From a phage: a stretch of DNA of 64,000 nucleotides. A program made the position numbers and the translations under genes. Below the pieces are notes generated by a model. The model ran no database searches. It saw nothing but the letters and a program-made list of their open reading frames with translations, and was not told the origin of the DNA. Of this stretch, positions 1 to 64,000 are shown in pieces. The stretch's first letter is position 1, and each line of letters begins with the position of its first letter. The stretch lies in the sequence record PZ445451.1; one strand, given 5' to 3'.

Positions 1-1282
1 TAAATGTGCAACAGATATCCTTCATATATTGAAGGATGTTTTTACCCATTGCTTTTGGATTGGTGTTATTTGGGTATAAAATCTCCATAGCTTCTGCTAA
101 ACCTACATAACCGATACTAATAGAGGCATAACCACCTTCAAATAGTTTACCAATCTCTTCATTAGCTTCTAGTCGAGCTAAAGCCCCTTCCATAAACAAT
201 GTAGGGTTTTGAGATGCTTTGGTATGTCTAATACGGTTAACACGTAGCATATGTGCCTTATACGCCATCTCCATATGTTGTTCCAGCAGTTCAGTAAATA
301 AGATGCCCTTTTCACGGGATTCTGCTGCAATGATAGGTAAGTTTAAAGAAACTACGCCTAAATTGAAACGACCATCATATTTTTCACCTTGCTCTGTTGC
401 ATAGTATGACAAGAAACTACGGCAACCCATGCTTGTGACGCGACCATCTGAAGATCCTGTAACTTCTTTGTTTAAAGGTACAGAGATAAAATCAGGATAA
501 ATGCGTTCAGCACAACACTCCATTGCCAGTTGCTTCAGATCATAGTTTGGATCGCCAGCTTTCATGTTAACACCATCTTCCAAGAAGAAGATAACTTTAG
601 GAAACACAGGAGTTACCCTATCTTTTCCTAATCCTTGTTTGTGCACCATTAGGTAGTTTTTAGTGATCATTCTACCAAAAGCAGAGGTATCCAAACCTAA
701 ACTAATTGTTATAAAAGGTGACTGACCATTTACACTCATTAGGGTGTTCACCTGGTAGATTAAAGTTTGCATTGCATCATAGACCTGTTTATCTACCATA
801 CGCATAGCAATATCATAATCGCCAACATCGGCATATATTTTATTAAAACTTGCTTTAACGTATTGACTAAGCCCAGTATCAATATGTGCACAAGTTTGTC
901 CACCATATTGGCTAGAAGCTACTGCTTGAATAATTTGAGTTAGGACAGTAGTCGCTACACCGATAGACTTTGGTTTTTCAATATGTGCATTACCAATACG
1001 GAAACCGTTCTCAAGCATATCTTGGTAATTTACCAGGCAACAATTAGTTAGAGGTGAGAGTAAATAATCTAAATCGTGAATGTGACCATACCCACTTTTA
1101 TGCCATTCTGCCAGATCTTCCGGTAAAATATGGGTCATTGCCATGTGCTTGCTTAGGATACCTGCTAGTAAGTCTCGGTGAGTATTAACAATCATTGCAG
1201 GTTTGTTTGCATTTTCACGAGTAAATTCTTCGGATGTTTGTTCGAGGAATCCGATTACATCCTCATATAGTTTTTGGGTCAT
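1..1282 (-). CDS. nrdD: Anaerobic ribonucleoside-triphosphate reductase NrdD (class III RNR), N-terminal ~427 aa; 3' end lies beyond window start
   Basis: Manual minus-strand translation from ATG at ~1282 (GGAGGA upstream) gives RDLLAGILSKH..HIHDLDY..NCCLVNYQDMLENGFRIGNAHIEKPKSIG..SSQYGGQT..DPNYDLKQLAMECC..SMGCRSFL..GRFNLGVVSLNLP..FMEGA..YASISIGYVG, co-linear with E. coli NrdD. Absent from ORF track because it runs off the window. Confidence 0.9.
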   Translation of the reverse strand, partial: MTQKLYEDVIGFLEQTSEEFTRENANKPAMIVNTHRDLLAGILSKHMAMTHILPEDLAEWHKSGYGHIHDLDYLLSPLTNCCLVNYQDMLENGFRIGNAHIEKPKSIGVATTVLTQIIQAVASSQYGGQTCAHIDTGLSQYVKASFNKIYADVGDYDIAMRMVDKQVYDAMQTLIYQVNTLMSVNGQSPFITISLGLDTSAFGRMITKNYLMVHKQGLGKDRVTPVFPKVIFFLEDGVNMKAGDPNYDLKQLAMECCAERIYPDFISVPLNKEVTGSSDGRVTSMGCRSFLSYYATEQGEKYDGRFNLGVVSLNLPIIAAESREKGILFTELLEQHMEMAYKAHMLRVNRIRHTKASQNPTLFMEGALARLEANEEIGKLFEGGYASISIGYVGLAEAMEILYPNNTNPKAMGKNILQYMKDICCTF

Positions 1283-1371
1283 TAATCCTCCGTGGAAAAT
1301 AAAAGCCAGCATTAAGCTGGCTTTAGGGTGGATCTTTATTTTAAATCTTTTTCGTAAGATTGTCCTTGATC

Positions 1372-2322
1372 TTAGTCAAGGTTTTTGGTAATACGTGTAC
1401 AACCATCAGAAGTCAAACCGTCAACTTGAGTTTCCCAAGTGCCATGAATATTTCGGAACAATGTTGTTACACCTTTTGGTTCATTAATAATGATTGCCAT
1501 AACAAGTTTAGGATCGATAACAGACATAATCTTTTCCTCAATACCCTCTGTAATAACATTATTACGCACAATATTAATTACATCTTCTTGTACAGAAAGG
1601 GTACTTACGTTCTTAAGAGTATATACCTGCTGCGTAGTGTAAATGATACGAACATAACTTACAGAACGAGTAGGCACAGGTTTACGCGGTCGGCGAAAAC
1701 GTGGTTTTGGTGAAGATTCAGTCTTACTTTCATTTTTTGAATAATACTCCTCAAACAGTTTAGTAAATGTTTTTACATCAACTACAAACCGATCTTTCCT
1801 ATATGGAGAATTCTTATGTGCACCATTAATACCACTGTTTTCATCGAAGAAAGTAATGTTTTCTTCAGTTGAATACATTAGATAATGATCTGCATTTTTC
1901 CAATGTGGTTGTGGACAATGAGGATTACAAACGGAAAGCAAGTAATTAATATTTTCTTCCGTGGCCTCAGTATCAAGGAAACACGTATTATGCACAGTCA
2001 GTTGTACTTTTTCAGCCATATCTTTTTCTTTATCCTCTTTAGCAAGATATTCAGTACGAATAATCTCCAGAAAACCTTCAGGTGTTACTTCCATAAATTT
2101 ATATTCAGGATGAAGCTCCATATATTCAAATCCACAACCATCTAATTGCTGTAGAAAGTTAGGGTAGAAGAACAAATCATTAACACTGTGAATCAGATCA
2201 TTGATTTCTGCTTCAGTTGTGTAACCAAAACTCTTGTGAATTGCTTCGTTAAGAATATGCAGGATACCCATCTCTTCTGCTGCTTTTTTAACTTCCAGTT
2301 TATTAGCGTAAAATGCAATCAT
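1372..2322 (-). CDS. Hypothetical protein (316 aa)
   Basis: Track ORF with AAGGAG SD upstream of ATG; no recognisable motif. Confidence 0.55.
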   Translation of the reverse strand: MIAFYANKLEVKKAAEEMGILHILNEAIHKSFGYTTEAEINDLIHSVNDLFFYPNFLQQLDGCGFEYMELHPEYKFMEVTPEGFLEIIRTEYLAKEDKEKDMAEKVQLTVHNTCFLDTEATEENINYLLSVCNPHCPQPHWKNADHYLMYSTEENITFFDENSGINGAHKNSPYRKDRFVVDVKTFTKLFEEYYSKNESKTESSPKPRFRRPRKPVPTRSVSYVRIIYTTQQVYTLKNVSTLSVQEDVINIVRNNVITEGIEEKIMSVIDPKLVMAIIINEPKGVTTLFRNIHGTWETQVDGLTSDGCTRITKNLD

Positions 2323-2339
2323 TATGTTCTCCTTCTAAA

Positions 2340-2774
2340 TTAGTTTAAAATTTCTTTTGCAATGGTAGAAGCAAGTTTTCCATCATATTGATTCGGATAC
2401 TCTGCTTTAAGGTGTTTCATCATATCTGGCATTTTCTTGCCTGTCAAGGCAAATTCTTCAGCAATAGCTCGAAGATCATCTTCAGATAGCATTTCTGGTA
2501 AATATTTTTCCAGAATGGTGATATCACGCATAGCTCGCTCACATTTGCTAATGGAGGCATTAACTTTCTTAAGCGAGTCTAGTTCCTCTTTAGCGTGTGC
2601 AATACCAATCTTAACAATGTTAATCATAATATCATCTTCTGATTTATTCAGATTTGCCTTTTGAGTACGAGCAAGGTCAAACTCACCAATAATATTAGTT
2701 AACAAAGCAAAAGCACCCTTATCGGTTGTACGTGCTAAGATACGATCTGCTTTCATTTGTGTCACAATAGACAT
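2340..2774 (-). CDS. GatB/YqeY-domain protein
   Basis: Track ORF; C-terminal ..LEKYLPEMLSEDDLRAIAEEF..GKKMPDMMKHLKAEYPNQYDGKLASTIAKEIL resembles YqeY family signature (..YLP..LSE.E...I.... MG..M....G.ADG..). Confidence 0.6.
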   Translation of the reverse strand: MSIVTQMKADRILARTTDKGAFALLTNIIGEFDLARTQKANLNKSEDDIMINIVKIGIAHAKEELDSLKKVNASISKCERAMRDITILEKYLPEMLSEDDLRAIAEEFALTGKKMPDMMKHLKAEYPNQYDGKLASTIAKEILN

Positions 2775-2786
2775 TCTATTCTCCTC

Positions 2787-3359
2787 TTATTTGCTAATGC
2801 TTTGAATCTTATTTACAACACGGTTTATTGCCAGTGAAGCCCTAGGCTCCGCAATACCTGTTGCATAGATATAAGGATGACCTTTTGGAGACTCCCTCAT
2901 ACCGAATGAACCTAATTCTAAACCATATTCATCCTCTACGTCAACCCCAATATTAGTGGGTACTAAATATGTTTTAACTCCATAATAAGTAGAGAAGAAA
3001 CAGCGCATAGCGTTAGCATACTCTTCAATTGTAGCATCAGGGTAGAACTCAATCAACTCCAATTTCAAGAAAATATTAAAATGGGTATCATCTAAATTTT
3101 CTTCTGTGCGGTAACATGGTGTTAGTGCCATATACGGATTACCTACTGCAAATTCAAAACCATCCTTCTCCATTTGCAGGAAAGATTGTTCTGCACTAGC
3201 TACATAGTATTTACCGTTAGGATGCCCTAATGGGCGATCCTCTTTATTTTCTGGTAGTGTATACGCCAGTATATCAGCATCCACGAGATATGGAACTTCT
3301 AACATTTGTGCAAATCGACCATAGTAATCAATAGCTTGAGCTATTACTGCAACATTCAT
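2787..3359 (-). CDS. Hypothetical protein (190 aa)
   Basis: Track ORF in tightly packed co-directional block; no motif recognised. Confidence 0.55.
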   Translation of the reverse strand: MNVAVIAQAIDYYGRFAQMLEVPYLVDADILAYTLPENKEDRPLGHPNGKYYVASAEQSFLQMEKDGFEFAVGNPYMALTPCYRTEENLDDTHFNIFLKLELIEFYPDATIEEYANAMRCFFSTYYGVKTYLVPTNIGVDVEDEYGLELGSFGMRESPKGHPYIYATGIAEPRASLAINRVVNKIQSISK

Positions 3360-3607
3360 GATCGACCTCCATTGCGGAATGCACGTTTAGTAATGTTTGA
3401 CATAGTGATCAAATCTTGAAGCGTCATACCAGGAAAATGCTGTTCAAGAACACCTTCAACAGCGCCTACAATATCTGATAACTCAATAAGTTGCATCAGC
3501 TTGCAATCTTGATCAATAGCATCTTGAAGTTCATAAAGCTCTTCTTGAATCTTAGCAACAGAACCATATTCCTCTTTGCTAATCTCCTTCAAATGATACC
3601 CTGCCAC
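3356..3607 (-). CDS. Hypothetical protein (83 aa)
   Basis: Track ORF overlapping neighbour by 4 nt (translational coupling). Confidence 0.5.
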   Translation of the reverse strand: MAGYHLKEISKEEYGSVAKIQEELYELQDAIDQDCKLMQLIELSDIVGAVEGVLEQHFPGMTLQDLITMSNITKRAFRNGGRS

Positions 3608-3617
3608 TTTAACCCCC

Positions 3618-6392
3618 TTAGTTTATCAGTTTATTTATGTCTGGTAAAAGATTTATTTCACCTAAGAAATCACCTTCACCTTCCTCTAGCCAACTCTCAT
3701 ATGCTTGTGCATGATTATAGTTACCATCAAAAGAATCTGCAACAAATTTTTCTACAGTTTTTCGAGATGTGCCAGCGCCAAATACACCAAGTTTAATACT
3801 ATTGATCGGTAAAGTGGTGCTTGTTGGTACTTTCTCTGTTGCAACACGGTTGATATCTATAATCTCCTGTACGGTTGTGTTCCATTGTAAGCATTTAACA
3901 CAACGGGTATGCGCTACATACAGTAGGTTTCGCTCTGCCTCTTCCAGTCCTACCCATTCACCAGTTTTTTTATCATAATTGGAAGGAAAATCATTAGCAA
4001 CAATAACCTGATCCCACTCCAAACCTTTAGACTTGTGTGCTGTAGTCAATGTGACTTTTGCTGTAGGAGAATTTCTATGCGTTCTAAGTGTATGTGCTAT
4101 AGTGTTTGCCTTGCCAGAAACTACGATGTTTAACAAGCGTTTAGCATCTGGATCAGCCTCTGCACACTCAACAAATTCATTCCAGTCTGCGTAAGGTAAT
4201 ACAGTTTCATGTTTTACTTTCTCAATATCTCCTCTCCGAAGAGCATTAACACTATCTACCATAGAGATAAAATCCCTGGTATCTACGTTAATAATAATTT
4301 CTTCCCCATCTGCAATACGATCCATTGCCTCCATAAGCAAGGTTAAATTCTTGCGAAAGATGATAGTGTAAGGTTTTGTATAGTCTACAACATCTGATTT
4401 GTAGCTACCTACTACAGTATCAAAGCCTTTACCAACCAAAGGATGACGCAAAGGTTCTTTATCGCTTAAAATCATATTGGCAATGTTTGCCACTTTGGGG
4501 CCAAAACGGAAGCAAGCAGTTAATGGAAGCTCTGCCCCATACTTAGCTGTTTCAATCATCATATTAGAGCTACCTCTAAATTGATAAATGCAGTTGTGGC
4601 TAAGAATTTCATTGCCAAAGAAGTTAGCAGTATCCTCTACTTCAATATCATAATAGATACCCTCACTATCTACAATGTCCACAATCTCTTCTGCCGTTAC
4701 AGTATCACCATCTTTTACCAACACAGACATGCCTTTAAACAAACCCGCTGCCGGAATTAAGTTATATTTGGCACTGTTCACAGAGGACATGCATTCTTTT
4801 AAAGATGCAAACGGAACTATTTCAAGGATCTTTTGTGCAAAACTCAATGCTTCACGATAAGAATTGAAATATTTACGTACACGGTAACGACCTTCCAATT
4901 TAGCAGCACTTACGCTTACACCTGCTTTAATCAGTGAAGAATAGATCGGCATTTCACTTTCTGTCCACTCAAAACTAACTTGTGTTCCTTTACAACCTTG
5001 TGCTCGCAAAGTCACTGTTAGCATTTTTCTTTCATCTACTGCACAATTGATGCTGTGCCAGTGTGGATAAGCAAAATGATAATCTTTATCCTCTAAAAGT
5101 TTAAAACCATTTTGTCCGAATTGTTCAAAGATGTTATTGATCCTTTCTTGATTAATGCCGCGTGAACTTGCTTCAAATACACAAGTAGGAATGCCATATT
5201 GTAAACTGTATGCCATTTCTTTTTCCATAGCAGCTTCACGGTTTTCAACAATATCCAACACCCATAATTTCTGTGCTTTTTCAGAACGTGTACGTTGCCC
5301 CAGTTTAGAAAAACCTTCTTTATCATCGAATTTGTTAGTGATCCCTACTCGGAAACCTAAATCTTTCCTCCACATTAGGTATACCACCATCTGATCATCT
5401 TTCAGAACATAGGATGAAGCCCAAATACGATGGTTATGTGTCATATCTAAAGTTTTACCTGTGGCAGTAATAATATTCCTACCTTTTGTACGTGTAGATA
5501 AAGTCTTATTTGTTACTTTTCTAAATGTAATTTTACCATTAGAATAAGACTCTACCTTATCACCGATTTGTAGGTCTTTCATTGTAACCTGACCATTCTC
5601 GGTATTAAGTACCGTGTTTTCCGACACACATTGGAATTCATCGCCCACTACCACAATTTGTTTTGCAGATTTAGCATTTCGCAGAATAGACAAGAATGCA
5701 GGGTTAACATCCTGGAATTCATCACCAAAAATAATGTCATAACCAAGATCAGCACCTGATAACTCAAACAATTTTACATAGGTGTCATGCGTCATCAAAG
5801 TATCTGTGTTAGGATCAATGCGCTCTCGCCACAATTGTTTTGCATACTTAACTACTTCTGTAATTAGTTTGTGTTCGTTAATACCTTTTCTTTTAATATC
5901 TGCAAGATGTACACCAGGGAAATGTTTACGGCTGATAAAAGGATCATCCGAAAATTCAAACTTACCTACGGTTTGCTTGATCATTAAACCAATCATAGCA
6001 CGAGTTAAAAGTGTTTTCCCTCGTTTATCAATAAGATTATTAATCTTAAATTTCTTTGCTATCTCACTACCTGTACCTGCAACGTTAACATACTGTCCTT
6101 CTGGTCGTGACAGTTTTGCACGTAAACGATGATCCAGGAATTGATAGCAAATGGAATGCAATGTACGGCATTCTACATTTGGTGGCATCTTACGCCGTGC
6201 TTCTTCTGCCATGCTTTTATTGAAAGCTAAGTAAAGAATGCGATCTTCTGTACTGTTAGCCAGCAAATAAAGTGTTGACGTTTTGCCTGATCCAGATTTA
6301 GCTTGGATAGTTAAAAAACGATGGTCTGGAAAAGCCTCCTTAATAGCTGTTTGCTCTTCTGTTGGAGTAAAACTCAACTCTTTCTTAGCCAT
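3618..6392 (-). CDS. SF1 UvrD/PcrA-like DNA helicase, intein-containing precursor
   Basis: Track ORF; start moved to MAKKELSF (ATG 6392). Walker A AKSGSGKTSTL, motif II FGDEFQD, motif III GDEFQ|CIYQFRG split by an in-frame insert, C-terminal TTAHKSKGLEWDQVIV..LLYVAHTRCVK. Confidence 0.85.
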   Translation of the reverse strand: MAKKELSFTPTEEQTAIKEAFPDHRFLTIQAKSGSGKTSTLYLLANSTEDRILYLAFNKSMAEEARRKMPPNVECRTLHSICYQFLDHRLRAKLSRPEGQYVNVAGTGSEIAKKFKINNLIDKRGKTLLTRAMIGLMIKQTVGKFEFSDDPFISRKHFPGVHLADIKRKGINEHKLITEVVKYAKQLWRERIDPNTDTLMTHDTYVKLFELSGADLGYDIIFGDEFQDVNPAFLSILRNAKSAKQIVVVGDEFQCVSENTVLNTENGQVTMKDLQIGDKVESYSNGKITFRKVTNKTLSTRTKGRNIITATGKTLDMTHNHRIWASSYVLKDDQMVVYLMWRKDLGFRVGITNKFDDKEGFSKLGQRTRSEKAQKLWVLDIVENREAAMEKEMAYSLQYGIPTCVFEASSRGINQERINNIFEQFGQNGFKLLEDKDYHFAYPHWHSINCAVDERKMLTVTLRAQGCKGTQVSFEWTESEMPIYSSLIKAGVSVSAAKLEGRYRVRKYFNSYREALSFAQKILEIVPFASLKECMSSVNSAKYNLIPAAGLFKGMSVLVKDGDTVTAEEIVDIVDSEGIYYDIEVEDTANFFGNEILSHNCIYQFRGSSNMMIETAKYGAELPLTACFRFGPKVANIANMILSDKEPLRHPLVGKGFDTVVGSYKSDVVDYTKPYTIIFRKNLTLLMEAMDRIADGEEIIINVDTRDFISMVDSVNALRRGDIEKVKHETVLPYADWNEFVECAEADPDAKRLLNIVVSGKANTIAHTLRTHRNSPTAKVTLTTAHKSKGLEWDQVIVANDFPSNYDKKTGEWVGLEEAERNLLYVAHTRCVKCLQWNTTVQEIIDINRVATEKVPTSTTLPINSIKLGVFGAGTSRKTVEKFVADSFDGNYNHAQAYESWLEEGEGDFLGEINLLPDINKLIN
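4593..5630 (-). mobile_element. Intein (346 aa) inserted in helicase motif III
   Basis: Insert begins CVSENTVLNTENG (block A), has TxxH-like MTHNHRI (block B) and ends ..YYDIEVEDTANFFGNEILSHN followed by extein Cys. Removing it restores GDEFQCIYQFRG. Coordinates derived from track residue numbering (residues 268-613). Confidence 0.75.
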
Positions 6393-6393
6393 T

Positions 6394-6870
6394 TCAACCT
6401 CTCTTAATTTGTTTAACAAGCATAGGAACAAAATCTCGTTTTAAAATTTGTTCAATAATGTGATCAGGTAGCTGTTGGAAATTATAATTAAAAGCTACTG
6501 TCTCACCTTTAGGTGTTTCTACCCGCACATATAACATGTTACGAAGTTTATCCACTTGTGCTGTATATTCTAAACCACGTAATTGATGCATTGCAAACAT
6601 CAAATCATCAGGTTCAGTTTGGAATCTATCACTTGTCTGCATCAAGGATAAGGTAAAAGGTAGATTTTCCCTAAGAGCTACCTTCTTAGGCACTAATGAA
6701 GGGAAATACTCCCCAATAACTTCCTGTGTAAGCTGAATACACTCTTTTTCAAGCTGGTTTTGTTCCTTGAGTTCACAAACACTTTTTTGTAAAGTGTTAA
6801 CCTCTTTTTGCAAGGCTGCTAGTTGAGCATTTAACTTTCTTTTTTGATTACGACCAAAACGTTTAGACAT
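6394..6870 (-). CDS. Hypothetical protein (158 aa), coiled-coil N-terminus
   Basis: Track ORF; stop abuts helicase start. Confidence 0.55.
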   Translation of the reverse strand: MSKRFGRNQKRKLNAQLAALQKEVNTLQKSVCELKEQNQLEKECIQLTQEVIGEYFPSLVPKKVALRENLPFTLSLMQTSDRFQTEPDDLMFAMHQLRGLEYTAQVDKLRNMLYVRVETPKGETVAFNYNFQQLPDHIIEQILKRDFVPMLVKQIKRG

Positions 6871-6878
6871 ATTTCCCC

Positions 6879-7394
6879 CTAGTAAAACCCCTTAACAATT
6901 TGTATTAACTCGGCACAACGATTGACCAACTTTTCCTCGTACAATACACGTTGTGGCATATGTTGTATAATATACTCCATTTGCTCATGCCATGTCCACT
7001 TTTCTTTTTTGTCCGGGATAACATCACTAGCACGAGAATTATCTTTTAATGTTTGTATAATCCAATTGCTTGGAAAGTGCTCTCCACCTTTCTTAAATGG
7101 TTTATAGTGGCCTAGAGTGAATTGAGAATCCCCTGTTAGAGCACCCAATTTATTTAGATGGATAATCAAACTACGAAACACGTAGTATTCATAGATGTTA
7201 TCCACCGTATAGCAAGCATAATATTTCAAGATGCCCTTATCTCGCGGATACTTACCAACATCCAGATTGCACCAGTTGACATTTTCTGGATCATAGTGGT
7301 GTTCCTTAAGCCATATTTCTCTTTCATCAAAGTCTGGATATATTACCGCCCTGCTTACAGAGTCAACAAGTGGAGATTGAGCATCAAAAAACAT
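6879..7394 (-). CDS. Hypothetical protein (171 aa)
   Basis: Track ORF in tightly packed co-directional block. Confidence 0.55.
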   Translation of the reverse strand: MFFDAQSPLVDSVSRAVIYPDFDEREIWLKEHHYDPENVNWCNLDVGKYPRDKGILKYYACYTVDNIYEYYVFRSLIIHLNKLGALTGDSQFTLGHYKPFKKGGEHFPSNWIIQTLKDNSRASDVIPDKKEKWTWHEQMEYIIQHMPQRVLYEEKLVNRCAELIQIVKGFY

Positions 7395-7415
7395 TATATT
7401 TTCCTTATTGGTTTG

Positions 7416-7781
7416 TTAAACGTTTTCTAAATCTTTTAAGGCATTACCCAACGTTAGAACAATAACATCGTTTGCTGCCTCTTCCCCATTGATATTGGTG
7501 AAATTTGGTGTGACAAAAGTAACCATATAAAACTCGTCCACCTGGAAGATAGCAATAACACCATCCATCTTAACATCTTGACGAAAGGAAAAACCAATCA
7601 TCTTCTCTTGCAAAGGCATCTCCCCTTCCTTCATTACCGCTAGGGAGTTTTCAGGAATGTTATATTTATCTGCTCCGATGTAGATGTACGTAATGTTATC
7701 TTTATCGTGATGATACAGGGTTGCTTTTTCCATATCTAAACCTGACAGATCAAATACGTTAATTTCTTGTGTAGTCTTCAT
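7416..7781 (-). CDS. Hypothetical protein (121 aa)
   Basis: Track ORF; start moved to MKTTQ (ATG 7781) which has GGGAGGA SD and removes overlap with upstream gene. Confidence 0.5.
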   Translation of the reverse strand: MKTTQEINVFDLSGLDMEKATLYHHDKDNITYIYIGADKYNIPENSLAVMKEGEMPLQEKMIGFSFRQDVKMDGVIAIFQVDEFYMVTFVTPNFTNINGEEAANDVIVLTLGNALKDLENV

Positions 7782-8145
7782 AAATATCCTCCCAAATCCA
7801 ATAATCATCTGTGTAAGTAGGATGCCTTTTATCCCACTCTGTTCTAGCCCAAGCAACCGCTGCTACCAACACATCACCATGACAAGGTTGAGGTGAGCAG
7901 AAGCAAACTAAGTCTTTCCCTTCTAATTCTAACAAATCCTCAAGAGTGATTTTACCACAACGAATTTGTTCCCACAACCACTCTTTATATCTTTGTATAG
8001 TTGATCCTCGTGGTTCATCATCCTTTAACTTGAAAGGATTTGCAAACTTTGAGGCTTTTAACCCCATATGAGGCATAGCTCTGCCAATGTACACTGCACC
8101 TTCAGGTATTACTTTACCTAAGTGGTAAAAATTTAATACTTTCAT
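7759..8145 (-). CDS. DUF4326-like protein
   Basis: Track ORF; ..ANPFKL..YKEWLWEQI..GKDLVCFCSPQPCHGDVL resembles DUF4326 pattern (recalled, not searched). Confidence 0.5.
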   Translation of the reverse strand: MKVLNFYHLGKVIPEGAVYIGRAMPHMGLKASKFANPFKLKDDEPRGSTIQRYKEWLWEQIRCGKITLEDLLELEGKDLVCFCSPQPCHGDVLVAAVAWARTEWDKRHPTYTDDYWIWEDIYEDYTRN

Positions 8146-8146
8146 A

Positions 8147-8497
8147 TTAACCCAAACACATCTGCGCGATCAAGCCTTGTATAAATTTATTAGCTTCTTT
8201 ACTGTCGTAGTCAGTCTCTTCTGGATATCCATCTTCATCGTACACAACTGTACCTTCAATATACCCTGCCTCAATTAAGGCGCGGATCATATCAAATTGC
8301 CAGCATGAGTTACCAAATGGACGTTTACCATTAAAACACTCTTCTTCTCTCCATAACGTAGAGAGTAGTTGTCGGAAATATTCCCGTACAGTGACAGTAC
8401 CAAGATCTGAATCCTCAAACATAACATCCAGGGCATCAGGATTGCTTTTCTCTACATAAGGAATATATTTAACACCATTAATAGTTACATCAAGCAT
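8147..8497 (-). CDS. Hypothetical protein (116 aa)
   Basis: Track ORF in tightly packed block. Confidence 0.5.
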   Translation of the reverse strand: MLDVTINGVKYIPYVEKSNPDALDVMFEDSDLGTVTVREYFRQLLSTLWREEECFNGKRPFGNSCWQFDMIRALIEAGYIEGTVVYDEDGYPEETDYDSKEANKFIQGLIAQMCLG

Positions 8498-8869
8498 TTA
8501 TTTCTCCTTATCATCATATTCTAGGAACATATCTGCACGATATGCTTTACGCTCTTCAAACTTAGCAGGATCTACAACAATAAGCAATACAAGGTTAACA
8601 TCTAAATACTTTTTAACAAATAGAAATAAATCTTTTCCACAGTTAAAACCTACACCAGTATAGGCATCCCCATATTGATCTACTGATTTAATCTTCTTAC
8701 TAACCGTACATTCTATGCTATTCTTTTCTTCTTGGTATAAGGCTTTCCCACCCCAATATGTAAAGAATTTAGTACCGTCAGCACCAAGTTTAAAACCCTC
8801 TGTTGCATGTCCCGCAAATGAAAGTAAGCATAACCAAGTGATCATCAGGTACTTTAGCATTTTAACCAC
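8498..8869 (-). CDS. Putative secreted/periplasmic protein (123 aa)
   Basis: Track ORF; N-terminal MVKMLKYLMITWLCLLSFAGHA looks like a signal peptide. Confidence 0.5.
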   Translation of the reverse strand: MVKMLKYLMITWLCLLSFAGHATEGFKLGADGTKFFTYWGGKALYQEEKNSIECTVSKKIKSVDQYGDAYTGVGFNCGKDLFLFVKKYLDVNLVLLIVVDPAKFEERKAYRADMFLEYDDKEK

Positions 8870-9344
8870 CTAATTGCAAATGTTTAGAAAGAACAATATC
8901 CCACTGATCACCACAACCGTTATCTATGCGGAACATAATGTACGTATCATCTTCTTCTACGACATATAATACCTCATAGGAATTACAACAGCCTTCCCAA
9001 TTTTTAACAGCCTCTGGTGTATCATGTGTAAAAATTTCATTACCATCATATGACCAAAACAAAGGAGTAAGGTTTTCGAACGTCAGTGAAGTAGGGTTCA
9101 CTTCGTCTTTAACTGCTTCCTCATATTCCTTATGCGTTTGTACTGCTTTAGTTAGTGTACTCATGTCTATCTCCTTTTCTCCTTCTTGACTATGGAGGAT
9201 AGCGAACTCTCTAAACTCCACCTCACGCCATGTTTTCAGGTAGTGCTTTATAATTTGATCAACATCTGCCTGTTCAACGTTACTTTTCAAGCAATAGTAG
9301 TCATGGTCTTCACCCATTCTACCCCATATGCTATACATTGTCAT
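8862..9344 (-). CDS. Hypothetical protein (160 aa)
   Basis: Track ORF in tightly packed block. Confidence 0.5.
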   Translation of the reverse strand: MTMYSIWGRMGEDHDYYCLKSNVEQADVDQIIKHYLKTWREVEFREFAILHSQEGEKEIDMSTLTKAVQTHKEYEEAVKDEVNPTSLTFENLTPLFWSYDGNEIFTHDTPEAVKNWEGCCNSYEVLYVVEEDDTYIMFRIDNGCGDQWDIVLSKHLQLGG

Positions 9345-9612
9345 CTGATTGATCCTTCACATTGTTCTTGGCATACACAGGAATAACATCATGGTGATCT
9401 TTATTACTTTCGTCTGTTAAAGCCCAAAACAACTTACCTGCCGGATGTTTAAAGATGTAAGCAATAGGTTCCTCTTCCTGTGCTTCTTTGCTACGGATGC
9501 CATCCCGCCAGGCAAGCCAAGTGTAGATCATCATCTCTTGACGTTCTTCTTCATTAGGCCACAGATGGGGTAGAAAGTTTTTATCAAACCATTGCTTAAA
9601 CTCTTCAGTCAT
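9331..9612 (-). CDS. Hypothetical protein (93 aa)
   Basis: Track ORF in tightly packed block. Confidence 0.5.
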   Translation of the reverse strand: MTEEFKQWFDKNFLPHLWPNEEERQEMMIYTWLAWRDGIRSKEAQEEEPIAYIFKHPAGKLFWALTDESNKDHHDVIPVYAKNNVKDQSDDNV

Positions 9613-9622
9613 AGTCTACTCC

Positions 9623-9787
9623 TTAGCGTACAAAGTTAACTTCTGCTTCTTTCAGCTTTGACACTTCTACATAACCACCATGATCATCTTTAATCCATTC
9701 TTTTCCTTTACGGATGATAACAGGATATGTAGAGTGAGTAAGTTTAGGTACAGATCTTTTTGTTTTAGTGATAGAAATGTTTTGCAT
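9623..9787 (-). CDS. Small hypothetical protein (54 aa, MQNISITKTKRSVPKL..)
   Basis: Manually found ORF below track size cut-off; TAAGGAG SD 7 nt upstream of ATG; fills gap between neighbouring genes. Confidence 0.4.
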   Translation of the reverse strand: MQNISITKTKRSVPKLTHSTYPVIIRKGKEWIKDDHGGYVEVSKLKEAEVNFVR

Positions 9788-9847
9788 AGTAATCTCCTTA
9801 GTAAATTTTACATAGAGTCTAGATTATTTAGTAGGTAGAGTCAATAA

Positions 9848-10114
9848 CTAATTACTGTTAGATCTGTACTCTGTCTTCCATTCACAATGGTAAACTTCAA
9901 CAGGTTCTAACTTCCAGTGTTCAGGAACTAGTTCAGGACAATATCTACAAAAGAGAAATAGATAGATAACTAAGACAGGTATTAAATAGTAAAATGGTAT
10001 ACGATCATAACCATACTTACGAGATAACATGTAGACATATAGATAGGGTATAACAATTAATCCTATAACTATAAGTAAGAAGAGAAGTATAAACCTTAGT
10101 GTAGTAACATCCAT
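9848..10114 (-). CDS. Small membrane protein (88 aa)
   Basis: Track ORF; two strongly hydrophobic segments. Confidence 0.5.
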   Translation of the reverse strand: MDVTTLRFILLFLLIVIGLIVIPYLYVYMLSRKYGYDRIPFYYLIPVLVIYLFLFCRYCPELVPEHWKLEPVEVYHCEWKTEYRSNSN

Positions 10115-10278
10115 AGTATTCTCCTATACAGTAATATACTCTGTTCCTGCCCCTCCATGAGTGACAGGAACAATATCTATAGAGAATACTAACTCGCTTC
10201 GCTCGTCACCTTTCAGGTTTAGGGTAGCATGTTTTTCTGAAAAAGTCAATACTCTCCACAAAACTTTACAAAATACTT

Positions 10279-10551
10279 TTACATAGGTACAACAGAGTCT
10301 GTTTTGAAGTCGTACATATGATTTACACCTGTGATTTTTGACATAGAGATCGCACGTTTAGCACCTGCAATTACCTGGTCTGTCTTCTTAATCTCTTCAC
10401 GGAACTTACGCACAGTTAGAGAGAAGAAACGATGATCCATCCATTGACGATTCACACGATCACGCTTGAAGTGACGGAAATCTTCAATCTGTTTATTGCG
10501 CAATCGGCGCAGTACATGCAATAATTTATAGTAAGGGTGTTTATTTTTCAT
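10279..10551 (-). CDS. Hypothetical basic protein (90 aa)
   Basis: Track ORF. Confidence 0.5.
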   Translation of the reverse strand: MKNKHPYYKLLHVLRRLRNKQIEDFRHFKRDRVNRQWMDHRFFSLTVRKFREEIKKTDQVIAGAKRAISMSKITGVNHMYDFKTDSVVPM

Positions 10552-10554
10552 AAT

Positions 10555-10983
10555 TTATTCTCCAAATCGAAAATCGTCAATATCATCAAACCATACACAA
10601 TGGCGAGTCCTTTCTTTTTCTGTTGCAGACATTGTTTCAACAGCTTTAGGACTAAGCACAACAGGAATGTAACGAACAGGTCGTTCATAGTAGTAGCCAT
10701 ACTTTTCTGTATTAGCTGCCTCAAAGACTTTACGGCGTTCTTCAAGATCTTCTATGGTGAATCCTACCATATAACCATCATGTTTGCTACCCCATCCTTC
10801 CTCACTTTCAACAATCGGGATATAAAAGCCGTTACGCGTCCCTGACGCTGGTTTTTCTTGAGCCTGAAGGCAAGCCTCCCATCCTGCTTTAAAGACGTTA
10901 TAGAGCGATTTACGCACGTTATGAGTGCCGCTTTCGCTTGCTGGATAGAGTTCATTAAATTTATCTTGGATTTGTTGTGTCAT
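10555..10983 (-). CDS. Hypothetical protein (142 aa)
   Basis: Track ORF. Confidence 0.5.
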   Translation of the reverse strand: MTQQIQDKFNELYPASESGTHNVRKSLYNVFKAGWEACLQAQEKPASGTRNGFYIPIVESEEGWGSKHDGYMVGFTIEDLEERRKVFEAANTEKYGYYYERPVRYIPVVLSPKAVETMSATEKERTRHCVWFDDIDDFRFGE

Positions 10984-11126
10984 ACTCGCCCCTTAGTGAT
11001 TATTTGACCAGCTAAACAAATAGCTTGTAGTACAATAAAGAAGTAGCCTAATTTTACACTACCCAATACCCAGAATGCAATGTTTGCAAACAAACAAAAA
11101 GCAATATTAAGTCTAAAGAATAACAT
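10980..11126 (-). CDS. Small hydrophobic peptide (~48 aa)
   Basis: Manual ORF MLFFRLNIAFCLFANIAFWVLG.. whose ATG follows AAGGGG at the stop of the upstream gene and whose stop overlaps the downstream ATG (ATGA). Confidence 0.35.
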   Translation of the reverse strand: MLFFRLNIAFCLFANIAFWVLGSVKLGYFFIVLQAICLAGQIITKGRV

Positions 11127-11327
11127 TTAATCCCCTTCATATTTAGGTAAAGGCATATATGCCACAATAGGAGGGTAATCAAAGTGAAAATGATGGTTCA
11201 CCACAATAATCTTACCAGACATACTTTTATGCACTTCACAATACCCTTTTTCACCATCTTCCATTACCACCACATACTCACCTAGTGGGATATCGTATGG
11301 ATCTTCTACTTTTACCCATTCTGTCAT
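11127..11327 (-). CDS. Hypothetical protein (66 aa)
   Basis: Track ORF. Confidence 0.5.
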   Translation of the reverse strand: MTEWVKVEDPYDIPLGEYVVVMEDGEKGYCEVHKSMSGKIIVVNHHFHFDYPPIVAYMPLPKYEGD

Positions 11328-11593
11328 TTTGGAAATACCTCTTGTCCATCTTCATGCATTTGTAGTAAAGTTTCACAGATTTCATACACATTCTGGTATG
11401 TTACAACTGAGAGATCAGATTCTTGATCTTCGACAAGCATAGCACAAAGAGCTTTAATGTCAATACCTTTACAATGTTCCGTAGCTACACGGTACATTTC
11501 ACCATCCTCCCAAACAATTGGTTGCGGGAGCAAAACATCTGTACCATCTTCACAAGTTACAATGTAGTCTGCAATATTATCACGAATTTTCAT
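11324..11593 (-). CDS. Hypothetical protein (89 aa)
   Basis: Track ORF, 4-nt overlap with neighbours. Confidence 0.5.
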   Translation of the reverse strand: MKIRDNIADYIVTCEDGTDVLLPQPIVWEDGEMYRVATEHCKGIDIKALCAMLVEDQESDLSVVTYQNVYEICETLLQMHEDGQEVFPK

Positions 11594-11847
11594 TGTACTA
11601 CCCCCTTAAATCCAGATGTACTGCCAGTTTTAACTTTTGCTTTAAGATGTTCCAACTCTACCATAGGTGTTGCTACTTGTATAGGATTTTCCTCAACCTC
11701 ATAAATATAATATTCATAATAAGCATACTTACCAATAGAGTGCAGATACTTAATTGCATGTTCAGGCGAATCTGCTTCAACATACCCTAAATCTTTTGTG
11801 GTACGACCTTCGCAATCACCTTCGGTAGTTACATGATAAAGTGTCAT
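11590..11847 (-). CDS. Hypothetical protein (85 aa)
   Basis: Track ORF. Confidence 0.5.
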   Translation of the reverse strand: MTLYHVTTEGDCEGRTTKDLGYVEADSPEHAIKYLHSIGKYAYYEYYIYEVEENPIQVATPMVELEHLKAKVKTGSTSGFKGVVQ

Positions 11848-11996
11848 AAAACCTCCTCATAGTAAGGTAAAGCCTTGATCAGTTGTTCTGAAGTGCCATT
11901 TTGCACCCACGTAACACCATTGTCAACAGAAACATACCCTTTTTTGTCAATAAATTTACGCAGACAGTCAGTGAACTTGTTTTTGTAGATAACCAT
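11844..11996 (-). CDS. Small hypothetical protein (50 aa, MVIYKNKFTDCLRKF..)
   Basis: Manual ORF below size cut-off; AAGGAG SD upstream; stop overlaps downstream ATG (ATGA). Confidence 0.45.
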   Translation of the reverse strand: MVIYKNKFTDCLRKFIDKKGYVSVDNGVTWVQNGTSEQLIKALPYYEEVL

Positions 11997-12010
11997 GTTT
12001 ACTCCTTTGT

Positions 12011-12196
12011 CTATTGTTCTTTCTCAACTTTACGCAGTTCATCTCGGCAATTGTTTTGATATTTTTGATCATTTAGTTCCTCCTTTGTAAGGACTGTAAT
12101 TAGTAGTTCATTAACAAGTTTTGGAATTGATTTCCCTTCTGCCTTTGCGCGATTTAACAACGCGTTATAAGTTGCAGAGTCAAAATTAATATTCAT
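12011..12196 (-). CDS. Small protein, possibly ribbon-helix-helix DNA-binding
   Basis: Track ORF; 61 aa, N-terminal beta-strand-like segment then helices (..NRAKAEGKSIPKLVNELL..); fold assignment is a guess. Confidence 0.45.
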   Translation of the reverse strand: MNINFDSATYNALLNRAKAEGKSIPKLVNELLITVLTKEELNDQKYQNNCRDELRKVEKEQ

Positions 12197-12211
12197 TTGG
12201 TTTTCTCCTTA

Positions 12212-12568
12212 TTACATCCACAGATTATGGAAATACTTAGCAAACAAAATACGACCTTCTAAACGATCTTGCCGTTGTTTTTCATTAACTTCTTCCGGTG
12301 GAGTTGAGTCCTTAAAAGAAGACTCCATTTTTTCAAGAATTTCTAACCAGTGTTCTGCTGCTCGTTCTTCCATATAAGGTAGATAGTCACCTTTAGCGTG
12401 TGGGTACATCCGACGAAGTAACCCACTAGGAATTTTAATATTGTTTGTGGCTATCACTTTTGCACGATACGCAGAAAGTGCATTGTAGATCAGTTTACTT
12501 AGTGTCACATCTAGATCAAGAAGATCACTCTCTTCAAATTGAATTTCATCGTGTACAATTTTCATCAT
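12212..12568 (-). CDS. Hypothetical protein (118 aa)
   Basis: Track ORF. Confidence 0.5.
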   Translation of the reverse strand: MMKIVHDEIQFEESDLLDLDVTLSKLIYNALSAYRAKVIATNNIKIPSGLLRRMYPHAKGDYLPYMEERAAEHWLEILEKMESSFKDSTPPEEVNEKQRQDRLEGRILFAKYFHNLWM

Positions 12569-12849
12569 GCCTTCTCCCGATCTGCGTCTAATTTCAACAA
12601 GAAAGCTGTATACTCTTCCGAACCTTGGTGTAAAAACATGCGATAAGAGCTTACCAGTTTTTTCGTTGTTGTATAACGTTCCATTTCCCCAACAATACCT
12701 CCACCCAGTGTGTAGAGCACAACACCCTCAAACCCAACATGAGTTACTACTTCAACCAAATCTGTGTTATCCCAATGGTAGTTAGGTGACACAATAAGAT
12801 CGCCAACTGTCAGTTTAATGTTTGCTGCTTCGTCTTGTGAATAGTACAT
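12565..12849 (-). CDS. Hypothetical protein (94 aa)
   Basis: Track ORF. Confidence 0.5.
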   Translation of the reverse strand: MYYSQDEAANIKLTVGDLIVSPNYHWDNTDLVEVVTHVGFEGVVLYTLGGGIVGEMERYTTTKKLVSSYRMFLHQGSEEYTAFLLKLDADREKA

Positions 12850-12861
12850 TTTGTTCTCCTC

Positions 12862-13152
12862 TCACATTAAGACACGTTTTGTACCGATGGGAGCATTGTC
12901 GAACATGTTTATCACTTTGTCAAGTTTGTGTACTAACTCGTTCGTAATGTTCCACTCTTTGTATGATCTCCATTGTTTCTTATTCTCACCTACCTGGTGT
13001 AAAACTTTGATTGGTGCATTCAAACGTACATTGCGTTCTTTGTCCTCTTCAAAAGAGGCTAACCATTTTTCGTTATGCCCATGAACAGCAATAATAATGC
13101 CAAAACCATCAAAAGTTTCTGTAATATTCTTAGTTGCTAGTGTGATGTTCAT
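12862..13152 (-). CDS. Hypothetical protein (96 aa)
   Basis: Track ORF; first gene of the minus-strand block, divergent from 13272. Confidence 0.5.
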   Translation of the reverse strand: MNITLATKNITETFDGFGIIIAVHGHNEKWLASFEEDKERNVRLNAPIKVLHQVGENKKQWRSYKEWNITNELVHKLDKVINMFDNAPIGTKRVLM

Positions 13153-13271
13153 ATCTAACCTCTTTTGTTACGATACACACAGAGTACCAGAAATTAATTT
13201 CAGATCAAGTATTGACATACTGTTTTATTGTGCTAATCTTAATGCATACACAAACGAGAGGAGATAAACGA

Positions 13272-13823
13272 ATGCAAAACACCGATCTGACTTGGATAGA
13301 AGCTAAAGAAGCCATGTTAAAAGGCAAACGCGTTAAACATAAATACTTTTGCGAAGGAGAATGGTTTGAAATGCGTAACCGATCCCTTGTAGATGAAAAA
13401 GGGAATGACATGGGACAATGGTTCAAAAATGAAATTTGGCAGGGAACAGGTTGGTCTATAGTTGAAGAGCAGCCTAGCCCAAGCGCACTGTTTAGCCCTA
13501 TTATGTATCGCGTTATCGGTGCTTTAGTTGTTGATCACGGGATTGCAGTGGAAAAAGAATGCTGGGAAGAGGTATCTTTTTTCAACCTGGCTTCTTATGC
13601 AAAAAGCCATATGCACTTGTTTGAAGAAGGGGATGAATTTGTTCTTCGTATGCGATATGGCAAAGAATTCAGATTACCACTTGATAATGATGTAGACACT
13701 GTTGTAAAATGGTTAGCAGAGCATTACGCTTACGATGCAATTTGTGGTCGCAGCTTCGGCAACGAACGCTGGGACATGATTTGTGAAAAATATGATTTTG
13801 AGCCGGAGTACGGAGTTTTATAA
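13272..13823 (+). CDS. DUF2829 (Tad2-like) domain protein with extra C-terminal domain
   Basis: Track ORF; start moved to MQNTDLTW (GGAG SD). N-terminal ..WIEAKEAMLKGKRVKH..W(5)..GTGWSIVEE matches the DUF2829 pattern (..EAL.LLK.GKKV.R.GW ... DWEVVE) recalled from Thoeris anti-defence Tad2. Confidence 0.55.
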   Translation: MQNTDLTWIEAKEAMLKGKRVKHKYFCEGEWFEMRNRSLVDEKGNDMGQWFKNEIWQGTGWSIVEEQPSPSALFSPIMYRVIGALVVDHGIAVEKECWEEVSFFNLASYAKSHMHLFEEGDEFVLRMRYGKEFRLPLDNDVDTVVKWLAEHYAYDAICGRSFGNERWDMICEKYDFEPEYGVL

Positions 13824-14074
13824 TGTTAAGTATCAAACCTAAAATGATAACAGCAGATGAAGCAGACTTTATTTTCAAATGTGGACGTGTATGGAGAGAA
13901 TTCACAAAAGGGAATGAAGTGGTGGTTGTTGTCGAACACAAGATATCTATCCAGGATCTGTTTGGACAATATGTTGATGTTATTAAATTAGGTATTGACA
14001 AGGGTTTAGTTGAGGTGTTAACATTAGATCAAGTTGAAGCAGAGCACCTCGATAAAGTGGTGGTTGAATTTTAA
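13823..14074 (+). CDS. Hypothetical protein (83 aa)
   Basis: Track ORF, start overlaps upstream stop. Confidence 0.5.
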   Translation: MLSIKPKMITADEADFIFKCGRVWREFTKGNEVVVVVEHKISIQDLFGQYVDVIKLGIDKGLVEVLTLDQVEAEHLDKVVVEF

Positions 14075-14094
14075 AATACAGACGGGAGAAAGGT

Positions 14095-14268
14095 ATGAGT
14101 TTCTTTGTTACAGTATTTATGGCTATCTGGATTGTAGTCTCACTCGTTCTTTTCCTGGTGGGTTGTCTGGAAGAGATTAAGAAAGCGGTTATTTGCGGTT
14201 TCTTTGGCTTTATTATCTCTCCTGCCTGGATGTGGTTCTTCATTATGATTGGTTTCCTTAAAAGGTAA
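14095..14268 (+). CDS. Small membrane protein (57 aa, MSFFVTVFMAIWIVVSLVLFLVG..)
   Basis: Manual ORF below size cut-off; GGGAGAAAGG SD; two hydrophobic helices. Confidence 0.4.
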   Translation: MSFFVTVFMAIWIVVSLVLFLVGCLEEIKKAVICGFFGFIISPAWMWFFIMIGFLKR

Positions 14269-14282
14269 GTGAGGAATAAAGA

Positions 14283-14720
14283 ATGAGTAAAACAAACGCA
14301 ATCGCAGATAAAGCAACGGATGTACTTCTGAACATGGTTAACGTCACTATTCAAACAATGAGTGATGTTGTGGAGTTTGGAAAACAACAAATTCCAGAAG
14401 TAATCCATCAATTATTAGTGTGGAAAGCAGTATCCGCAGGTTTATGGCAACTTTTTAGTATTTGCTTTATGCTTATTACTTTTATTGCTGTGCGGAACAT
14501 CGTAAAAGCAATTAAAGATAAAGAATGCCTGTGGTCACGAGATCGTTATGGTGAAGTATCTGCTTTACCTATTGTTGGTCTTGTTGTCTGTGCTTTCTTT
14601 TTCTTTTTAGGGTTTGTTATTTTCTTTTCGAATTTTGATTGGCTAAAAATCATTATTGCACCAAAAGTGTATCTGATTGAATTTGCTGCTGATTTAATTC
14701 GTTCATCTCAACAAAGATAA
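14283..14720 (+). CDS. Membrane protein (145 aa)
   Basis: Track ORF; several hydrophobic segments. Confidence 0.5.
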   Translation: MSKTNAIADKATDVLLNMVNVTIQTMSDVVEFGKQQIPEVIHQLLVWKAVSAGLWQLFSICFMLITFIAVRNIVKAIKDKECLWSRDRYGEVSALPIVGLVVCAFFFFLGFVIFFSNFDWLKIIIAPKVYLIEFAADLIRSSQQR

Positions 14721-14732
14721 AAGGAGTTTAAA

Positions 14733-15860
14733 ATGAAATACACGATTTATGGTGATATTGTAAGTGTAAATAAAGATATGGGCGTGGAATCTAACTATCT
14801 TCCACCTGGATTCTATACTGTTAGTCGTGATCCCCTTGGCAATTATTTTTTAAGCCGTGGTAATCTGACAGGTGTACCGGATGTTCTGTATGGTGAAACA
14901 GAAAAACGAGCAAATCACGTTATTCGTACATTCCATCGCCGGAGTGCACAAGGTAAAAATACAGGCTTGCTTCTGACAGGAACTAAGGGCAGTGGTAAAA
15001 CTATGTTAGCCAAACTCATTAGTCGTGACCTTGTAGAAGAAGGTATTCCAACTATTATGGTTACTCAAGCCTACAGTGATGCTAATTTCATTGAACTTAT
15101 TAGCAAGATCACAGACAAAGCAGTCATTATTTTTGACGAGTTTGATAAAGTATATGAGAAGAAACAAGATCAAGAAGCACTTCTCACTTTATTAGATGGT
15201 ACTGGCAGTGGTAATAAACTGTTTATTCTGACTAAAAACAGTGGTTTTATCTCTGAATTCTTTTTAAATCGTCCTAGTCGTGTGTTTTATAATTTTAATT
15301 ATGATAAAATCTCACTAGAAACTATGATTGACTATTTAGATAAAAACCTGGATAACAAAGCACACTTTGATAATTTCCAAAGACTTTGGGATGTAAGTTT
15401 AGAGTTGTCCTTTGATGTGATCCAAGGTATAGTAGAAGAACTTAATTTCTATCCTGATTTATCCTTTAAAGAATGCATCTCTATGATGGGCGTTTCTTTG
15501 GGTGGTGGTAATAAATGGGATATCAGCAGCGTTGTTATTAATGGAAAACTTCAGAAAGTTAGCTGGGTATCTAGTTGGCATAACTTCACACCTGCAATCT
15601 TTTTAGGTGGTTCGTGCACACTAGACGTGTACTTGTCATCTCCAAGTGATGCAGACTCTAAAGAAGCCCTTGCTAATAGCTCTTACGTGGTTTTTGATGA
15701 TGAAGGCGATGCTCGAATTCCATTGAATGCGACAAAAATGAAAGCAGATCTTATTACAGGCGGTAAAATAGTTGTGTTTAGTGATGATCCAGAAGATTCT
15801 TTCCGTATTGTTCTGGAACCAACTATCACCAATGGTGCAACTTTGGCAAGTGTGTTTTAA
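14733..15860 (+). CDS. AAA+ ATPase
   Basis: Track ORF; Walker A LLLTGTKGSGKTMLAK, Walker B VIIFDEFDKV; followed by rho-independent terminator. Confidence 0.7.
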   Translation: MKYTIYGDIVSVNKDMGVESNYLPPGFYTVSRDPLGNYFLSRGNLTGVPDVLYGETEKRANHVIRTFHRRSAQGKNTGLLLTGTKGSGKTMLAKLISRDLVEEGIPTIMVTQAYSDANFIELISKITDKAVIIFDEFDKVYEKKQDQEALLTLLDGTGSGNKLFILTKNSGFISEFFLNRPSRVFYNFNYDKISLETMIDYLDKNLDNKAHFDNFQRLWDVSLELSFDVIQGIVEELNFYPDLSFKECISMMGVSLGGGNKWDISSVVINGKLQKVSWVSSWHNFTPAIFLGGSCTLDVYLSSPSDADSKEALANSSYVVFDDEGDARIPLNATKMKADLITGGKIVVFSDDPEDSFRIVLEPTITNGATLASVF

Positions 15861-15876
15861 GTAAGCCAGCAAATAA

Positions 15877-15900
15877 AAACCCGCTTCGGCGGGTTTTCTT
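15877..15900 (+). terminator. Rho-independent terminator (CCCGC-TTCG-GCGGG-TTTTCTT)
   Basis: Seen directly after AAA+ ATPase gene. Confidence 0.7.
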
Positions 15901-15934
15901 GTATTAATACCAGATTTAATAAGAGGAGTAATAG

Positions 15935-17338
15935 ATGACAGCACCAAAATCATGGGAACAATATAAAGAAGAATTAACACCCCTTGCTAAAAATCACAAT
16001 ATTCAAATCCTGGGTTATGTTGGGGAATGGAAAGGGAGCAAGACTAAACTTAAACTATCTTGCCCTGATCATGGAGAGTGGGAAAGTACCACAATCGCTA
16101 AATTTAAAACTAAAGGCAGTAAATGTTGCCCCGATTGCAATGGTCGTAGAAAAGTAACAGAAGAAAAGGAATGTATTTCCCTTGTTGATATTGCTAAAGA
16201 AAGAGGGTTTACTTTTATAGGTCTTGCCGAGGAGTGGCGAGGTGTGCGAACAAAAATTCGCATAGTTTGCCCTAAACATGGAGAGTGGAACACCACGCAC
16301 ATTATTGATTTTAGGAATGGACGTGGTTGTCCTATCTGTTCTGGTAAGAAGCCGTTAACATGGGAAACAGAATTACCGATCTTGGCAGAGATAGCACAGA
16401 AGAAGGGGTATCAGGTGTTAGGGTACGTTGGAAAATGGAAAGGGTGTTACACAAAACTTGATTTGTTGTGTCATTGTGGGAACAGATGGGATACTACAAG
16501 TATTAACAGTTTTAAAAATGGCAATGGTTGTCCTTTATGTAGGAGGGAGAATATAAGGAAGGCAAAAACAATATCCGACGATCAACATATTGCAGATTTC
16601 TTTTCTACAGGGAAATTTAAGGAAGGCACTATCTTCACCAATACAGGGAAACGTAGTTGTAGTAAATCAGGAGATATTATCTGGATGATCGAGTGTCCTG
16701 TTTGCTCCCATGATGAATATGTTCAAGCAGGTGTTTGCGATGGTAAATTTTACTCTAGAGGAAGTGATCTTAAACAAGGAAGTATCCCTTGCCGCTGTGC
16801 AACTAGCTATCATTATACAGAAAATCAGATTACCTACAAAGTGAGAAAGGAAATAGAAAAGAAAGGGTATGTCTGGGTAGATTGGATTACCAAACCATCT
16901 TCTATAGGTAAGTTTAAATATCTTTGTCTTGTACATGGGGAGCAGATAGGGAGTGCTCGTAACTTATTAACTCAAGGGTGTGGGTGTTCACAGTGTGCTG
17001 GTCATAGTCAACAGCAATTATATATTAATATTGTTAAAGATAATGATATTACAGTTGCTCTTAAGTTTGGCATAGCTAAAGATAGTGACAGGCGATTAAA
17101 CAGTCAAAATAGCCGTAATCTGTTTTTTATGGAGCGTATTTGTTTATATGATTTTAGTACAGTGAAACAGTGTAAGGCTGCTGAAAGAGCTATAAAGAAA
17201 AAATTAAAAACTGGTATCTTAACAGCAAGAGAGTTGAAAGATGGTTATACAGAAACAGTAAGTGTTTCTGATTTGGAAAATCTTCAAAAAATTATTACAC
17301 AATATGGTGGCAAATTAGTATACAGTAAGGAGATGTAA
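15935..17338 (+). CDS. Multi-zinc-ribbon repeat protein with C-terminal GIY-YIG/T5orf172-like putative nuclease domain
   Basis: Track ORF; about 6 tandem repeats of CP.HGEW.TT.I..F..G.GCP.C.G; C-terminus ..LYINIVKDNDITVALKFGIAKDSDRRLNSQN..FMERI..AERAIKKKL..GYTETVSVS resembles the GIY-YIG-like T5orf172 fold (inference). Confidence 0.6.
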   Translation: MTAPKSWEQYKEELTPLAKNHNIQILGYVGEWKGSKTKLKLSCPDHGEWESTTIAKFKTKGSKCCPDCNGRRKVTEEKECISLVDIAKERGFTFIGLAEEWRGVRTKIRIVCPKHGEWNTTHIIDFRNGRGCPICSGKKPLTWETELPILAEIAQKKGYQVLGYVGKWKGCYTKLDLLCHCGNRWDTTSINSFKNGNGCPLCRRENIRKAKTISDDQHIADFFSTGKFKEGTIFTNTGKRSCSKSGDIIWMIECPVCSHDEYVQAGVCDGKFYSRGSDLKQGSIPCRCATSYHYTENQITYKVRKEIEKKGYVWVDWITKPSSIGKFKYLCLVHGEQIGSARNLLTQGCGCSQCAGHSQQQLYINIVKDNDITVALKFGIAKDSDRRLNSQNSRNLFFMERICLYDFSTVKQCKAAERAIKKKLKTGILTARELKDGYTETVSVSDLENLQKIITQYGGKLVYSKEM

Positions 17339-17890
17339 ATGCGGATTACTGATAAGTATGTGTTCTTCTTTTCAGCAAAAGATGAATTTAGCAACTGGTA
17401 TCTATCATCTTTTATTGAACCTTTAGCACCCAAGTATAATAATTCTATTACAAGTTCTGTTGAATTTACTTGTGTGGAACAATATATGATGTGGAGAAAA
17501 GCATGTTTGTTTTATGATTACAGTATTGCATCTTCTATTTTAACCGGAGATCTAAGATATACAGGAGAAAAAGAACAAGCATATTATAAGCGACTAGGCA
17601 GATTAGTTAAAGATTATGATGAAGATACCTGGACTTCTTTACGGGAGAAGATTGTCAAACGTGGTTTGTATCTTAAATACACACAAAATGAAGATCTCAA
17701 AAATAAACTTATAGCCTACGCAGATAAGGAGTTCGTAGAGGCAAGCCCCTATGATTCTATTTATGGTATCAAAATGGGGATGTGGGATCGTGATGTGGAA
17801 AATAAGGACTGTTGGAAAGGACAAAATCTTTTAGGAAAATGGCATACAGACCTTGCTGTTTATCTAAAAACACAATCTGATATTTCCTGA
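17339..17890 (+). CDS. NADAR (YbiA/DUF1768) family protein
   Basis: Track ORF; FFFSAKDEFSNW..EQYMMWRKA..W..REKIVKRGLYLKYTQNEDLKNKL..EFVEASPYDSIYGIK..CWKGQNLLGK matches NADAR signature. Confidence 0.8.
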   Translation: MRITDKYVFFFSAKDEFSNWYLSSFIEPLAPKYNNSITSSVEFTCVEQYMMWRKACLFYDYSIASSILTGDLRYTGEKEQAYYKRLGRLVKDYDEDTWTSLREKIVKRGLYLKYTQNEDLKNKLIAYADKEFVEASPYDSIYGIKMGMWDRDVENKDCWKGQNLLGKWHTDLAVYLKTQSDIS

Positions 17891-18101
17891 TATTTTGAAA
17901 ATTTTTATTTTTATAAAAAGGGGTGTGGGTTTCATGTACGGAAATTCACCCTCTGCACAGTATATCCAGAGTAAGTAGTATTCTACACCCTGTTAATAAA
18001 GTATTTAATTTGTTTGTTGGACTATGGTATCTGATCTTTAAAAGGCATACTATCTCTTAACTACTACTTATAACAAAACAGTAAAATCATTTTTATAAAA
18101 A

Positions 18102-18307
18102 GGACAAAATTATTTAAAGTTTTTACAGATTTTTGGATACAAATTTTGAAAATGAAAAGTTCAAGTTTGGTCAAAATTATTTAAAGTTTTTGTACGTATT
18201 TCTATCCAGATTTTGAAAATGAAAACTTCAATTTTTTAAAAATTCCCCAGTTTATTTAAAGTTTTTTTGCCTTTTTCCGTAGAAAAATCAAAAATGAAAA
18301 GTTCAAT
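18102..18307. repeat. Three tandem ~65-70 bp direct repeats (TATTTAAAGTTTTT ... TTTTGAAAATGAAAAGTTCAA)
   Basis: Seen directly: copies start near 18109, 18176 and 18249, in a convergent intergenic region. Confidence 0.7.
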
Positions 18308-18330
18308 TTCGTGTTTTTATAGGTGTGCGT

Positions 18331-18442
18331 ATGATAATCATTCTCATTTGTAAATGAGAATCATTATCATTTAATTATGTAAGTGATAATCATTCTCAGT
18401 AAGAGAATGAGAATCATTAGCAAATGAGAATTTTTCTCATTT
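18331..18442. promoter_or_regulatory. Array of 5 alternately oriented Fur-box-like palindromic motifs (TGATAATCATTCTCATT / AATGAGAATCATTATC)
   Basis: Seen directly; motif shares GATAATCATT core with the Fur box consensus GATAATGATAATCATTATC. Confidence 0.55.
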
Positions 18443-18703
18443 AGAGAATAACGCGCAGGGGCGGTGTTTGTCTCGCGCTCCCGTGTCCCCTCGCCATACA
18501 ATAAGAATAGCATAACCAACAACAAAAGCAAGCGATTATTTTTATCTTTACATTTCTTTACAAATTTATTTTAGACGAGCTACCGGCGATCAACCTTCCA
18601 ACCAGTGCCCCCTGGTATGTTAGCCCCGCCTTTACGCCGTGGGGGTGGCGTTTCCTCTTCTGTATGTAAAACAGTATAAGCCCGATCCCTGGGCTTGTCA
18701 AGA

Positions 18704-18970
18704 TTATTTTTTGTTTTCTTGCCAGGAAAGGACACCTAACCAAAAATACATATCGCCCCGCGCCCCTGGCGGGATCTTGCTTTCCCCGCCGCCACTGCAA
18801 GCCCATAAATAACCATCAGCGAACGGATCAAAATGTTCTATCTCTTCCACCTTATGATCGCCCAGGTTGAGAACGGTTTCAATCTTTAAGCCCGTTGCGC
18901 TTGCTACCTGGTGCACCGTGCCGCCTTGCCAGCCCAATGAGTGCATGAGATGTAAAGGAGTATTTGTCAT
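18704..18970 (-). CDS. Hypothetical protein (88 aa) in a GC-rich segment
   Basis: Track ORF with AAAGGAG SD; local GC content clearly higher than the rest of the window. Confidence 0.45.
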   Translation of the reverse strand: MTNTPLHLMHSLGWQGGTVHQVASATGLKIETVLNLGDHKVEEIEHFDPFADGYLWACSGGGESKIPPGARGDMYFWLGVLSWQENKK

Positions 18971-19234
18971 GGTATCGCCCTTTCTTTGATGTGCGCCCTG
19001 GTTGGCGCGGTAGAAAGATAATAGCCGTTTCCTTTATAGATAGCAAGCAAAAAAGAAATGAAAAAAGATTAAAAATGGTTGACGTTACCAGGATAATAAC
19101 ATATTATTCATCTTGTCGAGGGGGGCAAGGCACAACGACAATAAATAAAAGGCGGGTGCAATGCAGGACGGGCAAAGGTGAGGATCTCCATAATCCACCG
19201 TCACAATAACATTACTTATAAAAGGTTGATAACG

Positions 19235-19330
19235 ATGATCAAGAAAGAAAACAGCTTGACGGTTGGAACGATTAACGCTATCATTCTAGCCGTTCCATTT
19301 TGGATTGTAGTAGCGGTTGTTATTTTCTAA
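19235..19330 (+). CDS. Small hydrophobic peptide (31 aa, MIKKENSLTVGTINAIILAVPFWIVVAVVIF)
   Basis: Manual ORF; single TM-like segment; weak SD. Confidence 0.3.
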   Translation: MIKKENSLTVGTINAIILAVPFWIVVAVVIF

Positions 19331-19339
19331 AAAATATTC

Positions 19340-19397
19340 TTGACAACGTTTTTTAATCTGATAAGATGTATCACATAGGGCGGCAATAGTGCCGCTC
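19340..19397 (+). promoter_or_regulatory. sigma70-like promoter (TTGACA/TAAGAT) plus conserved 5' leader hairpin (GGGCGGCAATAGTGCCGCTC)
   Basis: Seen directly upstream of gene 19420. Confidence 0.6.
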
Positions 19398-19419
19398 ATA
19401 ACAGAAGAGAGAAATAATC

Positions 19420-19692
19420 ATGGCATCATATAGCGCATCAATGATCGTAACGGGCATGACTGGTAAACCTATGCGCGGTGGCGGATCTTTCGCTAACATC
19501 AATATTGATGGGCGTTTATCCCTGGATGCAGCGATCACCGTGGCACGGGAAACATTTAAAAAAGAATGTAATTTCAATAAACAAGATTATCTCGGCTTCG
19601 TTATTGAAAAAACAGCGCGCTTTGTTGATTATAAAAGCCCGAAAATGATCGACACTACACTAAAAGCGCAAGATGTAGCATTTTTGCTTTAA
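19420..19692 (+). CDS. Hypothetical protein (90 aa)
   Basis: Track ORF preceded by promoter-hairpin-SD (AGAAGAGAG) unit. Confidence 0.55.
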   Translation: MASYSASMIVTGMTGKPMRGGGSFANINIDGRLSLDAAITVARETFKKECNFNKQDYLGFVIEKTARFVDYKSPKMIDTTLKAQDVAFLL

Positions 19693-19695
19693 GGC

Positions 19696-19755
19696 TTGAC
19701 ACTGAAAAATAATTTAGTAATATATACCACATAGGGCGGGAAATGGTTTCCCGCC
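19696..19755 (+). promoter_or_regulatory. sigma70-like promoter (TTGACA/TAATAT) plus conserved leader hairpin (GGGCGGGAAATGGTTTCCCGCC)
   Basis: Seen directly upstream of gene 19778. Confidence 0.6.
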
Positions 19756-19777
19756 AAATCAAAGAAAGGGTAACACA

Positions 19778-20140
19778 ATGAGCAAGCAAATCAATACTAT
19801 CATGTTAAACCTGGTATCTTTCCGCGATGACGTGAAAAATCTTTCGCGTGATGCAGTGGATGCACGGATCGAAAGCTATCGCACACAGATCGCAACATTA
19901 CCGTTAAAACGTGATCAACATGCCGCTAATATGATGCTTGGTGCTATGATTAAAAAGATGATTCAGTGTGATCTTACCCTGGCTTATGAATATGCTGGCG
20001 ATCTCTTTGTAACGTATAATAAGCCCGTTCCAGGTATGAGCACCACGGAAGAATTGCATGCCTTAAATTTGCGACAAGATGCATGGGATAACATGCGCCG
20101 TGTTATGGTATGGGCCGAAAGCGGTAAAATTTACGAATAA
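19778..20140 (+). CDS. Hypothetical protein (120 aa)
   Basis: Track ORF after promoter-hairpin unit. Confidence 0.55.
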   Translation: MSKQINTIMLNLVSFRDDVKNLSRDAVDARIESYRTQIATLPLKRDQHAANMMLGAMIKKMIQCDLTLAYEYAGDLFVTYNKPVPGMSTTEELHALNLRQDAWDNMRRVMVWAESGKIYE

Positions 20141-20146
20141 AAACGG

Positions 20147-20200
20147 TTGACATTGCACTAAAACCTGATAAGCTATCTTAAAGCGGGAATTGTTCCCGCT
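20147..20200 (+). promoter_or_regulatory. sigma70-like promoter (TTGACA) plus leader hairpin variant (AGCGGGAATTGTTCCCGCT)
   Basis: Seen directly upstream of small gene 20219. Confidence 0.55.
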
Positions 20201-20218
20201 TACATAGGATAAAACTTT

Positions 20219-20365
20219 ATGAAACAATATGTAATGAGTATCCACACCAAAAACGGCGCTACTGTTACGACTCCGGCACGGTTTGCACTTGTAAACCGTT
20301 GCAAGAGACTAAAACGAGAGTTAAAAAATAACCGTGCAACGGGCTTTAAACGCTGGGGAGGATAA
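20219..20365 (+). CDS. Small basic protein (48 aa, MKQYVMSIHTKNGATVTTPARFALVNRCKRLKRE..)
   Basis: Manual ORF below size cut-off; follows promoter-hairpin unit; stop 2 nt before next start. Confidence 0.4.
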   Translation: MKQYVMSIHTKNGATVTTPARFALVNRCKRLKRELKNNRATGFKRWGG

Positions 20366-20367
20366 TC

Positions 20368-20628
20368 TTGTTTTTTCTAAAAGTTTGTGATAATGTGATC
20401 GCTTTTGAACATGCTACAACGTTCGACCTGGCGAGATACGCTATCAGGTTTAAAGATAATGTTTATCCCCGTGCTGGCGGCGGTTACACTATTTTTAATC
20501 ACCGTAACGCTCAATTAACGGATATAACTAATCCAGATCCTGGAGTGTATCGGATAGGCTGGCTACCGTCAAAAGACGCTGCAAGCATGTTTAAGGTGTG
20601 TAAACTACTAACAGAAGAGGCGAACTAA
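20368..20628 (+). CDS. Hypothetical protein (86 aa), probable TTG start
   Basis: Track ORF; start codon TTG preceded by GGGGAGGA SD. Confidence 0.45.
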   Translation: MFFLKVCDNVIAFEHATTFDLARYAIRFKDNVYPRAGGGYTIFNHRNAQLTDITNPDPGVYRIGWLPSKDAASMFKVCKLLTEEAN

Positions 20629-20629
20629 C

Positions 20630-21184
20630 ATGGGGCGTGAATATGTGATCCAGTCCTGGGTAAAGCATGATGCTAATGATCCGCGCATAATACCAGATGA
20701 CATGATCGATCACATGGTAGGGTATAGCGGGGAGCAGATAGGAAATCGAGCGGCAAAGAGCAACGGCAACACCAGGACGCGATCCGTTCGTCCTGGATGG
20801 CTGGCGAATGGTAACGCTGACATTGCAAGCGCCGCAGATCCAAGCGATGACGCTAAAAATAATCCCTTGTACAGCATTGATCCGGCTTTTAAGGTGTTGG
20901 AAGAGTATCCCGCTAAATTAGCCGCACTAGATAAGGCATACGAAGAAAAGCGCATGGCCTGGACTGTATACAACACCGCTAAAATGGTGCTAGATGCAAA
21001 ACTAATTAAAGCCCAGGAGAAGATCAATAAACTTGTTACCATAGCGCAAGAGGAAGACCAGGGCGACCAGGAGGAAGAGGAAGAAATCATGCCTACCCTG
21101 GAAGAGGAAGAGATCCAGCCATACATGCCGACAGAAGAGGAAAAAAGACAAGCCCTAAAAAATTATGAAAATTGCATTGTGTAA
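20630..21184 (+). CDS. Hypothetical protein (184 aa) with acidic C-terminal tail
   Basis: Track ORF; C-terminus EEDQGDQEEEEEIMPTLEEEE. Confidence 0.55.
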   Translation: MGREYVIQSWVKHDANDPRIIPDDMIDHMVGYSGEQIGNRAAKSNGNTRTRSVRPGWLANGNADIASAADPSDDAKNNPLYSIDPAFKVLEEYPAKLAALDKAYEEKRMAWTVYNTAKMVLDAKLIKAQEKINKLVTIAQEEDQGDQEEEEEIMPTLEEEEIQPYMPTEEEKRQALKNYENCIV

Positions 21185-21187
21185 GGC

Positions 21188-21244
21188 TTGACATATGCAA
21201 ACAAGCCCCGTAATATGTACCACATAAAGCGGGGCAACGCCCCA
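21188..21244 (+). promoter_or_regulatory. sigma70-like promoter (TTGACA-N17-TAATAT) plus leader hairpin variant (GCGGGGCAACGCCCC)
   Basis: Seen directly. Confidence 0.55.
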
Positions 21245-21265
21245 TAAGGTGAAATAAAAAATCAC

Positions 21266-21293
21266 TTGACACCTGAAATCAGTAAGCTATAAT
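21266..21293 (+). promoter_or_regulatory. Near-consensus sigma70 promoter (TTGACA-N16-TATAAT), second of a tandem pair
   Basis: Seen directly, about 40 nt upstream of gene 21331. Confidence 0.6.
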
Positions 21294-21330
21294 GCTTATA
21301 TAGATTGAAACATTACTAAGGAATAAAAGC

Positions 21331-21510
21331 ATGGCTATTATTGCAAAGACTGAGATCGTAGGTTTAGATTCTATCATCCTGGCATATGAGGAAGCTATAG
21401 AAATGTATGTGGTTTCCTATGGTGATTATATCCGTGAATATAAATCTATTGATCTAGCTTTTGAATGCTATATTCGCCAGGTCAATAAAGCATATGATGA
21501 TTATCGTTAA
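21331..21510 (+). CDS. Small hypothetical protein (59 aa)
   Basis: Manual ORF just below size cut-off (MAIIAKTEIVGLDSIILAYEE..), downstream of tandem promoters. Confidence 0.45.
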   Translation: MAIIAKTEIVGLDSIILAYEEAIEMYVVSYGDYIREYKSIDLAFECYIRQVNKAYDDYR

Positions 21511-21529
21511 AAGTTTTAGTCTTGTGCTA

Positions 21530-21558
21530 TTGACAACGAACGATAGTACAAGCATAAT
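21530..21558 (+). promoter_or_regulatory. sigma70-like promoter (TTGACA-N17-CATAAT)
   Basis: Seen directly upstream of gene 21606; no leader hairpin in this copy. Confidence 0.5.
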
Positions 21559-21605
21559 AACTTTTATCGGGAATACTCCTAACTAATCAAAAGAGATTAA
21601 AGACT

Positions 21606-21971
21606 ATGGCTAAAAATATCAATGTTTCTGCTTATGCTACCCTGGCTAACACTGCTAAAATTGAACTATCCAGCATTGAAGCGGTACATATTAGCGCCCG
21701 TCGCTGGTTTCAAAAGTCTTATGGTAATACTTATTTCTCTTTGATGGTTGACGTTGAGATCGGCGGTAAACTGATCGAAGTAGTTAACGTTCCGTTTCAA
21801 TATGGTTATGGGGATCATTTTGATACCGTTGCCCTAGAAGAGTTTAGCAAGGTTATCAACCTGGAAGGTAAAGAGTTTTCAAATTATGCTTACCTTTCCC
21901 GCTTTTGCCGTGATAATGGGATCGCTGTATACAGTCATGCAAGCGATGTAAAACGTAAAAAAGATTTATAA
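21606..21971 (+). CDS. Hypothetical protein (121 aa)
   Basis: Track ORF. Confidence 0.55.
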   Translation: MAKNINVSAYATLANTAKIELSSIEAVHISARRWFQKSYGNTYFSLMVDVEIGGKLIEVVNVPFQYGYGDHFDTVALEEFSKVINLEGKEFSNYAYLSRFCRDNGIAVYSHASDVKRKKDL

Positions 21972-21977
21972 AAAGCA

Positions 21978-22036
21978 TTGACAGCACGAATAAAAAGCAT
22001 ATAATACTTATATCGAGAGCGGGAATAGTTCCCGCC
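21978..22036 (+). promoter_or_regulatory. sigma70-like promoter (TTGACA/TATAAT) plus leader hairpin (GCGGGAATAGTTCCCGC)
   Basis: Seen directly upstream of gene 22060. Confidence 0.6.
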
Positions 22037-22059
22037 TCACTGAAAAAGAGATTAACATC

Positions 22060-22299
22060 ATGGCTAAATCTAAAATGTACAACGGTCACAAAAATAAAAC
22101 TCATTGGAATGTAAGCCTTTGGATTAATAATGATGAATCGTTATACTTATACGCTGTAGGTTTAATAAATGAGTGCGGCAATAAAGATAAAGCGGCGGAT
22201 CTGATGTGCTACAGATTAAAACAGGATGGAATCACTCATACACCTGATGGTTTCAAGTATAGTAAAACTGCAATCCGTGCCGCTATGGTAGGAATGTAA
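22060..22299 (+). CDS. Hypothetical protein (79 aa)
   Basis: Track ORF after promoter-hairpin unit. Confidence 0.55.
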   Translation: MAKSKMYNGHKNKTHWNVSLWINNDESLYLYAVGLINECGNKDKAADLMCYRLKQDGITHTPDGFKYSKTAIRAAMVGM

Positions 22300-22308
22300 T
22301 AAAAGCAG

Positions 22309-22368
22309 TTGACAACGTTTTTTAATCTGGTATAGTTTATCGCATAGGGCGGGAAATGGTTTCCCGCC
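22309..22368 (+). promoter_or_regulatory. sigma70-like promoter (TTGACA/TATAGT) plus conserved leader hairpin (GGGCGGGAAATGGTTTCCCGCC)
   Basis: Seen directly; identical hairpin to 19734 copy. Confidence 0.6.
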
Positions 22369-22390
22369 AAATCAAAGAAAGGTTATCATT

Positions 22391-22618
22391 ATGGCTATCG
22401 TTATTGTTCGCGTATCCGGCACGGTTGGAATCTCCCAGGTAGTAGCAGTTATCACCGAGAAGAAAGGGGATGATCTTCACTCCTCATTGAATAGCTGGGC
22501 GGTCGCTAACTTTGGGCAATGGTCGAGCGTTGAGTACATCGAATCCTACCAGGTGCCAACGATTAGCCTGACCGATCTCAACGTTGATCGTCTGTTATGC
22601 CTGGATCAATTAAACTAA
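22391..22618 (+). CDS. Hypothetical protein (75 aa)
   Basis: Track ORF after promoter-hairpin unit. Confidence 0.55.
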   Translation: MAIVIVRVSGTVGISQVVAVITEKKGDDLHSSLNSWAVANFGQWSSVEYIESYQVPTISLTDLNVDRLLCLDQLN

Positions 22619-22626
22619 AAATAATA

Positions 22627-22684
22627 TTGACAAGACAACTAAAATTAGTAAAATGTAATTCATAGGGCGGCAATAGTGCCGCCC
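22627..22684 (+). promoter_or_regulatory. sigma70-like promoter (TTGACA/TAAAAT) plus leader hairpin (GGGCGGCAATAGTGCCGCCC)
   Basis: Seen directly; perfect 8-bp stem. Confidence 0.6.
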
Positions 22685-22705
22685 CTAGTAAGAGAGATTA
22701 TCAAA

Positions 22706-22921
22706 ATGGCTAATATCCGCACCTTGTTAAAAAATGCAAAGCAAGTTTTATTTTCAGATGACGAGTATTTCAACAAAGACATTACAGGCGTGAAAAATTT
22801 AAAAGACGTGAAGGATGTTATCGGTATCCGTGGATCTTTACGTAAAGGTGACATATACGGTAACAAGGTGCAATATAAACTGTCAAAAGATTATGATTTT
22901 ACTTTGACAATTATTTCATAA
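22706..22921 (+). CDS. Hypothetical protein (71 aa)
   Basis: Track ORF; start moved to MANIRT (ATG 22706) because the track start lies inside the leader hairpin. Confidence 0.55.
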   Translation: MANIRTLLKNAKQVLFSDDEYFNKDITGVKNLKDVKDVIGIRGSLRKGDIYGNKVQYKLSKDYDFTLTIIS

Positions 22922-22927
22922 AACTAC

Positions 22928-22988
22928 TTGTAAACCTGGTAAAATAAAGTAAACTATATTCATCAAGGCGGTGGAATAGCCCACCGCC
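22928..22988 (+). promoter_or_regulatory. Weak promoter-like sequence plus leader hairpin variant (GGCGGTGGAATAGCCCACCGCC)
   Basis: Seen directly; stem arms co-vary relative to other copies. Confidence 0.5.
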
Positions 22989-23012
22989 TAACAAAGAGAA
23001 GAGGAAAACATC

Positions 23013-23183
23013 ATGATCACTTTCACTACCCGTGAAGCCGCTCGCAACGTTGCACGTAAAGTTAACGCCGCCAACCTGGGCGCTACGCTTAAAGCCCCGG
23101 TGAAAGATGAATCAGGAAAATGGATCTTTCCTGGTCTGCGTCACGCTGATAAGCTGGGAACATTAACGTTAAAAAATAAATAA
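23013..23183 (+). CDS. Small hypothetical protein (56 aa, MITFTTREAARNVARKVNAANLGATLKAP..)
   Basis: Manual ORF below size cut-off; AGAGAAGAGG SD after hairpin. Confidence 0.45.
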   Translation: MITFTTREAARNVARKVNAANLGATLKAPVKDESGKWIFPGLRHADKLGTLTLKNK

Positions 23184-23190
23184 TATCCGC

Positions 23191-23249
23191 TTGACAGTAG
23201 CATCGTTTATAAGTAAAGTAACAACAACGGCGGGAAATGGTTTCCCGCC
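23191..23249 (+). promoter_or_regulatory. sigma70-like promoter (TTGACA/TAAAGT) plus leader hairpin (GGCGGGAAATGGTTTCCCGCC)
   Basis: Seen directly upstream of gene 23270. Confidence 0.6.
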
Positions 23250-23269
23250 ATCAATAAAGAGATAAGATT

Positions 23270-23629
23270 ATGAAATCAGTAAAAGCAATTAAAACTTACA
23301 TTGTGTCGGCTATTTCTTTTGATGGTACTACAACCGAAAAAGAAAAAATCACCGAACTGATGCGCCGTTTTAACTCTGAATACTGGTATCAATCTAATCG
23401 TGATCGTTATAATAACAATATGGTACAAGCTGTTAAAAGCTGGTTACAAGGTTTACCGTCAGATATCAATATCGCTTTTAATTATAACGAGATCGATCAA
23501 TTATTAATTGAATGGAAGTACATAAAAGAAACAAGCAAAGAAACAACCGTTACCCGTGAGCGGGAAAATTATTGGTTATATATTGCAAGCATGATCGTAA
23601 CTTTGGCAAAATATCATAACGTAGCGTAA
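23270..23629 (+). CDS. Hypothetical protein (119 aa)
   Basis: Track ORF after promoter-hairpin unit. Confidence 0.55.
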   Translation: MKSVKAIKTYIVSAISFDGTTTEKEKITELMRRFNSEYWYQSNRDRYNNNMVQAVKSWLQGLPSDINIAFNYNEIDQLLIEWKYIKETSKETTVTRERENYWLYIASMIVTLAKYHNVA

Positions 23630-23643
23630 TCGAGAGGAAAAAC

Positions 23644-23781
23644 ATGAACGCATCACAGCAGATCGAAAAATTCAACCGCAACAAAGCGAGTAAAGATTGG
23701 AACGAAGAGATCACCAAGAAAGGCGACAAGCGGAACAAAACAAAAAGAGATCGCAGCAGCAAAAGATACTGGAACGAATAA
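23644..23781 (+). CDS. Small basic protein (45 aa)
   Basis: Manual ORF; GAGAGGAAAAAC-ATG SD; followed directly by terminator. Confidence 0.4.
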   Translation: MNASQQIEKFNRNKASKDWNEEITKKGDKRNKTKRDRSSKRYWNE

Positions 23782-23782
23782 C

Positions 23783-23809
23783 AAAAAAGGGCGCAATAAG
23801 CGCCCTTTT
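23783..23809 (+). terminator. Rho-independent terminator (GGGCGC-AATAA-GCGCCC-TTTT)
   Basis: Seen directly. Confidence 0.65.
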
Positions 23810-23899
23810 AGCTTATATAGAGGCTTGTTGCTTATAGGCAAGGGTAACGCCAGGATAAGCCTATAAACCACGTTAGACGGCTTTACAGGAGCTTTAAAA

Positions 23900-24082
23900 A
23901 TGAAATTAGAGGAAATAAGCAAGGCACTAGCCCAGGGGCAAAGGTTATGCGCCCGATATCGTGATCAATATGGCTTCATAACTAGCGGCGTGATCCTGGG
24001 GATGGAAGGCAATAAGATTTTTATTGACACGTTGAAAAACGTTGTATATAGTGACAATATAATCTCAATAAAACATATATGA
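23900..24082 (+). CDS. Hypothetical protein (60 aa)
   Basis: Track ORF; GGAG SD. Confidence 0.45.
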   Translation: MKLEEISKALAQGQRLCARYRDQYGFITSGVILGMEGNKIFIDTLKNVVYSDNIISIKHI

Positions 24083-24090
24083 GGCAAGAA

Positions 24091-24492
24091 ATGAAAAAAT
24101 TATTGATCGCTGGTTTACTCTCTTTTGGCATGGTTGGAACATCTAGCGCGGCGATATCCTCCACAGTAGCAGAATTAAGCGCCGTTGATGCAATGGAAAA
24201 CGTCATGATCATTAATAATGCGATCCCCGATGAAATCATGGAGGATTCACACATGATCGCTTATGGTGCTGTTACACAACTAACGGCAAAAATAGATAAA
24301 TCTATTGTTAATGGCTTAAATGAAGATGTACCATGTGAAATTATTACCAGTGTGCTCACTACTCAAAATTTTACGCCGTGGCTAAAAAGTATTCAAAAAG
24401 TACACAGTACAGCCGCAGATCGTAGCAATGAAAAACTAGTGTCAGCACTTGCAACGTATACCCTAGCAAAATGCACCGAAATAAAAGATTGA
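24091..24492 (+). CDS. Putative secreted protein (133 aa)
   Basis: Track ORF; start moved to MKKLLIAGLLSFGMVGTSSA (signal-peptide-like) with GAGG SD. Confidence 0.55.
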   Translation: MKKLLIAGLLSFGMVGTSSAAISSTVAELSAVDAMENVMIINNAIPDEIMEDSHMIAYGAVTQLTAKIDKSIVNGLNEDVPCEIITSVLTTQNFTPWLKSIQKVHSTAADRSNEKLVSALATYTLAKCTEIKD

Positions 24493-24517
24493 CAACATAG
24501 AAAGCACGTTATAAGAT
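24489..24517 (+). promoter_or_regulatory. sigma70-like promoter (TTGACA-N17-TAAGAT)
   Basis: Seen directly; -35 overlaps stop of upstream gene. Confidence 0.5.
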
Positions 24518-24539
24518 ACACACAACAAAGGAGAACTAC

Positions 24540-24842
24540 ATGAACGGCATAGCTAAAACGTTTTTTCTTTTTTCTGGTGTAAATGATCCATCAATAAAAG
24601 TCGATAGCGTAAAAGAAAACAATACTATCACCGCTAAATTGTTTCAAGATGAAACAAATAACGTGCTAATCATTAATCTTAAAGAAATAACAAAAGGTTA
24701 TTATACTATTGCTTACCATGCGATCTATAATGCTGGTACTAGTGAGGAAGTGCAAACAAGCAACAACGAAAGCGCGGCGCTACCTGGTGATCTGGTGCTG
24801 GGCGTTATCAGTTTAATTGTCAATGATTTTTTTAAGGAGTAA
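24540..24842 (+). CDS. Hypothetical protein (100 aa)
   Basis: Track ORF; AAAGGAG SD. Confidence 0.5.
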   Translation: MNGIAKTFFLFSGVNDPSIKVDSVKENNTITAKLFQDETNNVLIINLKEITKGYYTIAYHAIYNAGTSEEVQTSNNESAALPGDLVLGVISLIVNDFFKE

Positions 24843-25100
24843 AACCATGCCCTATTTACATTTATTTTTCGGTATCTTATTGACAGGATCTTTTTTCTTC
24901 TGTATGCTTGTTTCTATTGTAAACCACGTTTTAAAACATTAAGGAAACAGCATGAAAATTATTCCCGTACAGTATAGCGTAATAAATCCAGCATATGAGG
25001 AAGGAAGGAAAACAAGCATGGCTTTATGTTGTATTGCTACTATAGCCATGTTATTATACACTGTGTTTTAATAGGTTTTATAGTTGTACGCTTTAAAGGC

Positions 25101-25153
25101 TTGACAATTTTTTGTTATGCTTTAAAATATATCTTGAAAACGGCAAAGGCCGC
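25101..25153 (+). promoter_or_regulatory. sigma70-like promoter (TTGACA/TAAAAT) plus short leader hairpin (CGGCAAAGGCCG)
   Basis: Seen directly upstream of gene 25172. Confidence 0.5.
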
Positions 25154-25171
25154 AAACAAAAGGGTAAAATT

Positions 25172-25495
25172 ATGAAATCTGTGATCGGTGTTTATTTGGA
25201 TAATTCTGATTTTTTCTATCATCGCGCTCGTTTCCTTGATGCTATTGATATGATAGAATCAGGCTTTAAAGAATACCGCCTTGCACATGATGACCTGGAA
25301 GCATTACAGGGCAATAGTGTTTTTACATTGCAAGCGAAAGCACTATGTAAAAGCCGGATCGACATTGCGAGCAAAAAGATAGAACGCGGCATGTCCTGGT
25401 TGCGCACCGCAGAAATCAACATGGGGCAATGGTACGGCAAAAACTTAGAAAATAAACATACCTTTGTCAATGTAGAAAATATTGAAGATTATTGA
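25172..25495 (+). CDS. Hypothetical protein (107 aa)
   Basis: Track ORF; start moved to MKSVIGVY downstream of the promoter. Confidence 0.55.
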   Translation: MKSVIGVYLDNSDFFYHRARFLDAIDMIESGFKEYRLAHDDLEALQGNSVFTLQAKALCKSRIDIASKKIERGMSWLRTAEINMGQWYGKNLENKHTFVNVENIEDY

Positions 25496-25558
25496 TTGAC
25501 AGCACATCTAACGAGTAGTATATTGTATCTCATAGAGCGGGGAAATGGTTTCCCCGCC
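25496..25558 (+). promoter_or_regulatory. sigma70-like promoter (TTGACA-N17-TATATT) plus leader hairpin (GCGGGGAAATGGTTTCCCCGC)
   Basis: Seen directly; stem lengthened by one compensated G-C pair. Confidence 0.6.
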
Positions 25559-25577
25559 TTAAAAGAAGAGATAAGCT

Positions 25578-25862
25578 ATGAAGATCACAAAAGCACTTTC
25601 CAACTATGCAGCACGTCGCGGATTATGCTTATCCGTTGAAAACTTAGGGAAAGAAGATTTTTTGTGTTTTTGGGAGCTTGAAAATGAAAGTGAATGGTTG
25701 TTCTCTTATTCTATCTGCGAAGATCAAAACGGTTGTTTGTTAACCTGGCGCGGTAATATCTATCTACCGGAAGAAATCAAAGAAGAATTGCCAGGCACGA
25801 TCATGACTGAGAAACAGCTTAAGGAAGTGATTAATTTTGTAGGGCAAAACATTAAAAAATAA
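25578..25862 (+). CDS. Hypothetical protein (94 aa)
   Basis: Track ORF after promoter-hairpin unit. Confidence 0.55.
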   Translation: MKITKALSNYAARRGLCLSVENLGKEDFLCFWELENESEWLFSYSICEDQNGCLLTWRGNIYLPEEIKEELPGTIMTEKQLKEVINFVGQNIKK

Positions 25863-25863
25863 T

Positions 25864-25922
25864 TTGACACTAGGCAAACAACGTAGTAAAGTTTATCACA
25901 TAGGGCGGCAATAGTGCCGCTC
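25864..25922 (+). promoter_or_regulatory. sigma70-like promoter (TTGACA-N17-TAAAGT) plus leader hairpin (GGGCGGCAATAGTGCCGCTC)
   Basis: Seen directly; same hairpin variant as 19379. Confidence 0.6.
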
Positions 25923-25943
25923 ATAACAGAAGAGAAACAAATC

Positions 25944-26114
25944 ATGATCCCGACTATGTTTTATGTATCGCGCAAAGGTCACAATATTTTTTGGTCTGAA
26001 GATTTAAATGAAGCCATGACGTTTGCCCGTGATCGTGTTGCTATCGGTGGCGTTAACATTACTGTAACCGATGAAAACGGCATTGAATACTATAACGGCG
26101 ACGATGAAGAGTAA
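25944..26114 (+). CDS. Hypothetical protein (56 aa)
   Basis: Track ORF; start moved to MIPTMFYV because the track start lies in the hairpin. Confidence 0.5.
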   Translation: MIPTMFYVSRKGHNIFWSEDLNEAMTFARDRVAIGGVNITVTDENGIEYYNGDDEE

Positions 26115-26121
26115 TTAATAA

Positions 26122-26142
26122 GGCGGGGGAGTATTCCCCGCC
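26122..26142 (+). promoter_or_regulatory. Leader-type hairpin (GGCGGGGGAGTATTCCCCGCC) without an upstream promoter
   Basis: Seen directly between genes 25944 and 26162. Confidence 0.5.
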
Positions 26143-26161
26143 GTCAATAAAGAGGTAAATC

Positions 26162-26431
26162 ATGAAAATATCTTTGGACGTTGCAATCAAGGCCATCGAA
26201 TCCGGTTACACCCTGGTAAAAGATGATAAGGCTAAAATAGTGCATCATGTTAACAAGGAAACAGGCGAAAGCATGATCACATATAAAGCCGCCTACTTTC
26301 TCCAATCAGTAGCAGATCCGCGCGTACAACGCCAGGTTACAGCGGCTATTGCTAAAAAATTATGTGCTTTACAGGGCACAAGTTTTAACGAGATCGCCCC
26401 GTGTTTTGACTGGTCGAGCTTGAAAAAATAG
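26162..26431 (+). CDS. Hypothetical protein (89 aa)
   Basis: Track ORF; AAAGAGG SD after hairpin. Confidence 0.55.
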   Translation: MKISLDVAIKAIESGYTLVKDDKAKIVHHVNKETGESMITYKAAYFLQSVADPRVQRQVTAAIAKKLCALQGTSFNEIAPCFDWSSLKK

Positions 26432-26432
26432 T

Positions 26433-26494
26433 TTGACAATATGCTGTTATCTGGTAAAGTGTACGACATAGGGCGAGGCAATAAGGCAACGCCC
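26433..26494 (+). promoter_or_regulatory. sigma70-like promoter (TTGACA/TAAAGT) plus divergent leader hairpin (GGGCGAGGCAATAAGGCAACGCCC)
   Basis: Seen directly. Confidence 0.5.
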
Positions 26495-26513
26495 ATTAAT
26501 GAGGGGTAGAATC

Positions 26514-26618
26514 ATGTTAGAGAAAATTTTCACGGTTGTAATAGTGGGCCTGGCGTTATCGGTTGGATTGGTTGCAACTATGGCTAACATGATCCTATCT
26601 TCCCACGGTATTGGATAA
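26514..26618 (+). CDS. Small hydrophobic peptide (34 aa, MLEKIFTVVIVGLALSVGLVATMANMILSSHGIG)
   Basis: Manual ORF; GAGGGG SD; first ORF after the promoter-hairpin unit. Confidence 0.3.
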   Translation: MLEKIFTVVIVGLALSVGLVATMANMILSSHGIG

Positions 26619-26628
26619 GGTGAATCAA

Positions 26629-26844
26629 ATGATCACGAATAAGACAGGTAAAACAGAATTTTTACGCAGCTTGCAAATAGGTAAACCTGAGATCTGGCAT
26701 TGCACTAAATCCGCGCATAATGAAATGAAAGATTTTACCGCTACTTTACAACGTGTTAAAATATCTATCACACAGAAAAAAGCCTTGTTAGTAGTAGAAA
26801 ACGAGATCCCGCAAACCATTATTATTGTCGAGCGTACAGCATGA
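26629..26844 (+). CDS. Hypothetical protein (71 aa)
   Basis: Track ORF; start moved to MITNKTGK (AAGGTGA SD). Confidence 0.5.
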   Translation: MITNKTGKTEFLRSLQIGKPEIWHCTKSAHNEMKDFTATLQRVKISITQKKALLVVENEIPQTIIIVERTA

Positions 26845-27227
26845 AAACTGAAATCATTAACGAAATGATCAACGGCTATAAAGAAGCCTTTATTTTTGCC
26901 GAACCAGCGACGGATCACAATGGGGAATATATTGAGAATCTAGACGATTATGATTTTTCTCCTAGCGCCCTGAAACGTATTACCAGCGATGTGACCGCCT
27001 TTTGTAGTGCCAATGTTGCCGCTATCTCTGAGGCAATGAGCGACGGCGCTACAGCAAACCAGATCGGGAATGATTTACATTTTACCCGTAACGGTCACGG
27101 CGTAGGTTTTTGGGATCGCCCTGAAATATACACTACTAACACCGCCAACCGTTTAACTGATGCAGCTAAATTAATGCCATTGGTGCATGCTTACATTGGT
27201 GAAGATAATTTGATTTATATTGACTAA
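26841..27227 (+). CDS. Hypothetical protein (128 aa)
   Basis: Track ORF; ATGA overlap with upstream gene. Confidence 0.55.
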   Translation: MKTEIINEMINGYKEAFIFAEPATDHNGEYIENLDDYDFSPSALKRITSDVTAFCSANVAAISEAMSDGATANQIGNDLHFTRNGHGVGFWDRPEIYTTNTANRLTDAAKLMPLVHAYIGEDNLIYID

Positions 27228-27232
27228 AAGTG

Positions 27233-27291
27233 TTGACACCGATCCCCAATATGTTATTATTTACCACGTAAGCGGGAAATGGTTTCCCGCC
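27233..27291 (+). promoter_or_regulatory. sigma70-like promoter (TTGACA/TATTAT) plus leader hairpin (GCGGGAAATGGTTTCCCGC)
   Basis: Seen directly. Confidence 0.6.
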
Positions 27292-27314
27292 AGGTAATCA
27301 AAAAGGTAAATACT

Positions 27315-27704
27315 ATGCGCAACCTGGTTTCTGTTTCTAACGTTGAAAAATTTCAATCTTTACAGGGTATCGTTAACAACGTAGCGCCTTTTTTAGTCAA
27401 CGGCTTGATTGCAAAGATGAAAAATAAACATCATGCGGCATGGTCTGCTTACTGCTTTGATAATGATGAAAAAGCGGCTGAAATGATGCTAAATATGCTG
27501 TTAGACAGTGTAGAATCATCTTTACCGGAAAACATCGCAGAAGAGATCACCTATCGTTATAATATGGCGATCACTTACCAGGAGGTTGCGCAATTTAATA
27601 TGATGGACGATGACGAACAACAGGATCAGGAAATGTTTTGGGAGTATGCTGATCGTCAATCGGCTTTTGATGAAAAATTAGCGATGTATTATAACGAATA
27701 TTAA
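27315..27704 (+). CDS. Hypothetical protein (129 aa)
   Basis: Track ORF; start moved to MRNLVSVS downstream of hairpin. Confidence 0.55.
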   Translation: MRNLVSVSNVEKFQSLQGIVNNVAPFLVNGLIAKMKNKHHAAWSAYCFDNDEKAAEMMLNMLLDSVESSLPENIAEEITYRYNMAITYQEVAQFNMMDDDEQQDQEMFWEYADRQSAFDEKLAMYYNEY

Positions 27705-27714
27705 TACACGGTAA

Positions 27715-27745
27715 AAGAAAGGGGCGCACTAAGCGCCCTTTTTTG
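27715..27745 (+). terminator. Rho-independent terminator (GGGGCGC-ACTAA-GCGCCC-TTTTTT)
   Basis: Seen directly. Confidence 0.7.
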
Positions 27746-28089
27746 TATTCTTTTTTCACGATGGAAACAACACGTAAAGAATAGGCGTAAAGGTGGCGTA
27801 AAACCATCTAAAACCGACTGTAACCGCTTAAACAAGGTAGGAATGATTAATCACCTTACCAGGGTGAAAAAGCTGTTATAAAGCTACCTAGAGCGTTTAA
27901 AGCACATAGGGAATAATTTGCTTTTTATCTTGCCTTTTATCCTGCTTTTGATTATTATTATGGAACGGGCGGCACCTGGGGACAGGGGAAGATAATCACC
28001 GGAAGATCCCGCTATATATTGATAGCTAATACCTATTAAACAACAAAACATCAAAGGAATAAACTATCAAATCTTTACAATCCTACCTA

Positions 28090-28150
28090 TTGACACAGGA
28101 TCACCCTTATACTAATATGTATCCCGTAGGGCGGGAAATGGTTTCCCGCT
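28090..28150 (+). promoter_or_regulatory. sigma70-like promoter (TTGACA-N17-TAATAT) plus leader hairpin (GGGCGGGAAATGGTTTCCCGCT)
   Basis: Seen directly. Confidence 0.6.
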
Positions 28151-28168
28151 TGATATAGGAATCATACC

Positions 28169-28402
28169 ATGATCGAACAAATTAAAAGCACTACACCAAA
28201 TGTTAACGGCAATGTTTCACACTTTATCGGTGATAATGAAAGGGGCACACCATACGCCGCCGTAACCGTGCAACCTAATGGCGATTATTGGTTTACCGTG
28301 TACGGATCATACTCTTTCGGACGCCCGGCACATGATAAGATCTTGCAAGCGGTTAAACCTGCGGGGAAGAATATCACAGCAGAAAAATTTTATAAAAAAT
28401 AG
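28169..28402 (+). CDS. Hypothetical protein (77 aa)
   Basis: Track ORF after promoter-hairpin unit. Confidence 0.55.
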   Translation: MIEQIKSTTPNVNGNVSHFIGDNERGTPYAAVTVQPNGDYWFTVYGSYSFGRPAHDKILQAVKPAGKNITAEKFYKK

Positions 28403-28403
28403 C

Positions 28404-28432
28404 TTGCTTTATTTCTTCTGTTAACTTATAGT
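28404..28432 (+). promoter_or_regulatory. sigma70-like promoter (TTGCTT-N17-TATAGT)
   Basis: Seen directly; leader hairpin degenerate here. Confidence 0.45.
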
Positions 28433-28477
28433 TATCGCGTAGGGCAAACAATTTTAAACGGTAAACGAGGAATCACC

Positions 28478-28861
28478 ATGAGCAATATCATCAACCTGGC
28501 AGCGACTGTAAACGGTAAAGATTTTAACGGCGCTGTAGACCGTGATCCTATGTGGTGCTTATCAGTGTTTAAAGGCGACCTGGTTGAAGTTAGAACAACC
28601 GAAGGCTATAGCGATGATTATAAATGCGAGATCCATTTACATAACTGGTACACGGGGAAAACTTATGCGCTGAATCACGCATTTATCGGGAAAATTGAAT
28701 ATCGCGAAATGATCGACGAAGAAACGGGGCAAGATTTTAGCGATTATGTTTATATCCGTTCAGAAACATTAGCCGAACGCTTGATCGAGAAAATGAAAGC
28801 AAAAAATAAAATTAATTTAGCTCATTGGCTTGATATAACAAATGATCCGGCTTACAAGTAA
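28478..28861 (+). CDS. Hypothetical protein (127 aa)
   Basis: Track ORF; ACGAGGAA SD. Confidence 0.55.
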   Translation: MSNIINLAATVNGKDFNGAVDRDPMWCLSVFKGDLVEVRTTEGYSDDYKCEIHLHNWYTGKTYALNHAFIGKIEYREMIDEETGQDFSDYVYIRSETLAERLIEKMKAKNKINLAHWLDITNDPAYK

Positions 28862-28876
28862 ATAACATTTCACACC

Positions 28877-28903
28877 AGGGCGCACAAAGCGCCCTTTCTT
28901 TTT
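28877..28903 (+). terminator. Rho-independent terminator (AGGGCGC-ACAAA-GCGCCCT-TTCTTTTT)
   Basis: Seen directly; ends the small-gene array. Confidence 0.7.
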
Positions 28904-29106
28904 ACCTAAATAAAGATGATAGCTTTTACCTATCAAAAACGTTCACCGAAAAAAGTGAATAGATCGCGGTATCGAGCTAATCAAGGAGCAGATGAACAAC
29001 CATACCATGAAGATCATAAGGCGCTTACAACGTGTTTTAGACCGCTTATTTTTAATTTCTCAATGTAACTATCGGGCAAAAACAGCCTTTTTCTTGTCTT
29101 TCCTCT

Positions 29107-29184
29107 TAAATGATAATCATTCTTATTTATAGCTGATTATTTATGCAATAAACTGCATAATGCAATAATGATAATCATTCTTAA
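29107..29184. promoter_or_regulatory. Two Fur-box-like sites (AAATGATAATCATTCTTA; ATAATGATAATCATTCTTA)
   Basis: Seen directly; second copy matches 16 of 18 positions of Fur consensus ATAATGATAATCATTATC. Confidence 0.55.
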
Positions 29185-29542
29185 CTTATGACCATCTAAC
29201 CTATAAAATAATAAGTTATCTAACTAAATTAAAACTAATTATCCCACCTTTATTTATAACTTACTTTTACTATCTCATTGATAACCTTATATTAAACAAC
29301 AATAACCAATATAAATCATTACTAAGCTAACTATAATCTATCTAACCCTTAAAACTATAACTATAATCTATCGAATTGTTGCACAAAGTAACTATTAAAT
29401 TGTTAGTAACTTTACTAAATAATTAATATCCTATCTATTTATGATCTAATCTTTACCTTACTATCTATTACCTAAATAACCATTTCATACAGAAATTATT
29501 TCATACAATAACTATAACAAGAAATATAATTCGCAAGCGTAT

Positions 29543-29703
29543 CATTAGCAGCCTATGCCGGACACATAGGCGGCTAATAATAACGCAACTACACACCCCA
29601 CATAATAACCATCACCGATAGTTATTATTTGTGCTTATGTAGCTTGCAACAATTGCAAGCGCAACAATATACATGGTATATTGTATCCCTTACATTGTTG
29701 CGG
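29543..29703. repeat. Cluster of nested inverted repeats (13-bp stem ATTAGCAGCCTATG/CATAGGCGGCTAAT; CTTGCAACAATTGCAAG; CGCAACAAT...ATTGTTGCG enclosing ATATAC-ATG-GTATAT)
   Basis: Seen directly in the 1.8-kb non-coding region. Confidence 0.6.
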
Positions 29704-30042
29704 TGCGTTATTATTAGCTAATGTTTGGAACATTGGCTATAATATAAGCTACATATAATAAGCTATACAATAATAAACATAATGAATAATGACACTGATG
29801 ATCATAATGCGCCACCTTCCAGGGGGCGCTATGTGAACACAAAGAAATCTTTCTTGTCAAGAAAAATATCACCATTATTGCGCAAAATTATTTATATCTG
29901 AACAGATGATTTTTCATACTATTGCCCCCTATAGTATCCCTATTTGTTGTAATGTATTCCCCTATTTGTTGAGCCTACTCTCTTAAAAGCGCAATAAATT
30001 AGAATTATCTTGATTTTTAGGTAGTTTTATAGTATAGAAAAT

Positions 30043-30066
30043 ATGCAAATGATAATCATTATCAGC
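30043..30066. promoter_or_regulatory. Fur-box-like site (GCAAATGATAATCATTATC)
   Basis: Seen directly; AATGATAATCATTATC is a 16/16 match to the 3' part of the Fur consensus. Confidence 0.6.
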
Positions 30067-30229
30067 TATCTTCCACAGGTGGCACTATTTCACGCCAGAT
30101 CATTTCATTTGGCAAGGTGTATATAGATGTTTAGAAATGCCAAGCCATTGATTTACTTAGAATTTATCTGTTTTGTTGTGAGTAGTGCCTTTCTTGCTCA
30201 GAAAATAATCAAAAGTCTTATAAGTCATT

Positions 30230-30264
30230 GAATGATAATGCAAATGATAATTATTCTCATTGAT
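30230..30264. promoter_or_regulatory. Fur-box-like site (GAATGATAATGCAAATGATAATTATTCTCATT)
   Basis: Seen directly. Confidence 0.5.
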
Positions 30265-30378
30265 ATTTGAGGGGGACGGTCGGCAGAAATCGGGGGCGCT
30301 AAAAATCGCGTTAAGCACCTCTCGCAAGCGAGCAGTATTTTGCGGCAAGTTATTGATATTATTGGCTTTACGCTTATG

Positions 30379-30485
30379 GAAAGGGGGTGTGTCGAAATAA
30401 ATCGGGTATACCGGAAAATTTTTGTGGCATAGATATTTATTTGTCTATATTATGTACAAAGGGGTGTGTTAAAAATAATAGGTAT
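30379..30485. repeat. Two copies of AAAGGGGTGTGT..AAATAA..GGTATA motif about 73 bp apart
   Basis: Seen directly; third partial copy at ~17919. Confidence 0.45.
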
Positions 30486-30717
30486 ATATAGAATAATTGA
30501 TAGGGAAATCCTATACTAATCCCTCCATTAATGATGTTCCTAGGTTGCTGTTCTTGTAACAGATGAAAAGACGCTGTATGATGTGTGGCATGAGACGTAA
30601 ATTTATAAGATGCAAATAATGCTTGCATTGAATAGAAATGTCTGTATAGTGGTTTGCATACCGCGCACGACGCGTTTCCATTTTCAATAAAATGTTAGCA
30701 TTATGGGGAGGTAGAAA

Positions 30718-31179
30718 ATGAGACAACTATCTATACTGGAAGCACATGTGCAATGTGTTGCAGATTATGTCAAAGAACACTCAAGTTTGTTGGATGTAAC
30801 CTGTGCAGTGCAAAATGATGTAGGTATTGTCTGTGTGCGACATATCTTATCTGAAACTCGTTATGAAGTATTTCGTGCCAAGTTGTTTGGATGTGATCAA
30901 GTGCATGTAAACTTCTTGGATTCCAATTTTCGTTATGCTTTAGAAAATATTGATGATTATCTTCCTTGCTCTCCGACCGGATATGTGATGATAGCAGCAA
31001 ATGAAGTAACACCAAACAACAGTGAGCGGGAAACTTTGTTACGGAAGAAAATACGCCAACTGCAAGTGTTGAATGAACTGAAAGAAGAGATTGAAAAAGA
31101 ACTGAAAGAAGATTTTGGTATGCTTCCAAAAGACGCTTTGAAATGGTTTGATGAACTAGGAGAGGAAAGTTATGAATAA
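30718..31179 (+). CDS. Hypothetical protein (153 aa); N-terminus paralogous to 36932 gene
   Basis: Track ORF; GGGGAGG SD; shares ..H.SLL.V...V....G.V.V.H.LS.T.Y.VF....... with 36932..37183. Confidence 0.55.
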   Translation: MRQLSILEAHVQCVADYVKEHSSLLDVTCAVQNDVGIVCVRHILSETRYEVFRAKLFGCDQVHVNFLDSNFRYALENIDDYLPCSPTGYVMIAANEVTPNNSERETLLRKKIRQLQVLNELKEEIEKELKEDFGMLPKDALKWFDELGEESYE

Positions 31180-31348
31180 AGAAACTACTGTGTACTTAGT
31201 AACAAAGAATACCCCAGGCTGGAGCCAATGCAGCACTGTCCCTTACAAGATCTGTGCAACATTAGAACTAGCACAACGTGCAGAAGCAGAAGTGAATGCC
31301 ATGCAATACAGCTATGGTGAAATCATTCCTTTTACTCTTGAACAATAA
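31172..31348 (+). CDS. Small hypothetical protein (58 aa)
   Basis: Manual ORF below size cut-off; GGAGAGGAAAG SD; overlaps upstream stop. Confidence 0.4.
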   Translation: MNKETTVYLVTKNTPGWSQCSTVPYKICATLELAQRAEAEVNAMQYSYGEIIPFTLEQ

Positions 31349-31359
31349 GGAGTTGTGTA

Positions 31360-31812
31360 ATGTTTGAAATTGGTAAAGTGTATCGTTTTAAAAACCCATC
31401 TTATATCCGTAAGTTTGCTAACGTGTCTGAGTGCAATAGCAGGATTGCTTCTTTTTTAGGTGATTCATATTTTCGTGTATTAGATGTGGATGATTGGTAT
31501 GGTGTCACTGCTTTGCAATCCTTAGCAGGAGAACAAGAAATTATCGCTCAAAATGAAGGAGACTTTCTTCAGTGTTACACGTTGCTTGCAAAAAGTGAGT
31601 TTGAGTATTTTGTAGAAGTCTTAGAGGAAGCACCAAAAAGTAAACACGAAGAGAAATACCTGCTTGTAGTGGATGGAGTTCCGATCATGGAAACCATCTC
31701 CCGTGAGGAAGTTGAAAAAGAGGCGAAACGTTACAAGCTGGATCGTACACAGAGTGTAGTTGAAGTCTATTCTCTTGTTGGTGTTGCAGATATTAGTGTG
31801 AACATCGTATAA
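31360..31812 (+). CDS. Hypothetical protein (150 aa)
   Basis: Track ORF; AAGGAG SD. Confidence 0.55.
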   Translation: MFEIGKVYRFKNPSYIRKFANVSECNSRIASFLGDSYFRVLDVDDWYGVTALQSLAGEQEIIAQNEGDFLQCYTLLAKSEFEYFVEVLEEAPKSKHEEKYLLVVDGVPIMETISREEVEKEAKRYKLDRTQSVVEVYSLVGVADISVNIV

Positions 31813-31815
31813 TAT

Positions 31816-32028
31816 ATGTGTAATGACAGATACATTCTTCGTGTATCTGATAAGTCTCCTATGTTTGACTGGCGGGGTTGGTGGCTACTAGCTCCGATGC
31901 AAGGTCTGACAGACGTGGAAAAGGAGGCTTATGTGTATACAAAAGAAGAGATAGAAGATAGCCTTTATTTGACAGATAACATTAAGAATGGTATCTTTGA
32001 GTGTAAATTGAAAGGAGAGGAAGAATGA
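31816..32028 (+). CDS. Hypothetical protein (70 aa)
   Basis: Track ORF. Confidence 0.45.
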   Translation: MCNDRYILRVSDKSPMFDWRGWWLLAPMQGLTDVEKEAYVYTKEEIEDSLYLTDNIKNGIFECKLKGEEE

Positions 32029-32324
32029 CTATTACAGAAAAACTGCGCTGTATTGCAAAGCAAAGTGGAGAAGGTTTATGGTTTCCTATTGAGGAAATTA
32101 TTCAGGACTGTTATGATCAGGCTAAGACTGGCAAATACTCCAAAGCATTTAAACCATCTGTTTTCGGTTTGGATGACTATCCAAAAAATGAACAAGCAAA
32201 GAAACGACAAGTTGATTTGATTGATCTTGCTATGGAAGCACTACGAGAGCATGGGCTTAGTAAGGTGTATGCTTTAAACACCAAAGAGGGCTTTGTAGAT
32301 TCAGTGATCGTAGACTGGTATTAA
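32025..32324 (+). CDS. Hypothetical protein (99 aa)
   Basis: Track ORF, ATGA overlap. Confidence 0.5.
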   Translation: MTITEKLRCIAKQSGEGLWFPIEEIIQDCYDQAKTGKYSKAFKPSVFGLDDYPKNEQAKKRQVDLIDLAMEALREHGLSKVYALNTKEGFVDSVIVDWY

Positions 32325-32333
32325 GGAGAAGTC

Positions 32334-32702
32334 ATGCAAGAAAATAATAAAGTGTGTAGCATGAAAAGCAGCCCATATTTGCTACAATTTTATGAGTGGT
32401 GGTTAGAACAAGAAGATACAAACTTTAGCAAAAAGCATTATGGTCTTTGCACGTGTCTTGTAGACTTCTTATACAATATTGCTTGGATAAAAGATGTTGA
32501 GAATGTATCAAAGCTCCAATCCTCTGTACGAGAGGAAATGAAGGAACAATTTAAGAAAGCGGGTTTGAACCATTTACATCCGTTTAATACGGATTTCTCG
32601 CACTACTTTACGGAAACAGAGCTAGGCATTGCACACCTTAATAAAGAACGTGTACAATGGGTGATTGATCGTATTCGTGATATGGAGGAATACAATGGTT
32701 AA
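32334..32702 (+). CDS. Hypothetical protein (122 aa); paralog of 33326 gene
   Basis: Track ORF; shares LLQFY..W, LHPFN and HLNKERV.WV motifs with 33326..33910. Confidence 0.55.
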   Translation: MQENNKVCSMKSSPYLLQFYEWWLEQEDTNFSKKHYGLCTCLVDFLYNIAWIKDVENVSKLQSSVREEMKEQFKKAGLNHLHPFNTDFSHYFTETELGIAHLNKERVQWVIDRIRDMEEYNG

Positions 32703-32913
32703 GTTTAAAACTTTCTGTGCAATCACTGTTTGTCTTATTCTTGCATACGTGTTATTCTCTGGTATCGTTCGTTTAGGTGAGTATATGGCAAGAGAAGCTC
32801 GTGAAAGTGCAGCTAAAAAAGAACAGTGTATTGTGTTCAAGCATCAAAGAGATGCTGAAAAGTTTCTCGCACTTGATTGCAATCGTTATGTATCATATCA
32901 AATGTATGAGTAA
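32698..32913 (+). CDS. Small membrane-anchored protein (71 aa); paralog of 37407 gene
   Basis: Track ORF; start moved to MVKFKTF (GGAGGAA SD); shares KE.CI..KH.R.AE.FL...C..Y..Y with 37407..37631. Confidence 0.5.
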   Translation, partial: VKFKTFCAITVCLILAYVLFSGIVRLGEYMAREARESAAKKEQCIVFKHQRDAEKFLALDCNRYVSYQMYE

Positions 32914-32922
32914 GGAGAATTT

Positions 32923-33147
32923 ATGGTAAAACGTTTGGAATGGGATGCGTGTACTGCTCACGCTTGTCACTGCGATATTGTTGAAGATCCTAATGGAGAA
33001 ATGGTGTATTATGAAGATTACGAAGCATTGCACAATGCTGTGATTGCTTTACTGGATGATATTAGCTCACGCTATCCAGGACAACAATTCACGTGTCCAC
33101 ATATCCAACTATTAGCCGAACTTACGGAGTATCCAAGTGTTCCATAA
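32923..33147 (+). CDS. Hypothetical protein (74 aa); weak paralog of 38292 gene
   Basis: Track ORF; shares CDIV.DP.G..V...DY..L. Confidence 0.5.
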   Translation: MVKRLEWDACTAHACHCDIVEDPNGEMVYYEDYEALHNAVIALLDDISSRYPGQQFTCPHIQLLAELTEYPSVP

Positions 33148-33148
33148 T

Positions 33149-33316
33149 ATGGGTGTCCCTGAACAACTGCTCTTTATTGTAGGATTAGTAGGCTTATTGG
33201 CGGCTGGCGCTAAAGCCGCTTCTCACACGCATCACATAATGTTAAGATTTCTATTCCTGCTCCCTTCTATCCTCGTACTACTAGTCATACTGATCGATAA
33301 CATTTTGCATAATTAA
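33149..33316 (+). CDS. Small membrane protein (55 aa)
   Basis: Manual ORF (MGVPEQLLFIVGLVGLLAAGAKAASH..); two hydrophobic helices. Confidence 0.35.
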   Translation: MGVPEQLLFIVGLVGLLAAGAKAASHTHHIMLRFLFLLPSILVLLVILIDNILHN

Positions 33317-33325
33317 GGAGAGGTT

Positions 33326-33910
33326 ATGAGTAAAATTATACCAAGCAGTTATGAATTATTACAGTTTTATGTGTATTATATAGACTGGGTTAGTAGATTG
33401 AATGTTAAAGACAATGCGATGTTTAGTAAAAACATCTGTTTAACAGAAAGTATCTTCCGTTACTGGCACACAGGTAGAAAGTGTACACACAGTGAAGCTA
33501 TGCGCATTGTAGGAGAATATCTGGAGCAATTGCAAAAAGCAGAACTTCCTGTCCTTCACCCATTCAATGAATCTAAAGAAGAATTAGAACAAGAATGTAG
33601 GGAAGGTAAGTGCCATTTGAATGAAAAACGTATCGAATGGGTGAGGCAACGTTTAGCCGATGCAGGGAATCCTCCTAGTGACTCTGACTATACGTGGTAT
33701 GATGTAGAGGGTTTAGTTCAAGGTTTTGAGGCTTGTGCTATAGGTAATACCAACTTTGCCAAAGTTTTATGCGAGGTTTATGATCTGGCAGATAAAATCC
33801 GAAATCACGGATGGAAACAAGAGCATAAAGAATCATATGAACGCCTTGACAAGATTTTCAAACAGATCTATTCTAACCACAAAGAGATGTTCCAAATGGA
33901 GGATGTGTAA
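33326..33910 (+). CDS. Hypothetical protein (194 aa); paralog of 32334 gene
   Basis: Track ORF; AAGGAGAGG SD. Confidence 0.55.
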   Translation: MSKIIPSSYELLQFYVYYIDWVSRLNVKDNAMFSKNICLTESIFRYWHTGRKCTHSEAMRIVGEYLEQLQKAELPVLHPFNESKEELEQECREGKCHLNEKRIEWVRQRLADAGNPPSDSDYTWYDVEGLVQGFEACAIGNTNFAKVLCEVYDLADKIRNHGWKQEHKESYERLDKIFKQIYSNHKEMFQMEDV

Positions 33911-34596
33911 TGAAAGAGATTATGTTTGAAGGGCATCGTTACGAAGTTCCAGACAATGCAAATTTCATGGCTCGTGATATCACTGGAGATGTGTTCTGGT
34001 TTGAAGATGAACCTGTGTTTTCTTCGAACAAACACTGGTTTTCACAACAATCTTCTTCGGAAAATATGACTTTTGGTTATGTAGAACCTAAAGTACGTTG
34101 CAAAGCAGCTTCTTCTTTGGTAAAAATTTCCCAAGATGACCAAGAAAATACTCAAGATGTTGTTAGTGCACTACTGAAGTACATTGCAGAACTTGAAAAT
34201 AAAATTAAAGAAGCAGAAACTAAGGTGAAAGCACGATCAGCAATCATTGAAGCTATGTCTGAACGTATTTTAGAACTAGAAGATTTGTGTGGAGAGGCTT
34301 ATCAAGTGGTTGGGGCACTGGCTTGTGAAGCACAAATGTTTGAAACTTCAGAACAAGTTTCACATATGTTAGATAATTTGAGTGAATGTAAAATGATTCA
34401 TGATGATGTATTGCCATTTTGTTGCAATGTTAACAAAACAGAGCAAACAGAAGATTCAGAAACAGTTTATGTTCCGCTAATGTGTGTTCCAGATCATCTG
34501 AAAGGTGTATTCTCTTGTAAATGGTCACTGTTGAGCGTTAATAATTGTGGTGAAAACTATTCTGCTAACATTGAATTGCTAAAACACGTTAAATAA
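33910..34596 (+). CDS. Hypothetical protein (228 aa) with central coiled coil
   Basis: Track ORF. Confidence 0.55.
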   Translation: MKEIMFEGHRYEVPDNANFMARDITGDVFWFEDEPVFSSNKHWFSQQSSSENMTFGYVEPKVRCKAASSLVKISQDDQENTQDVVSALLKYIAELENKIKEAETKVKARSAIIEAMSERILELEDLCGEAYQVVGALACEAQMFETSEQVSHMLDNLSECKMIHDDVLPFCCNVNKTEQTEDSETVYVPLMCVPDHLKGVFSCKWSLLSVNNCGENYSANIELLKHVK

Positions 34597-34606
34597 GGAG
34601 AGTGAT

Positions 34607-35011
34607 ATGTGGTCTGTTAAAATCAAATATAATGCGCAGTATTATGGTGGAAAACCTTACGAAGTTGTTATTTGTGATTGTATCTCTGAAGAAGTTGCAC
34701 AGCTTTGTGGCGCTGGTGTTAGTGAAGCTATGAACAAAATGCATAACTCGACTGTGCGTTACCTGGATCAAGATATTCCAGAAGATGTAAATGACTATGC
34801 TTACGAAGTTATTTATAGTGAAGGTAAGAAGCTCTCTATTGAAGATGCACTTAAAGCACTACCTGCTATGTGCAACCCGACACCAGAAGCAGTTAAAGAG
34901 ATTTTACCAGAATCCAACCCCGATGAATATGCTGCTATGGTTGCTTCAGACATGTGGAATCTCTGTCGAGAAACTATGATTAAAAATCTGGTGGAAATGG
35001 CACATGAGTAA
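34607..35011 (+). CDS. Hypothetical acidic protein (134 aa)
   Basis: Track ORF; AAGGAGAG SD. Confidence 0.55.
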   Translation: MWSVKIKYNAQYYGGKPYEVVICDCISEEVAQLCGAGVSEAMNKMHNSTVRYLDQDIPEDVNDYAYEVIYSEGKKLSIEDALKALPAMCNPTPEAVKEILPESNPDEYAAMVASDMWNLCRETMIKNLVEMAHE

Positions 35012-35222
35012 AACGCACTTTATACATCCGTTTGATCCAAGGAACAAGGCGGTTATACACCGCCGTTGGACTGAAACGCGCATTACAAAATGTCCTGTGC
35101 CAGCAGCACAGGAATATAACAAAACATATAAAGCAGAATTTGTGGAGTACACCTTTGTAAATAACAAAGGGAAGGAGGTTTATGTTCCAGAATACTGCCT
35201 TTGGATAAAATGGGAGGAATAA
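35004..35222 (+). CDS. Hypothetical protein (72 aa)
   Basis: Track ORF. Confidence 0.5.
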   Translation: MSKTHFIHPFDPRNKAVIHRRWTETRITKCPVPAAQEYNKTYKAEFVEYTFVNNKGKEVYVPEYCLWIKWEE

Positions 35223-35389
35223 TGCAAACATTTTTTATCGACAAGTTCAATAAAAATATGAACACGTGGATGGCAACATTCACTATGCAATTTGCATCGT
35301 TTAAAGAAGCTCAAGAATGGTGCGATCAACACAAGGATTTTGACTTTTACTATCAAATCAATCCGAATCTCTCTCCAGAGGAGAAATAA
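35222..35389 (+). CDS. Hypothetical protein (55 aa)
   Basis: Track ORF; start moved to MQTFFIDKF (GGGAGGAA SD). Confidence 0.45.
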   Translation: MQTFFIDKFNKNMNTWMATFTMQFASFKEAQEWCDQHKDFDFYYQINPNLSPEEK

Positions 35390-35390
35390 T

Positions 35391-35735
35391 ATGTTGGCTG
35401 ATATTGAAATCCTTATGTACCGACAAGGTATGATCAAAATGTGGCTAGATTCTTTTAGCAACATATACTGCACAGTACGATCAGCAGACGAGCGTAAAAC
35501 GCTTATTTTATCTGCTATTGTTGATAAACAACGTTTCTTCAAAGAAATTTTGCAAACAGGCTTCTCCGATGCAGGAGTAGAGATTGCAACGCTTAGTCTT
35601 GGAGTGCTGTCTTACTTGGAATCCGTTGTTTTATATGTCTTCTCTTTAGAAGAACACTTGCAATTTGAAGCATTAAAACTTATCTTAGATGCTGCAATTG
35701 ACATAGAACAAAATCGAATTGATTCTTTTGAATAA
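35391..35735 (+). CDS. Hypothetical protein (114 aa)
   Basis: Track ORF; start moved to MLADIEIL (GAGGAGAAA SD). Confidence 0.5.
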   Translation: MLADIEILMYRQGMIKMWLDSFSNIYCTVRSADERKTLILSAIVDKQRFFKEILQTGFSDAGVEIATLSLGVLSYLESVVLYVFSLEEHLQFEALKLILDAAIDIEQNRIDSFE

Positions 35736-35751
35736 AAATAAGGAGGAAACT

Positions 35752-36210
35752 ATGCAAGAGGTTAAACATTATCCACATGGTCGTAGTTTTGTAGCTGTAT
35801 GGCATGTTCCTGCTCGTAATGAACTATTTTGTGCATCTTTTCATTACAAAGATGGACAATATTTCACCTATGACGAGACGATGGATGATTTTATCCCAGA
35901 GTGCGATCATGGGTATACACCAATGTTCTTTAAACGTATGAAAGCTCGTTTCTTCGTTACAGATGTTGATGGTGAACCTACTTGGCACATCGAAGAAGAT
36001 TGGCAAGATTCTGTGGATATTAAAGAAGCCCCAGAATGGGCTACATTACTGGTACACGTCAAAACCCCTACTCTTGACGTTATGGCGTGGGTTAATCATG
36101 ATGATACCCATTACCAATACATAAATGGTAGCACAGAGATTTCTGGTGAGATTATTGGTCGTTGGAAGCCTACGAATCAGGTTGCTATTGTCGGGTATAA
36201 GACAGTATAA
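35752..36210 (+). CDS. Hypothetical protein (152 aa)
   Basis: Track ORF; start moved to MQEVKHYP (AAGGAGGAA SD). Confidence 0.55.
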   Translation: MQEVKHYPHGRSFVAVWHVPARNELFCASFHYKDGQYFTYDETMDDFIPECDHGYTPMFFKRMKARFFVTDVDGEPTWHIEEDWQDSVDIKEAPEWATLLVHVKTPTLDVMAWVNHDDTHYQYINGSTEISGEIIGRWKPTNQVAIVGYKTV

Positions 36211-36211
36211 T

Positions 36212-36406
36212 ATGAAAAAGAGTGTAGATTGGGATGATTTATCCGATTTTGAAAAATGGTTCTTAGGTAGTGGTTGTTATGCAGATGGGGATCTCGAAAG
36301 AGATCCTTCTGGAAACTACACTATGCCATTAACCCAAGGTTTTTATGAGTGCTGGTGCGCAGCACAAAACAACGTACTGAATAAGGAGACAACACAATGC
36401 AATTAA
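36212..36406 (+). CDS. Hypothetical protein (64 aa)
   Basis: Track ORF; start moved to MKKSVDWDD to remove overlap with upstream gene. Confidence 0.45.
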   Translation: MKKSVDWDDLSDFEKWFLGSGCYADGDLERDPSGNYTMPLTQGFYECWCAAQNNVLNKETTQCN

Positions 36407-36636
36407 ACATCGGACAACCAATTTTTGATGCAGATACTGGTCAATATGCAGTGATTGTTGCTCGTATGAGCGGTGATGACCTTATTGTTTCAGAACTACT
36501 CGGATCCGATCCGCAACTGCGCGTAGTATGTGACCTATATCTTCGAGACGAAAGTGATCGCATTGCACTGAAAGAAGATGGTATGCTCTACTACACCTGG
36601 ACTAGAGATCCTGGGGTAACGGAGGTAGAGGTATAA
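36397..36636 (+). CDS. Hypothetical protein (79 aa)
   Basis: Track ORF. Confidence 0.5.
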   Translation: MQLNIGQPIFDADTGQYAVIVARMSGDDLIVSELLGSDPQLRVVCDLYLRDESDRIALKEDGMLYYTWTRDPGVTEVEV

Positions 36637-36935
36637 TGGTAAGGAATAGGGGTTTACATAAAAGAAGACACCTTACTTACTGGCATCGTAAAGTACATGA
36701 ACCTGTATCAAAGAAAGAATGGCAATATCTGCCTTATGGGAAGGAGCGAAGAAAGTATTTGTTAGCTCATTTAAGGGTACATGGTTCTCTTCCTGTTAAC
36801 AGTAAGTGGCAATTGCAAACAGCTTATGACGAAGATATGAAATATCTGTTAAAGAGAGGCATTATTTGCCTTGTTAAGATTGGACGATGGAAATCTCGTC
36901 AATCTTATATCGTACTTAAACAGGAGAAACGATGA
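36636..36935 (+). CDS. Hypothetical basic protein (99 aa)
   Basis: Track ORF. Confidence 0.5.
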   Translation: MVRNRGLHKRRHLTYWHRKVHEPVSKKEWQYLPYGKERRKYLLAHLRVHGSLPVNSKWQLQTAYDEDMKYLLKRGIICLVKIGRWKSRQSYIVLKQEKR

Positions 36936-37183
36936 ATATCAAAGATGTTGTAGCATACGTAGAAGATGAAGTTAAAAACCATACAAGTTTACTGAAAGTA
37001 ATGGTTGTGGTTAAAGATGGTATTGGACAAGTAAACGTACAACATGTCTTATCTGACACTGTATATAATGTGTTTGAATGTAAAGAAACACCTCATGGAG
37101 TACGTGTGGTTTATATTGATAACAATTTCAAAGAATGTGTGAGACATACCTTAGAAAATGAACTAAGGATCACAATCTTATGA
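36932..37183 (+). CDS. Hypothetical protein (83 aa); paralog of N-terminus of 30718 gene
   Basis: Track ORF. Confidence 0.5.
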   Translation: MNIKDVVAYVEDEVKNHTSLLKVMVVVKDGIGQVNVQHVLSDTVYNVFECKETPHGVRVVYIDNNFKECVRHTLENELRITIL

Positions 37184-37353
37184 GTTATTATGTTGTACCT
37201 TATGCCAATAAGTGGAGAGTAAGAGAAACTTGTTTTCTATTCTCCTGGTGGGCTACGTTCGGAGATGGTTGTGGGAATGATACAGGAAAGCCTGTAGAGT
37301 ACGACACAAAAGAAGAATGTGAACAGTGGATAAAATTAACACAAAGATGTTGA
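37180..37353 (+). CDS. Small Cys-containing protein (57 aa)
   Basis: Manual ORF (MSYYVVPYANKWRVRETCFLFSWWATFGDGCGND..); ATGA overlap with upstream stop. Confidence 0.35.
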   Translation: MSYYVVPYANKWRVRETCFLFSWWATFGDGCGNDTGKPVEYDTKEECEQWIKLTQRC

Positions 37354-37406
37354 CACGATCTTAACTTCTTGTTAGTATCAATGTGTACTAACGATAAGGA
37401 GGGTTT

Positions 37407-37631
37407 ATGAAGTCTGTAAACAAGTTGCAACAATTTTTGTTATCAACAGCAATCTTTTTGCTTTTGTTGATTGGTATTCTGTATGGTGCATCTAATTTGT
37501 ACAATCTACATAATGATGTAGAACAGAACAAAGAGAAGTGCATCATTCTGAAACACAAGAGACAAGCAGAAGATTTCTTAAAGAATAAGTGTTACAACTA
37601 CATTGATTATGAGGAGACAAACAATGATTAA
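37407..37631 (+). CDS. Small membrane-anchored protein (74 aa); paralog of 32698 gene
   Basis: Track ORF; AAGGAGGG SD. Confidence 0.5.
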   Translation: MKSVNKLQQFLLSTAIFLLLLIGILYGASNLYNLHNDVEQNKEKCIILKHKRQAEDFLKNKCYNYIDYEETNND

Positions 37632-37866
37632 AGAATTAGGTATGCGAGTATACAGTGAGTGGACTCCAAGCAATGGCCCAGGAGTTGTTGCAGCTAAATG
37701 TATCAATGGTCGTATTGAGTACCTGGAAGGGTATGAAGATAATGAAGAGTTAGTAGATTATGCTAAATCTTTTATTGAAGATGATACAGACTTTATTGTG
37801 TTATATGATACAGGAGAGTTAGAGTATGGATATGATGGAGATGGGGATATCTTTGAACTTCAATAA
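37624..37866 (+). CDS. Hypothetical acidic protein (80 aa)
   Basis: Track ORF; start moved to MIKELGMRVY. Confidence 0.5.
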   Translation: MIKELGMRVYSEWTPSNGPGVVAAKCINGRIEYLEGYEDNEELVDYAKSFIEDDTDFIVLYDTGELEYGYDGDGDIFELQ

Positions 37867-38073
37867 GAGTAGTAAGTAAGGTATAAAGAGTATATAGTTA
37901 GTTATAGAGTTAGTAACATTACATATACTCTTTCCATGTATAACATGGAATATTCTCTACCTCGCTATCGCTCGGTATATAAGATTAGGGTAGCATGTTT
38001 TTTACGAAAAGTAAAACTGTTTATACCGATTGATAGCAGGTTTTTAATAGATTCTATCTATGAGGAGTAGAAA

Positions 38074-38292
38074 GTGTACAAATTATATAAAGGAAAAGAT
38101 AAGTTTACGGGTAATACATCTGGTTTCTATGTAACACCACGTGGTGTTGCTGTGTTCGATTGGATCTCTGGTACGCCAGATCGTGAAATGATCTCTCTTG
38201 TAAAACTGTCAGAACAAGATTATACTTACGGTGACATTACAACATTCTATTCTCGTGCAGAAAATCCAAAACTGATTGCGGAGTGGGAATAA
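38074..38292 (+). CDS. Hypothetical protein (72 aa), GTG start
   Basis: Track ORF; GAGGAG SD before GTG. Confidence 0.5.
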   Translation: MYKLYKGKDKFTGNTSGFYVTPRGVAVFDWISGTPDREMISLVKLSEQDYTYGDITTFYSRAENPKLIAEWE

Positions 38293-38555
38293 TGGTTACA
38301 CGATATGATTTAGAGGTGTACAGCCAAGGTGCTGCTGGTCAATGTGATATTGTACCAGATCCAGAAGGAGACTATGTTCTTCTTGCTGATTACAACAAGC
38401 TAGAAGAAAGACTTCTGGCTGTGTATGCTAAAGAGAACAAAACAATCTGCCCTTATTGCAATGGAATGGGTTGGGTGGTTGCAGATGTTGGACAAATGTA
38501 TGAATGTGTACCGTGTAAAACCACAGGATTTATTGAAAAGGATACTGACAAATGA
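38292..38555 (+). CDS. Cys-rich hypothetical protein (87 aa); weak paralog of 32923 gene
   Basis: Track ORF; start moved to MVTRYDLEV (ATG 38292); CPYCNG..C..C motif. Confidence 0.5.
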   Translation: MVTRYDLEVYSQGAAGQCDIVPDPEGDYVLLADYNKLEERLLAVYAKENKTICPYCNGMGWVVADVGQMYECVPCKTTGFIEKDTDK

Positions 38556-38800
38556 CTGTAGCAGATAAAATGAGAGAACTGGCAGAAAACGCAGAACTTA
38601 ACAAAGCAAAAGAGAGTTTACAAAGCATCTACGCGTATATTGAAAGAGCAGCTAAAGATGGAGACAGAGAAGCTGCTATATACACGCTTTATCCAACTTT
38701 CGTAAAAGTTAGCTTGGATGCTGAAGGTTTTTCAACTTTTATTGATACAGAAACATCTCATTACGATGAAAACTTTACTCGAATAGTTATTCGATGGTAA
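38552..38800 (+). CDS. Hypothetical protein (82 aa)
   Basis: Track ORF. Confidence 0.5.
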   Translation: MTVADKMRELAENAELNKAKESLQSIYAYIERAAKDGDREAAIYTLYPTFVKVSLDAEGFSTFIDTETSHYDENFTRIVIRW

Positions 38801-38905
38801 ATTTCTGATATTTATGCGCCCTGGCTACCTGGGCGTAATAAATTCAGCTTATATTTGATCCGCGCCTTCGGCGCTTAGGCAAAGCCACGCCACACAGGAG
38901 AGTTT

Positions 38906-39316
38906 ATGTTCAAATGGTTAAAAGAGTTTCTAACATCTTTGGCAGAACCTAAGCAAGATGTTATTAAAAGCTCTATCACAGGAAAACCGCTTGTTATAGT
39001 TACAGGCGGCTTTGGTCATGGGTTTTCTCTTAAACAAACAGATATAGGTTTACAGGGATCTTTGATTAGTTTTAGAATCACCCAACTAGGAGATAATAGA
39101 CAAACAATCTTAGACCTTTTCAATGGGGAATTTGATGACTATTTATCTAAGAGTGGTAAAGAACGTCTGATCGAGCATATAAAACACCGCTATGAGCATG
39201 GTGGTTACTACTTAGATACAAAACGTAATGCACAAGGTGATCTTGACATAGTTCGTATAGCGTGGGATAATGAATTTAAAACTAAACTTGGTAAACTTCT
39301 GGAGGAGTTATGGTAA
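38906..39316 (+). CDS. Hypothetical protein (136 aa)
   Basis: Track ORF; GGAGAG SD. Confidence 0.55.
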   Translation: MFKWLKEFLTSLAEPKQDVIKSSITGKPLVIVTGGFGHGFSLKQTDIGLQGSLISFRITQLGDNRQTILDLFNGEFDDYLSKSGKERLIEHIKHRYEHGGYYLDTKRNAQGDLDIVRIAWDNEFKTKLGKLLEELW

Positions 39317-39492
39317 ATATTAAAACAGGTGATATTGTACGTCTTGCCAGTGAAGAAATGTTAATGACTGTAATGGTATCTACTTACGATACTTGCGAAG
39401 TGGTGTGGTTTGATGTTAATGAGCAACTACAGAAAGCTACATTTGATAAACGTATGCTTCGTAAAGTTGAAGAAGTGAAGGAGGAAGAATAA
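39310..39492 (+). CDS. Hypothetical protein (60 aa)
   Basis: Track ORF. Confidence 0.5.
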   Translation: MVNIKTGDIVRLASEEMLMTVMVSTYDTCEVVWFDVNEQLQKATFDKRMLRKVEEVKEEE

Positions 39493-39493
39493 T

Positions 39494-39706
39494 ATGGGAA
39501 TGTTGCTTCGTGTTTTTGTGTTTCTTATGTTCTGGATTATCGTTGGTAACGGTATTGTATTTTTGATTTTTCCTGAAGTGATGACAGGTAATGAAAATAA
39601 GGCAGTGCCTTACATTATGCTTATCGGTTACGGTATTGGTACACTTGGACTACTGTTTGCTGATTGGTTAATCAATACTTTGTTCTCTAAGTACAGGAAC
39701 AACTAA
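39494..39706 (+). CDS. Small membrane protein (70 aa)
   Basis: Track ORF; two hydrophobic helices. Confidence 0.5.
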   Translation: MGMLLRVFVFLMFWIIVGNGIVFLIFPEVMTGNENKAVPYIMLIGYGIGTLGLLFADWLINTLFSKYRNN

Positions 39707-39707
39707 T

Positions 39708-39980
39708 ATGTCGGAAAACTTACCTAATGTTTTCTTTTGTTTTGTAGATTGTGTTACACAAGAAATTATAGTTGACGAAGAAGGTATGTTTACTTATTTT
39801 GCATCTGAAGAAGAGGCAAAACTATCAGTTATGAAATGTATAAGCCAACTATCAGTACCTGCTGTCAACAGGTTCGGTATTGCACAGGTGTATAAAACAG
39901 TAACAGAGTTTACACCAGATCGAAAACTAACTTTTCTTAACGTTCACTTTGTTTGTAAGTTTAGTGAACTACGACATTAA
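39708..39980 (+). CDS. Hypothetical protein (90 aa)
   Basis: Track ORF. Confidence 0.5.
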   Translation: MSENLPNVFFCFVDCVTQEIIVDEEGMFTYFASEEEAKLSVMKCISQLSVPAVNRFGIAQVYKTVTEFTPDRKLTFLNVHFVCKFSELRH

Positions 39981-39993
39981 ATCAGGAGTAAAA

Positions 39994-40593
39994 ATGAAAG
40001 AATATTGGAGTGGTGAGAAGGGCTTACTAAAGCCAGGAATGCTTTTACGAGTAAAGAACATGTTGATCACACAAGATTACATAATGCCTAATCCTGGAGC
40101 ATTAGTAGAATTCCTTACTGCGCGAGATCAACCTGGGATTGGTGAAATGTGGATTGTAACGTGGATATCTCTCGATGGTAAATTGCGCGTTGCTCCTATT
40201 GACCCAAAACACTTAGAATCTCCTTACGCCAGTATTGATCCTCGGATCATAGATTTGGCTAGAGTTTATAAAGCTCGGACTGGTGTAGAATTAAATGTGG
40301 AAATTTTAAATCAATGTATTGACTTCTTACCGGAAAAAGTGCATAATGCTCAACAAGAAGGTAACGGTTTAGAAGTTGTTCTTCTTAATGATGGGATGTT
40401 CTCTGGTTTGGCATCCGTAGATTTTCCAATAACATTAAGATTGTTACCTGGAGAATATGTACTGGATGAAGATACTATTGCTATATCCTCTAAAATTTTA
40501 GAACTCATTCCAGGTGCAAGGTGTGTTGGTGATACATCTTCCTTGCTGTTTACTCTGAATGAAGAAGCCATTATAGTTAAAAAGGAGAAGTAA
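39994..40593 (+). CDS. Hypothetical protein (199 aa)
   Basis: Track ORF; start moved to MKEYWSGEKG (CAGGAG SD). Confidence 0.55.
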   Translation: MKEYWSGEKGLLKPGMLLRVKNMLITQDYIMPNPGALVEFLTARDQPGIGEMWIVTWISLDGKLRVAPIDPKHLESPYASIDPRIIDLARVYKARTGVELNVEILNQCIDFLPEKVHNAQQEGNGLEVVLLNDGMFSGLASVDFPITLRLLPGEYVLDEDTIAISSKILELIPGARCVGDTSSLLFTLNEEAIIVKKEK

Positions 40594-40698
40594 ATGATGA
40601 CGTTTATTGTTGGTGTTGTTGTTGGTTATTTTGGTCACAAGTACCAAGATGTTATCATCGATAAAGTTGACGAAGTAATCGAAAAATTTAAACACTAA
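40594..40698 (+). CDS. Small hydrophobic peptide (34 aa)
   Basis: Manual ORF (MMTFIVGVVVGYFGHKYQDV..); AAGGAGAAG SD. Confidence 0.3.
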   Translation: MMTFIVGVVVGYFGHKYQDVIIDKVDEVIEKFKH

Positions 40699-40748
40699 TT
40701 TTTAAAAGGCTGTACTGCTGTGCAGCCTATCTTTCAAAGGAGAGTAAA

Positions 40749-40922
40749 ATGTTCAAAGATACCCATTATAAATGTGTACATTGTGGTAAATCTTTTGGTG
40801 ATCACAAAGCTAAAACATTCAATTGTCCACGAAAAGGGCGAGGTAGCTTTAAAGGTTTTAATCCATCCCACGTTTATTCTCCCAACTACGAGAAACCAGA
40901 AGAAGAAAAATTTGTAATCTGA
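40749..40922 (+). CDS. Small zinc-ribbon-like protein (57 aa)
   Basis: Manual ORF MFKDTHYKCVHCGKSFGDHKAKTFNCPRKG.. with AAAGGAG SD; preferred over overlapping track ORF 40720..40917 in another frame. Confidence 0.45.
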   Translation: MFKDTHYKCVHCGKSFGDHKAKTFNCPRKGRGSFKGFNPSHVYSPNYEKPEEEKFVI

Positions 40923-40931
40923 GGAGGCAAT

Positions 40932-41219
40932 ATGGAACTAGTGCAAGAAGTTTATGAAAAACTGAAAGAAGAGAATCTTGATTGGCCTGAACATGCTCTT
41001 ATTGTCGTCAAAGATACTAATGGTGAAATAAAATTCTCAAGTGTAAGTGAAGATGATGTTGTTTTAAGTCCTACAGGATATTATATGAGAGGTGTTACGT
41101 GTCTATTCAACACCAAAGTGTATCCTGAAATTAAACTTAGTTACGGTGAACCTGATCATCCAGAAATCGTTACACGTAATGAATATGAAAATTATTATTT
41201 TGCTCGTGAAAGCAAATAA
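40932..41219 (+). CDS. Hypothetical protein (95 aa)
   Basis: Track ORF; GAGGAGG SD. Confidence 0.55.
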   Translation: MELVQEVYEKLKEENLDWPEHALIVVKDTNGEIKFSSVSEDDVVLSPTGYYMRGVTCLFNTKVYPEIKLSYGEPDHPEIVTRNEYENYYFARESK

Positions 41220-41227
41220 GGAAAACT

Positions 41228-41551
41228 ATGCAAAAAATAAACACTGGTTCTCGTCCTAAACAGAAGCAAACAAAAGCAAGGGTATCTTATGTTGACAACT
41301 CTTGTTATAATTTCAAAAATGTTAAAGAAGTTATCATTGATGAAAAAGAAGGTTTGATTCACATTTCATCTGAACGTTTGAAAGGTAGTGTTACTCTTCG
41401 TGAGAATGTATCTATACCTATGAAATTTGTGGCTACACTCTGTGTTGATAAACCAGATGTTGTTAACTACTATGTGTTCCGTGATAGTTGTATTTCATTA
41501 CATAATAAGATTTTTAAATCTTCGCACGTTAAAACAAAACACATTGTATAA
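41228..41551 (+). CDS. Hypothetical protein (107 aa)
   Basis: Track ORF. Confidence 0.55.
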   Translation: MQKINTGSRPKQKQTKARVSYVDNSCYNFKNVKEVIIDEKEGLIHISSERLKGSVTLRENVSIPMKFVATLCVDKPDVVNYYVFRDSCISLHNKIFKSSHVKTKHIV

Positions 41552-41556
41552 CACAT

Positions 41557-41580
41557 AAACCCGCTTCGGCGGGTTTTCTT
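41557..41580 (+). terminator. Rho-independent terminator (CCCGC-TTCG-GCGGG-TTTTCTT)
   Basis: Seen directly; same ~26-nt sequence as terminator at 15877. Confidence 0.7.
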
Positions 41581-41625
41581 GTATATGTGTTTTTATTTGT
41601 CTTAGCCTAAATAATAGGAGGTATT

Positions 41626-41847
41626 ATGTCTGTAGTTGTAGAAGGTAGTATTGGTTTCTTAGTAGATAACCCTCACCCTTTCGTGGTTAAGGTTCATATT
41701 CAAGAAAAGGTAAGCAACAATACGTGGTTGTGCTTGTTAGATAGTAAGATACACTCTTATACAGAGGTTTATCTTCATACTTGGCAAATTGGTACGATAA
41801 CAGCAGAGGATGAATTGATAATTGAATTATATGAACGAGATCTATAG
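41626..41847 (+). CDS. Hypothetical protein (73 aa)
   Basis: Track ORF; AGGAGG SD. Confidence 0.5.
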   Translation: MSVVVEGSIGFLVDNPHPFVVKVHIQEKVSNNTWLCLLDSKIHSYTEVYLHTWQIGTITAEDELIIELYERDL

Positions 41848-41926
41848 ATGACTTTACTAGAGAGTATCGTAGTGTTAATCATCTTTATCATTGTTGTCAT
41901 AGGATATTTTACAGAAGACTAAAATA

Positions 41927-41960
41927 AAGCCCCTAGAATCGCTTCTAGGGGCTTTTGTTT
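41927..41960 (+). terminator. Rho-independent terminator (AGCCCCTAGAA-TCGC-TTCTAGGGGCT-TTTGTTTG)
   Basis: Seen directly; end of plus-strand block. Confidence 0.65.
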
Positions 41961-42022
41961 GCATTAGATAGGGAAACGTATTACTAAAATAAAAAGTGCG
42001 TTAGAATTCGTTACAGGAGGTT

Positions 42023-42280
42023 TTAGGAATGCATAAAATCTTCTTCAGGGCAGGTTGAGAGATAAGAGATGCACGTTGGGACAACAACAACATTGTCTTT
42101 AAGGTTTTCAACCAAGCCTTTTGTAATCCCAGCCACTGCCCCGTTAATATCTGCTTGACGGATACCAAAGCCTTGTTGTGCGGATAGATAACAAAATCCC
42201 TCACCTTTCTGTTGATTGTTATTGAAGTAATAAACGTAGTGCATCATAAAATGGTCTTTAACGATTTGTTCTGTGGTCAT
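42023..42280 (-). CDS. Hypothetical protein (85 aa)
   Basis: Track ORF. Confidence 0.5.
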   Translation of the reverse strand: MTTEQIVKDHFMMHYVYYFNNNQQKGEGFCYLSAQQGFGIRQADINGAVAGITKGLVENLKDNVVVVPTCISYLSTCPEEDFMHS

Positions 42281-42286
42281 AATATT

Positions 42287-42312
42287 CTCCTATAAGAAAA
42301 GGGGCTTTCGCC
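42287..42312 (-). terminator. Rho-independent terminator (GGGGGCGAAAGCCCC-TTTTCTT on minus strand)
   Basis: Seen directly downstream of Sir2-like gene. Confidence 0.6.
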
Positions 42313-42324
42313 CCCTTGGTTAAG

Positions 42325-43137
42325 TTATTTAGTCAAATGATCTTCTATCATTTTTATGAAAGCAGGATTGCTAAAAGCATCTGCGGCCTTTTCTCGATAA
42401 ACAAAAACTCCTCTATCTTCGTAAAGAAGAGTTTCTTCGTAATTAATTCCTGGGTTAACAACAATCATTTTTGTACCCATACTAAGTGCAGGGAATAATT
42501 CCCAATTAAAATTGATAACTTGGTTTGAACATCCTACTACAACAACCAAATCTTGCATGGTCAAAGTATCAAACAAGTGAGCCATATCTGCATACAAAGG
42601 TGCAGCCTCACCAAAAAATACAACATTAGGCTTCACCCAGTTGTAATCATCTATGTTTATACTGTTGTAACCAATATCTACCAGTGTTTTGTAGTCCCCA
42701 GGATGCATACGGTAAACTACTTCAGGAAGATATCCGTGCACGTGGATAACAGAATCCCTGTCTACACCTGCTCGCTCTAGTAGATCATCAACGTTTGTTG
42801 TCAAGTTTACTACTTGGTTAGGATATTCCTTAAACCACTTTGCTATTTGAATATGTGCAGCATTAGGTTGTACATCTTTAAGCTCAACACGTCTTTTGTT
42901 ATAAAATTCGTGTGTTTTGGCATACAAATCCATACCGTTTTCGTCTACACCACCAACCACTGGAAGATCTGGTGATGTTCTCACACGATAACCTGCTTGG
43001 AAAGCTCCAATATCGCAGATCTCTTCTAAATCCCATTCTTCCCATAGGGCACGACCACTATCTGTGTCTGTTCGGAATGTTCGAATCCCACTGTCTGCAC
43101 TTAAACCAGCTCCACTAACAAAAATTACTCTTCGCAT
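42325..43137 (-). CDS. Sir2-family (sirtuin-like) NAD-dependent deacylase/ADP-ribosyltransferase, zinc-less
   Basis: Track ORF; VIFVSGAGLSADSGIRTFR (GAGIS..SGIP.FR), TTNVDDLLERAG (QN.D.LH..AG), IHVHG (catalytic His), KPNVVFFGE, VVVGCS; no CxxC zinc ribbon between HG and FGE. Confidence 0.75.
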   Translation of the reverse strand: MRRVIFVSGAGLSADSGIRTFRTDTDSGRALWEEWDLEEICDIGAFQAGYRVRTSPDLPVVGGVDENGMDLYAKTHEFYNKRRVELKDVQPNAAHIQIAKWFKEYPNQVVNLTTNVDDLLERAGVDRDSVIHVHGYLPEVVYRMHPGDYKTLVDIGYNSINIDDYNWVKPNVVFFGEAAPLYADMAHLFDTLTMQDLVVVVGCSNQVINFNWELFPALSMGTKMIVVNPGINYEETLLYEDRGVFVYREKAADAFSNPAFIKMIEDHLTK

Positions 43138-43694
43138 TCAATATCCTCTTCGTAATCATCATCCCAAGAAGATGCGTCGTAACGCTCTTCCTCTTCGAAA
43201 TCCCAGTTAATTTCTACCCCAAAATCTAAAAACAATTTAACAATGTTTTCTGTAGAGTAGTATTTATCATAAGCATTAGCTAGTTCCCAATACTTATCAC
43301 TCAATTTTTTATAAGTAGGATCATTATAGTCATAATCTACTTTATAACTATAGTCATACATCTCTTGTTCAGCTTTAAGCATAGCTTCTGGTGTAAGAAG
43401 ATTAGGGGACGGACGATTTCTTTCTTTTAACTTAGAAGCGATCCAGTTTGCAACATTCGCCACTTCACCATCTCGATTATCACCTAAACAACTTGCATAA
43501 TCTCCATCTTCGTAAGTGCCTAAATCCCCATTTACTTCATGTACAATAGATGAATACGATCCACACGTTTCACAATCTGAAAAAGTGTCTACTGTTGTAA
43601 TATCAATAGATAAAACTGGTAAAGCCATAGCTTCTTTCACACAAGCCTCCTCATATAATAACATATCATCAAAACCCATATATCCTCCACACAA
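43125..43694 (-). CDS. Hypothetical acidic protein (189 aa)
   Basis: Track ORF. Confidence 0.5.
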   Translation of the reverse strand: MCGGYMGFDDMLLYEEACVKEAMALPVLSIDITTVDTFSDCETCGSYSSIVHEVNGDLGTYEDGDYASCLGDNRDGEVANVANWIASKLKERNRPSPNLLTPEAMLKAEQEMYDYSYKVDYDYNDPTYKKLSDKYWELANAYDKYYSTENIVKLFLDFGVEINWDFEEEERYDASSWDDDYEEDIECEE

Positions 43695-43733
43695 ATAAAG
43701 CCCCTGATTGGGGCTTTGGTTAAGTTTTACGGA

Positions 43734-44342
43734 TTATACCAGACTTTTAAGGTACTTGTCAAGGGCTTCTTGATCACCTTGACAAACATAGCAACGGAAG
43801 TCTTGAGCAGAAGGTTCTTTGTCCTCGTCCCAATCCCAATAAACCGTACCTTTATAACGTGAACCTGGGAACTCGAAATATGCTGTATGAGTAATATGAT
43901 GTGGGCCACCCCAAAACTGTGTAAAAGTAAATTGAGGATACGCTGCTTTAACTGTATTTTCAAACCAAGTTTTACGATCTAATGCTTCGTTTATAAAATA
44001 AGCATGGCGTTCCATTTCATCCCAGTTTTTCCAAACGCATTTTTCATCCAGAGAAAAAACAAAATCTTCACTGTTGAATTCATCTGTATCTTCCAAAGTA
44101 TCATAATCATGTGCACTAGGTATCCACCATCCAGCTTCTAATAGTGCTTTCACGGGTACAAAACCTTTTTCAGCATATTGATCAAATTCTTTTACTCTAC
44201 GTACAGTGCAGTATTCATCTTCACCACCAATGTCCAGTAGACAAGCGCCTCTGCGTCTTGCTGCAAGACCATGTGTATCAAAAACTACAACGCTACCTTC
44301 ACCATCTTCACGATCTACTTGATATGCAACTTTTTGAGTCAT
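43734..44342 (-). CDS. Hypothetical protein (202 aa)
   Basis: Track ORF. Confidence 0.55.
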   Translation of the reverse strand: MTQKVAYQVDREDGEGSVVVFDTHGLAARRRGACLLDIGGEDEYCTVRRVKEFDQYAEKGFVPVKALLEAGWWIPSAHDYDTLEDTDEFNSEDFVFSLDEKCVWKNWDEMERHAYFINEALDRKTWFENTVKAAYPQFTFTQFWGGPHHITHTAYFEFPGSRYKGTVYWDWDEDKEPSAQDFRCYVCQGDQEALDKYLKSLV

Positions 44343-44343
44343 A

Positions 44344-44466
44344 TTACCCCCAATGTATATGGGAAATTACCCAAAAGATAAATTCCCAAAAACACCAACC
44401 AAGAAAAGTTAATGGAATTATAAAAGCTATCAGAGCAGTCTTCCAGCCTTTCCACAATGTTTCCAT
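44344..44466 (-). CDS. Small hydrophobic peptide (40 aa, METLWKGWKTALIAFIIPLTFLGWCFWEFIFWVISHIHWG)
   Basis: Manual ORF; start overlaps stop of methyltransferase gene (TAATG), stop 2 nt before next ATG. Confidence 0.35.
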   Translation of the reverse strand: METLWKGWKTALIAFIIPLTFLGWCFWEFIFWVISHIHWG

Positions 44467-45455
44467 TATTCCCCCATAGATTTAAGAATATGTGCAATGA
44501 CAGGTATAGTCCAACCGTTGCCTAACATCTTATATGCTTGTGTGTTACTACTCACTTTAAAGTAATCATCTGGAACACCTTGTAAGCGGCAACACTCTTT
44601 AACCGTTAACTTTCTATAATGTACGCCTTCACTCAATTTTTCAAAGGCATCTAGATATTTTCCAGGTGGAATGTAAGCTAGTAGTACGTCTTTAGGCACA
44701 GTCGTGAGGCAACGAGTTTTTTCACTGTCCTGAACTTCCAAACAATGTACCAAACGATCAGTTTTAGATGTACTACGTTTGCCATTTTCATTAATTCTAC
44801 GCCCATATATTGCTGCCGGATAAAAAACCAGTTGTCTGCGACTCTTTTCAAAATACTGTTCTATATTACCACCTTTGGCATAATTTGCATCTATGCAATA
44901 AGCCTTATCTCTGTCTACAATACTATCATCTTCAATGATATCTTGCAACACTTCATTGGTAATATTCCAAGGTTTTATTTCCCAATTGCACCAGTATAAA
45001 CGTTGCCTATTCTGTGCAGTGAAATCTGCGGAGTTAATGAATACGGGATCAACACCTAAGTAACTTGTGATCACGTTTTCCCACTCCACCTTCATCTTAA
45101 CGTTCTCAAGCATGAACTTAACATTAGGGTTAAACTTTTTAATATGTTCAAGAATTTCAACATACTCAAAGAACAGTTTAGATCGCGGATCTTGAAAGTT
45201 CAAACCCTTACCAGAAGAAGAGAAGCCTTGGCACGGGCTACCACCTAACAAAAGATCAATTTCTCCCCACGGGATATTCCATTCTCTCCATTTTGTAACA
45301 TCACCTAATTGAACAATATCTGGAAAATTGGCTTGGCTTTCAGCTATGGCAAATTTGTCTAATTCTGAAGCATAATACTTATCTACTTCAATACCTGCGC
45401 TTTTTAGTGCAAGCATTCCTCCTGACATACCATCAAAAAGACTTAAAACTTTCAT
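44466..45455 (-). CDS. DNA (cytosine-5)-methyltransferase
   Basis: Track ORF; motif I LSLFDGMSGG, motif IV GGSPCQGFS, motif VI FMLENVK, motif VIII QNRQR, motif X GNGWTIPVIAHI. Confidence 0.85.
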   Translation of the reverse strand: MKVLSLFDGMSGGMLALKSAGIEVDKYYASELDKFAIAESQANFPDIVQLGDVTKWREWNIPWGEIDLLLGGSPCQGFSSSGKGLNFQDPRSKLFFEYVEILEHIKKFNPNVKFMLENVKMKVEWENVITSYLGVDPVFINSADFTAQNRQRLYWCNWEIKPWNITNEVLQDIIEDDSIVDRDKAYCIDANYAKGGNIEQYFEKSRRQLVFYPAAIYGRRINENGKRSTSKTDRLVHCLEVQDSEKTRCLTTVPKDVLLAYIPPGKYLDAFEKLSEGVHYRKLTVKECCRLQGVPDDYFKVSSNTQAYKMLGNGWTIPVIAHILKSMGE

Positions 45456-45868
45456 TATTGCTTCTTCTCCTTAACACTAGCTGGTAACTCTACCTTGAGG
45501 CAGAAGTTTAAACGGTAAGCCTCATTCTCATTTAAAAGTACAGATTCACACGATAACCAGAACAAGAGATCCTCAATACCAGGGCTGTTAAGCCAACAGT
45601 GCAGAAGAGAATGTTGTTCTATATCAATGTAATTTAGTAACAAGGCTTGTAAGGCATAACTAGTTCCTGTCGTTTTTGCTTTTTCAAGGATGATATTGTG
45701 TTTACTAACAACTTTCTTCCTAAGACCAAACCATTTATTAACAACAACAGTCTCCTCTTGTAGTTGTTTTCTTATTTTCTCACATTCTTTAACTACAATC
45801 TGCATCTTATCCACTGCTGATTGAAGTTGTTCTTTTGTTGGGTTTACAAAATAGTCACTATAGTACAT
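45455..45868 (-). CDS. Hypothetical protein (137 aa)
   Basis: Track ORF. Confidence 0.5.
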   Translation of the reverse strand: MYYSDYFVNPTKEQLQSAVDKMQIVVKECEKIRKQLQEETVVVNKWFGLRKKVVSKHNIILEKAKTTGTSYALQALLLNYIDIEQHSLLHCWLNSPGIEDLLFWLSCESVLLNENEAYRLNFCLKVELPASVKEKKQ

Positions 45869-45925
45869 GCTAATCTTCTCCTCTTCTGTTTTTCTGTAGT
45901 TTATTTGAAAAAACTGGTCTTGTCA

Positions 45926-45952
45926 ACAAAAAACCCGCCGAAGCGGGTTTAT
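45926..45952 (-). terminator. Rho-independent terminator (CCCGC-TTCG-GCGGG-TTTTTTGTT on minus strand)
   Basis: Seen directly. Confidence 0.6.
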
Positions 45953-45953
45953 A

Positions 45954-46211
45954 TTATTCTACAGGAACTTCTTCACCAAGAGAAACTTCTAAACGGAATG
46001 CTTTACTTTCAATACACTCACTACCTTTTAGAAAATCAAATTGCACTATAGACTGACTTAATAGAATAGATAGAATCACATCGCAATCTTCACTAGGAGC
46101 TAGATGTTTGTATTCTTCCTTCAAGGTAACATCATAAAAACATAAATCCCCTACTCCTAGTTCATCCCATCCTTCCCACGCATCTACAAAGTTAAACTCT
46201 AAACCTTTCAT
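45954..46211 (-). CDS. Hypothetical protein (85 aa)
   Basis: Track ORF. Confidence 0.5.
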   Translation of the reverse strand: MKGLEFNFVDAWEGWDELGVGDLCFYDVTLKEEYKHLAPSEDCDVILSILLSQSIVQFDFLKGSECIESKAFRLEVSLGEEVPVE

Positions 46212-46732
46212 ACAACCTCCTCGTAATTGTTATTGTGTTTTACTGTCTCAACATACAATAAAGATTCCATCTGTAATACATTACCAGAAATAATAAACCC
46301 ATAAGCCATTTCAGATGTGTCTATATCATATGCCCCGTCTTCCGGTTTAGCAAAGTGTAAAACTATTTCATCTGGGTTTTCTTCATCCCATATTTTAGAA
46401 ATTTTTCGAACCAGAATATTAGCTAAAATAGTTGACATTCGGGATAAAGCTGTATCCTCGTATCTTTTAAAACCTAACCAATAGAGGTTAAGAATTTCTA
46501 CTTCTTCTTGTGTTAAGTTTTTGTCTAAAGTAATCAGATCTGTAGGATACATCGTTTTTGTTGAACCTACTATTACAAAACCTGGAGTGTTATGAAAAAC
46601 AATCTTAACTTTATCACGTATGAAGTTTAAACCTTGTGCCTCAACTATATATTGTATTGTAGGTACAATATCGTTTGTTACATCAATAAAGCTATCTTTA
46701 ATGACGCTTATATTATTTCTGGACAAGACCAT
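46208..46732 (-). CDS. Hypothetical protein (174 aa)
   Basis: Track ORF. Confidence 0.55.
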   Translation of the reverse strand: MVLSRNNISVIKDSFIDVTNDIVPTIQYIVEAQGLNFIRDKVKIVFHNTPGFVIVGSTKTMYPTDLITLDKNLTQEEVEILNLYWLGFKRYEDTALSRMSTILANILVRKISKIWDEENPDEIVLHFAKPEDGAYDIDTSEMAYGFIISGNVLQMESLLYVETVKHNNNYEEVV

Positions 46733-47291
46733 TCTCCTCTAAAATAGGTTTAATAAATTCGAAGATTTGTTTTTTACTTTTACCTCGAATATTAAAACAA
46801 GGAACATTAAACTTTTTAGCCAACATCCAAGCTGTTCTTGTACCACCTAAAGGATCTCCATTTTTATCTGTATTTGCACAAGCTAAAAGAAAACAAGATG
46901 GTTTTGGATTCTCAAGATCTCTGCCAAGAACTTGGTGGATATTTCTTTGATGTAATTTTTTAGCACCTTGAGATAATCTGTCCCAAGCTGGATGCAATTC
47001 TTTTGCATATTGCAAGGTTAGAGCATAGTTTACACTATCTGGTCTGTCAAGAACAATAACCTCTCCTTCTATCTCATTACCTTTAAACGAAGGCCAAGGA
47101 ATGTATATTTCTTTCTTTGTATTGTTTCCACTATCATATACCCCGCATTCAAATGCGGAATCTGCACCTTCTGCTTTACCAGATCGCAAAATGAACCATG
47201 TAGATAACCATTTTGCAACAGCTACCATAGTGTCCCATTCTTCGTCTGTAATATCTCTGCTACCAACACCTGTGTAGAATAAATCGCTCAT
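46713..47291 (-). CDS. DprA/Smf-like (SLOG superfamily) Rossmann-fold protein
   Basis: Track ORF; start moved to MSDLFYTGVGSRD (AAGGAG SD). YTGVGSRDIT..LRSGKAEGADSAFECG resembles DprA core (GSR..Y...SG.A.GID.A.H). Confidence 0.55.
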   Translation of the reverse strand: MSDLFYTGVGSRDITDEEWDTMVAVAKWLSTWFILRSGKAEGADSAFECGVYDSGNNTKKEIYIPWPSFKGNEIEGEVIVLDRPDSVNYALTLQYAKELHPAWDRLSQGAKKLHQRNIHQVLGRDLENPKPSCFLLACANTDKNGDPLGGTRTAWMLAKKFNVPCFNIRGKSKKQIFEFIKPILEENGLVQK

Positions 47292-47301
47292 GGTTTTCTC
47301 C

Positions 47302-47622
47302 TTAACAAGTAATATTGGGAATAATACTGGGAGTAACAATTGGAGTAATAGGGTACGTAAACCAAGGGCTTCCAATTTCCCAAGGACTATAAGGTGTACG
47401 AGGATCAAATGGAGGCGTTACTTGAGGCTTTTTCCAAATCTCCGCTAGTTGTTTCTTCCATTTATCCCTTGCTGTATCGTTATCTTCATCCAACTGTTCG
47501 TCATTATCTTTTATTTCTGATTTTGGAAATAAAAGCTCTTTGACTAACTCAACGTCTTCCGTTTCAATAGTAGTTTCTTTCGTAATATTCCCTACCGTCT
47601 CTTTAATTGTGACTTTATACAT
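47302..47622 (-). CDS. Hypothetical protein (106 aa)
   Basis: Track ORF. Confidence 0.5.
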   Translation of the reverse strand: MYKVTIKETVGNITKETTIETEDVELVKELLFPKSEIKDNDEQLDEDNDTARDKWKKQLAEIWKKPQVTPPFDPRTPYSPWEIGSPWFTYPITPIVTPSIIPNITC

Positions 47623-48368
47623 TAGTCCTCCTCTAAAGTAGAATAAAATTGTAACGTATTTGAATCATCAAAATATGCAAAGGTTAAATTACCATTGAAG
47701 CAAGATCCTGTATCCATATATACCCTATTACTGCTAATTACAGGTTTAGGAACATAAGAATGCCCGTGAAATACATAATCTACTCCTGAAACTCTAGGAA
47801 GAAGAATCCCTTCAAGGGCGCAATCTATCATATCACGATCCCACATTAAAGATTCTGTGAATCGAGATACTTGCTCTTTATTCATATTCAAACAAAATGG
47901 CAAAACTTCTGTCACTGGTAAATGTTCCAAAACTGAAGGATACCCACCGTGAATAAAGCCTAGTTTCATATCACGATAATTGACAACAAGTACAACAGGT
48001 AAATCTTCTAGCATCAAAGCAAGAGCAGTTGCACCCTCTTCTCCACACTCGTCTAGAACTGTATGGCCTCCGTTCTGAAACCAACATTCGTAATATCGTC
48101 TATCACCTTCTAGCAACCCTTTAATCATCATATCTTCATGATTTCCACGAATACCATAACGATTTAGCTTTCTGGTGAATTCAACAACACAACGAAAATT
48201 CTGCTTGCCGCGATCTGTAAGATCTCCTAAAGATACAACAACATCTTGATCTCGGATACCTAAAGTATTAACACCTTTCTGGTACAAATCAAAGCAACCA
48301 TGTAAATCACCAATAATAAACAGGTCTTGATCATCTTTTACACTAATTTCTTGATATACTAGCATCAA
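47622..48368 (-). CDS. Ser/Thr protein phosphatase (PPP/metallophosphoesterase family, lambda-PPase-like)
   Basis: Track ORF; GDLHG, GDLTDRG, GNHE motifs in canonical order. Confidence 0.8.
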   Translation of the reverse strand: MMLVYQEISVKDDQDLFIIGDLHGCFDLYQKGVNTLGIRDQDVVVSLGDLTDRGKQNFRCVVEFTRKLNRYGIRGNHEDMMIKGLLEGDRRYYECWFQNGGHTVLDECGEEGATALALMLEDLPVVLVVNYRDMKLGFIHGGYPSVLEHLPVTEVLPFCLNMNKEQVSRFTESLMWDRDMIDCALEGILLPRVSGVDYVFHGHSYVPKPVISSNRVYMDTGSCFNGNLTFAYFDDSNTLQFYSTLEED

Positions 48369-48691
48369 CTCTCCTCAAAATCCATAAGTATAAAGATATT
48401 AACTTTACCTTCTATATTATGTTCTACAACAAGATCTGCAAATTCTTTGTAGGCTTTTTCTTCTATTTGTTCAATGTGAGACGCTACATCTTTGTATATA
48501 GCGTCACCATCTACTTTAACAAGGAGGAATAGAGATCTTACTTCAATCTCTTTATTTTTACGGGGTAGAAAATCGACGGCTTCTTGTATACGCCAGCCGA
48601 GATACCCTGGAGTCCTTTGAATATCCTCCAAATGACTTTCTAAGATTTCCCTTCCTTTGTCTATTAAAGCCTGTTCTGTCGTTATTTTCAT
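48365..48691 (-). CDS. Hypothetical protein (108 aa)
   Basis: Track ORF. Confidence 0.5.
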   Translation of the reverse strand: MKITTEQALIDKGREILESHLEDIQRTPGYLGWRIQEAVDFLPRKNKEIEVRSLFLLVKVDGDAIYKDVASHIEQIEEKAYKEFADLVVEHNIEGKVNIFILMDFEES

Positions 48692-48701
48692 CCCCTTCTC
48701 C

Positions 48702-49274
48702 TTAATGTGTTAATGAAACTGCATAACTAAACACAGGTTCAGATATTACATCGGCTACAGTAATAAAAACGTCCTCGTCTTGCGTTGTTTCTACACGACA
48801 TACAGTTACACCATTTACCACGAATTCAACGCAATGTGGAATATCTTCACAAACGAAGGTAGTGTAAGTAACACCCAAAGCATCATACAAAGATTTAACA
48901 GTGTTTGCAAGTGCCGCAGTTTCTTCTTTTTCTGAGACAATGAATGCTGTAACAATAAGATTGTTTGCATAGTTTAGACTGTCCTCTATAGCCAATGATT
49001 TACAAGGTAGTAATGCAAAATATTTACCTGGTTTAATCAGACCTGCTTCCCATTGATTCAAAATTGCCTGGGATGGTTTAGTAATATAAAATAGATTTTC
49101 ACTTGGGTTATCAATATTACTTCTGGCGATACAACGTGAAGGATTATTAATATCAAATACATGATCAAAATCTACACAAACAGGTAAACTGAAAGGTGTA
49201 AATTTTTTACCTAATAATCCTATGGCTGATAATATGTTTGCTGTGCTTATCTTCCCGTTAAAAGCTAAACGCAT
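48702..49274 (-). CDS. Hypothetical protein (190 aa)
   Basis: Track ORF. Confidence 0.55.
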   Translation of the reverse strand: MRLAFNGKISTANILSAIGLLGKKFTPFSLPVCVDFDHVFDINNPSRCIARSNIDNPSENLFYITKPSQAILNQWEAGLIKPGKYFALLPCKSLAIEDSLNYANNLIVTAFIVSEKEETAALANTVKSLYDALGVTYTTFVCEDIPHCVEFVVNGVTVCRVETTQDEDVFITVADVISEPVFSYAVSLTH

Positions 49275-49285
49275 ATTTAACTCCT

Positions 49286-49489
49286 TTAACTAGCGACCGT
49301 AACTTCCGAACTTTCTTCTTTCGTACTGTCTACGATATGCCTGGTGGCAATATACGAGACTTGCCAGTTACCATCTGGTGTAGTCTCAATAAGTACCCTA
49401 TCTACTTCGAGAAAATGCAAAAATTCCACCATCGCTCGCTTCGATAGGAATTGTTTTTTAACAGTCTCCTCAAAAGATTGAACTGCCAT
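49286..49489 (-). CDS. Hypothetical protein (67 aa)
   Basis: Track ORF. Confidence 0.5.
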   Translation of the reverse strand: MAVQSFEETVKKQFLSKRAMVEFLHFLEVDRVLIETTPDGNWQVSYIATRHIVDSTKEESSEVTVAS

Positions 49490-49498
49490 GTTTCCTCC

Positions 49499-50161
49499 TT
49501 ATTTAATATTCAATTTTGCACAAAGACGTTGTACCGCTTTGGCATCGAACAAACTCCCACGAATAGTTCTCTTTCCTGATTCATTCAGATGCTTTGCAAT
49601 CGTCATATATGGCGTTTTACAAGCTCTGTATGCAACTAAAGAATCTTTTAAAGAAAGCGCAAACTCTCTTGAGCGTTTTGCTTCTTCCGTTTTCGTATAG
49701 TCTGTTCTTTTGTATTTAGGGTTTGCTGCACCAAGAAGCGTTCCCTTCGCTTTTGCTACCTTAAGGCTCTTCTTAACACGATCAGATATTGCACGAGCCT
49801 CTTCTTCTGCCAGAACTGCTAAAATATTTATTATCATATTTTCAGCGGAGGGCATAGTTGCTATTCGTACATTAATCATCTCTAACAAGGTTGCAACAGA
49901 AGCTGTGTTACGTCCAAGACGGTCAACCTTAGCAACAACAAGTGTAGCACCTGTTTCTTTGCAAAGATTAACAGCTTTTACAAGCTCTCTACGTTGCTTC
50001 CAATCGCCTTTACCCGAATAAAACTCTGCAAAGCTACCTACAATAGTATAATTTTCTTGTGAATCCAGGAAGCGTTGAATATCTGCTTCCTGTGATTCTA
50101 TACCATACTGGTTGCCTTGTTGTTTCTTCTTAGAAAGTCGATGATATAGTACAAACTTCAT
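49499..50161 (-). CDS. Small serine recombinase (resolvase/invertase family) with C-terminal HTH
   Basis: Track ORF; N-terminal YHRLSKKKQ (catalytic Ser), VAKVDRLGRN, EEEARAISDRVK, C-terminal HTH ..YMTIAKHLNESGKRTIRGSLF. Confidence 0.8.
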   Translation of the reverse strand: MKFVLYHRLSKKKQQGNQYGIESQEADIQRFLDSQENYTIVGSFAEFYSGKGDWKQRRELVKAVNLCKETGATLVVAKVDRLGRNTASVATLLEMINVRIATMPSAENMIINILAVLAEEEARAISDRVKKSLKVAKAKGTLLGAANPKYKRTDYTKTEEAKRSREFALSLKDSLVAYRACKTPYMTIAKHLNESGKRTIRGSLFDAKAVQRLCAKLNIK

Positions 50162-50218
50162 AATACCCTCCTGTTCTGTTACAGGAAGTATGCACTACCT
50201 TAATGTTAAAGTCAACAG

Positions 50219-50434
50219 TTAAGTAGTGGTAATATCATCCTCTTGAATACCAGGGTCAACTTCTGCAAAGATAGCCTCTACAGGAATTTCTTCACCTGCT
50301 ATTCTAGAAAGAAGCACTGAACCAATAGCTTTTGCGTGTTCTTCGGATTCCGCATAAACATTAGTTCCTGTGTCTTTTTTCTTAGTTTCGTTAAAATATA
50401 CCAGATAGTAATTGTATGCCATTATTCTTCCCAA
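50219..50434 (-). CDS. Hypothetical protein (71 aa)
   Basis: Track ORF. Confidence 0.5.
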   Translation of the reverse strand: MGRIMAYNYYLVYFNETKKKDTGTNVYAESEEHAKAIGSVLLSRIAGEEIPVEAIFAEVDPGIQEDDITTT

Positions 50435-50673
50435 TCGTTGTTACGAGCACTTTCAAGAACCTTGACAACTTCTGCATACTCTACAGCTAAACCAGCACAC
50501 ACTTCAGCTTGTTTTGCAATTGCTTGTTTAAAGAACATAGCGATTGCAACACTCTGTGTTGTGTGAATGTTATCTGCTTTAGTTGATACATGAAGATCAA
50601 AATCTTCTTCATCAAAGGTGAGTTCCATAGTAACAATAAATTTCTCGGTCATAAAAATGCTCCTCTTAAACAA
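50422..50673 (-). CDS. Hypothetical protein (83 aa)
   Basis: Track ORF. Confidence 0.5.
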   Translation of the reverse strand: MFKRSIFMTEKFIVTMELTFDEEDFDLHVSTKADNIHTTQSVAIAMFFKQAIAKQAEVCAGLAVEYAEVVKVLESARNNDWEE

Positions 50674-51175
50674 AATAGAAAGGTTGAGTTAAACCCAGCC
50701 TGTTTTTTGGGTCGTAGACGTACCAAGCATATGCTGTCTTATCAGTACCACCTGCAACAAAAGATGGTCGTTCAGCAAGAACAATCAAATTTGTTGGTGG
50801 ATTCTGTTTATGGAATTCCCTTCGTTTAATAGACTCTAGGAACCCAAGACGCAACAAGTATATGCAAACGTCTGCTTCTTTTAAGCTCTTTTGCAAGAAC
50901 TCAAGTGCAAGTCTGAATGGTGGATTTGTGATTATAATATCCGGCTTAGTATGCCATTCGTGGTTAAAATAATCCTTCCCTTCTTCTAACTCACAATATT
51001 CTGATCCTTCTGGAAAATGTTGATAAATTGCAGCAGCAGCGCCTTTACACGGTTCTGCAAAAATAAAACCTTCTTCTTTAAGGTTATTAAAATCTATTAC
51101 ACTAAATAATGCATTTATACATTTTTGTGGAGTAGGATAGTAATCAGTTGGTGGACGATCATACTTATTTGCCAC
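50666..51175 (-). CDS. Putative DNA amino-methyltransferase (N6-adenine or N4-cytosine)
   Basis: Track ORF; DYYPTP near N-terminus, AdoMet-like FAEPCKGAAAA, catalytic IIITNPPF (D/N-PP-F/Y) motif. Confidence 0.65.
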   Translation of the reverse strand: MANKYDRPPTDYYPTPQKCINALFSVIDFNNLKEEGFIFAEPCKGAAAAIYQHFPEGSEYCELEEGKDYFNHEWHTKPDIIITNPPFRLALEFLQKSLKEADVCIYLLRLGFLESIKRREFHKQNPPTNLIVLAERPSFVAGGTDKTAYAWYVYDPKNRLGLTQPFYFV

Positions 51176-51593
51176 TATTTAAAATCTCCTCTTTTGTGAT
51201 TTCAGGGTTTTCTTCAAAAACCATAATATCTCTTAAGAACGTTAATTCTTCCATAGATACTGGTATTGTATCTTCTTCTGTTTTTCGTTTACATAAATCG
51301 TCAAGAAAGTTTTTAACGCTTTCTGACACATCGTAAAATTTCAACAGTTGATAATCACAGGAGAAGATCCTATCTAGTTCTAACATTCTTTCTAAGATAT
51401 TTTCTGTGTTGCCGTACAACACACGAACCTCTCCGAAAGGGTTGACTAAATATTGTGAATTTCTGAACCATCCCTTTTTAGATACAGTGTAACGCTGTTC
51501 TGCTAAACTTTCAATAAAATTTTTAGCCCTTTTACAGTTTTGTTCTAAAGAGTAGTAGGCTTTTTCTACAAAGATTACAGGTACTGGTAACAT
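51165..51593 (-). CDS. Hypothetical protein (142 aa)
   Basis: Track ORF. Confidence 0.5.
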   Translation of the reverse strand: MLPVPVIFVEKAYYSLEQNCKRAKNFIESLAEQRYTVSKKGWFRNSQYLVNPFGEVRVLYGNTENILERMLELDRIFSCDYQLLKFYDVSESVKNFLDDLCKRKTEEDTIPVSMEELTFLRDIMVFEENPEITKEEILNSGK

Positions 51594-51633
51594 ATCTCCT
51601 CCTAATAACCCCCGTGAGGGGGTTTATGTTAGA

Positions 51634-52287
51634 TTAATTATCAGAGGATACTTTATCAAGTTTTTCAGAGACTGTCAATACTTTTTCTTGTGATTCTTTC
51701 ATTTCTGCTAAAATACTTTCAGCTTCATCACTATCAGGATCACCAGTCAACAGCATACTAATTAGTTGCTCCTTGCTGAAGTTCAGAATATCTTCCGCTG
51801 TTAGCTCCAGTTGTTCTTCAATCTCTTCGACAAAAGTTTCACCGCCTGAAAAAGCATCTCGTAGTTTTGCAACTTCCATCGCTTCTTCTGGGGTTGCCCC
51901 AGCGTCTAAAGCTGCTAAAGCAAAATCTGCCCCACTACCAACAGCATAGTAATCTTCAGTTAAAGGATATGCTCGCGTTGGATTATTACCCTCGTGCATA
52001 TAAATTTTACCGTCTGGGTGAACAACCAATGCCACAAACTCTTCATCTTCTTTATCAGGATCTGACTGGATCACCAAACCTGGGATTGTCTCTTGTGCTG
52101 CCTGGCACTGTAAGTTTTGTTCGAACCAAGAAAAGAAAGTCAGGATAGAAGACAGACGTCCTGCACCACCAACAAGGTAATCCCCAATTTTACGCACTTT
52201 CTTAAAATTTAAAGTGTCTACTCGATTACCTACTGTTACTTTACCGTCAGATAGAATTTTGTTATGTGTTGCAATAATTGTTGTCAT
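51634..52287 (-). CDS. HslV-like / proteasome beta-type Ntn-hydrolase peptidase with acidic C-terminal extension
   Basis: Track ORF; MTTIIATHNKILSDGKVTVGNRV..KKVRKIGDYLVGGAG..AVGSGADFALAALDAG parallels E. coli HslV (MTTIVSVRR..GDGQATLGNTV..KKVRRL..AGFAG..AIGSGGPYA), N-terminal Thr after Met. Confidence 0.7.
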   Translation of the reverse strand: MTTIIATHNKILSDGKVTVGNRVDTLNFKKVRKIGDYLVGGAGRLSSILTFFSWFEQNLQCQAAQETIPGLVIQSDPDKEDEEFVALVVHPDGKIYMHEGNNPTRAYPLTEDYYAVGSGADFALAALDAGATPEEAMEVAKLRDAFSGGETFVEEIEEQLELTAEDILNFSKEQLISMLLTGDPDSDEAESILAEMKESQEKVLTVSEKLDKVSSDN

Positions 52288-52778
52288 TGTACTTCCTCCT
52301 GTAGTGTTTTAAGGACTGCTTTACCACCGCTTACATACTTACGGAGGTAATCAATAGCTCTTAGTGTTTCTTTATCCACAAGAATTTTATTAGTTCTTGT
52401 CAATGGATGATTCAGTAAGTCACTGCAATTTCTTACTAACATAGATTTCTTGTGAAAGATACTGCTAAGAAAAAGAAGTTTAGAATCTTCTTCATCAATC
52501 AGGAGTAATTCTGAATTAGACCCAGCTACATTTATTATACACTCAAACAAGCCTTCTTGACTATCAGATAATTCCTGGTAATATTTAGTTAGCCAATCCT
52601 CTCCTTTTAACCAACTAAAAAACATCTGAACTTTTTGCAAAGTTGTCATGTTCTCTAAACGAAGAGATATTTCTTTTTCAATCTTGTCAATATAAATCTG
52701 TCTAAACTCATTCGGCTTAACTAAGCCAGCTTGATAGCATTCATCAATACCATTGCGATCAATCTCAATTAGCGTCAT
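52284..52778 (-). CDS. Hypothetical protein (164 aa)
   Basis: Track ORF. Confidence 0.5.
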   Translation of the reverse strand: MTLIEIDRNGIDECYQAGLVKPNEFRQIYIDKIEKEISLRLENMTTLQKVQMFFSWLKGEDWLTKYYQELSDSQEGLFECIINVAGSNSELLLIDEEDSKLLFLSSIFHKKSMLVRNCSDLLNHPLTRTNKILVDKETLRAIDYLRKYVSGGKAVLKTLQEEVQ

Positions 52779-52814
52779 TTAACCTCCATAATAGGCATCC
52801 TTGCCTTGTAATTA

Positions 52815-53567
52815 TTAATATACTTCCGTGATGAACTGAGACAAACGGGAACGTTGGTTATCAGCAGTTGTCATTTCAACATAACCAATAAAATCTACAA
52901 TAGCTTCCCTTTCTCCTTCTTCGTTAATAGGAACAACACGATCTAACAAATCACCTAACCCGTTAGCTCTTCGTTTAATTGCATATGTTTGATTAACATC
53001 GCCCATAATGACAATACGTGTATTAAGACCTGCTCGCTCAAGGAGAAGTTTTACTGTGTTTGGTGACATAAGTTGAACTTCATCAATAAGAATAATGCTG
53101 TTATCCCACGTAGCACCTAGTGCATAGTTCGGAATATTAAGTTCAATTTTGCCACTTGCAATATCGTTTTCCAATTTATTTGCAGTCATAAACTGTTGGA
53201 AAATTCTTTTAGTTGACTCGTAGTGTGCTGCTAGTTTATCAGTCTTATCTCCAGATAAGAAACCGATTTGGTCATCACCTACTTCTGTCGGGTTTTTAAG
53301 GAAAATCAACTTTCTGAAGTCACCAGCTTTAAGCATTTGCAATGCTTTCCATAGTGCTGTTGTCGTTTTTCCTGTTCCTGCTGGGGCATTAACAATGGTT
53401 AAATCATTCCAAACCATGCTTCTTACAATAGCTTCTTGATTCCCAACAGGGGTAAATTCATCAAGACGGTAATCATCATTTCCTACTGCTTTAGCCGCAT
53501 AACGACTGGCACGTTTGTCATCATTGGCTGCTGATTGACGACGAGCCTTTGCGGTTTTATTTCCCAT
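52815..53567 (-). CDS. phoH: PhoH-like ATPase
   Basis: Track ORF; Walker A NAPAGTGKTTTA, Walker B/PhoH motif IILIDEVQ..RIVIMGDVNQT. Confidence 0.8.
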   Translation of the reverse strand: MGNKTAKARRQSAANDDKRASRYAAKAVGNDDYRLDEFTPVGNQEAIVRSMVWNDLTIVNAPAGTGKTTTALWKALQMLKAGDFRKLIFLKNPTEVGDDQIGFLSGDKTDKLAAHYESTKRIFQQFMTANKLENDIASGKIELNIPNYALGATWDNSIILIDEVQLMSPNTVKLLLERAGLNTRIVIMGDVNQTYAIKRRANGLGDLLDRVVPINEEGEREAIVDFIGYVEMTTADNQRSRLSQFITEVY

Positions 53568-53583
53568 GTTTGCACTCCTTATA

Positions 53584-53606
53584 AAAGGGGCTTTCGCCCC
53601 TTTGTT
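53584..53606 (-). terminator. GC hairpin plus T-run (AGGGGCGAAAGCCCCT-TTTAT), bidirectional terminator-like
   Basis: Seen directly between lysozyme and phoH. Confidence 0.5.
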
Positions 53607-54106
53607 TAGTTATAAGCGTCTAATGTTCCAGTTTTAAGCACCTGAATTACACGCTCTGCGCGATTAGGCGTTTGGCGATACCATTTACTTTTACGTAAAT
53701 TTATAGAGGCTTGAGTATAATATGAATTACTCACTAAAGTCAAGCTATTTTTGAAAGATTCTGCACCTTTCAATCCCATTTGAAATACCATATTAATAAT
53801 AGCCATTTTACGATTAGAACTTACTTTATCGTAAATAGGAGATAATATGGTGCTTGAATGGATTTGTTGTATCGCTTTCTTTACGTCACTCTCAAAGATT
53901 CTTCTAGCTTCCGCTTCAGTAATAACTCCATTGGTTTTTCTACCTACTAAGTTATCAAGAATGCGTATAGCTTCTGCTTTATCTTTGAGTTTTGTCAGAA
54001 GGTGTCCAATACCAACTGTCCAATACCCTTCGGTATCAGGATATACAGTTAGCTTTAGTCCTTCATCAAAACGTAACATATCAAACACATCAACTACTTT
54101 AGCCAT
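53606..54106 (-). CDS. e: T4-type lysozyme (endolysin, glycoside hydrolase family 24)
   Basis: Track ORF; [66 protein letters not shown] is near co-linear with T4 gpe ([32 protein letters not shown]...NQTPNRAKRVI..GTWDAY). Confidence 0.9.
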   Translation of the reverse strand: [166 protein letters not shown]

Positions 54107-54118
54107 GTTTTCCTTATA

Positions 54119-54262
54119 TTAGTCGCCATCCCCATGATCTAGCTCTTGAAACAGTAGGTGTTCAGGAGACATTTCACGTTTAGGCTTCGTCTTTTTAGTT
54201 TGGGACTTAAGCTCTGTTGCCAAAGCACGAGAAAAGATCTTACGTTTCTGTTTACCTTTCAT
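54119..54262 (-). CDS. Small basic protein (47 aa)
   Basis: Manual ORF MKGKQKRKIFSRALATELKSQTKKTKPKREMSP..; GGAG SD. Confidence 0.35.
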   Translation of the reverse strand: MKGKQKRKIFSRALATELKSQTKKTKPKREMSPEHLLFQELDHGDGD

Positions 54263-54266
54263 ATTG

Positions 54267-54533
54267 TTACTCCGCAATCTGAGCCATGAATTCACGTAGT
54301 TCAGAAAAACCTCCTACGTGGGTTAGCTGTTCACCATCTTCCACAAAAATCTGAGGAAATGTGCGTGGTAGAACACCTGTTTTCTCTAAAACCAGATTCT
54401 GAATCTGATCTAAAGAATAGTCTTCATCTAAGGTAAGGTATTTAAAATCCTGTTCACGCTGTTCCAGTAGAATCTTAGCGTTAGTGCAGAAAGGACAATT
54501 TGGTTTACCGTAGATAATAAAATTCATTTTCAC
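54267..54533 (-). CDS. nrdC: NrdC-like thioredoxin/glutaredoxin
   Basis: Track ORF; 88 aa, IIYGKPNCPFCTNAKILL..FPQIFVEDGEQLTHVGGFSELREF parallels T4 NrdC (VYGYD..CVYCDNAKRLL..QVFAPDGSHIGGFDQLREY). Confidence 0.8.
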   Translation of the reverse strand: MKMNFIIYGKPNCPFCTNAKILLEQREQDFKYLTLDEDYSLDQIQNLVLEKTGVLPRTFPQIFVEDGEQLTHVGGFSELREFMAQIAE

Positions 54534-55360
54534 TCCTTGTTTAAAAGTATAGTTAAAGTTCTTACAATACCGCTATCAACACTTCGCGGATTTAAAGTAG
54601 GATCTGTTTTTAAATAAGATGTTGCTGGTCTGACTGCTTTGGAATTATAGGTTGAAGCAGATACAGGATTAACTGTAACAGACAAATCTATAACAAGAAA
54701 TATCTTTCGTGCAAAATCATACCAAGAAATATAATCTGCACCTGCATAGTGTACAATTTTACTATTTACACCATCTTTTACAAGTTTAAAAATTGTTTCT
54801 GCAAGATCAGGTGCATAAGTAGGACATGATAAATGATCACATACTACATTAAATTCTTTTTGACCACCGTTGTAGCGTTCCAACATAGTTTTCAAAAAGT
54901 TATGTCCAAATTCACTATAAACAGAAGCTGTTCTGATAATAAGTGCTGTAGGACAAACTGCTTGTACTAAAGTTTCACCTAATTGTTTACTGTAACCGTA
55001 GGTGTTCAAGGGGTTTGTTTTACTCTCTTCTGTGCCAGCAACATGTCCATCAAAAACATAGTCTGTTGAAATATGTACAAACTGTATCAGTAAATCATTA
55101 CATGCTTTGGCAATGTTTGTTGCACCGTATGCATTAACATTTATACAGGTGTTAACATCTTCTTCAGCTTTATCTACTGCCGTGTAAGCCGCACAATTCA
55201 CAACAACATCAGGCACGTGCTGTACAAGACTATTCATAACATCTTTAAAGTTGGTAATGTCTATATCACTTGCTTCAATCAAAATAACATCTTCGGGCGC
55301 AACTTTTGCCAAAGACTGTCCTAATTGACCTTTTGAACCAAAGACTAAAAATTTTGTCAA
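54530..55360 (-). CDS. rmlD: dTDP-4-dehydrorhamnose reductase
   Basis: Track ORF; N-terminal LVFGSKGQLGQSL Rossmann motif, size and operon position after rmlC. Confidence 0.8.
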   Translation of the reverse strand: MTKFLVFGSKGQLGQSLAKVAPEDVILIEASDIDITNFKDVMNSLVQHVPDVVVNCAAYTAVDKAEEDVNTCINVNAYGATNIAKACNDLLIQFVHISTDYVFDGHVAGTEESKTNPLNTYGYSKQLGETLVQAVCPTALIIRTASVYSEFGHNFLKTMLERYNGGQKEFNVVCDHLSCPTYAPDLAETIFKLVKDGVNSKIVHYAGADYISWYDFARKIFLVIDLSVTVNPVSASTYNSKAVRPATSYLKTDPTLNPRSVDSGIVRTLTILLNKE

Positions 55361-55911
55361 AATATGATCTCCTTTAGTGTTTTGGCTTCCTGATCTTTTT
55401 GTGACAAGATAGGTTTAAAATTAATATCATTAAAGATTAAATCAAAACCCCAATCTATATTGATATCTGGATCATTCCACGCAAGACTACACTCTGAAGT
55501 CGGATCGTAATATTCCGTACATTTGTATTCAAAATCAGCAATATCACTAATCACAACAAAACCATGAGCGAAACCAGGAGGAATCCAAAATTGTGTTTTA
55601 TTCTTTTCAGATAAGAGAACACCTACCCATTCTCCAAATGTTGGACTACCAACTCTAATATCTACAGCAACATCATAAACTTCACCACGAACACAACGTA
55701 CTAACTTCCCTTGTGGGTTTTTCTTTTGAAAATGAAGCCCACGTAGAACTCCTCGGATAGAACGTGAATGGTTATCTTGGACAAAGTTTTGTTTACCTAT
55801 GTATTGATCATATAAAGCCTGATTAAAACTTTCTAAGAAAAAGCCACGTTCATCTCCGTAAACGTCAGGTTGAATGATCAACAAATCTTCGATTTTTGTT
55901 GCTTGAATCAT
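55357..55911 (-). CDS. rmlC: dTDP-4-dehydrorhamnose 3,5-epimerase
   Basis: Track ORF; ..DERGFFLESF..RGLHFQ..QGKLVRCVRGEVYDVAVDIR..PPGFAHGF typical RmlC cupin motifs. Confidence 0.85.
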   Translation of the reverse strand: MIQATKIEDLLIIQPDVYGDERGFFLESFNQALYDQYIGKQNFVQDNHSRSIRGVLRGLHFQKKNPQGKLVRCVRGEVYDVAVDIRVGSPTFGEWVGVLLSEKNKTQFWIPPGFAHGFVVISDIADFEYKCTEYYDPTSECSLAWNDPDINIDWGFDLIFNDINFKPILSQKDQEAKTLKEIIF

Positions 55912-55923
55912 TTAATTCCCCCT

Positions 55924-56793
55924 TTATTTTAATTTAAGTAAATACTTACCGTAGTCTGTTTTACTTAAAACCTCTCCAGAACTTTTTACAGAGTCTAAAG
56001 TAATCCATTCATTTTTAAAAGCAATCTCTTCCAGGCATGCAACCTTCATACCTTGTTGCTTCTCTATTGCATGAACAAATTGAGATGCTTCCATAAGACT
56101 TTCATGTGTTCCTGTATCCAGCCAAGTGAAACCTCTTCCTAGTTTACAGACACGTAAAGTCTTTTCTTTCCAGTACATCTCATTTATATCCGTAATCTCT
56201 AACTCCCCTCTAGCAGAAGGTTTAACGCTCTTAGCTTTCTGTATAACAGAATTATCGTAAAAGTACAAGCCTGTGATTGCGTAGTTGCTTTTTGGTGTTT
56301 TTGGTTTTTCTTCAATACTCACCACTGTACCTTCAGAATCAAACTCAACAACACCAAATCTTTCAGGATCATTTACGTGATACCCAAAAATATTAGCTCC
56401 ACCATTCTTTTCAATATGTTCTTTAGCAGAATCTAAAATGCTACCAAAACTCTGACCAAAGAACAAATTATCACCTAGAACAAGTGCTACAGAATCTTCA
56501 CCAATAAAGTTCTCACCAATAATAAATGCTTCTGCTAAACCTTTTGGGCTGTTCTGTACTGCATACTGTAGGGAAATACCAAAAGAAGAACCATCACCTA
56601 AAAGATTTACAAAATTAATTTGATCTTCTGGTGTTGTAATTATTAGTATTTCCCTAATTCCAGAAAGCATTAGGACAGAGAGTGGATAATAAATCATAGG
56701 CTTATCGTAAATTGGTAATAGTTGTTTACTAACCCCTTTAGTAACTGGGTAAAGTCTTGTTCCGCTACCACCTGCTAAGATAATACCTTTCAT
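55924..56793 (-). CDS. rmlA: Glucose-1-phosphate thymidylyltransferase
   Basis: Track ORF; [36 protein letters not shown]. Confidence 0.9.
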
Positions 56794-56801
56794 ACTCCTC
56801 C

Positions 56802-57791
56802 TTAAACTTTATTTTCCCACCACTCTTTGTTATCTACATACCAATCAATGGTTGAATAAAGTTTTTCTTCAAATGTGCCTTTAGCTTTCCACCCTAATTC
56901 CTTTTCAATCTTATAAGGATTCACTTCATATCTTAGATCATGTCCAGGTCTATCTGTAACCATCTCAATTAGGCTACAAGCATCTGTTTCAGATGGATAC
57001 ACCGCATCCATATAATCACAAATCATATAGATTACATCAATATTAGTTCTAGGGTTTCTGCTCCCAATATTATATGTTTCTCCAGATTTGCCTTTAGTTA
57101 CTACTAGGTGTAATGCTTCTGCGTGATCGTCAACGTATAACCAGTCTCTTACTTGAAGACCATTGCCATAAACAGGGATTGGTTTATTCATCAAGATATT
57201 TGTTATCGTTTTAGGTATCAGTTTTTCTGGATGATGATATGCTCCAAAATTATTTGAACAATTTGTTATAACTGTCGGAATACCATAAGTACGATGCCAC
57301 GCTCTTACCAAATGATCGCTTGCTGCCTTAGATGCAGCATATGGACTACTTGGCTTATAAGGATTCTGTTCTGTAAACGGATAATCCCCTTCTTCCATAT
57401 CACCATACACTTCATCTGTTGAAATATGATGAAACATTTTAAGATTTGATTTATCTCCCATTAAACGAACAGCTTCTAGAAGATTAAATGTTCCAACAAT
57501 ATTTGAATTTATAAAAACACTCGGTGATGCTATTGAATTATCTACGTGACTTTCTGCTGCAAGATGCATTATATAATCTGGGTTAACATCTGCCACAATC
57601 TTAGCAGTTAACTGAGCATTTGTCAAGTCAACACGACAAAACTTTACATTAGGTGTTTCTGATAAATTTCTAGGGTCTGAAGCGTAACCCCATTTATCTA
57701 TAACGTAAATATCATTCTTAGTATTTTTAGCCAGGAAACGAACTACTGCACTTCCAATAAAGCCTAAACCACCTGTTACTAAGTATTTCAT
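56802..57791 (-). CDS. rmlB: dTDP-glucose 4,6-dehydratase
   Basis: Track ORF; [31 protein letters not shown] (YxxxK), HISTDEVYG. Confidence 0.9.
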
Positions 57792-58078
57792 TTAGTCTCC
57801 TTCCAATTATTCCCTTCAGTAAAAATAATACCTTCATAAAACAACCATCTGGAACCTTTTTCAACAGGAACAGGAATCTCTTCTTCAGTAAAGTTATAAA
57901 CCTCTCTAGCATCTTCTAAAAGTGATGCAAATGTTTTTGGACTTACTGTTACGCGAGGAGCATTGATCAGTTGATCTAGCATCATTCTACTATCCTCCTT
58001 ACCAAACGTGTTGAGAAATAATAGTTTCCGTTTCAATGTTATATTTTTCAAGAAGTTGTGCGTAGGCTTCTTTTGCAT
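57788..58078 (-). CDS. Hypothetical protein (96 aa)
   Basis: Track ORF. Confidence 0.5.
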   Translation of the reverse strand: MQKKPTHNFLKNITLKRKLLFLNTFGKEDSRMMLDQLINAPRVTVSPKTFASLLEDAREVYNFTEEEIPVPVEKGSRWLFYEGIIFTEGNNWKETK

Positions 58079-58325
58079 TCTTATTTAGTTGCTCAAGATC
58101 TACAGCTATACTTCCTTCGCCACCTTCTAAATAAATGCCATATATGCAATAAGATTCATCAGCATCATAGAAAGGAGAGATACGGCTTAAATCAAGACCT
58201 TCTTGTAAGAACCAATTAAAATCTCCATCAAATTCTTCTTCAATTCTAGGATCTTCTCCTACAGCCTCTTCCCATTTATTAAAAGGTGCACCCTGTAACA
58301 TACGCCATTCAGTGGCAACTCCCAT
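57999..58325 (-). CDS. Hypothetical protein (108 aa)
   Basis: Track ORF; GAGGAGG SD 5 nt upstream of ATG 58325. Confidence 0.5.
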   Translation of the reverse strand: MGVATEWRMLQGAPFNKWEEAVGEDPRIEEEFDGDFNWFLQEGLDLSRISPFYDADESYCIYGIYLEGGEGSIAVDLEQLNKNAKEAYAQLLEKYNIETETIISQHVW

Positions 58326-58461
58326 TATCTTCCTCCTCTTCTTTTTCTTCCGTGTGAACGAAGCCTAAACCGTTACAATTCCAACACGGAATAAATTGTT
58401 CCATACTAACAATAAAATTCCCAGTACCACCGCAGATAGGACAAATACTTACATCATCCAT
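58309..58461 (-). CDS. Mini zinc-finger protein with DnaJ-type CxxCxGxG repeats (50 aa)
   Basis: Manual ORF MDDVSICPICGGTGNFIVSMEQFIPCWNCNGLGFVHTEEKEEEEDNGSCH; GAGGAG SD; overlaps next gene by ~17 nt in another frame. Confidence 0.45.
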   Translation of the reverse strand: MDDVSICPICGGTGNFIVSMEQFIPCWNCNGLGFVHTEEKEEEEDNGSCH

Positions 58462-58463
58462 TA

Positions 58464-58646
58464 TTAAAGCTCCTCAATCTTTTCTAACATCTGTTTTAAC
58501 TCATTCTCTGTTAACAGAATTTCTGTGATACCATCATAAGTTTCTACCATCAGAGTAAAACATTTTTCTCCATCTGAACACACAAAAGCACCACCTTCAT
58601 CTTCTGTTAAGTCAGAATTAATATCCACATCAACAAAATCAATCAT
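58464..58646 (-). CDS. Hypothetical acidic protein (60 aa)
   Basis: Track ORF; start moved to MIDFVDVD (AAGGAG SD). Confidence 0.45.
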   Translation of the reverse strand: MIDFVDVDINSDLTEDEGGAFVCSDGEKCFTLMVETYDGITEILLTENELKQMLEKIEEL

Positions 58647-58857
58647 CTTTTTCTCCTTTGATAATTTCAAACTTGGCTACACCATTAACTATAATGTGAC
58701 CGCAAGACATAACTCCTAGCCAATGATCACCATTCTTTTTTAAACGTTTACCGTAAACATCACAGAAACCATTCTGTAATTCGGAAGCCTCATAAGAGGC
58801 TCCCTTTTCGAAAACGTCTTTGAAGTCAGAAATTAATCCAACACAAAGTAGTTTCAT
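58639..58857 (-). CDS. Hypothetical protein (72 aa)
   Basis: Track ORF immediately downstream of nrdB. Confidence 0.5.
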   Translation of the reverse strand: MKLLCVGLISDFKDVFEKGASYEASELQNGFCDVYGKRLKKNGDHWLGVMSCGHIIVNGVAKFEIIKGEKDD

Positions 58858-59942
58858 TAGAAGTCTAACTCCTCGTCATCACTTACATCTTTATTTGCTG
58901 AATTCAGTTTGTAAGCTGTAATTTGGATCTCCTGTGCTGCTGCTTGAATTTGATCTGGATTTAACCAAACATCCATCCAAGGCAGTGGACTTTTCTTCGG
59001 TGCACGGAATTTGTGTTTCATTTTCAGTCTGCGATAGATAGGCGCGGCATTGAAGTAAACCCAAAGTTTGAACAACTCTGCGTTACCACCAACGATAACC
59101 CTTCCTTCACTAAACAGATAGTCACACCAATCTTCCTCTTGTCCAACTACCGTATCAAGAATTTCTGTCAGAACGTCGATATTATCTTCGTATACTTTTC
59201 TCCAGACAGGATCTTTCAGCAGTGCATCAATAATAGCATAATCCATTTTAACGTGCAATAGTTCATCCAACATAATTTTTTGAATAAGTTTAGCTGCACC
59301 TACAAACAGTTGCTGCTCTGCTAAGGCAAATGTTGCAGCAAAAGATGATATGAATTGAATGCCTTCCAGACCGATAAGTGCAATCATTCCTTTCAGAATC
59401 AGTAGACGAAGGTTATCATCCTTCTCAATCAGACCTAGAGCATATTTATGTCCTGCCTCTGCCAGATCACTCATTATCTCTTCAACTATACCCATCCTCT
59501 GGAAGATTCTTTCGTTCTCCATAATCTGATCGATAACTTCATTTGGATTAGGGATACACTGACGAATAATTTCAGAATATGTCAAAGCGTGTAAAACTTC
59601 CATTTCTGATTGCTTCATCATCATTGCACATGCTTCGTTGTTGCTTAAAAATGGTGCAAACAAAGTGATGATTGATTTAGCAAGTGAATCATTTTCCCAC
59701 TGGAAAGATAGGTTTTTGATCATAACATCATAGTTGCTTTTAGAACAAGCTACGAAATCTTTTCGTGTCTGATCTAAGTTTACTTCGTTTTCATCCCAAT
59801 CTTGCTGTTTTTGTAGTTTGTACAGGCGATGCATTTCTGGGTATGTTACGTTAATAGAATCAAAAATACCTAACTGTTCGCCCAAAAATACAGGGTAGAA
59901 ACCTTCTTTGTAAGTGTCGTTGTATAAATTAATTGCTGCCAT
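58857..59942 (-). CDS. nrdB: Ribonucleoside-diphosphate reductase small subunit (class Ia NrdB)
   Basis: Track ORF; 361 aa, ferritin-like di-iron ligand helices (..EVLHALTYSEII.., ..LEGIQFISSFAATFAL..), acidic C-terminal tail DDEELDF; continuous ORF with no intron. Confidence 0.9.
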   Translation of the reverse strand: MAAINLYNDTYKEGFYPVFLGEQLGIFDSINVTYPEMHRLYKLQKQQDWDENEVNLDQTRKDFVACSKSNYDVMIKNLSFQWENDSLAKSIITLFAPFLSNNEACAMMMKQSEMEVLHALTYSEIIRQCIPNPNEVIDQIMENERIFQRMGIVEEIMSDLAEAGHKYALGLIEKDDNLRLLILKGMIALIGLEGIQFISSFAATFALAEQQLFVGAAKLIQKIMLDELLHVKMDYAIIDALLKDPVWRKVYEDNIDVLTEILDTVVGQEEDWCDYLFSEGRVIVGGNAELFKLWVYFNAAPIYRRLKMKHKFRAPKKSPLPWMDVWLNPDQIQAAAQEIQITAYKLNSANKDVSDDEELDF

Positions 59943-60264
59943 TTAAATCCTCCACAATATCACACATTGCTTTTATTGTATCAATGTGTTCTCTCTCCAT
60001 ACCATTCTCTATGTAAGCCTTCTCTAATGCGTTCCATACACTCTTTGTGAGTAGTACAGTAACCTCTCCCTCATATCTTGCCCTGGTTAAAGCATACCAG
60101 GTAGCTTCGGGATCATTGGAAGCCCATATTTCAACACTGGAAAATTGAAAACCTGCAATATGATGACAACACCAATCGAATGTAAAATCTTTACTATCTA
60201 CCAGTGTATAATTGCCCCAACGCCTTTGTGGTGTTGCCCCAGGTAATACAACTAATGTAGGCAT
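59929..60264 (-). CDS. Hypothetical protein (111 aa)
   Basis: Track ORF; start moved to MPTLVVLPG (AAGGAGG SD) so that the GC hairpin after nrdA is not coding. Confidence 0.5.
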   Translation of the reverse strand: MPTLVVLPGATPQRRWGNYTLVDSKDFTFDWCCHHIAGFQFSSVEIWASNDPEATWYALTRARYEGEVTVLLTKSVWNALEKAYIENGMEREHIDTIKAMCDIVEDLNGSN

Positions 60265-60305
60265 ATTCCTCCTTAAGAAATGGGGGACAAAGCCCCCTAG
60301 CTTCA

Positions 60306-62567
60306 TTACATCTTACAAGACTCACAACCGGATTCTTCATCCTCTTGAGCGAGTGAGGTTGCTGATTTTGTTCGACTATTTAGATAGTACAAAGATTTAC
60401 CACCAAGTTTTGCAAACTGAAGGATATATTGCATTTCTGATTTAATGGATAAACGACCACCTTCCATCTTAGAATAGTCAATCCACTTGTCACATGATGC
60501 ACCTTGATCTAAGAATTTAGTCAACAGTCCATATGCTTCAGCCATATCTTTATCTGGCGTATCCCAAGCCGATTGGTAAATATCTTTTAGTTTATCGTAA
60601 TCTGGCACAATAAACAAGACATTACCTTTTTGGCTTTGTTTATAAACTATAGTATCACGTACAGGATACACAGAGTTAGTCGTATTACTTACAAGACTAC
60701 TGGACTCATTCGGAGCAATAGCTGCTAATACACTATTTCGGATACCACCTTGTGCAATTATATCTTGTCGTAAACCTTCCCAATCCATTTTAAGTTTAAA
60801 ATTGCCAATATCGTCTACAGCTTTAGCGTAGGTATCAATAGGCAACCATCCTTCAGGCCATTTGGTTTTATGCATCCATTCTGCATTACCTTTCTCTTTT
60901 GCCAAACGAAGAGAAGCTCTTGCTAACCAGTAATAATGTATTTCTGCTAATTCGTGAATTAGTTTTTTGCCGTAAGGATCTGAATAAGTAACAAAATTAC
61001 TTGCCAGATAATGTGCAAGGTTTGTAATACCTACACCGATAGACCTACGTGCTTTAGCAGTGATTTCGTTATGTTTAAACGGATACTGCATTGTTTCAAT
61101 CACATTATCAATAGTTAGAACGGTATAATATGCAACATCTTCATATTCTTCTGGTGTAACACGACCAGCTACAATAGAAGACAGGAAGCATAATGCCAAT
61201 TCTTGGTCTTCTGTATTCTCACCTGTGAAAAGATCAGTCATATTGTGAAATGCTTTCGTAGGTAAGAAAATTTCTTGGCACAAGTTTGACTGGTAAATAA
61301 CATCCTTAAACGGAGTATGCTTATTAACATTATCCGCAAAGAACATATAAATACGTCCTGTTTCTGCTCTTTGTGTAATAATTTCTGCCAGAAGATCTCG
61401 TGCTTTTACAAACTTCTTCTTAATTCGTTTGCGACTAACTTTTTCATATACTTCTTCAAACTCTTCCTCGCTTTTATAAAGCGCCTCATAGAGTTCTGGT
61501 GCTTCGTCATAACTGACTAGCATCCAATCTTTACCTTTTGCTGCACGGCGCAGGAAAGCATTGTTTACTACAATAGAGTAATCAAGTTTATCTACTCGTT
61601 TTTCACTAACAGTAGTTGGATTTTTCAAACGTACCAGATCTTCAAAATCAGGTTCCAATATTGTAAACGTTACTGTTGCACTTCCACCACGGCTTGCTTG
61701 TTTTGATGCTCCAACACTTGTTTCCATCCATTTCAGATATGGTAAAAGACCACCGTGAACTATACGGTTGTTCTTAACACCTTGTCCTGTAGCACGGGTT
61801 TGGAGGTTAACACCAATACCTGCATTATTCAATGTATATTCATGAGCAAGATAGTTAGCAATTGCTAAAGATTCTGCTGTATCATCTGCTCTAAACAGAC
61901 AACAAGAAGCACTACCTTTAATCTTAGTACGCAAAGTTGTTAAATAAGGTGATGGTAAATTAATCTTAAGATCACTTACGTAGGTATATAGACGTTTAAT
62001 GTCTTCTACTCTGCGATCTTTTGGTTGAATTTCCATTACCTTCATTGCTACACCAATGAATAAAAACTGTGGTGATTCAAAAACCACATCATTGATCGCA
62101 TCTTTCACAAGATACTTATCAACCATCTGGCGCAGTACGGAATAACCATAAGTTAGGTTTTTATCATGATTGATAATTTTACCAATCTCAATAATTTCTT
62201 CTTCTGTATAATCCATTTTCCCCCAATAGCCTTTACTTACAGACATATTGTAGAAATCCAGGAGGGAGGGGATATTGTGATATCCCCCATGAGCCTGTTT
62301 ATAGATCATACCAAGAAGTAACCGACCTGCCATATCACTATATGCCTGATCTTTCTTATCAATACATGCTGCTATCATAGCTTTATGTAAATCACGAGTA
62401 GGCACACCGTCGTAACAACGTTTAACAGCTTCGAGTTCAATTTCAGACCAATTTAATTTACCAGCAGCAAACTCTGACCATTTACGAAGTTTTTCTGGAT
62501 TAAATTCTTCTTTCTTGCCGTTTGTTTTTGTTACATAACGGATAGATTTGCTTAGATACTGAGTCAC
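60306..62567 (-). CDS. nrdA: Ribonucleoside-diphosphate reductase large subunit (class Ia NrdA)
   Basis: Track ORF; 753 aa, N-terminal ATP-cone-like segment, C-terminal Cys pair ..SGCESCKM, gene order nrdA-nrdB. Confidence 0.9.
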   Translation of the reverse strand: MTQYLSKSIRYVTKTNGKKEEFNPEKLRKWSEFAAGKLNWSEIELEAVKRCYDGVPTRDLHKAMIAACIDKKDQAYSDMAGRLLLGMIYKQAHGGYHNIPSLLDFYNMSVSKGYWGKMDYTEEEIIEIGKIINHDKNLTYGYSVLRQMVDKYLVKDAINDVVFESPQFLFIGVAMKVMEIQPKDRRVEDIKRLYTYVSDLKINLPSPYLTTLRTKIKGSASCCLFRADDTAESLAIANYLAHEYTLNNAGIGVNLQTRATGQGVKNNRIVHGGLLPYLKWMETSVGASKQASRGGSATVTFTILEPDFEDLVRLKNPTTVSEKRVDKLDYSIVVNNAFLRRAAKGKDWMLVSYDEAPELYEALYKSEEEFEEVYEKVSRKRIKKKFVKARDLLAEIITQRAETGRIYMFFADNVNKHTPFKDVIYQSNLCQEIFLPTKAFHNMTDLFTGENTEDQELALCFLSSIVAGRVTPEEYEDVAYYTVLTIDNVIETMQYPFKHNEITAKARRSIGVGITNLAHYLASNFVTYSDPYGKKLIHELAEIHYYWLARASLRLAKEKGNAEWMHKTKWPEGWLPIDTYAKAVDDIGNFKLKMDWEGLRQDIIAQGGIRNSVLAAIAPNESSSLVSNTTNSVYPVRDTIVYKQSQKGNVLFIVPDYDKLKDIYQSAWDTPDKDMAEAYGLLTKFLDQGASCDKWIDYSKMEGGRLSIKSEMQYILQFAKLGGKSLYYLNSRTKSATSLAQEDEESGCESCKM

Positions 62568-62578
62568 TTCCTCTCCTA

Positions 62579-62839
62579 TTAATTGTGCATGTTTAGAACA
62601 TCTACATCATAACCGCCACGCATCTCATTATATAAGCCATTTGCGTATAGAAAACCTTCAAAATGATCTATACCTTCAAAACCTTTTGCCTTTGCTTTGC
62701 GGTCTGCTTCTTGTCTTTTTGGGGATAATCTTTTAGATGTATCAAGGATAACTGTTACATTGCAACCTAATGTTTCATCAAAATAGACTTCAATTTCACA
62801 GCCTTCATATTTATTACTTTCTGTCATTTGGCCTCTCAA
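62579..62839 (-). CDS. Hypothetical protein (86 aa)
   Basis: Track ORF. Confidence 0.5.
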   Translation of the reverse strand: MRGQMTESNKYEGCEIEVYFDETLGCNVTVILDTSKRLSPKRQEADRKAKAKGFEGIDHFEGFLYANGLYNEMRGGYDVDVLNMHN

Positions 62840-63250
62840 TTAGAATTCAGAATCATCATCTCGTGATGGATCATGTTCATTTCCGAAGTCTTCCATTTTG
62901 ATATGAGAGCTACCCCAACCTGTAAAATCTTCTTCTCCAAAGTGCAAAATATCTACACCTTGATAGATTCGCTTATATTTATAGTCTTGTCGAACTGGGA
63001 AAGTATACAATGTAGTATTTGCAAACACCACACGTCGATTGTTGTTACTACGAATATTAACACCACGTTCTACTGTATAATGTCCATCGGTAGACATACC
63101 AAGCATTACTAATGCTGCTCGCAATGTAGTGTTATGATACTCGTGAGGAATTTTTCCTCCGTGTTTTTTAGCCATTTCTTTCCAGATCGGTGTAGCCTTA
63201 ATGGTAGACATACTTACGGTCGCCCAAACGGTTGTATTAATTAGTGACAT
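62840..63250 (-). CDS. Hypothetical protein (136 aa)
   Basis: Track ORF. Confidence 0.5.
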   Translation of the reverse strand: MSLINTTVWATVSMSTIKATPIWKEMAKKHGGKIPHEYHNTTLRAALVMLGMSTDGHYTVERGVNIRSNNNRRVVFANTTLYTFPVRQDYKYKRIYQGVDILHFGEEDFTGWGSSHIKMEDFGNEHDPSRDDDSEF

Positions 63251-63348
63251 AAATTCTCCTTCTCTCTTTTTAAGGAGAGCTACGCTCTCCTAACGTTAGC
63301 CTATACTACACGAATCTCAATTAAAAGTCAACTATAATTTTAAGTTGA

Positions 63349-64000
63349 TCACCATTTTGTATGGTTAGTCAAAAGTTGACGATGTTGAATCCAACCACAG
63401 AAGTTTCCACTCCACAAACGATGTTTACGATCCATATGTGTAATACCTTCTTCCCAAGAGGTAGGGAACGGAGGAATATTAATACCACCTTTCTGTTGTT
63501 TTAATCCTGACAAATCCATTTCTTTCATTGGCGTTGCCTGGTGTTCAAACGGAGATGCATGTACCTTTTGTCCAGACAGCAAACGAGAATAGATATCCAA
63601 TGCTTTATCTTTGGTATCATTCAATTTACGATAACTTACCTGAGCGCAACAAGAAGCTGAAATAGCTTTTGCTTCCTCTTCTGTCAACATTTTCTCGTTG
63701 GAGAAGGTTTCACCCAAGAAATAACGGATCATACCAGTTTCTGGATCTCGATCACGATTAACGTAAGGTGTATGCCATTCCCCTGGGAAAAGAAGATATG
63801 GTTCAGAAGATTCATACAGTTTTTTAATTTCTTTAGCAAGAGCCTCAATAGTAGGATCTGCATCAGCATCTACGCGCAACCACAAGAAGTTTTCTAGCTC
63901 TGTAGTGGTTACTACAGTCTTCATACGCTGGAATGGTTCTAGTAGGCGGTTTGCAACCTGTTTATGATAACCAGCAAGGGCAAACTCTTCTGCAAAACGT
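63349..64000 (-). CDS. Putative flavin-dependent thymidylate synthase (ThyX-like), 5' end beyond window
   Basis: Track ORF stays open in-frame to the window edge (..RFAEEFALAGYHKQVANRLLEPFQRMKTVVTTTELENFLWLR..). Segments resemble ThyX motifs (ANRLLEP..TVVTT..NFLWLR; HASPFEH; RKHRLWS) but order and spacing are atypical; no ThyA motifs. Confidence 0.4.
   Translation of the reverse strand, partial: RFAEEFALAGYHKQVANRLLEPFQRMKTVVTTTELENFLWLRVDADADPTIEALAKEIKKLYESSEPYLLFPGEWHTPYVNRDRDPETGMIRYFLGETFSNEKMLTEEEAKAISASCCAQVSYRKLNDTKDKALDIYSRLLSGQKVHASPFEHQATPMKEMDLSGLKQQKGGINIPPFPTSWEEGITHMDRKHRLWSGNFCGWIQHRQLLTNHTKW

Follow-up and report, generated by a model that had tools for sequence, protein, structure and literature searches.

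Bacteriophage T4 encodes td, a gene for a ThyA-type thymidylate synthase, beside nrdA. In the stretch of phage DNA analyzed here (record PZ445451.1, 64,000 nt; hereafter the window), an open reading frame near nrdA had been predicted from its letters to be ThyX-like, with motifs whose order and spacing fit no canonical ThyX domain. Which enzyme does this frame encode, and has its fold been rearranged or duplicated? The frame lies on the minus strand at 63349-64000, with its stop codon at 63349-63351, and 216 codons fall inside the window, whose edge cuts the frame. Positions 60000-64000 of the window are identical (100%) to positions 124675-128675 of Escherichia phage PaulScherrer (Bas60, MZ501100.1), a phi92-like member of Justusliebigvirus. 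There the gene, bas60_0224, encodes a protein of 323 aa that the public record annotates as ‘thymidylate synthase’, and the window holds its residues 108-323. As the original prediction had recognized, the 5′ end is outside: 321 bases of the full coding sequence, including the T-H-R...S-x-R ThyX motif, lie past the window edge.

The start of bas60_0224 is 9 bases 3′ of an NT5C-like gene, which itself overlaps tk. The gene order is tk, NT5C-like, bas60_0224, two small ORFs, nrdA, a small ORF and nrdB, on one strand throughout. The features in the window are:

63349..64000, minus strand, 3′ part of bas60_0224 (residues 108-323 and stop codon; the full CDS is L001:9350-10321, minus strand)
62840..63250, minus strand, conserved 136-aa ORF between bas60_0224 and nrdA (phrog_15711, E=2e-89)
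62579..62839, minus strand, conserved small ORF between bas60_0224 and nrdA (phrog_15807, E=1e-56; 62579-62827 in the record annotation)
60306..62567, minus strand, nrdA, class I ribonucleotide reductase alpha subunit (ORF list and record annotation)
58857-59942, minus strand, nrdB, 3′ of nrdA

The expectation that the ThyX-like gene would be next to nrdA is therefore correct only in part: nrdA is downstream, but two conserved small ORFs intervene and the two genes are not immediate neighbors. In the 98-base spacer 3′ of bas60_0224, a promoter and terminator scan combined with folding revealed nothing significant (2 promoter-like sites versus 4.2 expected; hairpin z-score of -0.5).

With the complete gene in hand, family membership could be assessed on all 323 aa. 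The full protein matches the Pfam Thy1 family (PF02511) with 36.9 bits against a threshold of 24.8, residues 22-170 being aligned to positions 59-186 of the 191-position profile. The fragment encoded in the window scores 19.7 bits, which is under the 24.8 threshold, and aligns to profile positions 146-186. Neither the fragment nor the full protein matches the ThyA profile PF00303 at E<=1. Furthermore, an AlphaFold2 model made with 119 homologues (pLDDT 92, pTM 0.90) is one compact domain, and the best 50 matches to this model in a Foldseek search of the PDB are all ThyX or PolB chains. These results bear out the original prediction of a ThyX-like protein that lacks ThyA motifs, and the protein, as modeled, has the three-dimensional fold of ThyX. 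It is a distant member of the family because the Thy1 profile is covered only in part, a plain sequence search of the PDB with the native protein yields no match at E<=10, and the score with the NCBIfam thyX equivalog model TIGR02170 (35.5 bits) is far under the cut-off of 87.9. The resemblance to ThyX exceeds chance, as is seen in the assignment of the protein to phrog_85 ‘thymidylate synthase’ (E=2e-77, PHROGs) and in structure searches that return only ThyX and PolB.

Elsewhere in the genome, the annotation of the 150-kb record lists neither a ThyA nor a DHFR nor a second thymidylate synthase. When approximate query sequences were used for tblastn on the whole phage genome, the best E for E. 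coli ThyA was 5.3, and nothing was found with E. coli FolA.

We conclude that the frame probably encodes the last two-thirds of a flavin-dependent thymidylate synthase (ThyX/FDTS). The subfamily to which it belongs is large, chiefly viral, and non-canonical in the order of its structural elements. Judging from its sequence, the most likely function of the protein would be dTMP synthesis for phage replication. Canonical ThyX is a homotetramer with bound FAD, in which each active site is formed from three subunits and dTMP formation depends on NADPH and CH2H4folate, and its chemistry regenerates H4folate. By analogy, a reduced flavin bound to the phage protein would accept the methylene group from CH2-H4folate and would hand this group and a hydride to C5 of dUMP, yielding dTMP and H4folate. 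Because these are the ThyX products, DHFR would not be needed, and the absence of a DHFR homologue from the phage genome agrees with ThyX chemistry. The enzyme is presumably oligomeric with shared active sites, and the phage would make its own dTMP beside its RNR, thymidine kinase and nucleotidase-like genes.

The comparison with T4 Td is one of place and predicted product. Both genes occupy the same position in a nucleotide-metabolism cluster beside nrdA and nrdB, and both products are predicted to give dTMP. In contrast, there is no sequence or fold relationship between the two proteins (no PF00303 match), and bas60_0224, with its predicted product, is a functional replacement of Td by an unrelated enzyme. 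T4 also carries frd, whereas PaulScherrer has no DHFR homologue and ThyX yields H4folate.

Canonical ThyX proteins follow a set order: the N-terminal strands come first and are followed by a pair of helices that ends in G-H-x-(S/T)-P-x-E-H; then come a strand, the R-H-R-x7-S-x-R motif, a helical stretch, another strand, and N-x-x-x-L-R...A-Q-x-E-I. In bas60_0224 the N-terminal strand (6-14) is followed at once by the region of the strand and the motif, ‘IVTFELEYPRIIHSELMTHRLFSRNAASSR’ (21-50), and the two helices with H-A-S-P-F-E-H come only at 212-260, behind the L-R motif (148-149). The segments encoded within the window are:

63787..63999, minus strand, second half of the canonical ThyX core (residues 108-178), co-linear with T. 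maritima ~125-200 (Thy1, HMMER to 1kq4/3n0b)
63934..63954, minus strand, ANRLLEP (residues 123-129); N124-R125 near-invariant, R125 in 128/129
63904-63918, minus strand, TVVTT (residues 135-139)
63874..63891, minus strand, NFLWLR (residues 144-149); N144 and R149 invariant, R149 in 129/129
63688..63786, minus strand, connector (residues 179-211) with the family-specific G-E-W-H-x-P-Y (180-186) and short beta strands
63541..63687, minus strand, helix-helix-HxSPFEH module, relocated in our reading (residues 212-260), homologous to T. maritima ~20-59 (transposition tests)
63541..63561, minus strand, HASPFEH (residues 254-260); H254, S256, E259 and H260 at least 95% conserved
63418..63525, minus strand, phage-clade-specific insert (residues ~266-301), absent from the Saccharibacteria, Eremiobacterota, Thermosynechococcus and Svornostia homologues
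63409-63429, minus strand, RKHRLWS (residues 298-304)
63379..63414, minus strand, C-terminal tail W-S-G-N-F-x-G-W-x-Q-x-R (residues 303-314), family-wide; N306, Q312, and R314 in 129/129

In the AlphaFold2 secondary structure, the core part (108-178) is composed of helices with a strand at 132-139 and a helix at 156-171, and the module has helices at 214-226, 237-249 and 255-258. All strings on which the original prediction had drawn (ANRLLEP, TVVTT, NFLWLR, HASPFEH and RKHRLWS) are present in the frame. The unusual order and spacing that it described are also borne out, with the R125 region, a beta strand, NFLWLR and then HASPFEH following one another along the protein. This order is truly non-canonical because the HxxPFEH element comes first in canonical ThyX.

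Transposition of sequence segments in silico supports the proposal that the fold is rearranged. When residues 179-260 of bas60_0224 were moved ahead of 21-178, the Pfam Thy1 score rose from 36.9 to 48.8 bits and coverage of the profile grew from 59-186 to 13-186. A phmmer search of the PDB gave no match with the native sequence, but with the rearranged one it found T. maritima ThyX (E=1.2e-4), residues 33-211 of the 232-residue chain being aligned. The same transposition in relatives of 37-38% identity raised the scores from 29.8 to 39.5, from 32.8 to 42.2 and from 30.7 to 40.2 bits, and a fourth relative went from no match to 17.0 bits. In contrast, scrambled controls lost score, the Thy1 match falling to 34.5 bits when the module was reversed and to 31.8 bits when it was shuffled. 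The gain is wholly due to residues 212-260.

Profile searches of the PDB gave a corresponding result. A profile of 26 sequences in their native order matched T. maritima ThyX in its C-terminal helices alone (18.6 bits, E=0.0088), whereas a profile of the same 26 sequences in the rearranged order scored 35.8 bits (E=5.7e-8) over two stretches of the T. maritima chain (31-102 and 136-212). With this second profile, 6J61, PolB and the enzymes of H. pylori and M. tuberculosis are matched as well. An HMM of the module by itself (212-260) matches T. maritima ThyX marginally, with 7.4 bits and rank 1/5001, the best of 5000 shuffles reaching 6.3. The module was not found when the C-terminal half was compared by hhalign with the single T. 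maritima sequence, which returned an irrelevant 19-column match; because a single-sequence template is too weak for hhalign, the Pfam and PDB profile tests were used instead. Sequential structure alignments cover 135-159 of 191-245 target residues (in the Foldseek search of the PDB, about 153 columns at TM about 0.5), and such partial coverage is expected of a fold with one non-sequential segment. At most supportive of the rearrangement is the match of an unmanipulated relative of ~640 aa (P0248), whose best Thy1 stretch places residues 544-582 on profile positions 15-58, with a total of 23.2 bits and no stretch significant alone.

Collectively, these sequence comparisons indicate that the helix-helix-HxSPFEH module has been relocated from before the ThyX motif to 212-260, behind the core. 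The sequence evidence, together with the similarity in secondary structure, suggests that in space the relocated module takes the place that the N-terminal module occupies in canonical ThyX. The strand of residues 1-17 was considered as the one that canonically comes before helix 1; placing it ahead of the module adds no Pfam score (48.4 vs 48.4 bits), and a strict circular permutation and the transposition of one segment are therefore indistinguishable by sequence.

The protein shares a Pfam family with the canonical enzymes of T. maritima (TM0449, 1O26), M. tuberculosis (2AF6), H. pylori (3AH5) and PBCV-1 (A674R, 4FZB), and its core is co-linear with theirs over the region bounded by the strand preceding the ThyX motif and the helix following the L-R...AQxEI motif. 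Equivalents of T. maritima H79, R80, S88, R90, R147, N169, R174, H53, T55, E58 and H59 are conserved. The differences are that the helix-helix-HxxPFEH module lies ~170 residues further downstream; that the signature is T-H-R rather than R-H-R, with Thr and Ala where M. tuberculosis has R190 and Y108; that there are three additional conserved elements, namely an NQxGMQ loop (74-79), GEWHxPY (180-186) and the WSGNFxGWxQxR tail; and that the protein has 323 aa versus about 190-250.

To locate the active-site equivalents, we used HMMER alignments to ThyX and counted conservation among 129 representatives with 37-62% identity to bas60_0224. In the M. tuberculosis enzyme, dUMP is contacted by R95, R199, R87, S105 and R107, and FAD by R95, H96, R97, S71 and R190 (PMC6514825). 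The first Arg of the RHR motif contacts both ligands (PMC6514825, a review of structures from M. tuberculosis and H. pylori). The signature of the phage protein departs from the literal motif and takes a variant form, T38-H39-R40-x7-S48-S49-R50, with Thr for the first Arg in 125/129 sequences and H39, S48 and R50 in all 129. Four of the five dUMP contacts are kept in 97-100% of the 129 (R30, S48, R50 and R149 for M. tuberculosis R87, S105, R107 and R199), R95 being replaced by T38. Specifically, R149 corresponds by alignment to T. maritima R174 and M. tuberculosis R199, an arginine that contacts dUMP (PMC6514825), and R125 is aligned at or beside T. maritima R147. For FAD, three of five contacts persist (H39, R40 and S256 for H96, R97 and S71), and T38 and T140 replace two arginines. 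The relocated module as we interpret it contributes H254, S256, E259 and H260, the equivalents of T. maritima H53, T55, E58 and H59; H254 is present in 129/129 sequences, and S256 aligns with the FAD contact S71 of M. tuberculosis (PMC6514825).

Three substitutions are family-wide: T38 for the first Arg of RHR (125/129), T140 for the R190 equivalent (126/129) and A51 for the lid residue Tyr108 (129/129). Because the RHR Arg, the second FAD-phosphate Arg and the lid Tyr are replaced by Thr, Thr and Ala, cofactor binding must differ in detail. New invariant residues are G77-M78 in a long loop; K120; H183 and P185 in ‘GEWHxPY’; S229 and R231 in the first module helix; and N306, Q312 and R314 in the tail. 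H183 and P185 belong to the connector, for which no counterpart was identified in canonical ThyX. We infer that H183, R231 and N306/Q312/R314 compensate for the substitutions at T38, T140 and A51, and we propose that the tail motif might replace one of the lost cofactor-binding arginines. RKHRLWS was considered as the RHR motif and rejected, the true motif (T38-H39-R40-x7-S48-S49-R50) being outside the window. Of RKHRLWS, which the original prediction had listed among its ThyX-like segments, ‘RKHR’ is variable even in close relatives and stands at the end of an insert that cellular homologues lack.

A profile search of 1.84 billion representatives yielded 5420 clusters (50% identity) with E<=1e-3, of which 3145 have E<=1e-30, and most members are 290-345 aa long and match over their full length. 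The gene occurs in 1035 phage records, which include phi92, rV5, ICP1, N4 (gp30 region), PAK_P1-like and KIL-like Pseudomonas phages, Caulobacter phages and N4-like roseophages. The phage proteins are annotated as (putative) thymidylate synthase or ThyX, or as hypothetical. Specifically, N4 gp30 and its roseophage homologues have been named putative thyX and are paired with a dCMP deaminase (PMC2784036, PMC11934525). Among prokaryotes, with one genome per species, 341 loci encode relatives, many of them in Saccharibacteria and Eremiobacterota/Vulcanimicrobiota and on megabase contigs. On a Saccharibacteria contig the gene is flanked by ftsZ, nrdR and argininosuccinate lyase (argH), and on a Candidatus Lustribacter chromosome by gltX, a glmU-like gene, msrA and prs. 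The cellular homologues align with a rearranged architecture identical to that of the phage proteins. Read from its gene neighbors, the family gene is a housekeeping gene in Saccharibacteria and Eremiobacterota, and this non-prophage setting in reduced genomes fits a true thymidylate synthase.

Relatives of 520-680 aa (including those of ~640 aa) were considered as tandem ThyX proteins and rejected; each is instead one protein interrupted by inteins that carry LAGLIDADG or splicing domains, with junctions of the form ...H|C...GN|C/S.... Four insertion sites are used: H33/S34, upstream of T-H-R; S48/S49, in S-S-R; after L-R-x-H151; and directly after H254. Inteins usually occupy the most conserved functional motifs of essential proteins. 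A site inside HASPFEH thus supports a role of this motif in the active site.

Could the ThyX fold serve another reaction here, as a dUMP or dCMP hydroxymethylase, a PolB-like UMP methylase, or a methylase that uses FMN or another reductant? The family-wide replacement of three canonical contacts (R to T38, R to T140 and Y to A51), the score under the TIGR02170 thyX equivalog cut-off, and a dTDP-sugar pathway carried by the phage would each be in keeping with this reading, which we nevertheless consider unlikely. On this reading, the altered cofactor-binding residues and the additional tail would be signs of new chemistry and not of a repackaged thymidylate synthase. The family is a single-copy housekeeping gene on bacterial chromosomes, the dUMP-binding and activating residues R30, S48, R50 and R149, along with H254, are invariant or nearly so, and the phage has no other thymidylate synthase. 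Furthermore, N4-like phages pair the gene with dCMP deaminase, a supplier of dUMP (PMC2784036, PMC11934525). The phi92-like phages are very restriction-sensitive, having been described as ‘exceptionally susceptible’ to restriction-modification systems (PMC8594841), and this argues against a role in base hypermodification. PolB itself (4P5A), a ThyX-like UMP/dUMP methylase of polyoxin biosynthesis, has the canonical order of elements and resides in an antibiotic gene cluster, unlike bas60_0224, and nothing at this locus points to UMP over dUMP as substrate. We assign an equally low probability to the proposal that the subfamily as a whole works with a different cofactor mode or reaction (FMN for FAD, another reductant, or a hydroxymethyl or other C5 product), reflected in the lost arginines and lid tyrosine and in the new H183, R231 and R314. 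If it were true, the label ‘thymidylate synthase’ on thousands of phage genes would misstate their mechanism or their function.

Permuted proteins classically arise when a gene is duplicated and then loses sequence at both ends, and this lends some appeal to a tandem-duplicated or pseudo-dimeric ThyX, whose last 145 residues would form a degenerate second domain with HASPFEH and RKHRLWS as motifs of its own. In PaulScherrer, a short strand does follow HASPFEH, and the later ‘KHRLWSGN’ resembles ‘RHRIASYN’. However, an hhalign comparison of the C-terminal half (179-323) with the N-terminal half (1-178) reveals no similarity (E=0.29, 15 columns), no Pfam family matches the C-terminal 145 aa by themselves at E<=10, and the full protein has a single Thy1 stretch. 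‘KHR’ is unconserved and falls in the insert that cellular homologues do not have, the one module missing from the N-terminal part is precisely the one present in the C-terminal part, and the AlphaFold2 model is one compact domain (pTM 0.90). The lack of a detectable internal repeat and the intein-split, non-tandem nature of the long relatives lead us to abandon the ‘duplicated’ fold offered by the original prediction, which is now very improbable. Even less credible is a catalytically dead ThyX relic kept as a structural or regulatory partner of the phage RNR or of a nucleotide-synthesis complex. Loss of the first RHR arginine and the lid tyrosine could be taken as a sign of such decay, but ~16 invariant and ~30 near-invariant positions at 37-50% identity are concentrated on canonical active-site positions, intein homing sites lie in or beside conserved motifs, and the bacterial context is that of housekeeping. 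The reading that we prefer remains an active, rearranged flavin-dependent thymidylate synthase.

ThyX, an enzyme of unusual mechanism, is a target for antibacterial drugs, and to our knowledge all solved ThyX structures are of one topology. Sequence and structure searches of the PDB revealed no solved structure that belongs to the rearranged subfamily. In the searchable literature, which is incomplete, no assay, solved structure or description of the rearrangement was found for the subfamily, only annotation-level statements. Provisionally, therefore, neither the permuted topology nor the T-H-R signature nor the conserved tail at the C terminus is described in that literature. Because the gene is already named ‘thymidylate synthase’ in GenBank, only the topology is new information. 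Rearrangement is the reason that standard profiles span only two-thirds of the domain and that the NCBI equivalog model misses the subfamily. This rearranged, T-H-R-type subfamily is among the commonest phage thymidylate synthase genes, with annotation based on a partial Pfam match. It is also a natural system in which to ask which of the ThyX contacts an enzyme can do without, the residues of note being T38, T140, A51, H183, R231, H254 and R314.

For the biology of the phage the conclusion is ordinary, namely a predicted supply of its own dTMP that does not require DHFR. Among the neighbors of the gene, the conserved ORF at 62840..63250 has a weak IMP_cyclohyd-like Pfam match that is under threshold.

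A 196-aa 'hypothetical protein' is encoded between tk and the rearranged thymidylate synthase gene thyX (bas60_0224), just past the window end, and its match to NT5C (5'(3')-deoxyribonucleotidase) scores 22.9 bits, near the threshold of 24.8. In the series tk, NT5C-like gene, thyX, each pair of neighbours either overlaps or is separated by 9 bases, which suggests that the three form a single thymidine-nucleotide operon.

L001 (phage locus extending past the window end) 10331-10921, record 129005-129595, minus: NT5C-like gene
63251-63348: 98-base spacer 3' of thyX
63331-63303, minus: sigma-70-like site TTGACT-17-TAGTAT in this spacer
About 63273-63291: GC-rich 8 bp hairpin, before the ribosome-binding site of the next gene
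62579-63250, minus: two small conserved ORFs between thyX and nrdA
54530-57791, record 119205-122466, minus: rmlB, rmlA, rmlC and rmlD homologues
3618-6392, record 68293-71067, minus: UvrD/Rep helicase gene with intein (annotation)

On the 3' side of thyX, the spacer was checked for promoter or hairpin signals, and both the sigma-70-like site and the hairpin fall within chance expectation. The first of the two small ORFs encodes 136 aa (phrog_15711) and exhibits a weak, below-threshold IMP-cyclohydrolase-like match (E=0.01); the second encodes 86 aa (phrog_15807).

The phage also carries a complete dTDP-L-rhamnose pathway, which is linked to the thymidylate genes since it uses up dTTP. The BASEL paper describes this rml set as putative dTDP glycosylation machinery whose target is unknown. 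It adjoins a glutaredoxin gene, and nrdB lies a few kb away.

In Candidatus Saccharibacteria and in Eremiobacterota (Candidatus Lustribacter), a chromosomal gene with the same rearranged ThyX architecture has housekeeping genes as neighbours, and the architecture is found too in Svornostia abyssi and Thermosynechococcus MAGs (genome contig loci L069, 5001-5777; L041, 4998-5846; L063; L018). Cellular versions are shorter than the phage protein because they lack the phage-clade insert; the Saccharibacteria and Lustribacter copies checked are about 260-285 aa long.

Inteins, recognized by LAGLIDADG or splicing domains, are present in many homologues in the 520-680 aa size range, namely the relatives P0129, P0135, P0137, P0146, P0149, P0162, P0175, P0184, P0186, P0193, P0205, P0210, P0220, P0222, P0243, P0248, P0268 and P0269. 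Among the relatives there are four insertion sites in all (bas60_0224 numbering).

Site 1: H33/S34 junction, just upstream of T-H-R
Site 2: inside S-S-R
Site 3: after L-R-x-H
Site 4: immediately after H254 of HASPFEH

The PaulScherrer thyX has no intein, and the same phage carries inteins in its UvrD helicase and DNA polymerase genes, the latter intein being located outside the window.
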